Assembly: GCA_963977015.1 (NCBI GenBank) | Contig: CAXBMO010000020.1 | Location: 49,944 to 113,943 of the forward strand | Length of the DNA stretch: 64,000 bases | From: an uncultured bacterium | GTDB taxonomy: Bacteria > Verrucomicrobiota > Verrucomicrobiia > Verrucomicrobiales > DEV007 | Reading direction: 5' to 3' | Shown: positions 1-64,000 of the stretch, one piece after another | How the letters are laid out: the number at the start of each line of letters is the position of its first letter | How positions within the stretch are numbered: position 1 is the stretch's first letter | Translations under genes and position numbers: made by a program | Notes under the pieces: model-generated | Database searches by the model: none | What the model saw: the letters and a program-made list of their open reading frames with translations, nothing else | What the model was told of the DNA's origin: nothing

Positions 1-1399
1 CTTGCAGCTGCCGTTTGAGCTCAGCCTTCCACTCTGCGGCCAATTCCGGTCTCGCCTTCGCGAGATCGTCCTGCTCTCCGAGGTCGGATTCCAGGTTGAA
101 GAGTTCAACACGATCATCTTCGTGATAGTGGATCAGTTTCCACGCTCCTTTTCGAATGGCGGAACTGGGACGCGTCTGGCTCGTCACAAAATCCCCCATC
201 CCGATTTCCTTCGGGCTTTTCTCAAACCCCTTCTCCGGATGATAATACGGAAAGTGCCAGATCAATGGCCTGGCGCGAGGCAGTTCGAAGCCAGGATTTG
301 CCAACACGGGAACCAGGCTCGTTCCGTCACGCGATTCATCGGACTGCGGCATCTCGGAAACCTCGCAAAACGTCGGGAACCAATCGCAGCCGTGAACCAC
401 CGCGTCGCACGCCTTGCCTTCGGGAATTCGACCGGGCCACCGCGCGATCATGGGCACTCGAATGCCTCCTTCATAGAGGTTCCATTTGCTTCCCCTAAGC
501 GGGGCATTGCTCGTGTAGTTGGGATGACCACCGTTGTCCGCCATCAAAACCACCAGGGTGTTCGAAGCCAATCCCGATTGATCCAGCGATTCCAAAACCC
601 GCCCGACGAGATGATCCAGGGTCTCGACCATCGCGCCGTAGGAGGCGCGAATCCCGGGAGCGTCAGGCGGAAGTCGATCCCGATATTTCTCGATCAACCA
701 CGCGCATCGCGAATGGACCGGGTCATGAACAAAGTAGTGGGAAAGGTAGAGGAAAAACGGCTCCTCCTTGTGATGGTCGAGAAATTCGAGCGCCTGATCG
801 GTCAGCGAATCCTGCGGAAACTCCCCATCGGAAACGGGTTCATCGCGAAGTCTCTTGGTCTTGCGATAGGCGTAGGGGTGAGAACCAAAGTCAGAGCTTC
901 CACTCTGGAAACCTTGTTGCAGAGGCCCATGGGTAGGCGACCAACCGAGGTAACCCTGGTAGTGTTGACTCACATGCCACTTCCCGAAAAATCCCGTGGT
1001 CATCCCCGCAGAAGCAAGCGCTTCTCCGATCGTCTCTTCTTCCAAACCCAGATTCAGGGTAAAGGGCGGCGATTGCAGTGGCACCTCGCCGTTGGCGAAT
1101 TGCTGCTGGCCCGGCTTGTCCTTGGTCACAAACTCGAAATTCAGCCTTGCCGGCGTTTTACCAGTGAGGATCGCAGCGCGAGAGGCGGAACAAATGGGCG
1201 CGGGTGCGTAAGCCTGCGTAAACCGCATCCCCTGCCCCGCCAGGCGATCGATGTTCGGCGTGTCGTGAATCGGATTTCCGTAACATCCGAAATCGCTCCA
1301 CGCGACGTCGTCGGCCAGAATGAAGACGATATTGGGAACCTCTGCCTTGGCGCTTGCCCAAGCACAAATTCCAGCCAGAACGAGCAGGCGAAGCGTCAC
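1..1399 (-). CDS. Sulfatase (arylsulfatase A-like), 3' end truncated by window edge; not in the ORF track
   Basis: Manual minus-strand translation from GTG at 1399 (overlaps the purB stop): signal peptide, PNIVFILADD, TPNIDRLA, APICSASRAAILTG, and C-terminal ELFNLESDLGEQDDLA. Confidence 0.9.
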   Translation of the reverse strand, partial: MTLRLLVLAGICAWASAKAEVPNIVFILADDVAWSDFGCYGNPIHDTPNIDRLAGQGMRFTQAYAPAPICSASRAAILTGKTPARLNFEFVTKDKPGQQQFANGEVPLQSPPFTLNLGLEEETIGEALASAGMTTGFFGKWHVSQHYQGYLGWSPTHGPLQQGFQSGSSDFGSHPYAYRKTKRLRDEPVSDGEFPQDSLTDQALEFLDHHKEEPFFLYLSHYFVHDPVHSRCAWLIEKYRDRLPPDAPGIRASYGAMVETLDHLVGRVLESLDQSGLASNTLVVLMADNGGHPNYTSNAPLRGSKWNLYEGGIRVPMIARWPGRIPEGKACDAVVHGCDWFPTFCEVSEMPQSDESRDGTSLVPVLANPGFELPRARPLIWHFPYYHPEKGFEKSPKEIGMGDFVTSQTRPSSAIRKGAWKLIHYHEDDRVELFNLESDLGEQDDLAKARPELAAEWKAELKRQLQ

Positions 1400-2823
1400 A
1401 AGATCGCTCCCGGCTCGTAGGCTTCGGCATCGGGATACGCCTCACAAAGCTTCTTCACGTTGGCCACAAATCCGTCGATCTGCGCTTTCGCGGCACCTGT
1501 CCGGGAGCGCCCGGCTTCCAGAATGCTGTTGAGATCCTCCCGCGACATTCCAATCCGCTCATCCTTCGCCAACCGCTCCACAAAATCGTTCTCGACCTGC
1601 TCACCAGATCGCAACGCTTTCACCGCAGCAACCGCGTTTTCCTTGATCGCCTCGTGGGCAACTTCGCGACCCACGCCAGACTTGACCGCCTCCATCAGAA
1701 ACGTCGTCGAAAGCAGGAACGGCAGATAATGTTCGTTCTCCCGTTCGATGACCGCCGGATAGACTTCCATCTGGCCCAGCACCGTCAAAAACGTCTCCAG
1801 CAAGCCATCCATCGCGAAAAACGCGTCGGGCAACATCACCCGCCGAACGACACTGCAGGACACATCACCTTCGTTCCATTGATCGCCTGACAATCCTGCC
1901 GCCATCGTCTGATAGCCTTTCAAGATCGTGTGGAAACCGTTGATTCTCTCGCAACTGCGGCTGTTCATCTTGTGCGGCATCGCGGAAGAGCCGACCTGGC
2001 CTTTCGCAAACCCTTCGCTTGCCGTCTCGTGACCGGCCATCAGGCGAAGCGTCTTGGCAAAGCTGCTCGGTCCCGACGCGAGTTCGACCAACGTGCTCAC
2101 CACGCGTCCGTCGAGGCTGCGGGGATAAACCTGACCGACTGCCGAGTAGGTTTGGGGGATTCCCAAGTGATGGACGACTTTCTCCTCCAGACTCGACGCC
2201 CGTCCAGCATCGCCTTCAACCAGGCTGAGTTGATCGAGCTGCGTCCCGACCGCACCCTTCAACCCTCGCGCCGGATACGTTGCAAGAATGTGGCGAAGTT
2301 GCTCAAAGCTGGAGAAAAACTCTTCGCCAAACATGGCGATCCGTTTCCCGAACGTTGTCAATTGCGCTGCAACATTGTGGGTCCGCGCCGTGATGATGAT
2401 CTCGGCAAATTCGTCCGCGCGGCGCGCCAAAGCCGCCAGCGTTGCCGCTGACTTCCTCTCGATGACCTGAAGCGCCCGAAAAACCTGCAACTGCTCGACG
2501 TTCTCCGTCAAATCGCGGCTCGTCATGCCTTTGTGAATGTGCTCGCAGCCTGCCAGATCACAAAACTCCTCGATCCTGGCTTTCACATCATGCCGCGTCA
2601 CTCGCTCGCGCTTCATGATGGAATCGAGATCGACCGTGTCCTTCACCTTCTCGTAAGCCGCAATCGCTTCGGCGGGAACTTCGATTCCCAAATCCTGCTG
2701 TGCCTTCATCACGGCAATCCATAACTCACGCTCCAGAACGACTTTACCTTCGGGCGACCAAATTTGACGCATCGCTGGGGATGCATAGCGTTCCGCGAGA
2801 ACGTTGGGGACAGATGATGACAT
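1396..2823 (-). CDS. purB: Adenylosuccinate lyase
   Basis: Fumarate-lyase signature GSSAMPHKMN, RHDVKA, HKGMTSRD; start taken at MSSSVPNVLAERYAS. Confidence 0.95.
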   Translation of the reverse strand: MSSSVPNVLAERYASPAMRQIWSPEGKVVLERELWIAVMKAQQDLGIEVPAEAIAAYEKVKDTVDLDSIMKRERVTRHDVKARIEEFCDLAGCEHIHKGMTSRDLTENVEQLQVFRALQVIERKSAATLAALARRADEFAEIIITARTHNVAAQLTTFGKRIAMFGEEFFSSFEQLRHILATYPARGLKGAVGTQLDQLSLVEGDAGRASSLEEKVVHHLGIPQTYSAVGQVYPRSLDGRVVSTLVELASGPSSFAKTLRLMAGHETASEGFAKGQVGSSAMPHKMNSRSCERINGFHTILKGYQTMAAGLSGDQWNEGDVSCSVVRRVMLPDAFFAMDGLLETFLTVLGQMEVYPAVIERENEHYLPFLLSTTFLMEAVKSGVGREVAHEAIKENAVAAVKALRSGEQVENDFVERLAKDERIGMSREDLNSILEAGRSRTGAAKAQIDGFVANVKKLCEAYPDAEAYEPGAIL

Positions 2824-2955
2824 GGCGCCACTTGAGCCAAGAAAAGGGCGATGTAAACCCACGATCGACCTGGCATAATCCACGATAAACGATTGGACGC
2901 GCTGCCCCTCACGTCCAAGAATCAGCATGGGCATCCCCTGTCCGGAAAAATTACC

Positions 2956-3750
2956 ATGACCGTCGCGGATCAACTCTTCACGGATGCAGCGAACTTGTCT
3001 GTCATTTTGCTCGGCATCGCCTTGCTGACAGGACAATTGTTTCGGCGGAAATTCGCGTTCCAGGAGGCAGCACCACTCGGAAACGTCTCCGTTGAGGAAT
3101 ACCGCGCGCCCGAGTTGCTGATCGCTCTTGGCATGATCGTAATTTTCTACATCAAGGGAACCACCGCGTTCTCGGCCTCCTGGCTAACGCTTCTCGCTCC
3201 CATCCTGGTCCTGATTCATCTCGGGCCCATTCGAAGTTTGCCACTCCTCGAGCATTTTGGCCTGGACCGGAAGCTCGACCGCCCCTTTCTGGTTCGCAGA
3301 ATATTGCCGATGTTTGGAATCGTGACGGCCGTCACACTGTTGACGATGTACCTTTGGCAACTGTGGCTCACGGATCTTGTTGGCGAACTCCCGGCCCAAC
3401 CTGGTATTCAGATGCTCCGCGACAATCCAAAAAATGTCGGCATCTGGCTCGCCCTTTTCATCCAGGCCTGCATTTTTGCCCCGATTGCGGAGGAGGTCCT
3501 TTTCCGCGGTTTCCTATATCCGGTGTTGAAGCGCTTTGTTCAACCGTTTGCCGCGGCGGTCGTCGTCGCGGGAATTTTCGCGATCGCCCATCCCGTCAAT
3601 GCCGCATCCCTCGCGCCACTCTTCGTTCTCGGCATCCTCCTCGTAATTTGCTATGAATGGACCGGGACGCTTTGGGCTCCCATTCTGGTTCATTTCGGCT
3701 TCAACGCTTTCAATCTGGTCTACACCTTTGCTTCCGTGAATGCAGGATGA
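2956..3750 (+). CDS. CPBP (CAAX/Abi) family intramembrane metalloprotease
   Basis: APIAEEVLFRG, FAIAH and HFGFN motifs; multiple TM segments; start uncertain. Confidence 0.85.
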   Translation: MTVADQLFTDAANLSVILLGIALLTGQLFRRKFAFQEAAPLGNVSVEEYRAPELLIALGMIVIFYIKGTTAFSASWLTLLAPILVLIHLGPIRSLPLLEHFGLDRKLDRPFLVRRILPMFGIVTAVTLLTMYLWQLWLTDLVGELPAQPGIQMLRDNPKNVGIWLALFIQACIFAPIAEEVLFRGFLYPVLKRFVQPFAAAVVVAGIFAIAHPVNAASLAPLFVLGILLVICYEWTGTLWAPILVHFGFNAFNLVYTFASVNAG

Positions 3751-4663
3751 ACGTCCAAGTGAGGAAACCCTGAAACAAGCGGGCGAAAACGCGATCATCG
3801 AGCACCTGACGAAGCATCTGCACTACGGGGACGATGTCGTCGCCGGCCCGGGCGATGACTGCGCGGTGATTCAACAAAGTGAAGATCGATTCCAGCTTCT
3901 GAAGACCGACAGCGTGATCGAGCAAGTTCACTTTCTTCCAAATTCGGATCCTGAGAAAATCGGTTGGAAAGCAGCGGCGCGCGTTGTCAGCGATTTTGCG
4001 GCGATGGGAGGCGGCCAACCGCAAAACGCCTTGATCACCCTGATCAGCCCCGGCGACCGTCGGCTCGACTGGGCTCGAAACATCTATCGCGGTCTCGAGC
4101 GATGTGCCCAGCAATTCGAATTCTCGATTGTCGGTGGCGAAACGTCTCAATCGCCGGCCGAAGCACCCATCGCCATCATCACCGTGGCCATGAGCGGCGA
4201 GATCGAGAACAAGCGTTGCGTGTTTCGCTCCGGAGCACGAATCGGCGATGCGATTTACGTGACCGGACGGCTGGGCGGCTCGATTTCCGGCAAGCATCTC
4301 CAGTTCATACCACGCCTGCGGGAAGCGGGTTGGCTGACCAGGCAATTTTCCGGCGCCATTCATGCGATGATGGATCTGAGCGATGGTCTCGCCAAAGATC
4401 TCCCGCGCTTGGCGACGGCGAGTAAAGTCGGGTTCCGGATCGACCGCGATCAGATTCCCTGCAACGAACACTGTACGGTCGAACAAGCTTTGCGGGATGG
4501 AGAGGACTACGAGCTTCTGTTTACCGCCGATCCTGACGCGAATTTGGAGACCGACTGGAAGAATGAATTTCCCGATCTCCCTCTTACTCAGATCGGTAGG
4601 ATTACCGACTCCTCAGAATCCGAGAACCTGACCGGCGGATGGGACCCTTTCGAAAAGGACTGA
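3740..4663 (+). CDS. thiL: Thiamine-monophosphate kinase
   Basis: GDDCA, SDFAAMGG, GGET, MDLSDGL and GEDYELLFT motifs. Confidence 0.93.
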   Translation: MQDERPSEETLKQAGENAIIEHLTKHLHYGDDVVAGPGDDCAVIQQSEDRFQLLKTDSVIEQVHFLPNSDPEKIGWKAAARVVSDFAAMGGGQPQNALITLISPGDRRLDWARNIYRGLERCAQQFEFSIVGGETSQSPAEAPIAIITVAMSGEIENKRCVFRSGARIGDAIYVTGRLGGSISGKHLQFIPRLREAGWLTRQFSGAIHAMMDLSDGLAKDLPRLATASKVGFRIDRDQIPCNEHCTVEQALRDGEDYELLFTADPDANLETDWKNEFPDLPLTQIGRITDSSESENLTGGWDPFEKD

Positions 4664-4673
4664 GCAAGAGGCG

Positions 4674-4702
4674 TTGACAGCGTCACACAGACTGATCATT
4701 CT
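4674..4702 (+). promoter_or_regulatory. Putative sigma70-type promoter of the response regulator gene
   Basis: TTGACA (4674-4679), 17-nt spacer, CATTCT (4697-4702), 24 nt before the ATG at 4727. Confidence 0.5.
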
Positions 4703-4726
4703 AGGGGCGAATCCGACCGAAACACG

Positions 4727-5173
4727 ATGGAAACGCCAGATCCTGCATCATCAGCCAAACCGCGAGTGCTCCTCGTTGATGACGAACCGAGTTTTACGCA
4801 ACTGATGAAGGCCAACCTGGAGCGAATCTCCAATTTTGCCGTCGCCTGTGTCAACGACTCCACCAAGGTTCTTACCATCTGTCAGGAATGGAAACCGGAC
4901 GTGGTCGTCCTTGATGAAATGATGCCGGAAATCAACGGCTACGAGATTTTCAAGACGATTCGCAATTCGGAGGTGCTTCCCAACATCCGCATCATCATGC
5001 TCTCGGCCTGTTACCGGCCACACGATCTGGAGAACGAGTTGAAGGGAAACCACGATCACATGAAGTTTTCGAAACCGATCAAAGCCCGGGAACTCGTTCA
5101 GGCAATCACCGTGGAACTGGAGCGCGCAAAGAAGGAACGCCAAACTTCAGGACCTCCGGATTCCAAGCCTTAG
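4727..5173 (+). CDS. Single-domain response regulator (receiver only)
   Basis: VLLVDDE, PDVVVLDEMMPEING, IIMLSA and KP motifs; no output domain. Confidence 0.9.
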   Translation: METPDPASSAKPRVLLVDDEPSFTQLMKANLERISNFAVACVNDSTKVLTICQEWKPDVVVLDEMMPEINGYEIFKTIRNSEVLPNIRIIMLSACYRPHDLENELKGNHDHMKFSKPIKARELVQAITVELERAKKERQTSGPPDSKP

Positions 5174-5199
5174 GCTGGTCCTCGATCAATGCACTCTGA

Positions 5200-5778
5200 A
5201 TGATCGACGATCTCTTCAGCACCTTACGACGTCGTTACCATCTGCGGCACTGGACCTGGCAAGGTGCCAAATTCCCACCCTGTCCCGAATGGTTGGAGAA
5301 TGACGACCTGAAGGTCTTTTTCACCCGCGGCCCAAAGGTTCTCCGCAATGGTCAACTGACCTGGGGCATTGTCGTCCTCGCCGATCGCCATCTGCATGAT
5401 CCCAAGGACCCGCGAGATGGCGTTGCCGAGATGCTCTATGCAACGCGCGGAGGCGCAGCAACGTCCATCGAGCACCTGCTCGGAGTTCGAGCCCGACTCC
5501 AGGAACTCGCCGGCAACAGCGAACCGGAAACGGACCCTTCGCACAGTTCCGAACGCATGTTCGGCGAGGTTTTGCCGGATTGGATCGCCCAGGGAACGCC
5601 TTGTGCCGTCAGCACCACTTACGTCATTCGAAACCATTTGCCGGGTCGTCGCCTCGCCGACTACGTCGTTCCGATTCTCATGAGCCAGAACGACCCCAAA
5701 GTCGTGGCGATTCTCCCCGTGTATTTTTGGCCGAAGTATTTTGTCGCTCAGTGGCTGAATCTTCCCCGGGGGAGCTGA
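5200..5778 (+). CDS. Hypothetical protein
   Basis: 192-aa ORF co-oriented with its neighbours and filling the gap; no motif recognised. Confidence 0.6.
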   Translation: MIDDLFSTLRRRYHLRHWTWQGAKFPPCPEWLENDDLKVFFTRGPKVLRNGQLTWGIVVLADRHLHDPKDPRDGVAEMLYATRGGAATSIEHLLGVRARLQELAGNSEPETDPSHSSERMFGEVLPDWIAQGTPCAVSTTYVIRNHLPGRRLADYVVPILMSQNDPKVVAILPVYFWPKYFVAQWLNLPRGS

Positions 5779-5837
5779 AAAGAGTTTTTTGCCGGATTTT
5801 GATCAAAGTAAGGCGTTGTCGGTCTGAGATCTGCAAC

Positions 5838-8159
5838 GTGACATGGCGACTCCAGCTCCTCTTTGTTTTAATTCTCGCGCCAGCGGTTCGTGCGGCTGAG
5901 GATTCCCCGCCAATCTGGCCGTTTTTCGAAAACCACTGCGTCGAATGCCACGACGATTCCACTGCCAAGGGCGGGCTTGATTTGTATGAAGCCATTGAGA
6001 ACACCATCGCCGGGAAGAAATCGGTTCAACGATGGACGGAGATTTTTGACCGCGTCGATCACGATGAAATGCCGCCCCCCAAGAAGCCTCGTCCCGCTGC
6101 CGAGGAGAAAGCCGCGTTCCTCGATTGGATCCGTCCACGGCTGATTCAGGCCGACGCCACCGAGCGCGAAGTCGTTCACCGGAGACTCAATCGCGAAGAA
6201 TACGAAAACACGGTTCGCGATCTGTTGGGGATCGAAACGGACCTGAAAGAATTGCTGCCGGAAGACCAATCGGCGTTTGGGTTCGACAACAATGGCGGGG
6301 CGCTCGCCATTTCCGCCGAGTTGATTGAGCGCTATCTGGAAGCCGCGCGGAGAGCGATCGACGCGACACTTTATGAGGGGCCTCAACCCGAGGTTGAAAC
6401 GTTTACCGCCAGTTCTCTCAAAGAAGTGACTCCATATCTCGGCGGCCATTTTGCAAGGATCGACGATCACATTTTCCGGTTCATGCGAACGCGCGGCAAC
6501 TACAGCAAGATCTCCAGCCGAAGCCGGCGCACCACTCACGCCGGTCGTTACCGGGTTCGCTTTTCGGCGCGAACCGTCAACTCGCCAACGCCCATCACCT
6601 TTTCCGCTGTCGCCCTCAACCACCAAGGCATTGGCGGAAAGTCGGAAACGGTCGGCTACTTCGAAGCGAGCGAGAAACCAACGTTCTTCGAGTTTGAAGT
6701 GAACGTCGAAAAGGGCTCTTACGTTCAGATCTTCTCCCACGATTTGCCCGTCTGGGTGAAGAACCCCTCGATCGACGAACATGCCGCCGTCGGCATCGGT
6801 CCCTTTGCGTGGACCGGCCCGCTCTATGAAAGTTGGCCGCCTCCGTCCCATCAGAATCTCCTCGGCGACTGTGATCTCGAAACGGGAACGCTTGAGGACG
6901 CCGAAACGGTCTTTCGGAAGTTTCTTCCGAGAGCCTTCCGAAGACCCGTCACCGAAGCAGAAATTGCCCGACCCGTCGCGCTCGTAAAAAAGGCGATCGA
7001 TGCGGGACGCCCTTTTTCCGAGAGTCTCCGCGTGGGACTCGAAAGCATTCTTTGCTCGCCGAATCTTCTCTTCCTCCGCGAAACGAGCCACGAACAAGAT
7101 CGAATCTCTGATTACGAGTTAGCCTCGCGACTGTCCTACTTTCTTTGGAACTCCACTCCCGACCAGGTCCTCCTCGATCACGCCGCCAACGGAGAACTCA
7201 GCAATCCTACTCACCTCAGCCAGGAAGTTGAGCGCATGCTCAACCACCCCAAGAGCGACCGGTTTGTCGAAAACTTCACCGGGCAATGGCTCAAACTCCG
7301 CGAGATCAATGCGACGACGCCGGACGGCAAGCTCTACAAGGAATTCGATGAGGTGTTGCAAGTCAGCATGATCGCGGAATCCCAGGCTTTCTTCGATCAT
7401 CTCCTGACCGAGAACCTTCCGCTAACGAACTTCCTGGATTCGGATTTCGCGATGTTGAATCGCCGTCTCGCCAATCACTACGGGATCGACGGCGTTGAAG
7501 GTTTTGCGATGCAACCGGTTGCCTTGCCGCCCGGTCACGTTCGCGGCGGAGTCCTGACCCAAGGGGCCGTTCTCAAAGTGACCGCCAACGGGACCAACAC
7601 CTCACCCGTGATGCGCGGTGTCTGGGTTTTGGAGAACGTGTTGGGAAAACACATCCCTCCTCCCCCGCCGAACATCGAAGGAATCGAGCCCGACATCCGC
7701 GAAGCCACCACAATTCGGGAGAAACTGGATTTGCACCGGAATTCGGAAAGCTGCGCCAGTTGCCATCAATACATCGACCCACCGGGTTTCGCCCTCGAAA
7801 GCTTCGATCCGATTGGCAGCTACCGCGAAAACTATCTCCAGTTCAAAGTGAATCCCAAATTCGCGGACAAAGGTTGGGGATCCGTGGTCAAGGCAAAGCC
7901 CGTTGATGCATCGGGCCAGTTTGCGACCGGCGAGGCTTTTGCAACGTTTCAAGAATTCCGGGCGCTCCTTCTCGAGGATTCCGAAACCTTCGCCGCCTGC
8001 CTGACCGATCGACTGGCGACCTATGCGCTCGGTCGCGAGATGGGCTTTTCCGACCGCGAAGCGCTTCATTCCATCGTCTCCAAAACCCGGGCAGAAGGAA
8101 ACGGCTTTCGCACCTTGATTCACAACCTCATTTCCAGCCCCCTCTTCTCCCAACCATGA
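5838..8159 (+). CDS. DUF1592/DUF1588/DUF1587/DUF1595/DUF1585-domain protein with planctomycete-type cytochrome c domain
   Basis: Signal peptide after GTG at 5838; CVECH and CASCH heme motifs; RRLNREEYENTVRDLLG, ELASRLSYFLW, TSPVMRGVWVLE. Confidence 0.88.
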   Translation: MTWRLQLLFVLILAPAVRAAEDSPPIWPFFENHCVECHDDSTAKGGLDLYEAIENTIAGKKSVQRWTEIFDRVDHDEMPPPKKPRPAAEEKAAFLDWIRPRLIQADATEREVVHRRLNREEYENTVRDLLGIETDLKELLPEDQSAFGFDNNGGALAISAELIERYLEAARRAIDATLYEGPQPEVETFTASSLKEVTPYLGGHFARIDDHIFRFMRTRGNYSKISSRSRRTTHAGRYRVRFSARTVNSPTPITFSAVALNHQGIGGKSETVGYFEASEKPTFFEFEVNVEKGSYVQIFSHDLPVWVKNPSIDEHAAVGIGPFAWTGPLYESWPPPSHQNLLGDCDLETGTLEDAETVFRKFLPRAFRRPVTEAEIARPVALVKKAIDAGRPFSESLRVGLESILCSPNLLFLRETSHEQDRISDYELASRLSYFLWNSTPDQVLLDHAANGELSNPTHLSQEVERMLNHPKSDRFVENFTGQWLKLREINATTPDGKLYKEFDEVLQVSMIAESQAFFDHLLTENLPLTNFLDSDFAMLNRRLANHYGIDGVEGFAMQPVALPPGHVRGGVLTQGAVLKVTANGTNTSPVMRGVWVLENVLGKHIPPPPPNIEGIEPDIREATTIREKLDLHRNSESCASCHQYIDPPGFALESFDPIGSYRENYLQFKVNPKFADKGWGSVVKAKPVDASGQFATGEAFATFQEFRALLLEDSETFAACLTDRLATYALGREMGFSDREALHSIVSKTRAEGNGFRTLIHNLISSPLFSQP

Positions 8160-9397
8160 AGTCTCTGAATCGTCGTCGCTTTTTGCGCGGAGTCGGCGTC
8201 TCTCTCGCCCTTCCGATCCTCGAATCCCGCGGTGCCGGCGTGAAGCCGGGTTCCGGCCCCATCAATCGCTTCGTCGCGATCAATGTTCCGCTCGGTTTTC
8301 ATCCGCCACGTTTTTTCCCGACCACAGCCGGTCGCGACTACGAGACCAGCGAATATCTGAAGGCTGCCGATCATCTTCGCAACGATTTCACGATCATTTC
8401 CGGAACCAGTCACCCCGGGGTTGATGGTGGACACAGCGCGGAAAAATCTTTCCTCACCGCCGCACCTCATCCAGGCGAGCGCGGGTTCAAAAACACGATT
8501 TCCGTCGATCAGGTCATCGCCAAGCAGATTGGCGATTCGACCCGCTACGCATCACTCGCCACCGGCGACCGCAGCTTATCATGGACCGCCAACGGCGTCT
8601 CCATCCCCCAGATCCAATCACCCGCCCAACTCTTCAACGATCTCTTCCTGTCCGGCAACGCCAACGAAGTCGAGCAACGCCGCAGGCAACTCTCGGACGG
8701 TCATAGCATCATCGATTCCGTTCTGGACGAGGCGAAGGCCATGCAACGGGAAATCAGTCGCGCGGATCAGGAGAAAATGGATCAGTTTTTCACCGCAGTT
8801 CGCGAAACCGAAAATCGGCTGACGAAAGCGGACCGCTGGCTCGACACGCCCAAGCCAAAGGTCGAGGCGAAGCAACCTGACGACTATCGGTCCGTCGATA
8901 TCGAGCAATGGACGCGTTCCCATTTTGAGGTCAATCGACTCGCTTTGATGACGGACTCGACGCGGGTCATCAGCTTTGGCGCGGCCGGTCATGGAAGTGT
9001 CGTTCCGCTGCCGGGCGTCACCATGGGATACCACGGGCTTTCCCACCATGGGAAGAACCCGGACATGCTCCGCCAACTCGGAATCATCGAACATGCGATG
9101 ATCAAAGTCTGGGCCGAGTTCATTGAGAACCTCAAAGACACGCCTGATGGCGATGGAACCCTGCTCGACCACACCCAGGTGCTGTTGGGAAGTAATCTCG
9201 GCAACGCGAGCGGTCACCTCACGACCAACCTACCCGTGATTCTCGCCGGAGGCGGTTACCAACATGGTCAGCACCTCGCCTTCGATGGAAAGGACAACTA
9301 TCCGCTTCCCAATCTCTTCGTCAGCATCATGCAACGACTCGGGCTCGAAGCGGATCGCTTCGCCTCAAGCACGGGAACAATGACCGGCCTGGCGTGA
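8156..9397 (+). CDS. DUF1552-domain protein (Tat-type RRRFL start)
   Basis: RRRFLRGVGVSLALPILE, ISVDQVIA, HGLSHHG, NLPVILAGG; ATGA overlap with the upstream gene, the usual pairing. Confidence 0.88.
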   Translation: MKSLNRRRFLRGVGVSLALPILESRGAGVKPGSGPINRFVAINVPLGFHPPRFFPTTAGRDYETSEYLKAADHLRNDFTIISGTSHPGVDGGHSAEKSFLTAAPHPGERGFKNTISVDQVIAKQIGDSTRYASLATGDRSLSWTANGVSIPQIQSPAQLFNDLFLSGNANEVEQRRRQLSDGHSIIDSVLDEAKAMQREISRADQEKMDQFFTAVRETENRLTKADRWLDTPKPKVEAKQPDDYRSVDIEQWTRSHFEVNRLALMTDSTRVISFGAAGHGSVVPLPGVTMGYHGLSHHGKNPDMLRQLGIIEHAMIKVWAEFIENLKDTPDGDGTLLDHTQVLLGSNLGNASGHLTTNLPVILAGGGYQHGQHLAFDGKDNYPLPNLFVSIMQRLGLEADRFASSTGTMTGLA

Positions 9398-9410
9398 TCC
9401 GCCTTCCCTG

Positions 9411-10799
9411 TTAATCGCGACGTGACCGCACCTGGAAATCGATCGGCAGCCCCGAAAGATCGAGCGCATCGCGCAGGGTGTTCTCGAGATAACGTTCGTA
9501 GGTTCGCGTGAGCAATTCCGCGTGGTTCACGAACAGAAGGAAACTCGGTGGAGAGATGGCACGGGGGCGGTCGCTCCGTTTCGTGGTCGCATAAAGCAGA
9601 TTGAGCCTGCGATTTTTGCGAACCGGAGCCGGATTTTTCTCGATCGCGTTTTTGAGCGTCCGGTTCAGTTCGCCGGTTCCGATGTGAGCCGACGAAGCGC
9701 GGCAAACCTGTTCGATCCCCCCGAAAATCTTGTTGAGGTATTGGCCTTTCTTCGCTGAAACAAACACGAGTGGCGCGTAATGGAGGAAAAACAATTCGGT
9801 CTCGACATGCTCCCGAAGTTCCTCGAGTCGCGCACTCTTGCTCCCGTCCGGATGATAGAGATCAAACTTGTTGAGAATGACGATACAGGGCTTGTGGTCT
9901 TCCAGGATCTTGCGGGCGATCTTGCGATCCATCGCCGTGACGCCGGTCGAAGCGTCGATCACGAGGAGACATAAGTCGGCGCGCCGAATGCTACGTTCAC
10001 TGCGCATCACACTGAAAATCTCGACCGAACTATCCTGCTTGGTGCGTCGGCGAATTCCGGCGGTGTCGATCAAGTTATAGTGGGTTCCGCCACGCTCGTA
10101 GGGGATATCGACCGAATCGCGTGTCGTTCCCGCGACGTCACTGACGATGGTCCGCTCGTCATTGAGAATCGCATTGATCAAACTGGATTTGCCGACGTTC
10201 GGGCGACCGACCATGGCAATGGATACCGGCGGGATCTCCTCATCTTTTTCCTCGGAATCCTCAACAGTTTCCGGCTTCCCAAATTGCTCGATCAGCTGCT
10301 GACCCAGATGCCGAATCAGCCCGTCCATGTTGCGACCGTGCTCCGCACTCACCGCGAACGGTTGGTCGAAACCGAGCCCGGCAAAATCCGTCACCGCGTT
10401 TTCGTGCTTCCGGTCATCGACCTTGTTGACGGCGAGCACGACCTCCACATGTGCCTTGCGAAGCACCTTCGCCAAATCGGAATCGACCGGGTGAATCCCG
10501 CTTTGGCCGTCGACGACGAAGAGAATCAAGTCGGCCGAATGAATCGCAATATCCGCCTCGGCGCGAACCTGCTCGCCAAATCCATCATCCAAAATCGCGC
10601 CAATTCCGCCGGTATCGATGACCTCGAACGGAATGGGTGACTTGGTGCACTCCGCGGTAATGCGATCGCGAGTCACGCCCGGCTGATCGTGAACGATGGC
10701 GATGCGTCTCCCGGCAAGCCGATTAAAAATCGCCGATTTGCCGACATTGGGACGGCCGACGATGGCGACGATGGGCTTTTTGATTTGGGAAGCAGACAT
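9411..10799 (-). CDS. der: Ribosome biogenesis GTPase Der (EngA)
   Basis: Two GRPNVGKS P-loops, GVTRD/GTTRD, DTGG/DTAG, NKVD/NKFD. Confidence 0.96.
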   Translation of the reverse strand: MSASQIKKPIVAIVGRPNVGKSAIFNRLAGRRIAIVHDQPGVTRDRITAECTKSPIPFEVIDTGGIGAILDDGFGEQVRAEADIAIHSADLILFVVDGQSGIHPVDSDLAKVLRKAHVEVVLAVNKVDDRKHENAVTDFAGLGFDQPFAVSAEHGRNMDGLIRHLGQQLIEQFGKPETVEDSEEKDEEIPPVSIAMVGRPNVGKSSLINAILNDERTIVSDVAGTTRDSVDIPYERGGTHYNLIDTAGIRRRTKQDSSVEIFSVMRSERSIRRADLCLLVIDASTGVTAMDRKIARKILEDHKPCIVILNKFDLYHPDGSKSARLEELREHVETELFFLHYAPLVFVSAKKGQYLNKIFGGIEQVCRASSAHIGTGELNRTLKNAIEKNPAPVRKNRRLNLLYATTKRSDRPRAISPPSFLLFVNHAELLTRTYERYLENTLRDALDLSGLPIDFQVRSRRD

Positions 10800-10952
10800 G
10801 GCAACGAGAGGAAACCCACACAAACGCGGCATTCGGCAAAATCTCAATCAATCATTCATGCGTTCTGAATTCAGCGGGCATTGATTTTGGCCGTTCATCT
10901 TGCGCGCGGCGTGAACGCGAGCAGATTTACGATAAACCTCACCGCTCCGAGA

Positions 10953-11432
10953 ATGTCCAAGAAACCCACCGTTGGCGAACCCGCCCCACCGTTCACCGCG
11001 CCAGTCGTTGGTGGCGAATACGGCGATGACGCGACGCTGAGCCTCGCCGATTTGGCCGGAGAGACCGTTGTGCTCTATTTTTATCCCAGAGACAACACGC
11101 CCGGTTGCACGATCCAGGCCTGCGGGCTGCGCGACAATTGGGAGGCGGTCTCGGCCAAAGCGAAAGTCTTTGGCGTCAGCACGGACAGCATTGAGAGCCA
11201 CAAAGCCTTCATCGAACGCAAAAAACTCCCGTTCCCCCTCATCAGCGACACCGAAAAGGTGGTGGTTCGCGCCTACGGAGTCTGGTCGGACAAAAGCCTG
11301 CTGGGAAGATTGGGTTTGGGGACCGAACGCGCGACCTTCATCATCGCGCCCGATCAAACCATCAAAGCCGCCTTTCCCAAAGTCGGTCCGGTCGGTCACG
11401 TTGCGAAAATTCTGGCCGCGATCGAAGCCTAG
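10953..11432 (+). CDS. bcp: Peroxiredoxin, BCP/PrxQ family
   Basis: LYFYPRDNTPGCTIQAC (CxxxxC), GVSTD, ERATF. Confidence 0.9.
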   Translation: MSKKPTVGEPAPPFTAPVVGGEYGDDATLSLADLAGETVVLYFYPRDNTPGCTIQACGLRDNWEAVSAKAKVFGVSTDSIESHKAFIERKKLPFPLISDTEKVVVRAYGVWSDKSLLGRLGLGTERATFIIAPDQTIKAAFPKVGPVGHVAKILAAIEA

Positions 11433-11606
11433 CCGGTTTTCCGTGAGTCAATCGGCTCCTTGTCGTGCTTGCTCAGCGCTGGAAGCAGCGATTCTTTGCT
11501 TGCGCCTCGAGGGTTGGGTGCTCTGCTAGGGTAAATAATTTGGCAGTATTGATTGTTCGATGATGCCAGATTTTCAACCTTCACGGCATCCCTCCAACCA
11601 ACCTCG

Positions 11607-12899
11607 ATGACACCATCCACCCTTGCCCAGAGCATCGCTCTTTCCATCCTGATGGTTTGTCTGTCGAGTTGCGCCCAACTCTACAAAATCACCCAACCCC
11701 ACACGCAGAAGGATCATCCCCTCTCGGAATTGGGGCTTCGCAAGGTCATTGCTGGTCCCAATGATCGCGGCAGAATCGAAGGAAGCGAATTCAACCTGCA
11801 AGCGCCCAATCCTCTCGATAAAGGACGCCCGACTTACCTGATTCTCCAAATCGACGGCGGCGGAATCATGGGCATCACCCCGGCCAAACTCATCGCGAAG
11901 ATCGAGGGCGAACTCCAGAAACGTGGCGGTTTCGGTCAAGGCAAGCTGCGCGACGTCACGTCCGTCTGCAGCGGAACCAGCACCGGCGCCATCATTGCCG
12001 GAGCGATCACCGCCGGCGTTCCCGGAGAGAAGATCAGCCAGTTTTACTACGAAGACGGCTATCAACTCTTTCGCAAGGAAGGCCGCCAACCTCTCTACCC
12101 GGCTCTGCATTACAAATTCGACCGCCGGGCATTCCAGGCCAAGATGCTGGAAACTCTGGAGGCCTACTCCGACTACCCGCCAACCGTCCGCATGCAGGAA
12201 CTGCAGAACGGCCCGCTCGTGATTCTCGCCGCCTATGATCTCGTTCAGAAACAAACCATTTTTCTCCGCAATCGCGGTCAATTGGGCGCCCCGATTCCTC
12301 CCGGCCAGGACCTTCAATTGATCGACGCGATCAGTGCTTCGGCGCTCAATGCTCCGGTCATGTTTGGCAAGCTCGGCGCTCCGGACGTCGTCACCCCGCA
12401 TCTCAATGCGGACGGAACCGGTTACCACGTCAAAGGCGCGATCTTTGCCGATGGTGGTCAGGGGACGCAAAACAGCACGATTGGTCTGGCGGCGATCGAG
12501 GGACTCGAAATCCTCAAGGCGCATCCCGGCTCCCAGGTCGTCGTCATCTCCCTCGGCAGCGGCAACAACTTCGAAGAACGCGATTTCAACCAAACGATGC
12601 AACTCTGGGGATTCCAGCAGTTAACCGACTACCTCCTTCGCAATCAGGCGCGGAACGAAGCGGTTCAATTGCAATGGATGGCCGTTCGCCACATGGCGGC
12701 GATCGTCGACGGGTTGGAGGTGTTTCGGTTTGATTGGAACCACACGAACACCAAAGACGCCACCTCCTTCTCCGTCACACCGAAGCAGCGCGACTGGCTC
12801 AGCGCAAAAGCCGACGAGATCGCGGAACGTCCCGACTTTCGTCAGCTGATGGACGATCTCAGCGACGACCGGCTTGTCCTGAAACAGCATCGCTCGTGA
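11607..12899 (+). CDS. Patatin-like phospholipase, predicted lipoprotein
   Basis: DGGGIMG, GTSTG nucleophile elbow, DGG, ISLGSG; lipobox-like LSSC after a hydrophobic stretch. Confidence 0.8.
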   Translation: MTPSTLAQSIALSILMVCLSSCAQLYKITQPHTQKDHPLSELGLRKVIAGPNDRGRIEGSEFNLQAPNPLDKGRPTYLILQIDGGGIMGITPAKLIAKIEGELQKRGGFGQGKLRDVTSVCSGTSTGAIIAGAITAGVPGEKISQFYYEDGYQLFRKEGRQPLYPALHYKFDRRAFQAKMLETLEAYSDYPPTVRMQELQNGPLVILAAYDLVQKQTIFLRNRGQLGAPIPPGQDLQLIDAISASALNAPVMFGKLGAPDVVTPHLNADGTGYHVKGAIFADGGQGTQNSTIGLAAIEGLEILKAHPGSQVVVISLGSGNNFEERDFNQTMQLWGFQQLTDYLLRNQARNEAVQLQWMAVRHMAAIVDGLEVFRFDWNHTNTKDATSFSVTPKQRDWLSAKADEIAERPDFRQLMDDLSDDRLVLKQHRS

Positions 12900-13311
12900 T
12901 CGCTTCGCGGAAAATCCTCCGGAAGTAATCTTCCAGCTTTTGGGCAAAAAATTCCGGGTCGGAACCAAACACCTCAACCCGGTAAATCGTGCCTGGCTCC
13001 TCGAGCTTGGAAAAATACCGATGGCTCAACGAACGGCCGAACTCCAACCACGGTTCCGCCAATTCGCAGCCTTGCGGCAACAACTCGCACTCGGACAGAG
13101 GCAAAACCGGCCGCCATTCGCCCTTCTGCGCCTCCATTCCGTCTGATTGCAGGTAAAACGACCGCAGCGAGCGCGGAAGCCGAACCTCGTTGCGAGATTC
13201 CCAATCGGACAATGGCTCCTCAGCAAGCGAAGCGAAGAACGTGACGTCCATTTTGGCCACTTTCGCCGGGGGCAACTCGGTCAATTCAATGAGGAAAGGC
13301 TTCCAGTTCAT
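12859..13311 (-). CDS. SMI1/KNR4 (SUKH) family protein
   Basis: LSDWESRNEVRLPRSLRSFYLQSDG matches the SUKH N-terminal pattern. Confidence 0.7.
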   Translation of the reverse strand: MNWKPFLIELTELPPAKVAKMDVTFFASLAEEPLSDWESRNEVRLPRSLRSFYLQSDGMEAQKGEWRPVLPLSECELLPQGCELAEPWLEFGRSLSHRYFSKLEEPGTIYRVEVFGSDPEFFAQKLEDYFRRIFREAITSDAVSGQAGRR

Positions 13312-13415
13312 CGCGGCAAAAGGTAGTCACCCTATGAGTTTTGCAAACCCGCGGTCGAAATCGCCGCGTTTCCTGCTTTGCCTCGCCCAAAACCTGGCGA
13401 AAGTCTCGACCACTC

Positions 13416-14756
13416 GTGACCCAAACCGACCTCCAACAGCTTTTCGCCGAAATCAACCTGACCCCGAGCCGCAAACTCGGCCAGAATTTCCTGATCGACC
13501 AGAACGTGTCCGCCTGGATTGCGCGTCAACTGGAGGTCGAGAAGGACGATACCGTGGTTGAGGTCGGTCCCGGGGCGGGCTCCTTGACGCGAGAGATTCT
13601 CGAACGCACCGAGAATCTGGTTCTGGTGGAGATGGATGGGCGGCTCGCCCGGTTTTTGACTCACCACCTGCGCGAACGTCCCAAGGTCGAAATTCACAAT
13701 GCCGACGCCTGCCAATTTGATGCTCGAACCCTTTTCCCTCGCCAACCCGTCAAGCTGATCGGCAACCTCCCCTACTCCGCCGGCGGCGCCATCGTCAAGA
13801 ATTTCCTCGGCGCCCATTCGCCCGTCACCGAAGCGGTGCTGATGTTGCAACGCGAAGTCGCGGAACGGATTTGCGCGAAACCGCGAACCAAGGACTTCGG
13901 CGTGCTGACCCTGCGCGTTCAAGCGCGTTGGGTGCCCAAAATCCTCAAGCACATCGGCCCGGAATGCTTCTTCCCGCGTCCCCAGATTGATTCCACCGTG
14001 ATGCGGATGACGCCGCGCTCTCCCGGAGATCTTCCGGTCTACGACCAGCGGCTGTTCGACTCGACCATTCGTCGCGGGTTTTCCCAGCGTCGGAAGCAAC
14101 TTCGCAAATGTCTCAATCTCGAGTCCGACAAGTGGAAGGAAATCGTCGAGAAACTGGAGCTCAACGAAACCGCCCGCGCCGAAGAATTGAGCTTGGAGCA
14201 ATGGATCGACCTGACCAACCTGCTCGACGAACATCCGCTCAAGGACAACCCGCAAAGTGGCGACGAACTCTTCGATGTCGTCGATGACAACAACCAGGTT
14301 ACCGGTCAGGCACCACGGGCGCAGGTTCACGCGGAAGGCCTCAAGCATCGCGCGACCCACATCTTCCTCTTCAACCCGGCTGGCGAGATTTTTCTGCAAA
14401 AACGCAGCCGCCTCAAAGACGTCCATCCCGGAGCCTGGGATTCCAGCGCCGCCGGCCACCTCGACGCGGGCGAAGACTACGAATCCGCCGCCGCCCGCGA
14501 AATCGTCGAAGAACTCGGCCTCGAAGCCGAATTGGATTTTGTCACCGAACTCCCACCCAGCGAAGCGAACGGCCAGGAATTCATCCACCTCTTCCGCGCC
14601 ACCTCCAAAGCCAAGCCCAAGTGGCCGGCGAGCGAAATCGAGTTCGGCCAGTTTTTCCCAACTGAAGTCGTCGATGACTGGATCGCAGCCCGTCCCCAAG
14701 ACTTTGCGGGCGGATTTTTGGAATGTTGGGCGGCGCTAAAAAGTGACTGCCCTTGA
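13416..14756 (+). CDS. rsmA: 16S rRNA m6,2A dimethyltransferase RsmA/KsgA fused to a C-terminal Nudix domain
   Basis: LGQNFL, VEVGPGAG, GNLPY, QREVAER, FFPRPQIDS; then Nudix box GHLDAGEDYESAAAREIVEELG in the same frame. Confidence 0.92.
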   Translation: MTQTDLQQLFAEINLTPSRKLGQNFLIDQNVSAWIARQLEVEKDDTVVEVGPGAGSLTREILERTENLVLVEMDGRLARFLTHHLRERPKVEIHNADACQFDARTLFPRQPVKLIGNLPYSAGGAIVKNFLGAHSPVTEAVLMLQREVAERICAKPRTKDFGVLTLRVQARWVPKILKHIGPECFFPRPQIDSTVMRMTPRSPGDLPVYDQRLFDSTIRRGFSQRRKQLRKCLNLESDKWKEIVEKLELNETARAEELSLEQWIDLTNLLDEHPLKDNPQSGDELFDVVDDNNQVTGQAPRAQVHAEGLKHRATHIFLFNPAGEIFLQKRSRLKDVHPGAWDSSAAGHLDAGEDYESAAAREIVEELGLEAELDFVTELPPSEANGQEFIHLFRATSKAKPKWPASEIEFGQFFPTEVVDDWIAARPQDFAGGFLECWAALKSDCP

Positions 14757-14839
14757 TCGATCTGAGACCTCAAACACGATTGACGAATCAGGAAGGCTAT
14801 CGAACAACCTTTATGCATTCGGTCGAATCTAAACCCCGG

Positions 14840-15141
14840 CTAAAGGGCTAACCATTGGCGAACGGCGTCCTCTAATTTGAAGAGAGTCTCTGCGTCAAGA
14901 TCTGCCAGCTTTCGGTGCATTTTAGACCGTGGGACCGTGCCAATCGACTGTGGATCGAAACATCCCGGCTTAAAGTTACGCGCCTTGTGCTCGATTTCGA
15001 ATCGAGTTCCCCAGACCGAAGTTGTCCGTGGAACATAGGTTACCAATGCCCGTTCGTGATCTTGGTATTCAACGCTAAGCCGCCGGCCTTACCTTCTGCG
15101 CCATCCCCAAATCCACCATCCAGATCTCCCCCCCGCTTCAT
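14840..15141 (-). pseudogene. PemK/MazF-like toxin with two frameshifts
   Basis: Three frames join as MKRG / EIWMVDLGMAQKVRPA / LSVEYQDHERALVTYVPRTT...LEDAVRQWLAL; the first shift is in a 7-G run (plus-strand C run 15128-15134). Confidence 0.75.
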
Positions 15142-15145
15142 TCTA

Positions 15146-15319
15146 TCAATCTCCCAACCACTGAGACTCGGAATCGTCTTCCTCGGCATCAAGAGCCGCA
15201 AACGTTTCTGCGGACGCGGCGATGGTGGCCTGATAACCATCGAGCCACCTCGCTAGCTTCTCGACTTCGTCTGAAGGCAGTTTCTCGATCGCGTCTTCAA
15301 TCTCGACCAACGTACTCAT
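15146..15319 (-). CDS. Putative 57-aa antitoxin (below the ORF-track cutoff)
   Basis: MSTLVEIEDAIEKLPSDEVEKLARWLDGYQATIAASAETFAALDAEEDDSESQWLGD; acidic; stop lies 4 nt before the toxin ATG. Confidence 0.7.
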   Translation of the reverse strand: MSTLVEIEDAIEKLPSDEVEKLARWLDGYQATIAASAETFAALDAEEDDSESQWLGD

Positions 15320-15324
15320 TCTTC

Positions 15325-15353
15325 AAACTAGGCGGACACCACACAACCGTCAA
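15325..15353 (-). promoter_or_regulatory. Putative sigma70-type promoter giving a leaderless antitoxin transcript
   Basis: Minus strand: TTGACG, 17 nt, TAGTTT, 5 nt, ATG; no SD sequence. Confidence 0.55.
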
Positions 15354-15362
15354 ATCTGTCGT

Positions 15363-15902
15363 CTAAAGCCCCGGCAACCCGTCCAAACTCTCCGCATTCC
15401 TCGTCCGCTGGTATTCGGCGACGCCTTCCTCCCCTTTTTTCTCCGCCCATTGCAACAACGTGTCGCGATCTTCGACATACTCGTAGCGCGGCACGGCATA
15501 GCCACAGGAATCACTGATTCGCGTCACATCGATTTTGATGATGGAACGAATCCCAGCCATCTCCGGGAAGTGCGCCATCAGTTCATCGAAGCCTGGTTCA
15601 CCCGGTGTTACCGCCTCCCCTTTCCCGTGAAAGCGCACAATGTTGGGCCCGCCTTTGAACGCGCAAAACATAATGACGATGCGCCCGTTCTCCTTGAGAT
15701 GGGCCAGCGTCTCGATTCCACTTCCGGTCAGATCGAGGTAGGCCACCTGGTTGGGGCCGAGAATGCGAAAGGAATCCAACCCTTTCGGCGAACAGTTGAT
15801 GAACCCATCTTCACTCAGCGGCGCGGTTGAAACGAAGAACATGTGTTGCTCGCCAACCCACTTGGCCAGCTTCTCGTCGATGTGTTCGTGGACTTTTCCC
15901 AT
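15363..15902 (-). CDS. Pyridoxamine 5'-phosphate oxidase family (FMN-binding split barrel) protein
   Basis: MFFVSTAP, NCSPKG, DLTGSGIETLAH, IMFCAF, SCGYAVP. Confidence 0.85.
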   Translation of the reverse strand: MGKVHEHIDEKLAKWVGEQHMFFVSTAPLSEDGFINCSPKGLDSFRILGPNQVAYLDLTGSGIETLAHLKENGRIVIMFCAFKGGPNIVRFHGKGEAVTPGEPGFDELMAHFPEMAGIRSIIKIDVTRISDSCGYAVPRYEYVEDRDTLLQWAEKKGEEGVAEYQRTRNAESLDGLPGL

Positions 15903-16091
15903 AATTTTTTCGATCATCCTCCGCCGTCCTTCCCAAAAACCAAACCGGGGTTTTCTCTTTTTTCATTTTTGTTCTAAGTTCTATCCGGCAGGCGTGTCCC
16001 CTCTTTTGAACCCGTATGAGGACGACCCGCTGTGCTTCAGGCTCAACCCCAACTTGCAAACCGCTCTGCATCGCTCGTGAAACCCATCCCG

Positions 16092-16643
16092 ATGCCAAAA
16101 ACCGACAGCCCCGATAAACCGAAGGGCGCGACGGAGCGGGAACTGGTTTCGCTCAGCGCCCTGTTCGCCAGCGAGGAATCTCCGCTCCTGCGTTATGCTT
16201 TTTCGCTCGTGGGAAGGCGTGCCGTCGCCGAGGACCTCGTCCAGGAAGTCTTTCTCCAGCTTCATCGCCATTGGAGCGAAGTCGAGAATCCCCGCGCCTG
16301 GCTTTATCGCAGCGTTCGCAACCGGTCCTACAACTACAACCGCGATCACAAAAAGGAGGTGTTGACCGATGAGACGGAGGACTCGTCGGATCCCCAATCG
16401 GCCAAAACCCCGGACGAAGAACTCAGCCGGATGGAAGCGGCCGGTTTTCTCCGCCAATCCATGGCGGATCTGCCAGAGGGCGATCGCCAGCTCGTTCAGC
16501 TCAAGTACTTCGAGGATATGAAGTATGCCGAGATCGCCGAACAGACCGGCCTCAGCGTCAGCAACGTGGGTTATCGCCTGCATCACATCTTAAAGCAGCT
16601 CGCAGGCAAGCTGCGTCAACTTGGAATCGAGGGCACCTCATGA
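16092..16643 (+). CDS. ECF RNA polymerase sigma factor
   Basis: Region 2 AEDLVQEVFL...RAWLYRSVRN and region 4 YAEIAEQTGLSVSNVGYRL; start uncertain (16077 or 16092). Confidence 0.92.
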   Translation: MPKTDSPDKPKGATERELVSLSALFASEESPLLRYAFSLVGRRAVAEDLVQEVFLQLHRHWSEVENPRAWLYRSVRNRSYNYNRDHKKEVLTDETEDSSDPQSAKTPDEELSRMEAAGFLRQSMADLPEGDRQLVQLKYFEDMKYAEIAEQTGLSVSNVGYRLHHILKQLAGKLRQLGIEGTS

Positions 16644-19600
16644 AAGACGATCCGAATCAGAATTTGGAACCGAATTTGGAAACCTGGATCGAGCCCGAAC
16701 TGGAGGCGCGAATCGTCGCCCTCGTCTTGGGCGAAGCATCCGACTTCGAGCGCGAAGAACTGGAACGCCTCATCGCCGAGAAGCCTGAATTGGCGCTGTT
16801 TCGCGATCGCATTGCGTCCACCCACGAACTCTTGTCTGAGGTGGCCTCGGGAAAGGGTGAAGCCGCAGAGTGGAAACTTTCCGCCGAGCGGCGGAAAACC
16901 GTGTTGGACGTGGTCTCAACCACTCCCCCGATGAAGCAGCCGGATGCGCCGGTCGCGATTTCGAAACAAAAGTCCGGAAAGCCATGGGTTCGCTGGGTTT
17001 CCTTGGCTGCCGCAGCCTGTTTTATCGGGCTTCTCACCTTGAGTGTGTTTTTGCCCACCGGGCATCCAATCATGAAGCAGGCGAGGTCAATGGACGTCGC
17101 CACAAATGCGGAATCGATGCCGGAATTCGAAAGGGATTCTTCTTCCCTATCCCGCCAACCGACCGACCTCGGCGCCACCTCTTCCAGCATTTACAGTTTC
17201 GCCGGTGAGGCTGAAAAATCGGCCATACAACTCGCGGAGAACGAACCTGCACCGATCGAGATGGCCAAAAACACCGTTCCGGCCCGATCCTCCCTCGAAT
17301 CGCTTCGCCAAACCATGAGCGAAAGCGTGATCGTGGATGCATCGAGCCCCACTTCAGGCATTGCACAGGGAACTCGCTTGTTCGAGAAAAGCAGCCGTGA
17401 CGGAATCCATTCTTCAGGGACCGTCGATGCATTTGGCTCCTCTGGAGAGGAAATCGATGCCGTTGCCGACGGTTCGATCAACGTTGGGGGAAGGATTGCC
17501 GGGATCTCCAAGTCTGGAAGTAAAGCAAACGCTTCGAGCTCCGATCGAAATGCCGATGACGAACTTCATGGCGGCGCTTCACTCTCCCTGGACTGGGACT
17601 CTGATGAAACCGTTGATGGCGCGTTCTTGAATGGCGCGAAGGCTGACCACTCTCGAAAACTTCTTCGCGACGAACGCAGCAGCCGGGAGATGCCCGCTCA
17701 AGATTCCTTTGCGGACCTTGGTCAATCCGATCTGAACAGCCTGGCTGCGAGGCCAACAACACCGTCCTCACGCGTCGCCAAGCCTCGGCCAAGCGCCGCC
17801 CCCGCAGCACCCACCCCAGCTCCCAGGTTTGAGGAGGAGACAGAAGCGGACGTCGCAATGCCGGCCCCAGTCACAGCTTCTCCAAAGCCAACGTTCGGAT
17901 TCCGGGGCGGAAATGGTGGCGGCATTGGAGGAGGCGCCGCCCCTGACGAACCGTTTGCCGAAATGCCCGTCGCCCAAGGGGATCAAACTCTCGAAATGAA
18001 AAAAGACGGCGACCCCTTCGGGATGGTTCCCCAGGAGCCGCAACCACATGCCGTCGAGCGCCAGTCCCCGGATGGAGCCAGCGCGTTTCGCCGTCTCGCC
18101 GAACGAGACAACGCTCCCCAAAGTGAATCGAAACCGGCTCCGGGTCACGGCCAAGTCGCCAACTTTAAAGAACGTTCTCTCGGGCTGGGAAACGCGATCC
18201 CGGAACAACCCGGAAACGCCCAAGGCCCAGCCATTCAGAACCGCGGCTCCATCCGAGCACTGGGAAATGAATCAGGTGGACACATTGTCGTTGAGGAAAG
18301 GATGAAACGAGAATCCATCCTTAAGAAGCAAAGTCCCCCTGCCGCCAAGCAAGCAAAGGCCAAAAAAATGCCGCAACGGCAAAGCGACAAGTTGGCGATG
18401 GAAGGGATGGACCGCGCGAAAGACGAGTTCAGCCGCAAGGAGCCTTCCCTCGAAGATACGGAGACCGCGGATGGCAAGTCTCTCTCCCTCGACACGAATA
18501 TCCCTTTGTCGATGATCAAACTTTCCGAAGCGAAAAGCCCGCCTCAAAAAGTCACTTTCCCGGAAGAAACTGCGGCCAAGAATCCGTTCTCCACCTTCTC
18601 CCTCCACGTCAGCGACGTCTCCTTCAAGCTCGCCCAGGAAGCTCTCGCAAAGGGCACGTGGCCGGACCGGGAGCGGATCCGCGTCGAGGAATTCGTCAAC
18701 GCGTTCGACTATGGCGACCCGATGCCAAGCCAGGCGGAGAAGGTGGCCGCAAACCAGGAACAGGCGATCCATCCCTTTCTTCAGCAACGCAATTTGCTTC
18801 GGATCGCGATGCGAACGGCCGCCGCGGGCCGGGCCGGACAAACGCCGCTTCGCCTCACCATTCTGCTCGATAAGTCTGGGTCGATGGAACGTCCCGACCG
18901 TGTCGCGACGGTCGACCGCGCCTTCACCCAACTTGTCGGGCAACTGTTCCCGAGCGATCAAGTGACGTTGCTGAGCTTCGCTCGCCAACCGCGACTCCTG
19001 GCTGATCAAGCGAGCGGCGCCGAGCTGACTCAGTTAGCCAATCTCGCAGAGCAAACCCCCACCGAAGGCGGGACGAACCTTGAGGCAGCGCTGCAACTGG
19101 CCTTCGAAAAAGCGGAACAACAGAAGCTGATCGGTGCTCAAAACCGGATTGTGCTCATCACCGACGGAGCGGCCAATCTCGGCGACGCCGATCCGGCTCA
19201 GCTTTCCCGGATGATCGAAACCATTCGCGATCGTGGCATTGCCTTCGATGCGGCTGGCGTGGGTGCAGAAGGCTTGAACGACGAGATTCTGGAAGCGTTG
19301 ACCCGCAAAGGTGACGGTCGCTACTATCTGCTGAGCCGCCCGGAAGACGCGGAGGATGGCTTTGCCAAGCAGATCGCCGGAGCGCTGCGTCCCGCGGCGA
19401 AAAACGTCAAAATCCAGGTGGAGTTCAATCCCGAGCGCGTCGGACGCTACAAACTGATCGGGTTCGAAAAGCATCGCCTGAAGAAGGAGGACTTCCGCAA
19501 TGACAAAGTCGATGCCGCGGAAATGGCGGCCGAGGAAGCCGGGGTCGCCCTTTACCAGATTGAGCCGCTTCCCAATGGTTCCGGCGATATTGGCTCCGTC

Positions 19601-19873
19601 TCAATCCGATTCCGGGACATGGAATCCGGCAACATGATCGAACGCCGCTGGCCCATCCCCTACGAACCAACCGCCGCTCGCCTCGATCAGGCGACCTCAT
19701 CCATGAAACTCGCGACCTGTGCCGCGCTCCTCGGCTCGAAACTCAAGGACGACGAGCTGGGACAAACCGTCGATCTGGGACAGTTGGCACGTTATGCCGG
19801 TTCTCTGCAGGGCGAACGCGCCGGTCAACTGCTCCAGATGATCCAGCAGGCGCGTGATCTGACAAATGAATGA
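16640..19873 (+). CDS. Anti-sigma-like N-terminus, TM helix, long low-complexity linker and YfbK-like VWA (vWF_A/VWA/DUF3520) domain
   Basis: TM WVRWVSLAAAACFIGLLTLSVFLP; PFSTFSLHVSDVSF, RVEEFVNAFDY, MIDAS DKSGS, GGTN, ITDG, FRNDKVDAAE. Confidence 0.85.
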   Translation: MKDDPNQNLEPNLETWIEPELEARIVALVLGEASDFEREELERLIAEKPELALFRDRIASTHELLSEVASGKGEAAEWKLSAERRKTVLDVVSTTPPMKQPDAPVAISKQKSGKPWVRWVSLAAAACFIGLLTLSVFLPTGHPIMKQARSMDVATNAESMPEFERDSSSLSRQPTDLGATSSSIYSFAGEAEKSAIQLAENEPAPIEMAKNTVPARSSLESLRQTMSESVIVDASSPTSGIAQGTRLFEKSSRDGIHSSGTVDAFGSSGEEIDAVADGSINVGGRIAGISKSGSKANASSSDRNADDELHGGASLSLDWDSDETVDGAFLNGAKADHSRKLLRDERSSREMPAQDSFADLGQSDLNSLAARPTTPSSRVAKPRPSAAPAAPTPAPRFEEETEADVAMPAPVTASPKPTFGFRGGNGGGIGGGAAPDEPFAEMPVAQGDQTLEMKKDGDPFGMVPQEPQPHAVERQSPDGASAFRRLAERDNAPQSESKPAPGHGQVANFKERSLGLGNAIPEQPGNAQGPAIQNRGSIRALGNESGGHIVVEERMKRESILKKQSPPAAKQAKAKKMPQRQSDKLAMEGMDRAKDEFSRKEPSLEDTETADGKSLSLDTNIPLSMIKLSEAKSPPQKVTFPEETAAKNPFSTFSLHVSDVSFKLAQEALAKGTWPDRERIRVEEFVNAFDYGDPMPSQAEKVAANQEQAIHPFLQQRNLLRIAMRTAAAGRAGQTPLRLTILLDKSGSMERPDRVATVDRAFTQLVGQLFPSDQVTLLSFARQPRLLADQASGAELTQLANLAEQTPTEGGTNLEAALQLAFEKAEQQKLIGAQNRIVLITDGAANLGDADPAQLSRMIETIRDRGIAFDAAGVGAEGLNDEILEALTRKGDGRYYLLSRPEDAEDGFAKQIAGALRPAAKNVKIQVEFNPERVGRYKLIGFEKHRLKKEDFRNDKVDAAEMAAEEAGVALYQIEPLPNGSGDIGSVSIRFRDMESGNMIERRWPIPYEPTAARLDQATSSMKLATCAALLGSKLKDDELGQTVDLGQLARYAGSLQGERAGQLLQMIQQARDLTNE

Positions 19874-22800
19874 CAATTTTGTGGTCGATTCCTCAAGACC
19901 AACCTTCCATCTATACCTTATGAAAACCCGGGAAACTTTGGCAACGCGAAACCTCACCTTGCACTGGTTACGTCCATTATGGCTTTTCGTTGGCCTCATC
20001 CACGCGTTCGCACCTTTCGTGATCGCACAGGAACCGCCACCCCTGATCATCCCGGAAGATGCCGGCAAGATCATCATCGAAACCCGGCCCACCGAGAAGC
20101 CACCGGTTTTTCATTCCGCCAAGGCGCAGGCCGCTGTCCAAGTTCTCCCCAACCGGATTGAGCAGGAAATTCGACTGGAGATTCACGTGATTCAGGGCGA
20201 CGCCGAAACGCTCAGCATCGGCATCAATGGGAACGACGAAATCACCGCCGTCGAAGCGGATCAGATCGACTCGTGGGCGGTCCGGCGAGAAGGAAAGTCG
20301 CGCTTTCTCGACCTCAAAGTCAAAGCCGGCGTCAAAGAACTGAGGCCGTTGGTGAGACTGCGTTCGCCGGAGTTTGAATTGCCCGGCACCATCGCCCTCA
20401 CCCATCTCACGCCCGGCAAGTCGGTCGGATTCAACTCCGTCATCACCCTCAAGTACGCGCCGGGAGTCGAGGGCAAAGTCATCGAGGTTCCCGGTTTCAA
20501 TCCGCTCGACACCAAGAACCAATTTCAGACTTCTTCCGGAGGAATCCTGAAAATCCAGCTCGCCCATTCCGGCGCGTTGGCCAAACCAGTCGAACTGACC
20601 GACTCGCAATTGACGGGAAAGGTCGATCCCACCGGCAAGTTCGTTGAGTTTCAACTCCGCGGAACGGCCAACGTGACGGAGAACGATGCCAGCCTCATTC
20701 TGCTTCAGGGAAACGCCGCCGCGAGTCGAATTGGACAGGGTTTTGGTTATCGCCTCAAACTGACCGAACCCACTCCGGGGCAACCCGTCTACGAACTCGT
20801 GTTTGACGGACCGGGACGTTTTCCGGTGGAGCTGGATTTCGTCGCACCGATCACCGAATCCAAGGAGTGGCGCGCGGTCGACTTCAGCCTTTCGGCCGGC
20901 GCAGTCGTTCCGCTGAATCTTCTCGGTTTGGGAACAGACGTCGAGTTCCGGGAAACGACCTCCGTCGTGCCAGTCCAGGCGGGAGACTCCTGGCGGGGAT
21001 TTCTGCCGGCAAACGGACACCTCTCCGCAGCGTGGAAGAGCGGCCGCAAGGCGGGAGAAGGCAAACTCTTCTTCGCAACGACTGCAACGGTTGAGTCCAG
21101 CGTCGGCGCCGGTCTCCTGCGGCAGAATCACCGGATCGACTACAAGATCCTTCAAGGCGAACTGGACTCTCTCACCTACACCCTCGACGGCCCCGGGGAA
21201 ATCCTCGCGGTGGAAGGCCAGAACATCATCGGTTGGAAAGTCGAAGCGCAACGGCTCCTCCTCAGCCTCAGCCAACCCATTACTGGAAACGCCCAGATTG
21301 ATATCCGAACCCAAACCGCGCTCGACGCGTTCCCGGTTCGGCTCGATCCCCTTCGCATCACCCCGGACGGAGCGGTCCGCCACTCCGGGTTCATCCGGTT
21401 GACCAATCAGGGTTCCGTCCGGCTCGAACCCACGTCCCTCACCGGTTTGACCCAGCTCGCTCCGGACCAGTTTCCCGGTGGCGCGGTCCAGGCTCGCCAG
21501 ATTTTCGTCTACCGCTTTCCCGCGGCCGACTTCGACTACGAAGTGATGGCGGATCGCATCCAGCCCGAGATCAATCTTTCCCAGATCACCATCTATCACC
21601 TCGCGGAAACGGATCGCGTCATCACAACCGACGTGGAACTCGACATTCGCGAAGCGCCCCTTCGCGAATTCGACATCGTCATCCCGGCGGACTACTCCGT
21701 GGTTGCCGCGACCGGAGCCAGCGTCGGTGATTACGTCGTCGGCACCCAAACCACGGATGGTCAGCGCAACCTCAAAATCATTTTCGCGCAGGACGTCTCC
21801 GGGCGTCATCTCATCAATCTGCATCTCGAGAAGAATGAAAGCGCAGCAGCTGGCGATTGGGTGCTGCCCCGGCTGTCCTTTCCTGCGGCAAAATCGGTGC
21901 GCGGAGACATTGGCGTCGTCGGCGCTCCCGGCTTCCGGATCGGCGTCAGCCAGGTCGATCTCCTCGCCGAGAAGCCGCTGAGCTACTTCCCGAAATCCAC
22001 ACCCAACCTGCAACAGGCTTTCCGGATCCGGGAACGCGATTGGCAGGCTTTCATGAACGTTGAGATCCTGGAGAAGAGCGTCCAGGCCGATGTCTTCCAC
22101 CTCTATTCACTCAACAATCGCACCGCCTACGCGAGCGTTCTCCTGAACTACTTCGTGACGGGCGCGCCGGTTTCCGAATGGAAATTAACGGTCCCGGCCG
22201 AGTTCGGAAACGTGATGGTCGATGGTCAGGATGTCCGAACCTGGCGGCGTGAGGACGACACCCTCTTCGTCTCGCTGCATCAGCCCGTGATCGGATCGCA
22301 CACCTTGCTGGTTACCTACGAGGAACAGATGACCGGGGGGACGATTCAACCGGGCCGCGTCGCTCCGATCGACGTGCTTGGCGAACGCGGATTCATTCAT
22401 GTCGTCAGCCCGGTCCAGGTCGAAACCGAAGCAACTCCGAGCGAGAACCTTCTCGAATTGGACGCGCTGGAGCTTCCGGCCGAGTTCCGCCTCCTGACCT
22501 CCGCGCCACCGTTGGAGACCTATCAATACACCAGCCGCCCCTTCAGTCTCAGTCTGTCCGCCAAATGGTTTGAGCCTGGCGAAACGGTGACTCAAGTCGT
22601 CGAATTCTCGGAAGTCTCCAGTCGCGTCAGCGCAGATGGAGAACTGGTGACAGACATCTCCTACTTTGTGAAATCCCGCGGTCAGCAGGCGCTCCGCGTC
22701 GTACTTCCCAACCAAATGCGGCTTTGGAAAGTGTCGGTTTCCGGGCAGTCCGTCAGTGCCCGCCAGGATGGCGACGCGACCCTGATTCCTCTTCCGGCCG

Positions 22801-23609
22801 GGACCGACCCCAACCTTCCGGTCGAGGTGAAACTCGGTCTCGCGAAGCCGGCCCAACCCGGGAAATACCCGCTTCTCCAGCTTCCCTCGGTTTTTGCGCC
22901 CGTCCTCAAAACCGTCTGGAAAATCCATGGCGAGACTGGTCGAAAATTGGTTCCCGTGGGCGGAACGGTCGAGCCCCCCAAACCGGTCCTCATCCCGCGC
23001 GGAATCAGTTGGATCGCCCAACACGGACTGGTCAAGGGATTCGTCATCGGCGCCCTCCTCCTGCTCGGAATCACTCTTTGCCGCAAGCAATGGATCCTCC
23101 AGATCCTCGGGATGGCCATCGTCCTCATTGCGGTTGGCGCCTCCCTGATCACGGCGGAAGACGCTTACCGCGTCAATCGCTCGGCCAACGCCCTGGAGCT
23201 CAATCTCCCGATCCTCGCATCCGAAGACGTCGTGGAGCTGCAAGTTCGAAACGTCTCCCCTCTTTGGGCAAACCTGTCCATTCCGGGCATCGTTCTGGCG
23301 GCGATTGGTATTGGGCTGGCCACTTGGTCGCTGATCGCACCAAGCCATCAGCGCACGATTCGCGCAGCCGGAATCCTGATGATCGCGTTCGGCCTTTTGC
23401 TCCAACGTGGAGGTGCTCCCTGGTTTTTCGGTTTGCTGGGACTGCTCACATTCCTTCTCGTCTTCGTGCCTCACGCCTGGAAGTTTTGCCAAACATCCTG
23501 GCAATGGTGGCAGGAGCGACGACGTCGCAAGGCCTCGAAAAAACCGCCATCGGGCTCCCCGGAACCTGACACCGACCTCACACCAACCCCACAAGGAGAA
23601 CAAGCATGA
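19866..23609 (+). CDS. Large exported beta-repeat protein with a C-terminal multi-TM region, function unknown
   Basis: 1247-aa ORF; signal-peptide-like segment ending ...PFVIAQ; repeated beta-rich units; several TM helices near the C-terminus; start may be 19920. Confidence 0.8.
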   Translation: MNDNFVVDSSRPTFHLYLMKTRETLATRNLTLHWLRPLWLFVGLIHAFAPFVIAQEPPPLIIPEDAGKIIIETRPTEKPPVFHSAKAQAAVQVLPNRIEQEIRLEIHVIQGDAETLSIGINGNDEITAVEADQIDSWAVRREGKSRFLDLKVKAGVKELRPLVRLRSPEFELPGTIALTHLTPGKSVGFNSVITLKYAPGVEGKVIEVPGFNPLDTKNQFQTSSGGILKIQLAHSGALAKPVELTDSQLTGKVDPTGKFVEFQLRGTANVTENDASLILLQGNAAASRIGQGFGYRLKLTEPTPGQPVYELVFDGPGRFPVELDFVAPITESKEWRAVDFSLSAGAVVPLNLLGLGTDVEFRETTSVVPVQAGDSWRGFLPANGHLSAAWKSGRKAGEGKLFFATTATVESSVGAGLLRQNHRIDYKILQGELDSLTYTLDGPGEILAVEGQNIIGWKVEAQRLLLSLSQPITGNAQIDIRTQTALDAFPVRLDPLRITPDGAVRHSGFIRLTNQGSVRLEPTSLTGLTQLAPDQFPGGAVQARQIFVYRFPAADFDYEVMADRIQPEINLSQITIYHLAETDRVITTDVELDIREAPLREFDIVIPADYSVVAATGASVGDYVVGTQTTDGQRNLKIIFAQDVSGRHLINLHLEKNESAAAGDWVLPRLSFPAAKSVRGDIGVVGAPGFRIGVSQVDLLAEKPLSYFPKSTPNLQQAFRIRERDWQAFMNVEILEKSVQADVFHLYSLNNRTAYASVLLNYFVTGAPVSEWKLTVPAEFGNVMVDGQDVRTWRREDDTLFVSLHQPVIGSHTLLVTYEEQMTGGTIQPGRVAPIDVLGERGFIHVVSPVQVETEATPSENLLELDALELPAEFRLLTSAPPLETYQYTSRPFSLSLSAKWFEPGETVTQVVEFSEVSSRVSADGELVTDISYFVKSRGQQALRVVLPNQMRLWKVSVSGQSVSARQDGDATLIPLPAGTDPNLPVEVKLGLAKPAQPGKYPLLQLPSVFAPVLKTVWKIHGETGRKLVPVGGTVEPPKPVLIPRGISWIAQHGLVKGFVIGALLLLGITLCRKQWILQILGMAIVLIAVGASLITAEDAYRVNRSANALELNLPILASEDVVELQVRNVSPLWANLSIPGIVLAAIGIGLATWSLIAPSHQRTIRAAGILMIAFGLLLQRGGAPWFFGLLGLLTFLLVFVPHAWKFCQTSWQWWQERRRRKASKKPPSGSPEPDTDLTPTPQGEQA

Positions 23610-26600
23610 GCCTGAACCGCCTCCCTTCCTTCCCAACGTTCACGAGAATGACCACCAAGCTCTGTTTCGCCGTCGTTTTGATTTCGTCGGCTGTCCTTAC
23701 CAACCTGGCCACAGCCAAAGGAGCCCCTCCCTCCATCCCCCCCGGTTTCAAGGCGGCGGACTTGATCCTGCAAACCTGGGAACTCGCGGATCATCGAATC
23801 ACGGCCAGTGCCCAGCTCCAGGTGTCCGGGAAGCCGGGAGATCAATTTGTCCTGCTGCGCGCGCCGTCCGTTTTGACGAATTTTTCCGGACCAGGGCTCC
23901 GCGTTACCCAACACCAGGTCGAGGGTGCCCTTGCCTACATCGTGAGCGTGGGCGCGAACCCGGAGAATCCCGGCGAACAAACCTACACGGCCACCTTCGA
24001 ATTCCAACTCGACGTCCCTGACCCGATTGCCGGATTCACGGTCCCGACCGGACCTGCCGCCGTCCAGGAAGTTGAACTTTCCTACGAGAAACCGGATTGG
24101 CAGTTTACCTCACCCTCTGCGGTGCGAATCCGAAGTCAGCCTGACAAAACCAAAAGTGTGGCGACGATCCTGCTCGGAGCAACGAGCCGGGCCCACATCG
24201 CGATCAAGCCGCAAACCCGCGATCTCACGGCTGAGGAAGCCCAATTCTATGTGGAAGGCGCGAATCTCTATCTGCCCAGCCCCGGCGTGATCGATGGACG
24301 TCACCGCATCAACATTCGCCCCTCACAGGGTCAGGTCAGCAGCCTGGAGATTGCGGTGCCCGCCGGCATCACCGTCAGCAACGTGACCGGTTCGGTCGGG
24401 TCCTGGCAGTTTGACGCCGATTCAGGAAAATTGGATCTCGTGATTGAGCCGCCTCAATCCAAACCGTTTTCGGTGATGGTCGAATCGCAACGCAGCCTCG
24501 CGACGTTGCCCACCGATGTTGAACTCGCTCCTCTCACCGTCGCCGATTCGGCCGGAGAAGTCGGGCTTCTCGCCCTGGCCTTCGGAGCTGACGCTCAACC
24601 TGAGAAAGCGGATTCCGAACTCTCCGCCGTCAACTTGAGCGACTTCGATGCATCCCTGGTTCCCGGCGGCCAAACGCTTCATCGCGTCTTTCGCTATGGA
24701 GAGGAAGGCGGGCTGGTTGCGCTCCGCGCCGCTCCGGTTTCCCCTGAAGTTCGCGTCACCACCCAACAAGTGCTTTCGCTCGGGGACGAACGGATCGTGC
24801 TCAACGTCAACGTCGTCGCGGAAATCACCCGGGCAGGCTTGTTTCAACTGAGCTTTCCGCTTCCTACGGGACTCGAAATCGAATCGCTGACCGGCACGGC
24901 TCTCCATCATTGGGCCGAGCTAGCCGAGGACGACCAGAACCAGATCATTCTTCATCTCAACGGGAAAACGATCGGGCGCCAGGAATTTGCCATCACCATG
25001 ACCGGCGCCGCTCCATCGGACGGCGACTGGGAGCTGCCGCGTTTCTTCGTGAACGAAGCGAATCGCCAAACCGGTAACCTGGTCGTTCGCCCAACGACGG
25101 GAATCCGTCTCCGCACCACCTCCCGGCAAAACGTGTCCGAGGTTGACCCACGAAGCCTTGGTGGCGAGGGCAAAGGCGCCCTGGCCTTCCGTCTGCTCCA
25201 GGGCGATTGGAATCTGATTCTCGGAATCGAAAAACTCGATCCCTGGGTGACGGGCCAGGTTCTTCACGAAATCACGCTTCGCGAGGGACAGACGCGCACC
25301 GCCATTCTCGGAAACTTCCAGGTGCAAAACGCCTCGATTCGCACGCTCACGGTCCGGCTCCCAATCACCGATCCCGAAGAGATCAAGAGCGTGCGGGCAT
25401 GGGGAAGTTCGATCAGCGACATGATTCGAACCGCGCCGGATTCCGACCTCTGGGAGATTCAGTTCAAACGCAGGGTGGTTGGCGACGTCCAGGTGCGGAT
25501 CGAATACGAACGCCGAAGCGGACGGGAGGACAACGCCGAAAGCCTGGCGTTGGCTGAGTTTCCGGAAGCACGCCAGCTTTCCTATCATTACGCCGTTCGC
25601 GCCGGAGGACGGTTGGAAATCGAGGTCGGCCAACTGCCCAAGGGTTGGCAGCGCGCGGATTGGAACGCGGTGCCCGCATCACTTCGCGAAGCTGGCGATC
25701 GCAGCATCCCGGCCCTCGCCCTGCGCGCGGTATCGCCCGACGAGAATTTCACCATTCGGCTGCGTCGCCATTCGCTGGCCGATGCCCTCAAGCTCCGGGT
25801 CGCCAACGGCCACCTGACGACGGTGCTGTCTCCCATGGGGGATCAACTCACCGAGGTCGGGTTGAACCTTGAAGTGATCCAGCGCAGCAGCCTGACGATC
25901 ACGCTCCCCAACGAAGGCGAATTGTTCAGCATCTTCGTGAATGGCGAAAGCGTGAGCACGGTTCGGCAGGGAGATGCCTACCAGTTCTACATTCTTCCCG
26001 GCGGCGACGATCGAACCGCCAATGTGCGTTTCGTCTACTCCATCCCCGGCTCCAAACTCCGAAAGCTGGATCTCGTCAGCCCTCTGCTCAACGTGCCGTT
26101 GGAACAGATCGAATGGCGGGTGTTGGTTCCGGCCGGATTCGAGTTGGCCGATCAACGCGGCAATATGGAACTGAAGTCGGAGCAGGCCACGCCGGTGTTT
26201 TTCGGCAAGGCGGACTGGCAGTCCAAGAGCGGCAAAATGCGGGTCACCCAGGCTCGCCAGGCCGAGGAGCTCCTTGAGCAGGCCAACCAGTATCTCCAGA
26301 AAGGCGAACAAGGGAAGGCGAAGCGCGCTTTGAGCAGTGTCGCCAACCAATACGCGTTGGACGCAGCCTCCAACGAGGACGCCCGGGTGCAACTGGAGAA
26401 CCTCCAGACTCAACAAGCGGTGGTGGGGTTAAACACTCGCCGCCAGCGTCTCTATCTCGACAACCGGGCCGCCGAATCCGACTCCAATTTCAACGATCAA
26501 CTGGCCCAGGGCGCGGCCGCCAACCCCATTCTCCAGCAAGGAGATACCAATTTCCGGCCTCAGGAAATCTCGCAGTTACTCCAGGGAAACACGACGGAAG

Positions 26601-26881
26601 AAAACACGGTTCTCCAGCGAATCGCGGGCCGCCTCGTCAAGCACCAGAAAGCGACCGAACCCGCACCCCAGGCGATCACGATTACGCTCCCGGAAGAGGG
26701 TCACGTTTACGAATTCAGCCGGACGGTGCAGGTGAACGAGGATGCTCTCCTCCGCTTGAAGTTGTTGTTTGAAAAAACCGACCAAACCGCCGGGTGGCGC
26801 CTGATTTTGTTGGGCGCGATGTTGGTCCTCCTGTTGGCAGCCTTCTGGACTTCTGTGAGTGGTAAGGCGCGAACCAGCTAG
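23606..26881 (+). CDS. Large exported beta-repeat protein with a helical segment and C-terminal TM anchor, function unknown
   Basis: 1091-aa ORF; ATGA overlap with the upstream gene; signal peptide; similar repeat units; terminal TM WRLILLGAMLVLLLAAFW. Confidence 0.8.
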   Translation: MSLNRLPSFPTFTRMTTKLCFAVVLISSAVLTNLATAKGAPPSIPPGFKAADLILQTWELADHRITASAQLQVSGKPGDQFVLLRAPSVLTNFSGPGLRVTQHQVEGALAYIVSVGANPENPGEQTYTATFEFQLDVPDPIAGFTVPTGPAAVQEVELSYEKPDWQFTSPSAVRIRSQPDKTKSVATILLGATSRAHIAIKPQTRDLTAEEAQFYVEGANLYLPSPGVIDGRHRINIRPSQGQVSSLEIAVPAGITVSNVTGSVGSWQFDADSGKLDLVIEPPQSKPFSVMVESQRSLATLPTDVELAPLTVADSAGEVGLLALAFGADAQPEKADSELSAVNLSDFDASLVPGGQTLHRVFRYGEEGGLVALRAAPVSPEVRVTTQQVLSLGDERIVLNVNVVAEITRAGLFQLSFPLPTGLEIESLTGTALHHWAELAEDDQNQIILHLNGKTIGRQEFAITMTGAAPSDGDWELPRFFVNEANRQTGNLVVRPTTGIRLRTTSRQNVSEVDPRSLGGEGKGALAFRLLQGDWNLILGIEKLDPWVTGQVLHEITLREGQTRTAILGNFQVQNASIRTLTVRLPITDPEEIKSVRAWGSSISDMIRTAPDSDLWEIQFKRRVVGDVQVRIEYERRSGREDNAESLALAEFPEARQLSYHYAVRAGGRLEIEVGQLPKGWQRADWNAVPASLREAGDRSIPALALRAVSPDENFTIRLRRHSLADALKLRVANGHLTTVLSPMGDQLTEVGLNLEVIQRSSLTITLPNEGELFSIFVNGESVSTVRQGDAYQFYILPGGDDRTANVRFVYSIPGSKLRKLDLVSPLLNVPLEQIEWRVLVPAGFELADQRGNMELKSEQATPVFFGKADWQSKSGKMRVTQARQAEELLEQANQYLQKGEQGKAKRALSSVANQYALDAASNEDARVQLENLQTQQAVVGLNTRRQRLYLDNRAAESDSNFNDQLAQGAAANPILQQGDTNFRPQEISQLLQGNTTEENTVLQRIAGRLVKHQKATEPAPQAITITLPEEGHVYEFSRTVQVNEDALLRLKLLFEKTDQTAGWRLILLGAMLVLLLAAFWTSVSGKARTS

Positions 26882-26988
26882 CGCTTTGTCGCCCGTCCCT
26901 GCCGGCGTCGAAGAAACTGGCAAAAAGCTCATCGATTTGCCACCGTTGCAATATTGGCAGGCCGAGAAAAAGAACTAGGATTGAAATA

Positions 26989-28044
26989 ATGACACAGGAA
27001 GTCGTTATCAAACGCATTAAGGCTATCGAGGCTACGAAGGCGCGACTGCAACGAATTAAAGAACGAGAAGCGTTTTATGTTCCCAATCGAAATGCTGTAA
27101 AAGACGCAGTTATAGCGATGTTGACGAGTTCAGATGAGGCCGATCGCAAGCTTGCTCTTCGCGTGGCAGGAGGCAACGACATCCCTATTCCAGCAGACAC
27201 CGTGCGGGAACTCTTGGATTCTGATGAAACTTCGGGAGTAGCGTCTTCATACATAGTAGCCGCAAAAGTCACTGAGTTGATCCCGAAGCTCAATGAAATG
27301 CTTTCCAACTCGAAGAACGCTTTGGTTAGGATGAGGGCGCTTGAAGCTGTGTTGGCAATAGGAGACGAGAGCTCGAAAACTGCCCTAGCTGAAGCATATG
27401 AACAGTTGATTAAAGGCAACCCCACCAGGCGAGCAGAGTATCAAGCCATTCAAGCAAAATGGAACGCTTCGAACCTCCCGCAGACCATTCATCCTTTGCC
27501 TGCCAAGACTGTTGGCGTCTATCTGACAGAAGGAGCGAAAGGAACTGCATTTCCGGTTTCAAATACGCTGGCTCCAATCTGCGATTGCTGCCAAAAATCC
27601 ATGCTGTGCCTGTTAAACATTCCCAAAGAGGCCGATCCCATGGAGATGCCCGTTTTTCACTGCCCTCGTTGCAACTTCGATTCGCCAATTTATTTGGATC
27701 TTAGTTTCTCTCCTCCTAATTGGATCGGTGATTGCGGCGGAGAGACGGTCGATCCTGACGATTTTGAAGATGTTGGTGGCGGTACCATTGGCTGGGGACT
27801 TGAGATTCAGGGTGCGGGAGAGTCACGAACCTTTATCGGAGGCGAACCTGATTGGGTCCAGGGTGAAGTGGGTGTTGAAAAGGAGTTTCAATGCCCTGAA
27901 TGCGAGCAAAAAATGGAATTTGTCATCCAGATGGAGACCGACTATACGCTCGGCACGGGTCTGTATTTCTTCCACGGCGGCATCATGTACGTCCACCGCT
28001 GCCGCGAATGCCAGGTGGCGTGCTATTTCTTCCAGACTTCGTAA
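26989..28044 (+). CDS. HEAT-repeat protein with a Cys-rich YwqG/DUF1963-like C-terminal domain
   Basis: LVRMRALEAVLAIGD HEAT-like helix pairs; FIGGEPDWVQ; CxxC motifs CDCC, CPRC, CPEC, CREC. Confidence 0.6.
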   Translation: MTQEVVIKRIKAIEATKARLQRIKEREAFYVPNRNAVKDAVIAMLTSSDEADRKLALRVAGGNDIPIPADTVRELLDSDETSGVASSYIVAAKVTELIPKLNEMLSNSKNALVRMRALEAVLAIGDESSKTALAEAYEQLIKGNPTRRAEYQAIQAKWNASNLPQTIHPLPAKTVGVYLTEGAKGTAFPVSNTLAPICDCCQKSMLCLLNIPKEADPMEMPVFHCPRCNFDSPIYLDLSFSPPNWIGDCGGETVDPDDFEDVGGGTIGWGLEIQGAGESRTFIGGEPDWVQGEVGVEKEFQCPECEQKMEFVIQMETDYTLGTGLYFFHGGIMYVHRCRECQVACYFFQTS

Positions 28045-28139
28045 GTCGGCAGGATGACTTTTTGGTTTCGTTAGAAAAGTTGGGGATTATTTCGATCGTT
28101 TTTGCTTGAGTTTCGCCCGAAGCTCACCACCATCCCTGC

Positions 28140-29579
28140 ATGAGCAGGAGATTGAATGCGACTTTGTTGGTTAGCCTGATTTGCTTCGGGTTTGGAACCG
28201 CTAACATGGCGGGAGCTGGTGACTATGATGTGGAAGGATTTCCATCCGGTGACCAATGGACCCGGGCAGACTGTGTCAAGGCTGTGGAGATGATGGGAGG
28301 GGGAAAGGTGCCCGTTCCAAAAATGAACATGGACGGCATGACCGTTTTTCGAAACTTGACGGCGCCCCATCTTCTGCGTGGTGGTGAGATCGACGGAATC
28401 GAAGCGCTTCTCGCGGCGAGGGCGGAATACCAGAACTATGGAGATGAGTTAGCCGGTTTTACCGGATTTTGTGATGCGCAGGTGGCACAGGGGAACAACT
28501 GGAAGGAGGAGTTTGGATATTTGTTAGAGCAGTTGCTGGACGTGAATAGCAGGGTGGAACAATTGACCCAACAAGCGTTGCAGGATGAGAGTCTTGAGGA
28601 AGAAACCAAGGCGGAGTTTGAGGAATGGATGTCGGAGTTCCGGCAGTCGATTGTCGCGGCAGGGGAACGCGTTTTGGCGGATGAGGTTTTCGAGGGGAGG
28701 CTGCTGATTCAAGTGCTCGCGGCGCTCAGCGATGCCATTCGGATCACATCGAATTCTGCTGCTCCTTTGACAGAATCCGATCAAGAGACCCTGTTGGAAC
28801 TTCTCGACGAATTTGAACCCGAGGGCGACCGGGTCCGGACGCAGGAGATTCTGGTGCAGCGAATGAGGATGCTGTTAGAGGAACAGGACGATCCACAGTT
28901 TCCGGACCTGACGAAACCGGGCGCCGAAACCTATCAGAATGCGGTGGGCGCGTTGGTCGATGGCGCAACACTCCCAGGACTGAGCAACGCCGAGGAACGT
29001 GAGCAATTGAGCTTTTTGACCAATCGCCAGTATTTGAAGGTCTTTGAGATGCCCAGGGGAAAACCGTTGACGTGGGAGTTCTGGAGCAAGGCGAACGATT
29101 TCAAGCAGGCGATGGCTGATCTCTATGAAGTTTACCTCTTGGCGGCGGAACGAGATGCCAGATTATTGGGTGAAGAAAAACACCAGGAATTTTTGAGAGT
29201 CGCCGCTTTCCGAACTGCGTTGACGGGCCGGTTCTATGCGTTCAACTGGGAGGCTGGAAACACGATTGCAGAACAACAACCGCTCGAACGCCAGAAGGTG
29301 ATGGTCGCCGCGCTTCGGCAAGAGGTGATGGCCCTGGTCGACGTCGCAAGACAGGTCTTCGCAAGGAAGCGTTTCGGCACCGAAGGGATCGCCCCGCTCC
29401 TGCAGGAGATGCACGACGCGCTCAAGGTTTTCATGGATAGCGGAGGAGTGTTTTCGCCAGCGGACGCCTACGCGATTGGCTCATTGGCGACGGAAGAAGT
29501 GGAGCAGTTTGGCAGGGATGAACAGGTCTGGTTAAAGAAGATCGAGTCGTTGATCGACGCCTATATGGAGGACCTTTAG
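28140..29579 (+). CDS. Hypothetical secreted alpha-helical protein
   Basis: 479-aa ORF with signal peptide; Glu-rich; no motif recognised. Confidence 0.7.
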   Translation: MSRRLNATLLVSLICFGFGTANMAGAGDYDVEGFPSGDQWTRADCVKAVEMMGGGKVPVPKMNMDGMTVFRNLTAPHLLRGGEIDGIEALLAARAEYQNYGDELAGFTGFCDAQVAQGNNWKEEFGYLLEQLLDVNSRVEQLTQQALQDESLEEETKAEFEEWMSEFRQSIVAAGERVLADEVFEGRLLIQVLAALSDAIRITSNSAAPLTESDQETLLELLDEFEPEGDRVRTQEILVQRMRMLLEEQDDPQFPDLTKPGAETYQNAVGALVDGATLPGLSNAEEREQLSFLTNRQYLKVFEMPRGKPLTWEFWSKANDFKQAMADLYEVYLLAAERDARLLGEEKHQEFLRVAAFRTALTGRFYAFNWEAGNTIAEQQPLERQKVMVAALRQEVMALVDVARQVFARKRFGTEGIAPLLQEMHDALKVFMDSGGVFSPADAYAIGSLATEEVEQFGRDEQVWLKKIESLIDAYMEDL

Positions 29580-29614
29580 TTGCGGATAGACTCTCTATGG
29601 AGGTGGAAAGTGCT

Positions 29615-30460
29615 CTAACGGGACCTTGTCGCAACCAAGCCTGCGGATTTGAAAACGTCCGACGGCAGAATGGTCAGGTCGGCGATGTAGGTCTGATTCC
29701 CAAACGCGGCACCACCGTCTTCACTGTCGACCGCCAGAATAATCCCACCAAGCTCCCACTGCTTGGTGTGGCGATTGTAGACGAAAGCCGCTCCGCCGGA
29801 ATCACCCGGCGTCGCCTGGCACTGGAAACTTCCCGGACGAAATTCCGTCGAATATCCAGGCGTCTGGTAGCGAAACGTTTTCATCATGGAACCAAATTGG
29901 TTCGCAACCCGGTTCACTCCCCAACGGATCCGGTAGTCATCGTTCCAATGAAACTTTGCCCCGGCAGACGATCTGCGATTCGTCCCGGAATTCCCGCTTC
30001 CAGCTCCCATCATCACAACGTAGGAACCGTGGTTTGGACAAACCGGCCCCAGCGGGATGTCTTTGAGTTTCGCCAGGGAATCGTTGGAGGCAAACCGGAT
30101 TCGAAAGACACAGAGATCGGAGAACGATCCATCCGGGTTTTGAAACCGTTGCTCGGAACCGGGGATCGGCTGGTAGGTTGAACCATCCGCGAGTTGGAAT
30201 TCGCCCGGGCCAACATGGGCTGCGGTCAGGACATAACCTCGACCAATGTAGACACCAGTCGATTCATTGAGGATGCCAACGTTTTCGAAGAACGGAAACG
30301 CGGTTGGAGTCTTCATCAGTGAGCGAAGCGCCCTTTGCAGGGCCCGCTCGGATGTATGTTCCGGATTTCCGGTTGAGGTGACCAGTGAAAAGCCAGTGGT
30401 CTGTCCAACGGCAAAAATTGCGGCAATGACAGCAGCAATTCGGAAGGGCTTACGAATCAT
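29615..30460 (-). CDS. Secreted trypsin-like serine protease
   Basis: Signal peptide; VLTAAHV, SDL and GDSGG triad motifs. Confidence 0.88.
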   Translation of the reverse strand: MIRKPFRIAAVIAAIFAVGQTTGFSLVTSTGNPEHTSERALQRALRSLMKTPTAFPFFENVGILNESTGVYIGRGYVLTAAHVGPGEFQLADGSTYQPIPGSEQRFQNPDGSFSDLCVFRIRFASNDSLAKLKDIPLGPVCPNHGSYVVMMGAGSGNSGTNRRSSAGAKFHWNDDYRIRWGVNRVANQFGSMMKTFRYQTPGYSTEFRPGSFQCQATPGDSGGAAFVYNRHTKQWELGGIILAVDSEDGGAAFGNQTYIADLTILPSDVFKSAGLVATRSR

Positions 30461-30880
30461 GTCTCATCGTTTCTCAAGTTGCAATCGGGGCACAACCCAG
30501 CTCATACGTTAGCCTCAGGGACACAGGGGTCCCGGAAAACGAATGCGGTCGGGAACCCTCATCGAAATCCAAGGGTTCACAGGGGACGCAGCCTAGGAAG
30601 CTGCGTCATGAGCCGGGGGGGGCTACCTCGTTAGCCAGCCAGGGACGAGGGATTGCAATTCAAAAAGACGCGTGAGATCGAAACGGTGAGGAGTGCTTTC
30701 ATGGTGGTTTCTAAATGTGAGGAGGGTAGTTGAAAGGACGGTTCTAAAATCCCTACAACCACGGGTAGAATACCTTCGGGAAGGAGGATGGTCAATGGAC
30801 TTTTATAATTTCCATAATTTAGCGTTCAAGCTTTTCGCGTTGCTGCTGAGAGGTTTCCGCCACAGAGTCGCCGCGCACGC

Positions 30881-31834
30881 ATGACGGAAACAGTCCACAA
30901 TCTGGGATCGCTTTTCTTCGGAATCATTTTGCCGATCATTGCAACGACCCTGTTCGGGTTCGTTCTCGACCGCCGGTTCCACGTGGATTTGGCGACCCTG
31001 GTGCGCCTCAATCTCTACGTCTTTGTGCCCGCCTTCATCTTCGTGCGGCTGATTGAGTCCACCGTCCCCACGGCGCTCGGATTCCGCGCCGTCGGCTTCA
31101 CCCTCACGATGATCGGGATCATGGCGCTGCTGAGTTGGCTCGTCGCGGCGATCACCAGAATCGATCCCCCGGCCCGAAAAGCACTTCAGCTCTCCACCAT
31201 GTTTTACAACAGCGGAAACTACGGGATTCCGCTGATGACGCTGGCGTTTGCCCCCCTTGGTCCCGTTTTGCAGGCCTTCGTCCTCATGACGATGAACATC
31301 TCCACCTTTACGATCGGCCTTTGGCTTGCCGCCTCCCAGAATCACGATCGAACTCAGGGCTGGTGGCGCCCGCTGCTTCCCGTTCTGCGCCAGCCCTCAA
31401 TCTATGCGATTGCTCTCGCTCTCACGATCAAGGCCATGGGATTGGAGGATGAAATCAGCTCGATTGCACCGATTTGGAAACCGCTCGGCTATCTGGGTGA
31501 TGGTTTGGTCGGATTCGCGCTCCTCACGCTTGGGGTCCAACTCAACCAAACCAAACCGCCTCCCATCCGCGGGAATCTGGCGCTGGCCCTGGCCATTCGC
31601 CTCCTCGCCGCCCCATTGATTGCGGCTGGCCTCGTCCAGGTTTTCCGCTTCGAATGGGAGGTCGCCCGAATCCTCATTTTGAGCACCTCCGTCCCGACAG
31701 CGGTCAACACTGCCTTGCTCGCTCACGAATACAAAGCCGACGGCCGCTTCGCCTCCGCCGTCGTATTCTACTCCACCATCTTCAGCGCGATTACGGTGAC
31801 GATTGTGCTTTTCATCTTGAAAAGCGTCCAGTGA
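30881..31834 (+). CDS. AEC (auxin efflux carrier-like) family transporter
   Basis: NLYVFVPAFIF, NSGNYGIP, PTAVNT; about 10 TM segments. Confidence 0.88.
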   Translation: MTETVHNLGSLFFGIILPIIATTLFGFVLDRRFHVDLATLVRLNLYVFVPAFIFVRLIESTVPTALGFRAVGFTLTMIGIMALLSWLVAAITRIDPPARKALQLSTMFYNSGNYGIPLMTLAFAPLGPVLQAFVLMTMNISTFTIGLWLAASQNHDRTQGWWRPLLPVLRQPSIYAIALALTIKAMGLEDEISSIAPIWKPLGYLGDGLVGFALLTLGVQLNQTKPPPIRGNLALALAIRLLAAPLIAAGLVQVFRFEWEVARILILSTSVPTAVNTALLAHEYKADGRFASAVVFYSTIFSAITVTIVLFILKSVQ

Positions 31835-31858
31835 GACCGCCTGATTTGGAAAGCCCCC

Positions 31859-32443
31859 TTGGAGATGCCCGTTTTTCTCGAAAACACCGACCTTGAAACC
31901 CACCTAAAGGCCCTGAAAACGACCATTGTGTTCGTTTCGGCCTGGACGGCGCTGTTTCTCTACGGGTGGACGGTGGTCCGCTTGGCGGTCGAGGCGCTCC
32001 CTTCGCCCCGCCCCCGCTTGCTCTGGACCATCGGCTGCATGGTCTATGCGGTGCATGTGGTCAGCGCGTTTGATGTCTTTTTCCACTGGAGCCACGCGGC
32101 GGCACATCGCGAAACAGAGCTGCGTTCGATGGCGGTGACCGGCGTTCGGGCCGGTTGGGGAATCTGGTTGAACTATCTGTTTGGGGCGGTTTGGATCGCC
32201 GATACGATTTGGTGGTACGCAGTCGGCGATGAGCGGTATCGGAAGCGAGGGGCGAAGAGTTTCTGGCTACTTCACGGCTTCATCCTGTTCATGATGTTCA
32301 ACGGCGCCTTCGTCTTTGTGGATCGCTGGGCGCGTTGGCCGGGTTTGATCCTGTTTCTTGTCAGCCTCTGGGCAGTCATCACGCTATCCCGACGTCGGTT
32401 CGAGCAATTCCGTGACAAACCGGCGATGGCGCCCACCCCATGA
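31859..32443 (+). CDS. Hypothetical membrane protein
   Basis: About 5 TM segments; stop overlaps the next gene's ATG; start uncertain. Confidence 0.7.
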   Translation: MEMPVFLENTDLETHLKALKTTIVFVSAWTALFLYGWTVVRLAVEALPSPRPRLLWTIGCMVYAVHVVSAFDVFFHWSHAAAHRETELRSMAVTGVRAGWGIWLNYLFGAVWIADTIWWYAVGDERYRKRGAKSFWLLHGFILFMMFNGAFVFVDRWARWPGLILFLVSLWAVITLSRRRFEQFRDKPAMAPTP

Positions 32444-33732
32444 ACCCGCAGAATCCCAAAGTTGTTTTTGTCACCGCCGGTGGCGCCGGAATGTACTGCG
32501 GCAGTTGCATGCGCGACAACACCCAGGTCCGTAATCTCATCCAAAAGGGCTGGGACATTGAGCTGGTTCCGGCCTACACGCCGGTCACGACGGACGAAGA
32601 AGACGTCAGCATCGACCGCGTGGTGCTTGGCGGCATCAACATGTTTCTCGACCAGGCAGTCCCGCTGTTTCAATACCTGCCCGGTTGGGTGACGAATTGG
32701 CTCGATCGTCCGGGAATCATTCGCCGGGCGACGAGTGGCACGGTCAAGGTCGATGCCGCGAAACTCGGTCCCATGACGTTGGCGACCGTCAAAGGCGAAG
32801 CTGGTGCCCAACGCCGCGAACACCGCAAATTCGTGCGTTGGCTGAAAGAAGAGTCGCAGCCCAACCTCATCAACCTGACCAACCTACTGATCGGCGGTTG
32901 CATCCCGATGATCAGGAAAGAGCTTCCGAACGTGCCCATTTTGGTCACGATTCAGGGCGACGATCTCTTTCTCGATCAACTCACCGAACCCTGGCGCTCC
33001 CGGGTCATCGAGCAGATGCGCTCGCTCGCCCAAGACGTGGATGGCTTTGTCACCTTCAGCCGCTTCTATGCCGATGTGATGAGCCGGATGTTGGAGATTG
33101 AGCCGGACAAATTTCACATCGTTCCGCTCGGCATCGAAGCGGCCGATTTTCATCAGTTGGAGCGACTCCCCGGTCGCCCCGCCACCATCGGTTTTTTTGC
33201 CCGAATCAGCCCCGAGAAAGGCTTTCATCATTTCGTCGATGGATTTCTGGAATTGGCCAAACGCCCCGGGATGGAGGACGTCCACATTCGTGCGGGAGGA
33301 TGGCTTGCCGGTCAGGATGAGGAGTTCTATGCCGAACAGCTTGAGAAATTGAAAGCCGCAGGGCTCGACTCCCGCTTTACCTACGTTGGGAGCCCTGATC
33401 GGGCGGGGAAGCTTCGCTTTTTTCAGGAGATCGATCTCTTTTCCGTTCCGACCGAATATCTCGAGCCCAAGGGCCTCTACGTGCTCGAAGCGCTCGCCTC
33501 CGGACTTCCGGTTGTGCAACCCCATCACGGCTCGTTCCCTGAACTGCTGGAGGGCGTCACCGCCGCGCGGCTGGTTGAACCGAAGAATCCCATCCCTCTC
33601 GCTGACGCCTGGCTGGAGGTTCTCGAGACCCATTCGCTGGTTCCCGACCGCCACAGCGTCGCCGCGACGCATTCGGCGGAACAAATGGCGGATGCAGCGG
33701 CCGAGATTTATCGGCAGTATCTCAACGCCTAG
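32440..33732 (+). CDS. Glycosyltransferase family 4 protein
   Basis: ARISPEKG and EPKGLYVLEALASGLPVV (ExxxxxxxE); N-terminal GMYCGSC. Confidence 0.88.
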   Translation: MNPQNPKVVFVTAGGAGMYCGSCMRDNTQVRNLIQKGWDIELVPAYTPVTTDEEDVSIDRVVLGGINMFLDQAVPLFQYLPGWVTNWLDRPGIIRRATSGTVKVDAAKLGPMTLATVKGEAGAQRREHRKFVRWLKEESQPNLINLTNLLIGGCIPMIRKELPNVPILVTIQGDDLFLDQLTEPWRSRVIEQMRSLAQDVDGFVTFSRFYADVMSRMLEIEPDKFHIVPLGIEAADFHQLERLPGRPATIGFFARISPEKGFHHFVDGFLELAKRPGMEDVHIRAGGWLAGQDEEFYAEQLEKLKAAGLDSRFTYVGSPDRAGKLRFFQEIDLFSVPTEYLEPKGLYVLEALASGLPVVQPHHGSFPELLEGVTAARLVEPKNPIPLADAWLEVLETHSLVPDRHSVAATHSAEQMADAAAEIYRQYLNA

Positions 33733-33825
33733 CCTGACCGATCCAGCGGAACGAACTTTCGCCTTGCGTTGGGTCCGCCTCCTTGCCTGATTGGACCTTT
33801 CCAATCCAAACCCCTTTCCCAATTT

Positions 33826-34281
33826 ATGAGCGCCGACGCAAAACTCACTGAACTGAATCTGATCCTGCCCGATGCCCCTCCACCCGGCGGCGTTTACAAG
33901 CCCCTCGTGATTGCCGGAAACATGGCTTACCTCTCTGGTCATGGCCCCTACAACAACGGCTCCTACACGACGGGCCGTCTGGGGGATGACCTCGATGTCG
34001 AAGCTGGCTATGCCGCAGCTCGCCAGACCGGTCTTACCTTGCTGCGAACCATGAAAGACACGCTCGGGAGTCTGGATCGCGTCAAGCGCGTCATCAAATT
34101 GCTCGGGCTGGTTCAGTGCACTTCGGAGTTCAACCAGCAACCGCAGGTCATCAACGGGTGCAGCGAACTCTTCAAGGAAGTTTTTGGTGAGGCTGGAATT
34201 GGCGCCCGCAGCGCGATCGGAACCAACGCGTTGCCGGGGAATCTTGCCGTCGAGATCGAAGCGATTGTCGAAATCGAATGA
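33826..34281 (+). CDS. RidA/YjgF (Rid) family protein
   Basis: YLSGHGP, VINGCSEL, GARSAIG, VEIEAIVE. Confidence 0.9.
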   Translation: MSADAKLTELNLILPDAPPPGGVYKPLVIAGNMAYLSGHGPYNNGSYTTGRLGDDLDVEAGYAAARQTGLTLLRTMKDTLGSLDRVKRVIKLLGLVQCTSEFNQQPQVINGCSELFKEVFGEAGIGARSAIGTNALPGNLAVEIEAIVEIE

Positions 34282-35366
34282 GCGATCCTTCCTGGTTCGA
34301 AGTCGACAACGTCGACGAAATCCCCTCCCCTGCTCTCCTCGTTTATCCCGACCGGGTTCAGGCGAACATCGCCCGGATGCTGGAGATCGTTGATGGCGAC
34401 ACGGCGCGTCTTCGCCCTCACGTGAAGACCCATAAAATGGCCGAGGTAGTCCGGATGCAGATCGACGCCGGGATCGTGAAATTCAAGTGTGCGACCATCG
34501 CCGAAGCCGAACTGACTGCGGGAGCCGGAGCGAAAGACGTTTTGCTGTCCTACCAGCCGGTTGGGCCCAACGTCAGGCGTTTTGCGGACCTCAACGCCAA
34601 ATTCCCCAACACCAGCTTTGCCGCGATGGTCGACGCCCCGGATATTGTCGACCAATTGGCGAAGTTCGAGGGCAACTTTCGTCTCTTTGTCGATGTCGAT
34701 TGTGGGATGGGACGAACCGGTATTTCACCGGCCGACGCTCCTGAGTTGTGCCGCCATATCCAGGACACGGAAGGAGTTACCTTTGCCGGGATTCATGCCT
34801 ACGATGGCCACATACACGACGCGTCTCTCCAGATTCGGGAACAGGAATTTGGTTCAGCGATGGAGTCGATTCGTGAGTTGATCGATGAAGTGAAACCTCC
34901 AACCCTGATTTGTGGTGGTTCGCCCACGTTTGCGCTTCATGCCGGCGGAACCTGGGAATGCAGCCCGGGAACAACCCTCTTTTGGGATGCCGGCTACCAA
35001 TCGGCTTACCCGGATTTGGATTTTGAGGTCGCAGCCGTGTTGCTGACGCGCGTCGCAAGCAAGCCGGGAACCAATCGCCTTTGCCTTGAGCTCGGCCACA
35101 AGGCGATCGCGGCGGAAAACCCGCTGGATCGACGAGTGCGCTTTCTGAATCTGGAAAACGCGGTCCCGATCATGCAAAGCGAGGAGCATTTGGTGGTCGA
35201 GGTTCCCCATCCCGAGGCTTTTTCCCTCGGCGACGTCATTTACGCCGTTCCCATCCACATCTGCCCCACCGTGGCTCTCCACGAGGAAGCCGCGATGATT
35301 CGTGATGGGTCATTCACCGGTGAAACCTGGCAAGTGCTTGCCCGGAGAAGAAAACTGACGGTTTAG
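34278..35366 (+). CDS. D-threonine aldolase / D-serine dehydratase-like fold-III PLP enzyme
   Basis: LRPHVKTHK, RTG, YDGH, SEEH, HICPTV. Confidence 0.88.
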   Translation: MSDPSWFEVDNVDEIPSPALLVYPDRVQANIARMLEIVDGDTARLRPHVKTHKMAEVVRMQIDAGIVKFKCATIAEAELTAGAGAKDVLLSYQPVGPNVRRFADLNAKFPNTSFAAMVDAPDIVDQLAKFEGNFRLFVDVDCGMGRTGISPADAPELCRHIQDTEGVTFAGIHAYDGHIHDASLQIREQEFGSAMESIRELIDEVKPPTLICGGSPTFALHAGGTWECSPGTTLFWDAGYQSAYPDLDFEVAAVLLTRVASKPGTNRLCLELGHKAIAAENPLDRRVRFLNLENAVPIMQSEEHLVVEVPHPEAFSLGDVIYAVPIHICPTVALHEEAAMIRDGSFTGETWQVLARRRKLTV

Positions 35367-35471
35367 GATCTCGAAAAGCACCTTCGGACGACCCTTTTCA
35401 CCAGTCCCGCAGGCAATGGTGGGCTCGTGACCCGGCCTTTTTGATGCTTTCCGAGTGTTTTTGGTTGATTG

Positions 35472-35493
35472 ATTGTTAAGCTTCTTTAACAAT
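35472..35493. promoter_or_regulatory. AT-rich inverted repeat, candidate transcription-factor site
   Basis: ATTGTTAA-N6-TTAACAAT, a perfect 8-bp dyad 13 nt upstream of the ATG at 35507. Confidence 0.45.
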
Positions 35494-35506
35494 AATCCCG
35501 AAAACT

Positions 35507-36826
35507 ATGAAAACTCGATCTCTGCCGATCCATTGCTTCAAAGTCTCCCTCCTTCTTTGTGCGCTGAATTGCCCGACGGTTTCCCCGGCCAGTGACAAAG
35601 GCGTGGCCGTTTCGGAGGACTTTTATTCGGACCAGGTCCATTCGTTAGGGCCCATCGCGTTCAATACCGAGTATTCCAAGAAAATCGTCAACTGGCAGCA
35701 ATACGTCACAGAGAAGCCCTACCACATTCTTCAACAGACCAAACTCGGCGGGGTAAAGTCCAATGCATTGACGGTCTCCGGAGCGGTTTGGGGAACGTGG
35801 ATGCATGAGCAAACCAACGTTGCAGGCAAATTTCCGATTCTCTCACGATTTCCCGACCAACACGGCAGCGTCGACACCGAGGCAGATCGGTGGATTCTCA
35901 ACAACGCCGCCCTCGCGCTCACCGGCCGGGTTGGCGATTGGGTTACGCTCTTTGCGCAGGGAGAGTTTTCCGACATCGAATTCATTGGCCAGGACCAATA
36001 CCAGGTCCGCAAAGCGCTCGTCATGATCGGGAACCTGGAGAAATTTCCGCTCTACACCTACTTTGGTCGCAATACCGTCGATTTCGGCTTTTTCGATGCC
36101 TACAATCCCTTTACCCATTCCGTCAACAATCACAGCTTTCGGGTTGATTCCGACGACCCGATTCTCGCCATCGGTTATGCGCCGCAATTCATCGAAGGGC
36201 TGAATTTCGTGGCCACGGCAATTCCCGGCGGGCGCCATCTCCGGGTCGCCGATTCCGATGGCAGCGGCCAGTTCGACAACTACGCGGCGAATCTGACCTA
36301 CCGGGCGATTGTCAATGACGACACCGCGATTCGGGTCGGTGCGGGCTGGCTCAATTCGACGATCTACAACACCGAGTTTCCTCATCACCCCGGTCCATCT
36401 CACGGATTTTCCCTCGGCAATGCCACGACTGACATCAAGAATGGTGCCTGGGACGTCAACGCAGAGCTTCGCTGGCGGAAATTCTCCATCGCAGGAGAAT
36501 TCACCACGACCCAGGAAAGTTGGCCTTCCACCGGCGAACGCGTTACCGCATTAACCGGGCAGTTTGCCTACGATTTTGACCTGTTTGGTAAGCCAACGCG
36601 CTTTTCCTACGTTTATGGCGTCAACTATCTCGGCCCGGACGATACCGAGTACGAACAGTTGAAGCAGATCGCGGTGGGACTGGAAACCGAGATCTGTCCG
36701 AACTTTCAACTCGGGATCGAGTATGTCCGCAACAGCGCATTCGTGCCGTTGATCGCCATCACGCAGGCGAGCGATGCAAGCGTCCGGACCGACACCGTGA
36801 TTGCCGGTGGCAAGCTGACGTTCTAA
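35507..36826 (+). CDS. Outer-membrane beta-barrel (porin-like) protein
   Basis: Signal peptide, amphipathic beta-strands, C-terminal Phe (GGKLTF). An LbtU-like family assignment is only a guess. Confidence 0.7.
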   Translation: MKTRSLPIHCFKVSLLLCALNCPTVSPASDKGVAVSEDFYSDQVHSLGPIAFNTEYSKKIVNWQQYVTEKPYHILQQTKLGGVKSNALTVSGAVWGTWMHEQTNVAGKFPILSRFPDQHGSVDTEADRWILNNAALALTGRVGDWVTLFAQGEFSDIEFIGQDQYQVRKALVMIGNLEKFPLYTYFGRNTVDFGFFDAYNPFTHSVNNHSFRVDSDDPILAIGYAPQFIEGLNFVATAIPGGRHLRVADSDGSGQFDNYAANLTYRAIVNDDTAIRVGAGWLNSTIYNTEFPHHPGPSHGFSLGNATTDIKNGAWDVNAELRWRKFSIAGEFTTTQESWPSTGERVTALTGQFAYDFDLFGKPTRFSYVYGVNYLGPDDTEYEQLKQIAVGLETEICPNFQLGIEYVRNSAFVPLIAITQASDASVRTDTVIAGGKLTF

Positions 36827-36844
36827 CTAAAGCGGGCAGTCGCC

Positions 36845-38287
<1,443 letters not shown>

Positions 38288-38440
38288 GTTTGTGCGCTAA
38301 CCTAGCGTGGAATCCGAGTTCGCAAGCTGGATTTGTCGGATACCTTGCAACCAGAGTCTCCCGGCCTTGGAAGGCTTCGAGTGGTCGCAGCACCTTCCAG
38401 CAGGCTCGGCATCAACAACCGTTACTAATTTGTCAGTGCA

Positions 38441-41400
38441 TTAGTAGTTCTTTAGTAGTTCTCCAATCGCCTCTTCCGCTGCGATTCGATGGTTTTTCTG
38501 GAGTTTCGGCGTTTCCAGAACGGCACGATAGACCTTCAACGCCTCCTCGTTTTTTCCGGCAGCGGCCAGTGTTTCCGCCCGCGCCAAGAGCAGGGAACCA
38601 CCCCAGGTTCCGCTCAGCTTTCCGGCATCGACGAGATCCAGCACCTGAAGCGCTTCCGCAAATTCTCCGCGGCGGGTGAGAATCCGGGTGGCGCCCAAAA
38701 TCGCGGAGTAATACTCGGAGCTCCCGGTGCCGTAGGTGCTACCACAAAGCTCGCGATAGGTCTCCAATGCCGCGTCGTCGTTCTTCAAAACGTGTTCACG
38801 ATTGAATCCCATGGTTTGCAGAATGTTCATTCGTTTGCGGCGATCGGAAGTGAACTCCAACGCAATCCGGAGATCGGCTTCAGCGCGTTCTCCGGCATTC
38901 GCGCGATAAAACGCCATTCCCCGGGCGAAGGCTCCGGCGCCTTTTTGCCAAAACGGCCATTGCGCAAAATCCTCTTCGCCGAATTGCTCCATCACCGCAA
39001 CCCATTCCCGATTGCCGAGTAGATTTTCCATCTGCGCGGTTTTCCTGACGCTTTCCTGGGGGATTCGTCCGGCCAGCTCGTCCGCGCGCCCGTAATCCTT
39101 GAGTAGGCGGGCACACGCTGAAGCTTGGTGAAGCGCATCCGATTTCTGGAAATCCGTTGCCTTTTCACCTTCCGCCAACGCGACCCATGCGGAGATGGCG
39201 TCCTCATAGTTTCTTCCCGTCACCAGTTTGGCGGCTGCGCGGCTGGCGATGACAAAATCGGTCACGGCCGGTTCGACCTCAAACCGATACGATCCACCGT
39301 CATACAGGTAGGCGAACTTCATTGGAATGTGATAGCCGGACGTTCCCGTCGGCGAAAACGCGGAATGCTCGGATCCGTTTTCGCGGATTCGCTGACGACA
39401 AATGTTAAAATGCCAGGGCAAGCTGCTCGACGGTTTGCGCCCGATCACTTGATTCAGCGGATCGTTTTCGTCGTCCGTCACGGGGATCCGAATTTCGACC
39501 GTCCAGTGATCGTCCGCCACGTGGGTCGCCACTTCCGCCTGGGATTCCCACCGAAACCACGCGCTTTTGTCCGCGCCGCGATCCAGATCGACCAACGCGC
39601 CCGCGGGATTGACGGCGATTTGGTAGTAGCTGTGCGAATCGGTTGCGAGCTGGATCTCGATGAGATCGCCATACCAAATCGACTGATCCTCACGCTTCTC
39701 CGTTGCGATATTCAACGCCTCTCCGGGTCGCTCTTCGCAGCGGATCCCAAAATAGAGGTTTCCCCGATCCCAACCGGTCTTCACCGTCGTGCCGTAGATC
39801 GGCAGGCGCCCGGTCTGAAGTTCCCGCAAACTCCCGGTGGAGGTGGAAAGGCAATTCACCCAATAACCGTCATCGAGCTTGCCATCCATGACCACATCCG
39901 TAACCTCGCGAACGGTGCGCAATTGAGGGAGTGGTCCGCGCTTCTTTCCGAGTTGGCTGGCCTTGCTTCGAAGCGCTTCCAGAAACGTATCAACCAACCC
40001 GATTCGCTTCCCATAGACTGAGTCCGGGCTGGCGAGCGACTTCGCCGCGGCGAACAATTCCAACGCGGTATCGACTTTCTCCTTATCGCGCTCCATGTCC
40101 TGCCAGTGATCCTCACAGTAGTCGAAGAACGCGTTCATCCGGCTCCCGGCCGGGCCGTAAAAAAGCCGACAATACTCGTTAAACATCGCCGACGGATCCT
40201 GCTCCTTCCCGCCCCAATACATCCGCGCCGTGAAATAGACCTGTACGTGATTGAAGCCGATGTCGACAGTGTCGAAATCCCGCCCCAGGCTTAACCAAAT
40301 ATCCTCACCACTGGATACCCCCTTGGTCGCATTGATGCTTTCGCCGATCGCTTTTGGAACGAACGCGGGGAGGTAAAAACCGCGCCCCGTGAAGGGATAG
40401 TTTTCGAAAATCATCAGGGAATTCCGGGTTTTCGCCTCCCAGCCCGCTCTCAATTGGCGAATCGCTTCACGCTGGTCCGGCAGATTGTTTCGCGGGCGCC
40501 GTCCGCCGACGATCACGACCTGAACATTGGGCTCCAGCTTCTCAATGTTGGTCGGCGGATCCGTGTTCGCCCCGTAGGCACAGCAGATGATCTTTTTGTC
40601 CGGATGCGTTTTCCCAACTTCTTTGGCAACCCGGTTCACGAAGTCCCAAACGTGGTTGGACAGCTTTCCTCGCGAACCCATTTCCGGGATCTCCTTCCCT
40701 TCACACAATTCGCACTGACAGATCGAAATGTAGGCGTCCGGCGGCATGATCGAGACCGTGTCGTAGTCGTAGACCTCAAATTGCGCCCGCGCCCAGCGCA
40801 CCGTCGCCTGAAAGAGTTCCGCGTTTGAATAACAGAGGTGATTGAGCCGCTTGCCAGACTGGTTGTCGAGTTTGCCGCCGTAACGCGCGAACCAGGTTGG
40901 GTGCTCGCGGCGAACGGCCTCCGTTCCCGTCATGGTATGCATTCCGTGAGCCACCATCAGTCCGTAGGGATCGCGAACGCCCAGCCGCATCATCCACTTC
41001 ATGGTGTCCTCCGACGCATTGCCGAAACGCACATTGAATCTGCGAACTTCAAAGTCCGGCCTCGTAACTTCATCGATTTTTGGCAACGCGATCGACGCCA
41101 TTTTCGGGACGACTTCGCCAACTTCTCCGGGGAGATACCACCGAACGCCGAGGCTGCGCAAAAATCCGCAAACCGCGTTGAATGAGCCCCGTTCGTCATA
41201 GCCCCAGATTTCGAGCGATTCGTTCTTTGCCGCCTCCACTCCATCGGGTTTGCCAATCTCACCGGAAAGCCTGGCCCGGTTCTTGTACATCCCACCATTC
41301 GGAACGCCAAACGGCTCGCCAATGATCGTTTCCCATTCAGCCTGCAACCTGCCACTGGAGCGATCGCCGTTGTTTTTTGCCCAGGGTTCCCGGGGCACGA

Positions 41401-41758
41401 AATCCGTATCGTCGCCAATCAACGCAAGCCAGTGGTCGCCGGAAACCACGCGATAAGCGCCAAACTTCAACCCTTCATCGGTGATTCCCAGCTTCTCCGC
41501 ATGAGCACTCTGCCCCACGTAAATCTGCACGGGAACGTCGGCACTTGGCGCGGTCGCAATCGGCAATCTCGCGCCGGAAATTTTCTCAACGTAGGTCTGC
41601 AGTTCGGCGGCGGCCAAACGTGCGGAACGCTCGGGTTCTTCGGCGATAACAATCTCCGCTCGAGGCGTTCCGTTCTCGACCAACAACGCGTTCGCACCGA
41701 ACGCATTCGCGATCACGGAGAAGAGCAGAGCCGTGAAACCAAAAAGGGGCTTATTCAT
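38441..41758 (-). CDS. DUF4838-domain protein with CBM9-like and TPR-like C-terminal regions
   Basis: Signal peptide; AAAELQTYVEKISGA, LGVRWYLPG, QCELC, DGKLDD, WTVEIRIP; helical repeats at the end. Confidence 0.75.
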   Translation of the reverse strand: MNKPLFGFTALLFSVIANAFGANALLVENGTPRAEIVIAEEPERSARLAAAELQTYVEKISGARLPIATAPSADVPVQIYVGQSAHAEKLGITDEGLKFGAYRVVSGDHWLALIGDDTDFVPREPWAKNNGDRSSGRLQAEWETIIGEPFGVPNGGMYKNRARLSGEIGKPDGVEAAKNESLEIWGYDERGSFNAVCGFLRSLGVRWYLPGEVGEVVPKMASIALPKIDEVTRPDFEVRRFNVRFGNASEDTMKWMMRLGVRDPYGLMVAHGMHTMTGTEAVRREHPTWFARYGGKLDNQSGKRLNHLCYSNAELFQATVRWARAQFEVYDYDTVSIMPPDAYISICQCELCEGKEIPEMGSRGKLSNHVWDFVNRVAKEVGKTHPDKKIICCAYGANTDPPTNIEKLEPNVQVVIVGGRRPRNNLPDQREAIRQLRAGWEAKTRNSLMIFENYPFTGRGFYLPAFVPKAIGESINATKGVSSGEDIWLSLGRDFDTVDIGFNHVQVYFTARMYWGGKEQDPSAMFNEYCRLFYGPAGSRMNAFFDYCEDHWQDMERDKEKVDTALELFAAAKSLASPDSVYGKRIGLVDTFLEALRSKASQLGKKRGPLPQLRTVREVTDVVMDGKLDDGYWVNCLSTSTGSLRELQTGRLPIYGTTVKTGWDRGNLYFGIRCEERPGEALNIATEKREDQSIWYGDLIEIQLATDSHSYYQIAVNPAGALVDLDRGADKSAWFRWESQAEVATHVADDHWTVEIRIPVTDDENDPLNQVIGRKPSSSLPWHFNICRQRIRENGSEHSAFSPTGTSGYHIPMKFAYLYDGGSYRFEVEPAVTDFVIASRAAAKLVTGRNYEDAISAWVALAEGEKATDFQKSDALHQASACARLLKDYGRADELAGRIPQESVRKTAQMENLLGNREWVAVMEQFGEEDFAQWPFWQKGAGAFARGMAFYRANAGERAEADLRIALEFTSDRRKRMNILQTMGFNREHVLKNDDAALETYRELCGSTYGTGSSEYYSAILGATRILTRRGEFAEALQVLDLVDAGKLSGTWGGSLLLARAETLAAAGKNEEALKVYRAVLETPKLQKNHRIAAEEAIGELLKNY

Positions 41759-41824
41759 GCACCCTTCACCGCCCGTTGACTCCGCGTCTATCGGCCGGAA
41801 TGTTGGAAACGCAAAACCCGGCGA

Positions 41825-43264
41825 TCAATCCACAAACGGAACCACCATTTCCAACCCACTTGGAACCGACTCGGGAATGATGTGATCCAAGTCGCGAGCG
41901 CTGGGGCTGGTGAGCGATTTGAGGAAACTGACCAACTGATCGACCTCCGCATCACTCACTTGGACCGGAAACTCGACGTGCTTGGTGAACGTGCGCTTCA
42001 CATCTCGAATCGTATTTTTGTCGTTGTGAACCGCGCCGCGAAACTCCGGCTCCAGTTGGCTCAGATCGTAATTTTCCAAGTGATAGATGGGGTCGAGTTG
42101 CTGGCGGACCGCTTCTTCCAACGTTTTGTAGGCTCCGTTGTGCATGTAGGGGCCCGTGAGCTCGACATTGCGAAGCGGTGTGGTGCGGAACGCGTATTTT
42201 TCATCGAGCCCGGCATTGCTGCGGTGAGCGACCCCAAAATCTGCGTCTTCCTCGGGATGAGGGCCGGGACCAATTGGAACCACCGCCATGTTGTGCATTT
42301 TCTGATCGGTCATCAGCCGCCCCGTGTGGCATTGCGAGCAGTTGGCTTTGCCGTAAAACAAGCGCGCGCCCGCCAGGGCATCGGAAGCAAGCGCATCATC
42401 TTCGCCTGCCAAAAAGCGATCCCACGGACTGTCGTGAAAGGTGAAGGCATCAATCTCAAACGCCGCGATCGCGTTTGCGGCGTGAGCAAAATGAAGCTCG
42501 TCGGGCTCGCTGCCCGGATAGGCTTCCTGAAAAAGATCAACGTATTCCGGAATGACCAGCAACCGCTTCATCAGCGCAGCCCAAATTTCTTCTTCGTTCT
42601 GTTGGAGGACTTCGCCGACCTCGTTGTGTACCCCGCCAGCACCGGTTTGCCCTTTGGTGCCGCGCATTTCGTCATTGGAAAGGACCGGCATCATCGCCTG
42701 TGCGGCCAGCACGTTTTCGACGATTTTCGGCAACACCACCTGGTAGTGTCCAGGCGATTTGGTGAGACGCATGTTGTTGACGGCAAACCGGTTGTTTTCG
42801 TTGAGATGAACGCGGCCATCCCAAAACATGGTGTGCCATTCGGAATCACCGCGATTGAAGCAATCCGGTGAATTGCGTGGAGTAAAAGGATGGCCGACGC
42901 GATTCAAGTTGAAGCCGGTGAGAACGGGCTCGCCGCCAGGGATATCGATCAGATTGAGCCCTTGCGGTAAGCGGCGGCCTTTCGAAACATAGGCCTGGGT
43001 GCCGACCGCGCGGGATCGCCCATCAGACGTTCCGGTGCGCGGATGATGACAGGTCGAGCAGGAAACGTCCTGATTGCCGCCAATGATCGGATCAAAAAAC
43101 AGGGCGCGACCGAGCTCGATCTTCGGTTTCGGCGTGTCCGGCTTTGGCTCGGTTGGGGTCACGCCGATTTCGGCGAGCCATGCGCGAAATTCTGCCGGGG
43201 ATTCCGCCTGCGCCGCAATACAAATGCTGAAAAACGTGGCGAGATGAAGGATGGGGTTTTTCAT
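41825..43264 (-). CDS. Di-heme cytochrome c peroxidase (bCcP/MauG superfamily)
   Basis: LGRALFFDP, CSTCH, FWDGR, CSQCH, FRTTPLRN, GPYMHNG. Confidence 0.9.
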   Translation of the reverse strand: MKNPILHLATFFSICIAAQAESPAEFRAWLAEIGVTPTEPKPDTPKPKIELGRALFFDPIIGGNQDVSCSTCHHPRTGTSDGRSRAVGTQAYVSKGRRLPQGLNLIDIPGGEPVLTGFNLNRVGHPFTPRNSPDCFNRGDSEWHTMFWDGRVHLNENNRFAVNNMRLTKSPGHYQVVLPKIVENVLAAQAMMPVLSNDEMRGTKGQTGAGGVHNEVGEVLQQNEEEIWAALMKRLLVIPEYVDLFQEAYPGSEPDELHFAHAANAIAAFEIDAFTFHDSPWDRFLAGEDDALASDALAGARLFYGKANCSQCHTGRLMTDQKMHNMAVVPIGPGPHPEEDADFGVAHRSNAGLDEKYAFRTTPLRNVELTGPYMHNGAYKTLEEAVRQQLDPIYHLENYDLSQLEPEFRGAVHNDKNTIRDVKRTFTKHVEFPVQVSDAEVDQLVSFLKSLTSPSARDLDHIIPESVPSGLEMVVPFVD

Positions 43265-46200
43265 GGGAGTTGAAGGGTTAACCATTCCTGGCCGGGCTTG
43301 GTTTCGGCCGATTTTTGGGAACCGTCGGGACTGCGAACCGAAACCGTGATCGTTCCTTTTGCCGAATTGGGGATGGCAAAAATCACATCCGAACTCGATT
43401 GCGTCAAATAGCTGCCTCCACCTGAAATCTCCCGGACTTGCAGCGGGAATCCGGGTATTTCAACGCGAACAAGGGACCCAACGCCATTGGAATTTCCTGG
43501 TTTCCCAACCAAGCGAACCCGAAGCGGTCGCGTATCCCGCAAACCGGATGTCTGGTTCAAAAACAGCATCGGGGTTTCGTCATTCACCCCCGCACAGAAA
43601 TCGATTCGCCCGTCTTGATTGACATCCACGGCGGCCAAACTCTTCGCGTCGCCCGGAACCTCGAGACCGCTTTCCCGAGACCAAACCGGCTCAAACAGCT
43701 CGTCGGACTTCCCGGTGCCGCGCAGCAAAACGCTGAGACCACTCGACATGGGCCCGACTTCTTCCGGCGGTTCAAAATGATTGTGGACGAGATAGGCGTC
43801 GAGGTAACCGTCCAGATCGACATCAGTTAGGGTCACTCCAAACCCGGGCGAAATTTGAGCCATGTGCGGAAGCGACTGCACTTCGAACTCAGCCTTGCCG
43901 TTGTTGATCAGCACGATGCTGTCCATCCGATTCGCGCGAAACTGCTCGGCCTTTTCCAACTGAACGATGTCATAAATCCCGGTAATCGGAACGCTCGCGT
44001 AGTTGTGATACGTCTGCATCTTGTCGGCGATCGATGGCATCGCATCCGTCGCGGCCATGAACCCCCGGCGCGGAAAACAAATTTTCTGACCTCCCTCTTC
44101 CAGAAACTGCGCTTCGACGATGTGCCGCTTTCCGGTATTGTCAAAATCGCCGTAAAAGATCAGCTCGGGAGAATCCAGAGACGCCTGATACTGCGTGTTT
44201 CGGCCCATGTTTGTCACGACGTAGTCGATATCCCCATCGCCGTCGACGTCACCACCGGCGATCCCATTCCACCAACCGTGCATCGCGATTCCCGGTCCAT
44301 CGAGATTCGCGGATTCCGTAGCCTCCTCCAGAGTTCCTTCCTGGTTGAGCAACAGGCGGATCGGTCCCCATTCGGTCGTCAGCAAGAGGTCCGGCCACCC
44401 GTCTCCATTCGCGTCACTCCAAATTGCGCTGGTCACCAAACCGGCGTTCGCGAGCATCGGAATCTCCACCTTGGAAAATCGCCCCTTCTCGTTCCGCAAC
44501 ACATGGCTTGTCGGGCTCAACGGATAAAATCCCGGAACCGAGCGGCTTCCGACAAACAAATCCAAATCTCCGTCGCGATCGAAATCAGCCGGCGCGACCA
44601 CGCTTCCACTCCAGCGGAGATCCGGCAACGCTTCGAGTGGCGCAGGCTGAAACGAACCGTCGCCCAAGCCCAGATAAAGGCGATCCCGCAACATCTCCGC
44701 ACCCGGCTTGTATTCGACACTGCCGCTCACGACGTAGAGATCCAGGTGGCCGTCCGAATCCGCATCAAAGAAAACCGCTCCCATATCTTCGTGCTCGGCG
44801 TCGTTCTCCAACGCTTCGCAGGGAATCGGAGTCAGCTGGATGTCCAGGGAAGAATCCGCCGTGTCGTTGCGATACAGCCTTCCCGGCTGCCCGGACGCTC
44901 CGGCAAGAAACAGATCATCGTCGCCATCGCCATCGAAGTCGCTCCACGCCTGGCCGGGTCCCAATTGGGAAAGCTTGAAGGGCAGCAATGGCTGAATCTG
45001 ATAATCGTCGAACTCCCGTTCCTCGTGACGCATGTCCCGGGTCGCATCGGATTCAATGAACCATGGATTCCTGGGCTTGCGGGTTTCGACCGGCGGGGCT
45101 TTTTCCGCCTTTCCGCTTGGCTCGGTAATCTGGTATCGCTGATTGGCGGCGAGATCCTTGAACCTCTGGGTTTGCCCGCTTGGCCAGTCGATTTGAAGGC
45201 TCGCAATCTCGGTGTTCTCGCCAAGGCCAAAATGAATCACACATTCATCGGCATCCAAAAATCCGCCGTAGGGAAACAACTGGCGGCTCTGCTTCACACC
45301 GTCTGCCGTCTCTGCCGTAACCAGGCAGCCGACTCCCATGCGATTGCTCTGCGTTCCGCGCAAATCGATCAACACGCGGTTTCCGGAAGTCCCGCGATTC
45401 CAGTACACGCTCAAGGGGTCCTCCAGATTCGACGTCAGCAAATCCATGCGGCCATCACCATCCAGATCCCCTAACGACGCGCCGTAAGACATGCCCATGT
45501 GATCCAGGCCCCACGTTTTGGAGACATCCTCAAATTGGAAGTCGCCAACGTTGCGATAGGCCAGATTTTGTTCACGGCGTTCCGGCGTGTTCTTGTAGTG
45601 ATCCCACTGCGTGCGTCCAATCAGGCGCTGGTGATTCAAGCTCGGCAAATCCGAGTGATTGAACTGACGCGGAACGCCGTTGCAGAAGAAAATGTCCGCA
45701 CGCATGTCATTGTCGAAATCCGCGCTTCGAATCGCCCAGGTCCATTCCGTCGCCGCGACGCCCGACATCCAGGCTCCTTCAAGAAACCGGTCCGTGCCCG
45801 TATTGATATGGAGCACGTTGTGCATCGTTTGGCGCGCGCCCCCCGCGTTCTCCATGTTGTCGAGCCGGTCCGCCATATTCGCCATGCTCGCCTTTTTCAT
45901 GTAATGCGTTTTCGGCAACATGTCGGCGAGGAGAAAGTCGATGTAGCCGTCGTTGTTGAAGTCGCTCTGGACCGCGCCCATCGAGAACCACGTCGTCACC
46001 CGAGTCGTTTCCTCGGCGACTTCGGTGAACGTTCCGTCGGCGTTGTTGCGATAGAGAAAATCGGGGCTCGAGAAATCGTTTCCGATGTAGAGATCCGGCC
46101 ATCCATCGTAGTTGTAATCCCACCACGTGGCCGAGTTCCCCCAATGCGGTTCGGTGTCGATTCCCGCGTCCGCCGTCACCTCCGTGAACTTGCCGTTCCC

Positions 46201-47013
46201 GTCATTGCGATACAGCAAATCCGGCCGGCCCGCCTCCGAATAGAGCACTTCTCCGTTCTTTCCACGTTGGTGCTGATCAACGCGATACCAGCGCAGCCAC
46301 TCATCAGCGACTTCCAGCTTTCCATCGACCACCACCAAATTGATCGGTTCGGCGGAACGCCCGTTTTCCCGGTAAATCTGGTGGGTCAGAATGTAGAGAT
46401 CGAGATCGCCGTCGCGGTCATAATCCGCAAAGGCGGATACGACGCTGCCATCGACCAGATCGAGTCCGTATTCCGGAGCGCGGTCTTCAAATCGCAACGG
46501 CCCATCGGTTCGTTTCCCTCCATCGATCGTCAGGTTGATGTAGAGATTGTTGGGATAATCGTAGTTGCAGACATAGGCATCGAGATCGCCATCGTTGTCG
46601 ATATCAACGAGCGAAGTTCCGACCGCCCAGGCGTCGTCGTTTCCCGCAACGCCCGCAGAACTCGCCACATCCTCAAATTTGAGCTTTTCGCGTTGCAGAA
46701 ACAGACCGTTTTTCCGGGGGCCATTGCCTGCAAAAATGTCCGGGCGCCCATCGAGATCCAAGTCCCCAACTGCCACCGCTGAACAGGCGGAGCTGGAATG
46801 ATAGGCGCGTGCCAACTTGTGATCGACATCAATCGGAATGACCAAATCCACGCCCGATTCCTCCGGCGACAGCAACTGAAACAGCGTTTCCGACGTTCCG
46901 GAAGCCGAGGGTTCCAGCGGCTTCGACTGAATCAAATCCTGACTCCACATCGTAGTGGAGAATCCAACCAAGAGCGCAGTCGTGACGACGGGGCATTTCG
47001 ACAAAAAGCACAT
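43261..47013 (-). CDS. FG-GAP/VCBS repeat protein with ASPIC/UnbV domains (CRTAC1-like)
   Basis: Many DxDxDGxxD repeats; HFGLG...IDWPSG; GGGSYLTQS; start uncertain. Confidence 0.88.
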   Translation of the reverse strand: MCFLSKCPVVTTALLVGFSTTMWSQDLIQSKPLEPSASGTSETLFQLLSPEESGVDLVIPIDVDHKLARAYHSSSACSAVAVGDLDLDGRPDIFAGNGPRKNGLFLQREKLKFEDVASSAGVAGNDDAWAVGTSLVDIDNDGDLDAYVCNYDYPNNLYINLTIDGGKRTDGPLRFEDRAPEYGLDLVDGSVVSAFADYDRDGDLDLYILTHQIYRENGRSAEPINLVVVDGKLEVADEWLRWYRVDQHQRGKNGEVLYSEAGRPDLLYRNDGNGKFTEVTADAGIDTEPHWGNSATWWDYNYDGWPDLYIGNDFSSPDFLYRNNADGTFTEVAEETTRVTTWFSMGAVQSDFNNDGYIDFLLADMLPKTHYMKKASMANMADRLDNMENAGGARQTMHNVLHINTGTDRFLEGAWMSGVAATEWTWAIRSADFDNDMRADIFFCNGVPRQFNHSDLPSLNHQRLIGRTQWDHYKNTPERREQNLAYRNVGDFQFEDVSKTWGLDHMGMSYGASLGDLDGDGRMDLLTSNLEDPLSVYWNRGTSGNRVLIDLRGTQSNRMGVGCLVTAETADGVKQSRQLFPYGGFLDADECVIHFGLGENTEIASLQIDWPSGQTQRFKDLAANQRYQITEPSGKAEKAPPVETRKPRNPWFIESDATRDMRHEEREFDDYQIQPLLPFKLSQLGPGQAWSDFDGDGDDDLFLAGASGQPGRLYRNDTADSSLDIQLTPIPCEALENDAEHEDMGAVFFDADSDGHLDLYVVSGSVEYKPGAEMLRDRLYLGLGDGSFQPAPLEALPDLRWSGSVVAPADFDRDGDLDLFVGSRSVPGFYPLSPTSHVLRNEKGRFSKVEIPMLANAGLVTSAIWSDANGDGWPDLLLTTEWGPIRLLLNQEGTLEEATESANLDGPGIAMHGWWNGIAGGDVDGDGDIDYVVTNMGRNTQYQASLDSPELIFYGDFDNTGKRHIVEAQFLEEGGQKICFPRRGFMAATDAMPSIADKMQTYHNYASVPITGIYDIVQLEKAEQFRANRMDSIVLINNGKAEFEVQSLPHMAQISPGFGVTLTDVDLDGYLDAYLVHNHFEPPEEVGPMSSGLSVLLRGTGKSDELFEPVWSRESGLEVPGDAKSLAAVDVNQDGRIDFCAGVNDETPMLFLNQTSGLRDTRPLRVRLVGKPGNSNGVGSLVRVEIPGFPLQVREISGGGSYLTQSSSDVIFAIPNSAKGTITVSVRSPDGSQKSAETKPGQEWLTLQLP

Positions 47014-47146
47014 ACCTGAATATAAGGACGTTTCGGAACGAAAAAAGTTGAAAGGGTTCCTCAGAATTTGTCGCAACCCCTGCAAAAGGTGACAAGAAAA
47101 TCGACCGTCTCAAACCAGCAAATGCCCAGGGGACCCACGAAGCCTT

Positions 47147-49021
47147 CTAATCGTCCTTGATCGCAGCTTGCTTGCCACGCTCCAAATACACCGCCAACAG
47201 CGAAATATCCGCCGGGGTGATTCCGCTGATGCGTCCGGCCTGGCCAAGCGTGGTGGGACGAATCTGACTGAGCTTGTGCTGGGCCTCGGTTTTCAGGCCG
47301 CGGATCTGGAGAAAATCAACCCAATCCGGAATGGGCTTGCCGTCCATTCGGCCTGTCCGCGCAATTTCGTCTTCCTGGCGGCGGATGTAGCCCTCGTACT
47401 TGACGTCGGTTTCGAGCAGATCCCAGATTTCCGGGCTGAACCTGGCCCGTAATTCGGCGGGAAGCGATTCCCAATCGTTTTCGGGTCGTTTGAACCATTT
47501 CTCGACCGACAACTCGCCGAATCGTTCTTTCGCAACGACGCTTCGGGCTTCGGCCAGGGTCGCCGCCTTCGCCTGGGTGTGTTCGCCACGCTCTTTCGGC
47601 ACGATGCCGCGTTCGAACGCACGCGGCGTCAACCGCAAATCGGAGTTGTCCTGACGCAGCAAAATTCGGTATTCGGCCCGGCTCGTAAACATGCGGTAGG
47701 GCTCAGTGGTTCCCTTCGTCACCAAATCGTCGATCATCACGCCGATGTAAGCTTCGCTTCGGCCCAGGACGAAGGGCTCTTCCCCGCGGACTTTGAGTGC
47801 CGCGTTGATCCCGGCAATGAGGCCCTGTCCGCCGGCCTCCTCGTAGCCCGAAGTGCCGTTGATCTGACCGGCGAGATAGAGATGCTCGATGCGTTTCGTC
47901 TCCAATGTGGGAAACAACTGGGTCGGGATGCAGTAATCGTATTCCACCGCGTAGCCCGGCCGAATGATCTCACAATTCTCCAAGCCCGGAATGGAGCGCA
48001 AAAAGTCGTATTGAACCTCGTAGGGCAGACTGGTCGACACTCCGTTCACGTAATATTCCGTGGTTTGGCGGCCCTCCGGCTCCAGAAAAACCTGGTGACG
48101 CTCTTTCTCGGCAAACTTGACGACTTTGTCCTCGATCGATGGGCAATAACGCGGGCCAATCCCCTCGATCATGCCCGAATACATCGGCGATTTGTCGAGA
48201 TTGGCGCGAATCACGTCATGCGTGGCCGGATTGGTCCAAGTGATCCAGCAAGGCATTTGTTCCACGTGGAACTTCCCGTCCTTCCACCGATTCAGGGTGA
48301 AAATCTCGTCCTCGCTCTCCTTGTCGTGAGGCAAAAAACTGAAACGCGGCGGCGGTTCATCGCCGGTTTGCTCATCGCACTTCGAAAAGTCGATCGAACG
48401 GCCATTCAGCCGACAGGGCGTTCCGGTTTTGAAACGCTCAATCTCGAATCCCAGCTCCTTGAGGCTGTCGCTCAGGGTCGAAATCGTGTCGCCCATCCGG
48501 CCCCCCTGCTGATTCTGCTTCCCGACGTGCATCAGCCCACGCATGAAGGTTCCGGTCGTGATGATGATCGATTTCGCCTCGAAAATCATCCCCAGCCCGG
48601 TGCGAATCCCCGTGACGCGATCGTCGTTGACGAGAATCTCCGAAACGTTGCCCTGATGAAGATCCAGGTTTTCCTGGCGCTCCACGATCCACTTCATCCG
48701 GAATTGATAGGCCTTCTTGTCGCACTGGGCGCGCGGCGCGCGAACGCTCGGCCCCTTCTTCACGTTGAGCATGCGGAACTGGATTCCCGTCGCATCGGTA
48801 TTCTGTCCCATCGCTCCCCCCAAGGCATCGATTTCGCGAACCATGTGCCCTTTGGCGAGCCCACCAATTGCCGGATTGCAGCTCATCTGGCCAATCGTAT
48901 CCAGATTTTGCGTCAACATCGCGGTGGAGCATCCCAAACGCGCTGACGCCAATGCGGCTTCGACCCCGGCATGGCCGGCACCGATGACGAGAACGTCGTA
49001 GGACTTGGGATAGGTGAACAT
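47147..49021 (-). CDS. mnmG: tRNA U34 carboxymethylaminomethyl modification enzyme MnmG (GidA)
   Basis: GAGHAG, MSCNPAIGG, GPRYCPSIEDK, AGQINGTSGYEEA. Confidence 0.97.
   Translation of the reverse strand: MFTYPKSYDVLVIGAGHAGVEAALASARLGCSTAMLTQNLDTIGQMSCNPAIGGLAKGHMVREIDALGGAMGQNTDATGIQFRMLNVKKGPSVRAPRAQCDKKAYQFRMKWIVERQENLDLHQGNVSEILVNDDRVTGIRTGLGMIFEAKSIIITTGTFMRGLMHVGKQNQQGGRMGDTISTLSDSLKELGFEIERFKTGTPCRLNGRSIDFSKCDEQTGDEPPPRFSFLPHDKESEDEIFTLNRWKDGKFHVEQMPCWITWTNPATHDVIRANLDKSPMYSGMIEGIGPRYCPSIEDKVVKFAEKERHQVFLEPEGRQTTEYYVNGVSTSLPYEVQYDFLRSIPGLENCEIIRPGYAVEYDYCIPTQLFPTLETKRIEHLYLAGQINGTSGYEEAGGQGLIAGINAALKVRGEEPFVLGRSEAYIGVMIDDLVTKGTTEPYRMFTSRAEYRILLRQDNSDLRLTPRAFERGIVPKERGEHTQAKAATLAEARSVVAKERFGELSVEKWFKRPENDWESLPAELRARFSPEIWDLLETDVKYEGYIRRQEDEIARTGRMDGKPIPDWVDFLQIRGLKTEAQHKLSQIRPTTLGQAGRISGITPADISLLAVYLERGKQAAIKDD
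48258..48273. promoter_or_regulatory. Putative parS centromere site inside mnmG
   Basis: TGTTCCACGTGGAACT, a 15/16 match to TGTTCCACGTGGAACA with a perfect 14-bp palindromic core. Confidence 0.75.
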
Positions 49022-49084
49022 AAGGGGAAAGTGGGCAGAATACCCTGAATTCAGGCAGAATCCACTTTCGGCGTTCTGATCAGC

Positions 49085-50377
49085 TTACCCAAATTCCTCA
49101 AACAGATGCCGCAACGCATTCGGAACGATGGCGTTGATCAAAATATCGTTGTTTTCATACTCCTGAGAAACAACGTTGCCTTCGCGATGGAGGAGCGATA
49201 CCAGATCGGCGCGGGATTGGGGAATGCGCAGCTCCATTCGACCCACGCGATCAATCAGGAATTCGTTGAATCGACAGACGAGGTCATCGAGACCCCGTGA
49301 TTCTCTGACCGAAATCAAAATCGGCCGATCAAACTGGCGTTCCAACTCATTGAGGCGCTGGGGATCAGTGACGAGATCGATCTTGTTGAGAACGGTGATG
49401 ACGCGCTTTTCCTCGGCTCCCAATTCCTTGAGAACCGCCAGGGTCGTTGCATGAAACTGCTCGATCTCTGGCGCACTGGCGTCGAGCACGTGGACGAGAA
49501 AATCGGCGAGCAAGGCTTCTTCGAGCGTCGCTTTGAAGGCTTCAACGAGACGGTGCGGGAGATTGCGGACAAATCCGACCGTATCAGTGATGAGAAGCGG
49601 TTGTCCGTCCGGCAACTCAACCCGGCGGGTTGTGGTGTCGAGCGTGGCAAAGAGCATGTCTTTGGCGAGAACTTCGCTGCCACTGAGAGCATTGAGAAGC
49701 GACGACTTTCCCGCGTTGGTGTAACCGACGATTGCGGCATGGGGAATCGGGTTGTTTTCGCGTTCCTTACGTTGCGTAGCGCGCTGCTTGCGAACGACTT
49801 CCAACTCGGCCTTGGCGCGACCAATGCGATCGCGGGCGAGACGCCGGTCCACCTCGATCTGCTTTTCCCCCTCACCGCGGGCTGCTCCGGCGCCGCCTTT
49901 TCCGCCTCCCGAGCCACCGCCTTGACGGTCGAGGTGGGTCCACATTTTCGCCATGCGCGGAAGCGCGTACTGCATGCGGGCGAGTTCCACCTGAAGCTGA
50001 GCTTCGCGCGTCTGGGCACGCATCGCAAAGATATCGAGAATCACTTCCTCCCGATCGATCACCGTGACGCCCGCTTCGGCTTCCCAGGTTTTCTGCTGCA
50101 TCGGCGAAAGCTGGTTGTCGAACACGATGCAATCGCATTCGAGATCGCGAACCATGTCGATGATTTCGTCCTTTTTTCCGGATCCCATGAGGTAGGCTTT
50201 GTTCTGCTCCCTCACGAAAATCAGCTCGCGCTCGACCACTCCAATCCCGAGTGTGTCGACGAGCTCGTTCAGCTCCACGAGCAGGCTTTTGGCTTCCTGC
50301 TCCTCACGTTTGTCGAAATACACGCCCACAAGTAAGGCGCGTTCGACCATTTCCGGCTTTTCACGAACTTCAAACAT
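49085..50377 (-). CDS. hflX: GTPase HflX
   Basis: ILDIFAMRAQTREAQLQVELA, GYTNAGKS, LFATLD, DTVGF; start taken at MFEVREK. Confidence 0.95.
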   Translation of the reverse strand: MFEVREKPEMVERALLVGVYFDKREEQEAKSLLVELNELVDTLGIGVVERELIFVREQNKAYLMGSGKKDEIIDMVRDLECDCIVFDNQLSPMQQKTWEAEAGVTVIDREEVILDIFAMRAQTREAQLQVELARMQYALPRMAKMWTHLDRQGGGSGGGKGGAGAARGEGEKQIEVDRRLARDRIGRAKAELEVVRKQRATQRKERENNPIPHAAIVGYTNAGKSSLLNALSGSEVLAKDMLFATLDTTTRRVELPDGQPLLITDTVGFVRNLPHRLVEAFKATLEEALLADFLVHVLDASAPEIEQFHATTLAVLKELGAEEKRVITVLNKIDLVTDPQRLNELERQFDRPILISVRESRGLDDLVCRFNEFLIDRVGRMELRIPQSRADLVSLLHREGNVVSQEYENNDILINAIVPNALRHLFEEFG

Positions 50378-50512
50378 CAGAATCATGCACCATGCCCAAA
50401 AGGATCGAACCACGCAAGAAATGCGGCAGGTTTCTTCGCCATGGCCAAATCGTGAAGATTTCTCCATGAAGGGGTTTTGAATTCCCTGCGGGATGTGCAA
50501 TTTTTGCAGATA

Positions 50513-50893
50513 ATGGTTATCAAGGTGTTTGCGACACTGGCGGTGGCGTTCGTTACGAGCGCCGTTTGTTTTGCACAGGAGCCCGAGCCGGACACCGGAC
50601 CGCCCAGCTTGCAGGAGGGCGCAAAACTGGAATATGAGAGGGCAGACGCCAAGCTGAGAGGCCGCTACGATTCCCTGTTGAAGCAGTTGAACGTCGATCA
50701 GCGAAAGACCTTGGACGACGTTCATTCCCAATGGCTCGTTTTTCGGGAAACCGCAGCCAAAGCGACGGCCAGCCTAACCGCTCCAAGCGAAGAACATTTC
50801 GCCCTGGTCGAGCTTTTGGAGCTTCATCGCCTGACGGAGCAGCGTCTCGAGGCATTGGAACGGATTCTTGAAGCACGAAAAACGGCAGGTTGA
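50513..50893 (+). CDS. LprI/DUF1311-like secreted helical protein
   Basis: Signal peptide; ADAKLRGRY...QWLVFRE...LTEQRLEAL pattern. Confidence 0.6.
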   Translation: MVIKVFATLAVAFVTSAVCFAQEPEPDTGPPSLQEGAKLEYERADAKLRGRYDSLLKQLNVDQRKTLDDVHSQWLVFRETAAKATASLTAPSEEHFALVELLELHRLTEQRLEALERILEARKTAG

Positions 50894-51006
50894 GACGAAT
50901 CGGTGATATCCCCGTCCGGTTCAGCGCGTGTTGAAAGCTTCGATCAACCAGCTCCTATCACAAACCCTATTTACTTACATCACACCAACTAAAAACACCC
51001 TGTTAT

Positions 51007-53178
51007 ATGAGTAACTCTGCATACTGGTTCCCGGTCTTTGGATTGATTGGGTTAGCATACACCGCCTACCGAATCTGGTGGGTCGACAAACAAGACCCCG
51101 GCGACGCCCGGATGAAGAAAATCGGCGAGAAAATCTACGATGGCGCGATGGCCTTTCTCAAAGCCGAATATCGAATCCTCGGCATCTTCGTGGCGAGTGT
51201 CGCGATTCTCCTGATGATCGGCAATAGCGGCAGTGAGACGAGTTCGTGGCTGACCGGCGTCTCCTTCGCGCTTGGTGCATTTTGCTCGGCGGCGGCTGGA
51301 TTTATCGGGATGCGCGTCGCCACCAAGGCAAACGTCCGCACCACCCAGGCGGCCCGGACCAGTCTTGGCAATGCGCTCCAGGTAGCCTTTTTTGGTGGGT
51401 CGGCCATGGGAATGGGCGTCGTTGGTCTCGGAATACTCGGGCTCGGCACCCTCTTTTTGACCTATCACACTGTGTTTGATGGAGACGTGGCTCGAGCCAT
51501 CACCGTTCTGACCGGCTTTTCGTTCGGCGCATCCTCGGTCGCGTTGTTCGCGCGGGTTGGCGGCGGAATCTACACGAAAGCGGCTGACGTCGGCGCTGAC
51601 CTGGTCGGCAAAGTCGAAGCTGGAATTCCGGAAGATCACCCGCTCAATCCGGCAACCATCGCGGACAACGTTGGCGACAACGTCGGTGATGTCGCCGGAA
51701 TGGGAGCCGACCTCTTTGAGAGTTACGTTGGCTCCATTATCGGGACGATGGTGCTCGGCGCCGCCTTTATCCCGGTTTTCGCGGGAGCAGGCGGGAACGA
51801 ATTGGGCGCGGTTTTGCTCCCCCTGGCCCTGGCCGGCTTTGGGATCCTGACCTCCGTTGTCGGAACCTTCTTCGTGAAGGTCAAGGACGGCGGCGATCCG
51901 CAGAAGGCCCTGAATATGGGCGAGTTCCTTTCCGCAGCCATCATGTTGATCGGTAGCTTTTTCATCATCCGGACGATGCTGCCGGCGACCTGGACATACG
52001 GTGCAGGTGAAGCTGCGCGACAGTTCACTTCCATGGGCGTGTTCTGGTCCACGATTCTGGGCCTTGCCGCCGGATTGGGAATCGGCTTGATCACCGAATA
52101 CTACACCGGATTCGGAACCAAACCGGTCAAGTCGATCGTCAACCAATCCGTTACCGGCGCCGCGACCAACATCATCGCCGGAGTTGGCGTCGGCATGATT
52201 TCGACCACCATCCCAATTTTGATCATCGCGGCAGCGATCATCGGAGCCTATCAGCTGGCCGGTCTTTACGGCATCGCGATTGCTGCTGTCGGCATGCTTT
52301 CCAACACTGGAATCCAGCTCGCGGTCGACGCGTATGGGCCCATTGCGGACAATGCGGGCGGCGTCGCGGAAATGGCGCAGCTTCCAGCGGAAGTTCGCGA
52401 GCGAACCGACAAGCTCGACAGCGTCGGAAACACGACCGCAGCCATTGGAAAGGGATTCGCGATTGGTTCCGCAGCCTTGACCGCACTGGCCCTTTTCGCC
52501 GCCTTCATGACGACAGCTGGCATCACTTCCATCAACATCGCCAATCCGGTGGTGATGGCCGGCTTATTTATCGGCGGCATGCTCCCATTCCTGTTTTCCG
52601 CGCTTTCCATGCAGGCGGTGGGCAGGGCCGCCCGCGCCATGATTCAGGAGGTTCGCCGACAGTTTCGCGATATTCCCGAACTCAAGGCCGCCCTCAACGT
52701 TTGGCGAAACAACTCCGAGAATCCTGTCGATGAGTGGGATGAAAAAGACCGCGAGGTTTACGAGTCCGCTTTCGACAAAGCCGAATACAGCGAGTGCGTC
52801 GCGATTTCGACGAAGGCCTCGCTCCGCGAAATGATCCTACCAGGCGTACTCGCAATTGCGGCGCCGTTGGTGATTGGTTTTATTGGCAAGGCCGAGATGC
52901 TTGGCGGCTTACTCGCCGGCGTTACCGTCAGTGGCGTTCTGATGGCCATCTTCCAGTCCAATGCCGGCGGCGCGTGGGACAATGCCAAAAAGATGATCGA
53001 AGCGGGTGCTGTTGTCGATGGCTCCAAGCTTGAAAAAGGCAGCGAAGCTCACAAAGCCTCCGTTGTCGGCGACACGGTTGGTGATCCCTTCAAGGATACT
53101 TCCGGACCATCGCTCAATATTTTGTTGAAGCTGATTTCCGTGACCGCCTTGGTGATTGCACCACTGCTTCCCACCTAA
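51007..53178 (+). CDS. hppA: Membrane-bound K+-dependent (likely Na+-translocating) pyrophosphatase
   Basis: [39 protein letters not shown] (Ala form indicates K+ dependence), [10 protein letters not shown]. Confidence 0.95.
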
Positions 53179-53187
53179 CCGGTTTTC

Positions 53188-55716
53188 TTAATCTTCCAGG
53201 GCGGCGGAGCGATCAGCTTCGTCGCCCTTTTTTTGTGCCTCCATCTGACGAACCGGAGGAGAAAGCTCCAGGGGATCGATCAGGGTCTTCCATCCGTTCT
53301 CCACTGGTCGATAGTCTGAATCCACCACCCGGAAAAACCCGGGTTTCAAGTGATCGTACTTCGTATAAAACACGTGATTCACATTCAAAGGAGGAAGATA
53401 GAGACTCCGATCCAGCGTCGGATCATTGGACACCTTCATCACAAACCGTTGATCTCCTTCCTGGAGAAAAAACCGGCGATGCAGTTCTTCAAAATCGGTT
53501 TTCAAAACAAAGCAACCGACACTCGCCCCAAGAATAAAAACCAAGTAGGCACCCGCGGCGATTCCCTCTGTCTTTGTTCCGGTCCAGCACGATTCCCAGA
53601 CCTGGCGCTTCTGGCCTAACCAATATTCAATCGGCGCCAACAGATAGGCAAGGAACAGGAAATAACTGTACGTCGCCGCTGCCCTCCAGCTCCCGGTCAT
53701 CCCCACCGAGCTGTGAAAGACGACACAGGCGTAACCTGCCAGGACGACGACAAGCGTTAGATACAAACGAAGGCCGATACTGATGGCGACCAACGCGATC
53801 ATGTAGAGCAGGAGAAACCACCCCATCAGGTTCCATTGCCAGACATCAAGTCCATAGAGGATCAGGGGAAGTAAGCCATGAAAGCACAGCCAGGCGGTTG
53901 CCAGCGGAGTCCGGGGCACGCGGGAATAGAGCATTTGAGCCACGGTAAACAGAATCAGGCCCAACCCGACAACTCGGAACTGGACCGTCGTCAGCGAGTG
54001 CCCGTCGAGATAAGTTCGCTCCCAGATTTTTGACCCCAGATCCTTCCATCCTTCCGTCGACAACCGGAACGCGAGGAACTTGTCCAGGATCTCTTTGTGA
54101 TACACTTCTTGCGCTTCCCAATCATCCGGTCGCGGACGCAGGTAGCCTTCTATATAGATATCGGAATTCCACTTATGTTCAGGGTTGGTGTAAACACAAT
54201 AGAGCGCCGACCAACCGTTGTTGGTGACCTGATGCACTTCGCGAATCTTGCCGTCAATCGCGCCGGGAAGCAACAGGCTGATGGCCCCAAGTCCGGCCAC
54301 CCAATACAACTTGGGACGCTTTGCGAGAACCGCGACAATCACCGCCAGGATCACCATCGAAACTCCGGCGAGAATCTGAGGCCCACGAACCACTCCAGCG
54401 ATCCCGATCGACACAAAGCCGAGCATTCCGAGGAGAAGATTCATCCGGGCCTGCCCAATCCGAAAGATCGCCTGGGCAACCAGATAGATTCCCACAAACA
54501 CCGCGCCAAACGCCATCATTCCCGGACCAAAAACGTGGGGCGCGAGGAGTTTGAAGTTGAGAAAGTAGGTGAGAATGATCCCCCACAATCCGGCGAGGAA
54601 ATAGAACCGCCCGAGCGGGCTCGCGGTGAAAAAGAACAAGGTGAACGTTCCCAACCAGCAAACCATCATCGCCACCGGAACCCAGGCGACGTCAAAATTG
54701 ACATTGAGAAAGGAGGCATGCCAGATCGCGGGAAGGCAGCGATAAGTGGAGACGTAAGGTTCGTTCAACGCGTGAAAGTGCATCGCGCCAGTCATCCAGA
54801 TTCCGAGAGCATCCGAAGTCGGGGTTTTTGCACTGGCGAATTGGGGAACGAACGGTTCCTCGATCACTCGAAACTCTTCGTAGTTTCCGCGAAAGAGCCA
54901 GACGAAGACCACGATTCCAACAACGTAGGCGACGATGCTGACCGGCTTCACCCAACCCAGCTCCGGCTTCGTATCCCGAAACGCGTCCGTCAATCTGCCG
55001 GGAACCTGCCGCGTGAACTCAACGAGCGAACGTCCCCAGAGACCCATCGCCAGGACGACGACTCCAGCGACGATCAGGTTGGCGATGCTCGGAACGATTG
55101 CGCTCGCCAGTCCTTTGACCTTTTCGCGAGCATCGGGCTCATCGTTCTTGAGCTGGAGCTTGCAAATCGGATCCTCGACCAAGCTTTCAATGATCACAAA
55201 ATCGCTGGTTTCCGTGATGAGAACGCCCTCTTTCCACGTCGTGAGCCGCTTCAGTTTCACGGTTTCGAGGCGTTTCCCGGTCACACGATCGTGCAACGCC
55301 ATGTCGTAAATCTCGAGCTGCGACGGGACCAGGTCACTCGGATCGAATCGAAGGGCGGGATCGTGCAACTCGTTCGGGAGCGGAAACGTCATCTCCGAAA
55401 AGTGGATTCCGGACTTCAGCTTGGCTGCGAGATAGTCTTCCTGGGTGGTTCCGCTGCCGCGATCAAAATAAACCCGGGCTTCCGGCCGGATGAACGGCCC
55501 CCGGTCTTCCACCGAGTAGCGATACGTGATGACGAGATCCAACCCCGCTCCCTGAATTGCCGATTTGCCAAAACTGAGCATTCCGACCAACAGCGGAATC
55601 GAAATCAGCATCCATTTTCCGATGGGATCGCCCCAGAACGCCTGGGTTCGAGACCGGACATCGCGGCCCCATTGCGAAATGAAGTTCCAGGCTTGCGCTT
55701 TGGTGATTCGTGTCAT
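53188..55716 (-). CDS. Large polytopic membrane protein, possibly a GT-C-type glycosyltransferase
   Basis: 842 aa, many TM helices, N-terminal soluble domain with VYFDRGSG...LRFDP; function is inferred. Confidence 0.65.
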   Translation of the reverse strand: MTRITKAQAWNFISQWGRDVRSRTQAFWGDPIGKWMLISIPLLVGMLSFGKSAIQGAGLDLVITYRYSVEDRGPFIRPEARVYFDRGSGTTQEDYLAAKLKSGIHFSEMTFPLPNELHDPALRFDPSDLVPSQLEIYDMALHDRVTGKRLETVKLKRLTTWKEGVLITETSDFVIIESLVEDPICKLQLKNDEPDAREKVKGLASAIVPSIANLIVAGVVVLAMGLWGRSLVEFTRQVPGRLTDAFRDTKPELGWVKPVSIVAYVVGIVVFVWLFRGNYEEFRVIEEPFVPQFASAKTPTSDALGIWMTGAMHFHALNEPYVSTYRCLPAIWHASFLNVNFDVAWVPVAMMVCWLGTFTLFFFTASPLGRFYFLAGLWGIILTYFLNFKLLAPHVFGPGMMAFGAVFVGIYLVAQAIFRIGQARMNLLLGMLGFVSIGIAGVVRGPQILAGVSMVILAVIVAVLAKRPKLYWVAGLGAISLLLPGAIDGKIREVHQVTNNGWSALYCVYTNPEHKWNSDIYIEGYLRPRPDDWEAQEVYHKEILDKFLAFRLSTEGWKDLGSKIWERTYLDGHSLTTVQFRVVGLGLILFTVAQMLYSRVPRTPLATAWLCFHGLLPLILYGLDVWQWNLMGWFLLLYMIALVAISIGLRLYLTLVVVLAGYACVVFHSSVGMTGSWRAAATYSYFLFLAYLLAPIEYWLGQKRQVWESCWTGTKTEGIAAGAYLVFILGASVGCFVLKTDFEELHRRFFLQEGDQRFVMKVSNDPTLDRSLYLPPLNVNHVFYTKYDHLKPGFFRVVDSDYRPVENGWKTLIDPLELSPPVRQMEAQKKGDEADRSAALED

Positions 55717-55940
55717 TTTCCGGAGGGAATTGGGCCGAATACCATAGACCGGGGCCGGTGGCGAGAGATTTCAGAGTCTGGCGAACGAGCAGTTTCAATG
55801 AACCTGTCGCCAATGGATATGACCAGGATCAGGAAGGGAAACCGCGTGAACTCCACTTAATATGCTCTAGTCAGTGCATTTTGGTTGAGTGATGCTACCT
55901 ATCAGTTGGCCCACCAAAGGGATCCCACTACATCTGCGTT

Positions 55941-56243
55941 ATGAATTTGTTTCCGTCTGACGAAGACAACTCGCCTCAACCAGCCGCGTCCGCGTTTTCG
56001 CGGGAAATTATTGAGGCTGTTTGGGAGCAAGCAGAGACGATTCCAGGAAATGACGACGGCCTTTGGCGCAAAGACGTGAACGGGACCTGGATTAACCGGA
56101 TGGATTACGGAAAGCGGAATTCCCAATTTGGATGGGAGATTGAGGAAAAAGGCACCGAATTGCGCCCGGTGCAGTGGGAATGCTCCCAGGCTCAGCGCGA
56201 GCCGGAGGCGGAAGAAGAGGAAGAAGATCCCTTCCTTTTCTAA
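55941..56243 (+). CDS. Small HNH-family-like protein lacking the catalytic core
   Basis: VWEQA...WRKDVNGTWI...YG...GWEI...LRPVQW; the His/Asn segment is absent; acidic tail. Confidence 0.6.
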   Translation: MNLFPSDEDNSPQPAASAFSREIIEAVWEQAETIPGNDDGLWRKDVNGTWINRMDYGKRNSQFGWEIEEKGTELRPVQWECSQAQREPEAEEEEEDPFLF

Positions 56244-56249
56244 GGAGCG

Positions 56250-57116
56250 TCATTCGACCAACACCAGCTCCAGGGAGAAGTCGATGGCTCGTGAGGAGTG
56301 CGTCAACGCGCCGACGGAGATGAAATCGACGCCTGTTTCGGCGATTGCCGCCACCGTATCCAAATTCACGCCGCCGCTCGCCTCGAGTTCAACGTTGGGA
56401 GCGAGATCATCGCGAATCGCAATCGCTTCACGAAGTTGATCCGTGGACATATTGTCGAGCAGAACGACATCGACGCCTTTCAGGGTCAGGTATTGGCGAA
56501 GCTGCTCCAGGTTATCGACTTCCAACTCCATCTTCCGGCCGGGAAATTCCTCGTGATAGGCGTGGATTCCCGCCTGGATCCACTCGGGATCGCTTTTCGC
56601 GAGCAAATGGTTGTCCTTCACCATCACGGCATCATAGAGACCGATCCGATGGTTGGTGCCGCCGCCGTGACGAACCGCAGCTTTCTCCAGATCCCGCCAA
56701 CCGGGCGTCGTCTTTCGAGTATCGAGAATTCGCGCCTTCGTTCCGCGCACTTTCTCGACGAATTGATGCGTCAGCGTCGCGACACCTGACAATTGCTGGA
56801 TGAAATTCAGCGCCGTGCGTTCCCCCGTCAAAATGGAGCGAAGCGAACCATCGATTGTCAGCACGGTTTGACCGTTGCTGAGTTCGGTTCCGTCTTTCTC
56901 GACGATTTCGCAGCGGAGATCGGAATCGATCTGAGCAAAGACCTCAACGGCGATCTCAATTCCCGAAAGCACGGCGGGTTCTTCTTTCGCAAAAATTCTT
57001 CCGCGGCCTTTCGCGTCTTCCGGAACGAAAAATCGCGAGGTCAAATCGCCAAATTCTGATAAATCTTCTTTTACCGCATTATTGACAATCAAGTTTGATA
57101 AATGATTTGGTGGCAT
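56250..57116 (-). CDS. nadC: Quinolinate phosphoribosyltransferase
   Basis: DTRKTTPG, HRIGLYD, VKDNH, LLDNM, EASGG, GALTHS. Confidence 0.96.
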   Translation of the reverse strand: MPPNHLSNLIVNNAVKEDLSEFGDLTSRFFVPEDAKGRGRIFAKEEPAVLSGIEIAVEVFAQIDSDLRCEIVEKDGTELSNGQTVLTIDGSLRSILTGERTALNFIQQLSGVATLTHQFVEKVRGTKARILDTRKTTPGWRDLEKAAVRHGGGTNHRIGLYDAVMVKDNHLLAKSDPEWIQAGIHAYHEEFPGRKMELEVDNLEQLRQYLTLKGVDVVLLDNMSTDQLREAIAIRDDLAPNVELEASGGVNLDTVAAIAETGVDFISVGALTHSSRAIDFSLELVLVE

Positions 57117-57191
57117 GACTGCTGATCTGGAATTACATTGGATTCTCGCCCAAGCGCTGCACTCCGCAGCAAAGCCCCAAAACCGTCAAAA

Positions 57192-59399
57192 ATGATGATG
57201 CCAGGGACGGAAGACGATTACCTAGAACATTACTCCGGCTACATGCCACCGACTCGGAATGCCGTCATGTGGAAACGCCGCTTTCTCCAATTGGGGATTG
57301 TCTCGGCGTTGGTCGCGAGCATCGTGATCCTTGCGACTTACGTCTACTACCGCGAACTTGCGGAACGGGAAGATATCACCCGGGTTGGCGATATGCCGGA
57401 GCGTTCCATCGTTTTCGACCGCAAAGGCCAGGAAATAGGCCGCATGCATGGCGCCAATCGCGTCAAAGTTCCTCTCAAAGCCGTTTCTCCCTATTTTCTC
57501 GACGCGTTGCTCGCCCGGGAAGATTCGCGTTTCTACCTTCACGGCGGGATCGACTATCGGGGAATTGCCCGGGCCATGGTTCGAAATCTGAAAGATGGCC
57601 GGTTCACCCAGGGAGCCAGCACCATCACGATGCAGCTGGCCCGCGTCAGTTTCGATATTCGCGACAAGACCCTGAACCGCAAGGTGTTGGAAGCCATGAT
57701 CGCCCGGCGTATCGAGGAGACTTATTCAAAGGGCGACATTCTCTCCTTTTACGCAAACCGCGTTTATTTCGGGACCGGGTTGTATGGGGTCGAACGTGCC
57801 TCTCAGGCCTATTTCGACAAACACGCAAGCGAGCTGAGCTTGGGTGAAGCGGCGATGCTGGCTGGAATTATTCGCGCCCCGAACCGGTTTTCGCCGTTTC
57901 GGCACTACGGCGATGCGATTCGCGAGCGCGATATGGTGATGAATCGAATGTTGAAAATGGGGTTCATCACCGCCGAAGACATCGCCCGAGCGAAGAGTCA
58001 GAAGATCGTCATCTCAAGTCCGGATCAAAGCCGTGTTAATCACAACTCGTATGCTCTGGACCTCGTTCGTCGCGATTTGGATGACATTCTCGAAAAGCGC
58101 GAACTCGAGGATGGAGGTCTCCTCATTCACACGACGCTCGACTTCGGAATGCAGCAGTTTGTTGAAAAAGCAGTCGAGCAAAACTTGGCGGCTCTGGAGA
58201 TGAATCCCGATTTTTCTCATCAGAAGCGTATTGAATTCCAACGCGCCAAAGAAGCGGGCGAGCCGGTGAAACCGGAATACCTGCAAGGCGCGGCCGTCAT
58301 GCTCGACAACGCATCTGGAGGGATCCGTGCCGTGGTTGGCGGTCGCGACTTCAATGAAAGCCAATACAACCGGGCCACGATGGGTCGACGCCAAATCGGT
58401 TCGCTTTTCAAACCCTTCGTTTACGCGGCCGGCTACCAGAACGGACTCCTGCCCGGAACGCTGATCGATGACGGTCCGCTGAGAGAAGGCGAGATCCCGT
58501 GGACGACGGATGAACATTGGAACCCCAACAACTCGGACGGCCTCTTCACCGGTCTGCAACCCGCTGAGTTCGGGCTCATCAAATCCCGCAATACGATGAC
58601 GGTTCGCGTGGGAGAAATCGGAGGTATCGAAAACGTGGCGAAACTCGCGACCAAAGCTGGAATCCGGGTTCCCGAAAATCGTTCACCGCAGCTCTACATC
58701 GGCAACCTGGGAGCGGATTTGCTGACTGTGACGAGCGCGTTTTCCGCCTTTCCCGAAGATGGCGAGCAATCTCGCACGTTCATCATCGAAGCGATTCAGG
58801 ATCAACGCGGCAACATCATCTATCAGAACTCCACATCTCGAAACCGCATCATGCCCAAGGGTGCGGCCTATTTGGCCCGCAAGTCTCTGGAGAAAGTCGT
58901 CGATCCTGCTGGAACCGGCGCTCGCGCCCGGGCCATGGGACTCCGCGGCCCCGCAGGTGGCAAGACCGGAACCACGGATGGCTACCGGGATGCCTGGTTT
59001 GTCGGATTTAGCGATAAACTCACCGCTGGCGTCTGGGTTGGACTCGATAAACCCAGCACGATCATCGACCGAGGCTACGGAAGCACCCTGGCGCTGCCAA
59101 TTTGGACGGAAATGATGACCTACGCCCATTCCAACGGCTATCCGCTTGAGTCCTTCCATTCCGATGTCTCTCTCGTGAATGTCGAAGTCTGTCGCATGAG
59201 CGGCGGTCTCGCCAACTGGGCCTGCGGCCAGGGAGCTCATTCCTATCAAATCGCGGTTCCTTACGAATTGGTCCCAAACCACACCTGCGGCACGCACGAC
59301 ACGTTCCGATTGGCGGGCCGGGCCAATCCTGCCTTGCCTCCGCAAGAGCCGGTGGATCGCGAATCGATTCTGGGGCGTCTTCGGGGTTGGTTTCAGTAG
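57192..59399 (+). CDS. Class A penicillin-binding protein (PBP1A-type)
   Basis: EDSRFYLHGG, GASTITMQL, SLFK, SRN, KTGT; N-terminal TM; start uncertain. Confidence 0.92.
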   Translation: MMMPGTEDDYLEHYSGYMPPTRNAVMWKRRFLQLGIVSALVASIVILATYVYYRELAEREDITRVGDMPERSIVFDRKGQEIGRMHGANRVKVPLKAVSPYFLDALLAREDSRFYLHGGIDYRGIARAMVRNLKDGRFTQGASTITMQLARVSFDIRDKTLNRKVLEAMIARRIEETYSKGDILSFYANRVYFGTGLYGVERASQAYFDKHASELSLGEAAMLAGIIRAPNRFSPFRHYGDAIRERDMVMNRMLKMGFITAEDIARAKSQKIVISSPDQSRVNHNSYALDLVRRDLDDILEKRELEDGGLLIHTTLDFGMQQFVEKAVEQNLAALEMNPDFSHQKRIEFQRAKEAGEPVKPEYLQGAAVMLDNASGGIRAVVGGRDFNESQYNRATMGRRQIGSLFKPFVYAAGYQNGLLPGTLIDDGPLREGEIPWTTDEHWNPNNSDGLFTGLQPAEFGLIKSRNTMTVRVGEIGGIENVAKLATKAGIRVPENRSPQLYIGNLGADLLTVTSAFSAFPEDGEQSRTFIIEAIQDQRGNIIYQNSTSRNRIMPKGAAYLARKSLEKVVDPAGTGARARAMGLRGPAGGKTGTTDGYRDAWFVGFSDKLTAGVWVGLDKPSTIIDRGYGSTLALPIWTEMMTYAHSNGYPLESFHSDVSLVNVEVCRMSGGLANWACGQGAHSYQIAVPYELVPNHTCGTHDTFRLAGRANPALPPQEPVDRESILGRLRGWFQ

Positions 59400-60014
59400 T
59401 CAGTCCCAAAATCGCGGAACGATTCGCCCGGTTTTGGTCCGATACTCGCGATAGAGATCGCCAAAGCGTTCTTCGAGCATCCGTTCTTCGCGCTCGATGC
59501 GCCGAAAAAGGAGAATGCTGATTCCGACACAAAACGCGATGATCGCCAGATTCGCGCTGAGGATGGCGACACCGGCAAAGTAACCGAGGAGCGCCGCGTA
59601 CATCGGGTGACGCACCCAGGCATAAGGTCCATCGATGATCAGTTGATGCCCCTCCCGCAGCGAAAGACTCGCACTGAAGTAGTGACCCAGCGCCCGGTGA
59701 ACCCAATGCAGCCCGGCCAGACTGAACACCGCCAACGCCAAAGCAAGCCATTGAATCAGGTCAGGAATCGGCAGCTCAAAGTGCCTCATCCAGGGGCTGA
59801 TTTCGGAGGTGTGATGGAAGCCATAACAGATCACCATCACGACCAATCCGAACGAAAGAGCAGGCCATGAAAATCGCACCCAAACCGGCTCCCGATTGCC
59901 GACAAATTCTCCCTGCTCACGACCGTGGATCCAGACCTTGAGATGGTGTCCCAACCTCAGGAGAGCTAAGGCACAGAACACGGCAAGAACCGCGAATGGT
60001 AAGGGAGCAATCAC
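59400..60014 (-). CDS. Isoprenylcysteine carboxyl methyltransferase (ICMT/PEMT) family protein
   Basis: GPYAWVRHPMY and EERMLEERFGDLYREY; TM helices. Confidence 0.88.
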   Translation of the reverse strand: MIAPLPFAVLAVFCALALLRLGHHLKVWIHGREQGEFVGNREPVWVRFSWPALSFGLVVMVICYGFHHTSEISPWMRHFELPIPDLIQWLALALAVFSLAGLHWVHRALGHYFSASLSLREGHQLIIDGPYAWVRHPMYAALLGYFAGVAILSANLAIIAFCVGISILLFRRIEREERMLEERFGDLYREYRTKTGRIVPRFWD

Positions 60015-60081
60015 CGTTTCAAAATGGCATCGCTCCAGACCAATCCGTCAAGCTGCGTTCGTCGGATAAAGCCAGGTTTGT

Positions 60082-60192
60082 CTGCCATTTCAGCCTCGTT
60101 GCAACCCGTTGTTTCTCTCTGTTTTTGTGTGGCTGGTTGTTGCATATTGTGGCGGTTATCAGATCAATTTCCCCGTAGAAACCTGCATTTTT
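60082..60192. repeat. Degenerate ~100-bp intergenic repeat, copy 1
   Basis: Shares exact TTTCCCCGTAGAAAC (60168-60182) and colinear blocks with 61905-62012. Confidence 0.65.
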
Positions 60193-60359
60193 GAGCTCAA
60201 CTTAGCTTTCCCGTCAACAATGCTGCTTCTTTACACCAACGACAACCTGCCGAATTCGATCGACGCTGTTGCGATCTGTTGCACGCGCGAGTTCCGGGTG
60301 GGTTTCCTCGCAAAAACCTTCGCTAAATCCACCGGTCGAGCCACGCGATGGCCGCAGCT

Positions 60360-61166
60360 TTAGAACGTCTGGCTCGCAATCATGAGGAGCCCGAAAATCC
60401 CGAAAATGACCATCGCCCGAACCAAGGTCATTCGCCTCTGAATCACCTGCGTATGGAGCATGGTATCCCACGTTGCGACACCCCGATTTTGGACGCGCAA
60501 AAAGGCCAGAAAATTGGCCACGAATTGGAACACGGGAAGGCCGGCAGCCATGCCCAACATCCACACCAGAATCGAGCGGTAGAGACAGGTCGCCGCCTTC
60601 GGCTTTTCACCGTCCGGACCTTGAACCCGCAGGTTGAAGAGGTACTTGCCCAAGGTTGCGCCAAAGCAGGCCAGAAAGATCCACTCGATCAGATGCCACG
60701 CAAAAATGGAGGCCAGTCCAATCTTCTGGAGTTCCCGAAAATAGGCCGCTTCTTCCTCCGTTTGGTCGCCTTTCAAAATTCGCATCAACTGATCCATGTC
60801 GGAGATCGCGACTGGGTCCGGCGCAAACAGATACAAAACGATGGTTTGAAACAGCATCAAATCGAACATCCGTGCGCCAAAACGCGACATCGCATGGGTC
60901 GCAAGGCTTCCCGGGGGAACCGTCGGCTCCGGAGGAAGCGTGGGCACATCGGTCTCGGCTGCCAGTTTGGCATCGAGCTTCTCGCGCTCCACTTCCTGAA
61001 TCAACGTCAGGGCGGCCGGAATATCCCGCAGCGGCTTCCAGGCGTCTTCTCCCTTCACCCAGCCCATGGTATCACCGGACACTTCGGCAGCTCGCAACAT
61101 TTCACGAACCCGGTAACGCGTGAAGGGCCCGCGTTTGTCCCCGTCTTGGACGATAAAGATTTCCAT
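60360..61166 (-). CDS. GYF_2 (DUF4339) plus RDD family membrane protein
   Basis: GDKRGPF...GWVKGEDAWKPL; RFGARMFD, ATLGKYLFNLRV, WDTMLHTQV. Confidence 0.85.
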   Translation of the reverse strand: MEIFIVQDGDKRGPFTRYRVREMLRAAEVSGDTMGWVKGEDAWKPLRDIPAALTLIQEVEREKLDAKLAAETDVPTLPPEPTVPPGSLATHAMSRFGARMFDLMLFQTIVLYLFAPDPVAISDMDQLMRILKGDQTEEEAAYFRELQKIGLASIFAWHLIEWIFLACFGATLGKYLFNLRVQGPDGEKPKAATCLYRSILVWMLGMAAGLPVFQFVANFLAFLRVQNRGVATWDTMLHTQVIQRRMTLVRAMVIFGIFGLLMIASQTF

Positions 61167-61230
61167 GGTATTGAGGTGGCAATCAGAGGCTGTCAGTCGT
61201 AACACCTCGTGATTCGCATACGTTCCCACG

Positions 61231-61893
61231 ATGATTTCCTGTCGGCAAGTAACACGCACGTTTGTTTCTGGTGATCGCTCCATTCGAGCGGTTCAAAATG
61301 TCGATCTGGACGTCGATTCCGGGGAATTTCTCGCCATTACCGGAGCGAGCGGAAGCGGCAAAAGTACCCTGCTTCACTTGATGGGCAGCCTGGACACCCC
61401 GGACAGCGGCGAATTGGAGGTGGCGGGATTGCCGCTCCATTCGGCGACCGAGGCCGAGAAGACCCGATTTCGGCAGGAAGATGTGGGAATCATCTTCCAG
61501 TTCTTCAACCTCATGCCGACCCTTACCGTCGCCGAGAACGTGATGATGCCGCTGCTTCTCCGTGGGGAGCGCCGTAGTGGTTCAGCCGAAAGAGCGGCTG
61601 AGTTGCTCGATTTGGTCGGTCTCGGGCAACGCCGCGATCATCTTTCACACCAATTGAGCGGTGGCGAGATGCAACGGGTCGCGATCGCACGCGCATTGGC
61701 GCCCAAGCCCAAGCTGATCGTCGCCGACGAACCGACCGGGAACCTGGATTCAAAAAATCGCGACCGGGTTCTCGAGATTCTCGGCAAGATCCATGGCGAG
61801 AAACTGGCGACCATGGTCGTGGTGACCCATGAAGACGCCGTTGCCGAGGCCGCCTCGCGACAAGTTGAAATGCGCGACGGCAAGCTGGTTTAG
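61231..61893 (+). CDS. ABC transporter ATP-binding protein (LolD/MacB-like)
   Basis: [36 protein letters not shown]. Confidence 0.93.
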
Positions 61894-61904
61894 CGTCCGA
61901 AAAG

Positions 61905-62012
61905 CTGCATTTCGCCCAGTTGCAAAGCCGCGTAAATCGTTGTTTTGCGTTGCTGTTTGTTGGGTTTTGTCGCGCTATTTTGGGCGTTTTCCCCGTAGAA
62001 ACTTGCGTATTT
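61905..62012. repeat. Degenerate ~100-bp intergenic repeat, copy 2
   Basis: TTTCCCCGTAGAAAC at 61988-62002; same orientation and block order as copy 1. Confidence 0.65.
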
Positions 62013-62105
62013 CGGGCAAAAACAGGCTGTTTTGGAGCCGTTCCCAGCTTTCCCCAGCAAAGGACAGGTTTTGTCGGCTGTTGCAGGTCGGTCGGCACGG
62101 CGTGC

Positions 62106-63404
62106 CTAGGCTTGATTCATCGTTTTGGCGCACTCTTTCGTCCATTTCCCGATACCACTCACCAATCGCCCAATCACCTCGTGAGTCAGTCCATTCTGGA
62201 CGAGCTCATCGGCCAATTCGCCTGCCACTTTCGGAAGTTTCTCGATCATCGACAGGATTCGATCACGCGCGATTTCAGGATCCAACTCCAGCTCCAACGC
62301 GCACTTCTCCCAACTCCGTGCTGAAACTCCGCCCTTGCCTCGAAGCAGGTATTTCCCGCCGATCTTCATGGCCAGCTTCGCCCGCCGCGGATCAACCGTT
62401 TTCGCGTATGGCAAGGTGCTGATCAAATCGTAAAGCGGAGCCATTTCCACCCGGCCACGAGGCGCGATGATGAGCGAATAATTCTTGGCGTGGGCATCGG
62501 TTCCGGCGATCAGCCAATTGAAGGCCAGCGCATCAAAGAACCGCCAAACGTCCTCTTGAGGTTTGGAGGAATGCTTGCGCAAGAGCGTCACGATCTCCAA
62601 CGGGCCCGGCCCACCTTGGCTTTGATATTTGTTTTGGGGCGGATGGCTCAGGGCCTGGCAAAAGTCTTCCTGGTGGATTCGCCGCATCCCATCGCGAGTG
62701 CGATCGTAGCGCTTCGCGACAAAAACCGGAGTTTCTCCAATCACAATGACCTGAGTGGCCGGCACGCGAAACTCCAGTTTTCGCGCCAATCGCAGGCAAA
62801 AGTGCTCCACCTCCGCTTTCCCTTCGAAGTCATCGGCTGCGGGCTTCAAAATATGGGTCGTCGGGATGGAGCCGGCCGGGATTCCCCAGCGCTTTTTCTT
62901 GGAATCACGGTGAAGCGCGATCTTCGGCTGCGCACCCGCCAAACTGAATTGCCCGTGGTCCTGCGCGAACCGGGTCGCACTGTGGTCGCGCAGCAAGGTG
63001 TGAATCCGGTCCTCGACTTCGCTCTGGGTCAGCCAGTCGATCTCGTCGTTTTGATGGTTGAGGAATTGATCGACCCGGTTGAGCTGGACCAACTGGATCG
63101 CTCCGGCACAATCCTCCCCAACCTTGCTCAAAAGCTGGAAGGAATGGCGATTCGAAACCTGGAACCGTTCGCTCCACTGCTTCAAGACGCCGTCATTGTC
63201 CGGCAACAACCCCCAGAGGAATGCATCCACCTGTTCGTGGCCATGCTCGACGGTCCGCAATGGCATCGACAGTGAGAGCGGAAACGCCAGGCGGCTCGAA
63301 CGCCACTTCTTGTCGTAGCGAAACCGCATTTCGTCCTGTTTTCGGTCCCAATGGATTTCGCCCACGATTTTGTCCTCGTAGATCGCAACGAGTGTCTCGA
63401 TCAT
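62106..63404 (-). CDS. hipA: HipA family Ser/Thr kinase toxin
   Basis: PLSLSMP, GLLPDN, SLAGAQPK, HILKP, RIHQEDFCQAL, DAHAKNYS, APLYDL; catalytic motifs intact. Confidence 0.95.
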   Translation of the reverse strand: MIETLVAIYEDKIVGEIHWDRKQDEMRFRYDKKWRSSRLAFPLSLSMPLRTVEHGHEQVDAFLWGLLPDNDGVLKQWSERFQVSNRHSFQLLSKVGEDCAGAIQLVQLNRVDQFLNHQNDEIDWLTQSEVEDRIHTLLRDHSATRFAQDHGQFSLAGAQPKIALHRDSKKKRWGIPAGSIPTTHILKPAADDFEGKAEVEHFCLRLARKLEFRVPATQVIVIGETPVFVAKRYDRTRDGMRRIHQEDFCQALSHPPQNKYQSQGGPGPLEIVTLLRKHSSKPQEDVWRFFDALAFNWLIAGTDAHAKNYSLIIAPRGRVEMAPLYDLISTLPYAKTVDPRRAKLAMKIGGKYLLRGKGGVSARSWEKCALELELDPEIARDRILSMIEKLPKVAGELADELVQNGLTHEVIGRLVSGIGKWTKECAKTMNQA

Positions 63405-63676
63405 AATTCGTCGTCCTCGAGGTTGGCGGTGAACAGTTCGTCGAGGTCGGTTTCATCGCCATCTTCCGGTTTTTCCTCCAAAAAGAGCTCCAGGTTCAGT
63501 GCGTTCAACGTTGCGAGCACCAGGCGAAGTTCGACCGTTGGTTTCCCTCGCTCAAAGTCGATGATCCACCAGCGGTTGACACCTGCTTTCTCGGCCAGGT
63601 CTTTTTGATTCCAACCCAGTTCCTTGCGCCTCTCCCGTGCGAAGGTGCTCAGGTCTTCGAGATGCTTGATATGCAT
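63401..63676 (-). CDS. hipB: HipB-like XRE/HTH antitoxin
   Basis: RERRKELGWNQKDLAEKAGVNRWWIIDFERGKPT; ATGA overlap with hipA. Confidence 0.9.
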   Translation of the reverse strand: MHIKHLEDLSTFARERRKELGWNQKDLAEKAGVNRWWIIDFERGKPTVELRLVLATLNALNLELFLEEKPEDGDETDLDELFTANLEDDEL

Positions 63677-63682
63677 GTGCTC

Positions 63683-63710
63683 ATGTTAAGTGGGCGTTCG
63701 GCAACATCAA
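63683..63710 (-). promoter_or_regulatory. Putative hipBA promoter (leaderless)
   Basis: Minus strand: TTGATG, 16 nt, TAACAT, 6 nt, ATG; no SD sequence. Confidence 0.55.
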
Positions 63711-64000
63711 GCGAACATGTGGTCGTTCGGCAACATCAGGAGGGTATGTGGTTGTTCGGCAACATCTGGAGAGCAGGTGGTCGTTCGGCAACATTAGGAG
63801 GACATGTGGTCGTTCGGCAACGTCAGGAGGGCATGTGGTCGTTCGGCAACATCAGGAAGGCATGTGGTCGTTCGGCAACATCAGGAGGGCATGTGGTCGT
63901 TCGGCAACATCAGGAAGGTATGTGGTCGTTCGGCAACATCAGGAGGGTATGTGGTCGTTCGGCAACATCAGGAGGGTATGTGGTCGTTCGGCAACATCAG
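63688..64000. repeat. Tandem 29-bp repeat array (at least 11 units, truncated by the window), candidate HipB operator array
   Basis: 20-bp imperfect palindrome ATGTGGTCGTTCGGCAACAT plus a 9-bp linker (CAGGAGGGT-like); palindromes start at 63688, 63717, 63746, 63775, 63804, 63833, 63862, 63891, 63920, 63949 and 63978. Confidence 0.95.

Follow-up and report, generated by a model that had tools for sequence, protein, structure and literature searches.

An expanded tandem array of putative HipB operators upstream of a hipBA toxin-antitoxin locus

The window (the whole 64,000-nt stretch of DNA analyzed here, which comes from a marine bacterium) closes with two overlapping minus-strand genes and, directly 5′ of them, a tandem array of palindromic repeats. 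The two genes are:

62106 to 63404, minus strand: hipA, 432 amino acids, HipA-family Ser/Thr kinase toxin (Pfam Couple_hipA, 2.9e-23; HipA_C, 2.6e-52)
63401 to 63676, minus strand: hipB, 91 amino acids, XRE-type helix-turn-helix antitoxin and repressor (Pfam HTH_3, 3.7e-8)

HipA and HipB are a textbook pair, and by its domains, motifs and gene order the locus is classed as a hipBA type II toxin-antitoxin module. Both Pfam matches of hipA exceed the curated cut-offs, and the closest solved structure to its predicted product is E. coli HipA (3tpd, E = 7.3e-48). The kinase motifs S154-LAGAQ-x-K161, D303-A-H-A-K-N308, and D326 are intact and align to their counterparts in E. coli HipA, where we take S150, D309, and D332 to be the P-loop serine, the catalytic residue, and the Mg-binding Asp motif residue; in an alignment of five sequences, SLAGAQPK, TDAHAKN, and PLYD are invariant. 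The gene is the sole HipA-like match in the genome. hipB overlaps it by 4 nt, encodes an acidic C-terminal tail and has a start codon that matches that of aligned orthologues, and its product matches HipB(Lp) in the PDB (8ezt, 2.7e-7) as well as the HipB of E. coli (2wiu_B, 2.2e-3). The original prediction that both genes are intact is thus borne out by their domains and motifs.

The repeat array and its parts are:

63688 to 64000, no strand: tandem array of 11 units, each a 20-bp dyad plus a 9-bp linker (sequence, TRF), continuing onto contig C15, positions 1 to 55
63688 to 63707, no strand: unit 1, the promoter-proximal putative operator, AAGTGGGCGTTCGGCAACAT
63688 to 63832, no strand: units 1 to 5, an older diverged block, each unit set apart by substitutions in the 20-mer, the linker, or both
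63833 to 64000, no strand: units 6 to 11, a homogeneous, recently amplified block (sequence and run contigs)

Read directly, the 11 dyads stand in register at 63688, 63717, and so on to 63978, each followed by its linker, of which unit 11 keeps only three bases at the window end. TRF returns the repeat at 63690 to 64000 with a period of 29, 10.7 copies, 90% matches, no indels, and a score of 496. Seven of the ten base pairs of the consensus 20-mer, ATGTGGTCGTTCGGCAACAT, are symmetric (14/20 positions), and unit 1 begins 11 nt 5′ of the hipB ATG (63674 to 63676, minus strand), so that the number, exact 29-bp period, position, and symmetry of the dyads are all as originally described. Unit 1 is the most diverged copy, and its linker CAAGCGAAC, which looks oldest, resembles the linkers CAAGCACT and CAACCGCT of a congener (G002, see below). 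Units 6 to 11 comprise six identical 20-mers with linkers that vary at one or two positions, and the identity of the last three units to one another explains why the assembly breaks in the array. The units run head to tail and are uniform in the interior but diverged at the edges, a VNTR or minisatellite trait. A CRISPR array was considered and rejected on the grounds of the 9-bp, near-constant linkers, as opposed to unique spacers of about 25 to 40 bp.

The window ends where its contig (C20) ends. The last 31 nt of C20 are identical to the first 31 nt of C15, the sole exact overlap of 12 to 399 nt, and the onward copies that open C15 bear out the expectation that the array runs past the window edge. 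The smallest join of the two contigs contains 12 sites at exact 29-bp steps, 11 full ones and a terminal degenerate one, and given the 31-nt overlap this is also the smallest possible array. The join follows from this overlap, from the confinement of the unit to both contig ends, and from a distal boundary, GGCAAC-N3-GTTGCCTCAC, that is common to this array (on the C15 side) and to that of G002. About 20 nt from the distal end of the array a HAD-hydrolase gene on C15 ends, which has no homologue within ~1.2 kb 5′ of hipB in either of two congeners, G001 and G002. Most likely the array stops about one unit beyond the window, with ~12 sites in all; of the predicted length of three times the usual "or more", the threefold part holds and the "or more" is probably wrong.

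Among the 13 sequencing runs listed, eight hold part of the window, all as Logan contigs, and none is an RNA run holding the locus. In the four that were compared (X1 to X4) every contig stops within the array and none spans it. Word depth in X3 is 13.4 for the contig of periodic words, 4.6 for the flank, and 6.5 to 7 for array-unique contigs, a ratio of 2 to 2.9 where the 12-site join predicts 2.7; such depths are not copy numbers, and they give a weak hint that the array is not much longer than 12 sites. The breaks in these contigs, together with the fact that the genome contig and an independent metagenome scaffold both end inside the array, are what one would expect if it were an assembly artefact of about four true copies. 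However, units 1 to 8 carry individual variants and are covered by separate contigs, with 0 differences in X2, X3, and X4 and with a diverged allele of the array units in X1. Being distinguishable and covered in four runs, they exclude a collapse to about four copies, and the array of five to six copies in G002 lies unbroken inside a contig. We therefore regard the artefact, which the original prediction had named as a way in which it might fail, as next to impossible.

Allowing up to three mismatches, the 20-mer has 13 matches in the 6.9-Mb genome, 11 at the end of C20 and two at the start of C15 (reversed-pattern control: 0 forward, 1 reverse), and a second concern, that the same unit might be dispersed at many unrelated loci, is thereby removed. 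Across 401 genomes of the order, many copies are found only in this genome (G000, 13) and in G002 (5), while the remaining genomes have at most four matches, a number close to that for the reversed control pattern. This genome also harbors further intergenic tandem arrays whose units bear dyads and whose periods are not multiples of three.

The two congeners keep the downstream order of an RDD/GYF gene, an ABC ATPase gene, and then hipA. G001 has the HipA nearest to that of the window (77%) and four sites spaced at 29, 28, and 29 bp. G002 has a tandem array with a 28-bp period and 5.6 copies (five to six sites), which is uninterrupted inside a contig; its 20-mer differs from that of the window at 1/20 positions, whereas its linkers are unrelated and of 8 bp instead of 9 bp, and the array shows a super-period of two units (56 bp), as block duplication typically leaves. 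Dyad counts between species of the genus are thus 4, 5 to 6, and 12, which makes the genus a natural series (4, 6, and 12 sites) of hipBA loci that are orthologous in other respects.

The dyad also belongs to a family, ATGT-N3-CG-N2-CG-N3-ACAT, with further occurrences, spread over several phyla, 5′ of related hipBA loci. The survey used the pattern ATGTNNNCGNNCGNNNACAT, with up to two mismatches over its 12 fixed positions, in the 950 bp upstream of hipB at the best 80 of at least 579 related loci, three of which were dropped because of too short an upstream flank. In the remaining 77 loci from these best 80 of at least 579, at least one site occurs in 56/77, at least two in 39, and at least three in 27, the most common non-zero count being three and the maximum five (in 3 of the 77), while control stretches of equal length within hipA hold one site across all 77. 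Of 75 distances between neighboring sites in the same set, 57 are 26 to 29 bp and 11 are 49 to 56 bp. An unbiased search for 12-mer words finds the same periodic sites in many loci; since it is noisy, the motif count was used for the tallies. Array length upstream of related hipB genes, a comparison suggested by the original prediction, is thus at most five sites at 26- to 29-bp spacing in these 77 loci from the best 80 of at least 579, against 12 here, and the threefold expansion relative to them is real and exceptional. A literature search found no paper that describes a hipB operator array as expanded or as repeated in tandem.

A closer inspection of one distant locus (L035, on a high-GC metagenome contig, HipA 35% identical) revealed four such 20-mers, 26 bp apart and not all in the same orientation, which end 15 nt before its hipB; one is letter-identical to the window consensus, and the consensus of the four, read by eye, is fully palindromic. 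We also noticed that the residue after the conserved S/G-R of the HipB recognition helix tracks operator positions 5 to 7: K occurs with (C/A)ACC in 3/3 loci, Q mostly with C at position 5, and E, D, W, or F with G at position 6. A survey for covariation of palindrome and recognition helix had been suggested in the original prediction, and the tracking is suggestive of it, no more, owing to the kinship of the loci. Taken as sequence evidence, these observations make it well supported that the dyads are hipBA operators. The operator scaffold of the original prediction stands in the sense that the dyads are putative operators, with their motif family 5′ of related hipB genes, and that the array has about three times the usual length. 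From the survey one can further derive an operator consensus that holds across phyla for this HipB clade, namely ATGT-N3-CG-N2-CG-N3-ACAT in three to four sites at 26 to 29 bp.

Arrays of 20- to 22-bp repeats are also typical of iterons, and contig C31 of the same genome carries 22-bp repeats between genes for a type IV coupling protein and a Rep_3 initiator, so that one may ask whether the dyads serve another protein (as iterons, as a partition or centromere-like array, or for another XRE regulator) and lie beside hipB incidentally. The array, however, is flanked by hipB and the HAD-hydrolase gene without rep or par, the motif occurs nowhere else in this genome, and across phyla it tracks hipBA, being placed directly 5′ of hipB in 56/77 loci (from the best 80 of at least 579), all of which renders such a role highly improbable.

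A function of the array as RNA (a repeat RNA of the kind of type III antitoxins, or a protein sponge rich in GGA), or as coding sequence for a repeat peptide with a 29-residue period, seems more far-fetched still. It would draw on the plus strand, which is stop-free in all three frames across the array and has the linkers CAGGAGG or CAGGAAG, with AGGAGG directly before ATG. Yet G002 keeps the dyad and not the linker, the GGA motif, or the period (28 vs 29 bp), which means that no peptide or linker motif is conserved, and the dyads of L035 stand in both orientations. An Rfam search gave one chance-level match outside the array and none with a meaningful score. Two specific candidates were dropped: a CsrA sponge, as the genome (95% complete) yielded no CsrA gene and the GGA linker motif is missing from G002, and a plus-strand coding repeat, as 29 is not divisible by three and linker conservation is lacking.

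From comparison of sequences, we consider it probable that the array serves hipBA as its autoregulatory operator region and that it grew in situ as a 29-bp unit was duplicated in tandem. The distribution of substitutions bears on what the additional copies may do. Within the array, conservation is much stronger in the 20-mers than in the linkers. Off-consensus positions amount to 5/200 in the 20-mers and 14/90 in the linkers (Fisher p 9.5e-5), and polymorphic columns to 4/20 and 8/9, respectively (Fisher p 8.6e-4), both tests counting non-independent array copies as independent. A related strain in X1 differs at 4/108 positions in the 20-mers, 9/45 in the linkers, and 5/377 in the adjacent coding sequence. 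In the six distal units, which are near-identical, conservation reflects recent duplication and is not demonstrated selection.

These numbers have to be weighed against the possibility that the dyads are HipB operators whose expansion is neutral and probably transient slippage, with only the proximal three or four mattering and the number drifting. The near-identity of units 6 to 11, which indicates recent amplification, would fit such drift, as would the block duplication seen in the 56-bp super-period of G002 and the four sites of G001, which, in spite of its having the closest HipA, show that a large site number is not conserved. The further intergenic tandem arrays of this genome, with dyads and with periods not divisible by three, point to a general tendency to slippage, and in the accessible portion of the S. 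oneidensis study no cooperativity of HipB between adjacent operators is reported (PMC4150777). On the other hand, units 1 to 5 have existed long enough for their linkers to change while the dyad was kept (the 5/200 vs 14/90 given above), the X1 strain has the same bias (4/108 vs 9/45), and more than four sites are kept independently in two species of the genus. If the dyad is an operator, moreover, extra sites would bind HipB and could hardly be without effect on the pool of free repressor. On balance we think neutrality of the extra sites rather unlikely; should it apply, the locus would be a case of slippage on a regulatory palindrome.

How the amplified operator region might act depends on the promoter, for which one candidate was read from the sequence:

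63683 to 63710, minus strand: weak sigma-70-like promoter candidate, TTGATG-16 nt-TAACAT

It matches 8/12 positions, which is below the scan threshold, and the scan of the window returned 0 promoters. Unit 1 occupies the spacer of this candidate, and the second hexamer stops 6 nt before the hipB ATG, possibly giving a leaderless hipB mRNA. Its positional homologue in G002, TTGATG-16-TATAGT, matches 9/12 positions, was found by the scan, and likewise has the proximal dyad in its spacer. As no promoter in the window was found by scan, the array could instead belong to a transcribed leader, or transcription from the HAD-hydrolase gene could run through it.

In the preferred reading of an operator region amplified in place, slippage or unequal recombination would have duplicated the 29-bp unit in tandem, from about four sites in relatives to about twelve here. 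A HipB dimer, alone or with two HipA, would sit on each dyad, and its presence on the proximal one, between the -35-like and -10-like hexamers, would repress transcription. The upstream dyads may take on additional HipB2-HipA2 beside the proximal complex, which would result in a higher local concentration of repressor and in more toxin-antitoxin complex on DNA than at a four-site promoter. Operator number at a toxin-antitoxin promoter sets the amount of repressor-toxin held on DNA and the sharpness of switching. Against the preferred reading, the lack of HipB cooperativity in S. oneidensis, as far as the accessible portion of that study goes, means that extra sites may leave repression no tighter.

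A bolder version, which takes up the toxin-storing filament and copy-number rheostat of the original prediction and which we hold to be quite unlikely, is that twelve phased operators organize an extended HipB-HipA assembly that acts as a sink for HipA and, through copy number, as a dormancy threshold. The 29-bp unit corresponds to about 2.76 helical turns, so that every fourth dyad would lie on the same face and twelve sites would make three four-site turns, and the chromosomal sink could hold up to about 24 HipA molecules. HipA molecules on neighboring operators reportedly touch each other, a finding attributed to Schumacher in 2015. An indirect passage in the available part of PMC6581861 speaks of such HipA-HipA contact. 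The level of free HipA that triggers dormancy would then shift heritably as 29-bp units are gained or lost, and the locus would be of the contingency type, working through operator number and not through promoter spacing. With its 4, 6, and 12 sites, the genus lends itself to asking whether HipA thresholds and persistence-type dormancy depend on operator number, and whether higher-order HipBA-DNA assemblies scale with site number.

Among the known systems, hipBA of E. coli K-12 is alike in having hipB followed by hipA, overlapping genes, a homologous HipA (3tpd), and dyads directly 5′. According to the accessible text of PMC3920265, E. coli HipB binds cooperatively to four operators, TATCC-N8-GGATA, with HipA as co-repressor, and the four operators of the original prediction are therefore correct. 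The gaps between these operators are 10, 21, and 10 bp in the part of PMC4150777 available to us, which with an 18-bp operator gives 28, 39, and 28 bp from center to center; the predicted spacing of about 28 bp is thus right for two of the three intervals, the third being 39 bp. The E. coli system differs in its half-site (TATCC vs ATGT-N3-CG here), in the number of sites (4 vs 12), and in the uneven spacing, as opposed to strictly 29 bp here, where the sites are tandem duplicates and hence uniformly spaced; its HipB is a distant relative (E 2e-3). S. oneidensis, for which the same available part of PMC4150777 describes a solved HipA-HipB-DNA ternary complex, has four operators, GTGTA-N6-TACAC, one of them inside hipB, with 34-bp gaps and with no cooperativity of HipB detected between neighbors. 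It shares with our locus the regularly spaced palindromes 5′ of hipB and an outer half-site, GTGTA, that resembles ATGT, and it differs in its four sites, its 34-bp gaps, and a more distant HipA (4pu3, E 8e-25).

The Rep_3 iterons on C31 of the same genome are likewise an intergenic tandem array of ~22-bp protein-binding repeats, which however lie beside a Rep_3 initiator gene and are direct repeats with a 22-bp period and not dyads. The Omega repressor of epsilon/zeta plasmids binds arrays of 7 to 10 heptad repeats and polymerises along the DNA. It resembles the system considered here as a toxin-antitoxin-linked repressor whose action depends on a long row of neighboring repeats, and differs as a ribbon-helix-helix protein of an unrelated family with 7-bp heptads and no linker. 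The nearest parallels are the surveyed hipBA loci, including G001 and G002, which share the operator family, the 26- to 29-bp spacing, and the place just 5′ of hipB, whereas their sites number at most five (77 loci, from the best 80 of at least 579) against 12 here, with clean tandem repeats in G002 and this genome only.

The hipBA operon of the window is preceded by a tandem array of a 20-bp dyad (20-mer), the predicted HipB operator, and the three elements are arranged as follows.

Features of the hipBA operon and its upstream array (window coordinates)
62106-63404, minus strand: hipA, 432 aa; Pfam matches Couple_hipA (2.9e-23) and HipA_C (2.6e-52)
63401-63676, minus strand: hipB, 91 aa; Pfam match HTH_3 (3.7e-8)
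63688 to window end: tandem array, 11 copies of the 20-mer (consensus ATGTGGTCGTTCGGCAACAT) in perfect 29-bp register

The two genes overlap by 4 nt. The nearest solved structure to HipA is E. coli HipA (3tpd, E = 7.3e-48), followed by S. oneidensis HipA (4pu3, 7.8e-25), and its P-loop, catalytic-loop and Mg-binding motifs do not vary across five aligned homologues, while HipB is distantly related to solved HipB proteins (8ezt, 2.7e-7; E. coli 2wiu_B, 2.2e-3). The domain matches in both proteins and the invariant kinase motifs bear out the original observation that hipBA is intact. HipA matches at E <= 0.001 were found in 20 of the 41 genomes searched (40 relatives and the source genome G000, itself counted), with clear orthologues 77% identical in G001 and 63% in G002, both species of the same genus, and 49% and 38% in the other relatives G012 and G039. 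The window, G001 and G002 share the genes 3' of hipA (ABC ATPase, RDD/GYF protein), so hipBA occupies an inherited place on the chromosome. For the RDD/GYF-domain gene (60360-61283, minus strand) and the ABC-transporter ATPase gene (61231-61893, plus strand), the longest ORFs share 53 nt head to head, which makes it probable that one of the two listed start codons is set too far upstream.

The description of the array first given, 11 dyads at constant period beginning 11 nt upstream of the hipB ATG, is accurate by sequence and by TRF (score 496, period 29, 10.7 copies, 90% matches, 0 indels). The 20-mer is symmetric at 7 of its 10 pairs, and a 9-bp linker, most commonly CAGGAGGGT or CAGGAGGGC, comes after every copy. 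Counted from hipB, units 1-5 are diverged, the linker of unit 1 is similar to the G002 linkers, and units 6-11 are close to identical; as judged by unit divergence, the layout is that of an old core extended by recent distal amplification.

The window ends where its contig, C20, ends. A search of the 6.9-Mb source genome with the 20-mer (<=3 mismatches) returned 13 occurrences, 11 in the window and two where contig C15 begins (reversed-pattern control counts, 0 and 1), and none at the unrelated loci that would have spoken against an operator. C15 opens with a partial linker, one full unit, a linker and a last copy matching 18/20 bases, followed by unique sequence. With a 31-nt identity between the C20 end and the C15 start (the sole exact overlap in the 12-399 nt range), the array runs on past the window edge as anticipated, and the smallest join gives 12 sites, successive sites being exactly 29 bp apart. 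That C15 is the true continuation is supported by a distal boundary common to G000 and G002, GGCAAC-3 nt-GTTGCCTCAC (inverted repeat GGCAAC-3 nt-GTTGCC, then TCAC).

Distal inverted repeat
L001 (piece of C15), 44-64: repeat in G000
L011 (hipBA piece of G002), 3246-3268: G002 counterpart

The genes beyond this repeat differ between G000 and G002, and it may be an ancestral duplication boundary or a separate site; with no T-run behind it, the repeat seems unlike an intrinsic terminator. On C15, a HAD-family hydrolase gene in the orientation of hipBA ends ~20 nt from the array.

An independent metagenome scaffold with identical hipBA (L036) likewise breaks off inside the array, and the Logan contigs of four public sequencing runs (X1-X4) all end within it. 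Units 1-8, individually recognisable by their own substitutions, are covered by separate contigs with 0 differences in X2-X4. The array is thus real, an assembly artefact being excluded for at least 9 distinguishable units, and the identity of the last three or four units accounts for the assembly break. In X3 the perfectly periodic contig has 2 to 2.9x the word depth of its neighbours, against 2.7 expected from the 12-site join; such depths are not copy numbers, and they give only a hint that a large hidden expansion is absent.

A comparison of the ten complete units with the consensus revealed 5/200 differences in the 20-mers versus 14/90 in the linkers (Fisher p = 9.5e-5) and 4/20 versus 8/9 polymorphic columns (p = 8.6e-4), p-values that overstate the contrast since repeat copies are non-independent. 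Without unit 1 the counts are 3/180 and 10/81, and the related strain X1 differs from the window at 4/108 20-mer, 9/45 linker and 5/377 coding positions. This direction agrees with the comparison between species. In G002, hipB is directly preceded by 5.6 tandem copies at a 28-bp period; the 20-mer is kept at 19/20 positions (one different), and the linkers (CAAGCACT, CAACCGCT) are replaced, being unrelated to those of the window and shorter by one base. In G001 there is no tandem repeat, and four dyads of the family are spaced 29, 28 and 29 bp. An exact-pattern scan of metagenome contigs also found L035, an unrelated high-GC contig whose HipA is 35% identical to that of the window, with four 20-mers of the family at 26-bp spacing in mixed orientation, ending 15 nt before hipB; their consensus is, by eye, the perfect palindrome ATGTGGCCGTACGGCCACAT.

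Readings of the array as RNA or as coding sequence fail on these comparisons, as linkers and period are not conserved and the L035 dyads are in mixed orientation; moreover, the array has no Rfam match, and no CsrA gene was found in the 95%-complete G000 assembly. We also noticed that the plus strand (63605-64000) has no stop codon in all three frames, that the minus strand has one TGA per unit, and that AGGAGG in the plus-strand linkers precedes an ATG by 2 nt. The open plus-strand frames and the AGGAGG/ATG were judged a by-product of the repeat sequence, given the lack of linker conservation in G002.

Operator number was surveyed in 80 related hipBA loci, the best of at least 579. They come from species genomes that cover Verrucomicrobiota, Acidobacteriota, Alphaproteobacteria, Gammaproteobacteria, Gemmatimonadota, Actinomycetota and other groups, and 3 of the 80 were dropped for too little upstream DNA. 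Sites were matches to ATGTNNNCGNNCGNNNACAT with <=2 mismatches in 12 fixed letters, within 950 bp upstream.

Sites per locus (77 loci, from the best 80 of at least 579)
0 sites: 21/77
1 site: 17/77
2 sites: 12/77
3 sites: 21/77
4 sites: 3/77
5 sites: 3/77, G002 among them

Equal-length control stretches within hipA gave 1 site over all 77 loci together. Neighbouring sites (75 distances) lie 26-29 bp apart in 57 cases and 49-56 bp apart in 11, the latter consistent with one missed site between. Among 401 genomes of the order, the exact 20-mer has many copies only in G000 (13) and G002 (5), the rest having <=4 each, like the reversed control. On the sequence comparisons, this hipBA clade has the dyad as its conserved, recurrent and correctly placed motif, the usual state being three or four sites ~27 bp apart. 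With no more than five sites at any of the 77 loci (best 80 of at least 579), the array length lies beyond the clade norm, in line with the original description of the array as expanded. A lysine in the HipB recognition helix goes with a (C/A)ACC half-site consensus in 3/3 loci from two phyla; the loci are related, and this hints at covariation of helix and operator confounded by that relatedness. In an Acidobacteriaceae genome, 11 repeats with a 67-bp, CRISPR-like period (L048:1415-2100) end ~100 bp upstream of a hipB homologue and look unrelated to the operator motif.

That the dyads are sites for another protein is unlikely, since the motif goes along with hipBA, no rep or par gene lies near the array, and the genuine iterons of G000 adjoin a Rep_3 gene on contig C31.

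Tandem arrays on C31
72003-72133 (L129:2004-2134) and 71862-71925: six tandem 22-bp repeats TCCGTAAACCGGTTACATTTCA plus three looser copies
32334-32535 (L130:1335-1536): five tandem 40-bp units, each with a GGAATT-N7-AATTCC dyad

The 22-bp repeats are classic iterons, with a type IV secretion coupling-protein gene (T4SS-DNA_transf, 2.3e-56) on one side and the Rep_3 initiator gene (Rep3_N + Rep3_C) on the other; the 75.7-kb contig is therefore likely to be a plasmid or an integrated conjugative element. The 40-bp array occupies the intergenic region that separates divergent genes for a sulfatase and an NAD-dependent epimerase, and is a second amplified operator-like array in G000. Such further intergenic arrays, the young distal block and the lack of conservation of the large site number (four in G001) all favour the serious rival, neutral slippage of genuine operators, to which we give a minor share of the probability.

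If the amplified dyads act as HipB operators, each would be bound by one HipB dimer, by analogy with E. coli and S. oneidensis, and HipA would be carried on HipB as co-repressor, leading to self-repression of the operon. A weak promoter-like candidate, TTGATG-16 nt-TAACAT (minus strand, 8/12 positions), has unit 1 in its spacer, and its second hexamer ends 6 nt before the hipB ATG. The promoter scan of the window did not report it; the positional homologue in G002, TTGATG-16-TATAGT (9/12), was reported. Internal units have CTGATG in the -35-like place and no -10-like hexamer, and are therefore not promoter-like. Were the candidate the promoter, units 2-12 would be auxiliary sites upstream of the -35, and gain or loss of a 29-bp unit would leave the -35/-10 spacing unchanged; any effect of unit number would be exerted through occupancy: more HipB and HipA kept beside the promoter, titration of free HipB, or higher-order packing. 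HipA molecules on adjacent operators reportedly dimerise (work of Schumacher, 2015). The HipA N-terminal subdomain, site of high-persister mutations, is assigned a role in dimerisation during DNA binding in PMC6581861. A simple cooperative model is weakened by adjacent S. oneidensis operators, which Wen et al. describe as lacking cooperativity (PMC4150777). The -10-like hexamer lies only 6-9 nt from the hipB start codon in G000 and G002 (window 63674-63710, minus strand; L011:3083-3120, minus strand; hipBA piece L010:3087-3130), and no Shine-Dalgarno-like sequence was seen before G000 hipB, which together suggest that the hipB mRNA of this genus is leaderless or nearly so.

The source organism is known from metagenome assemblies only, and the literature searched yielded no account of an amplified array of hipB operators. 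With its natural series of 4, 6 and 12 sites, the genus allows a direct test of what operator number does. E. coli has four TATCC-N8-GGATA sites (PMC3920265) with gaps of 10, 21 and 10 bp (PMC4150777) and S. oneidensis four GTGTA-N6-TACAC sites (PMC4150777), both like the clade norm of three or four. The components and logic of the window operon are those of hipBA autoregulation, and its operator dosage, at least 12 sites versus four in the published systems, is exceptional.
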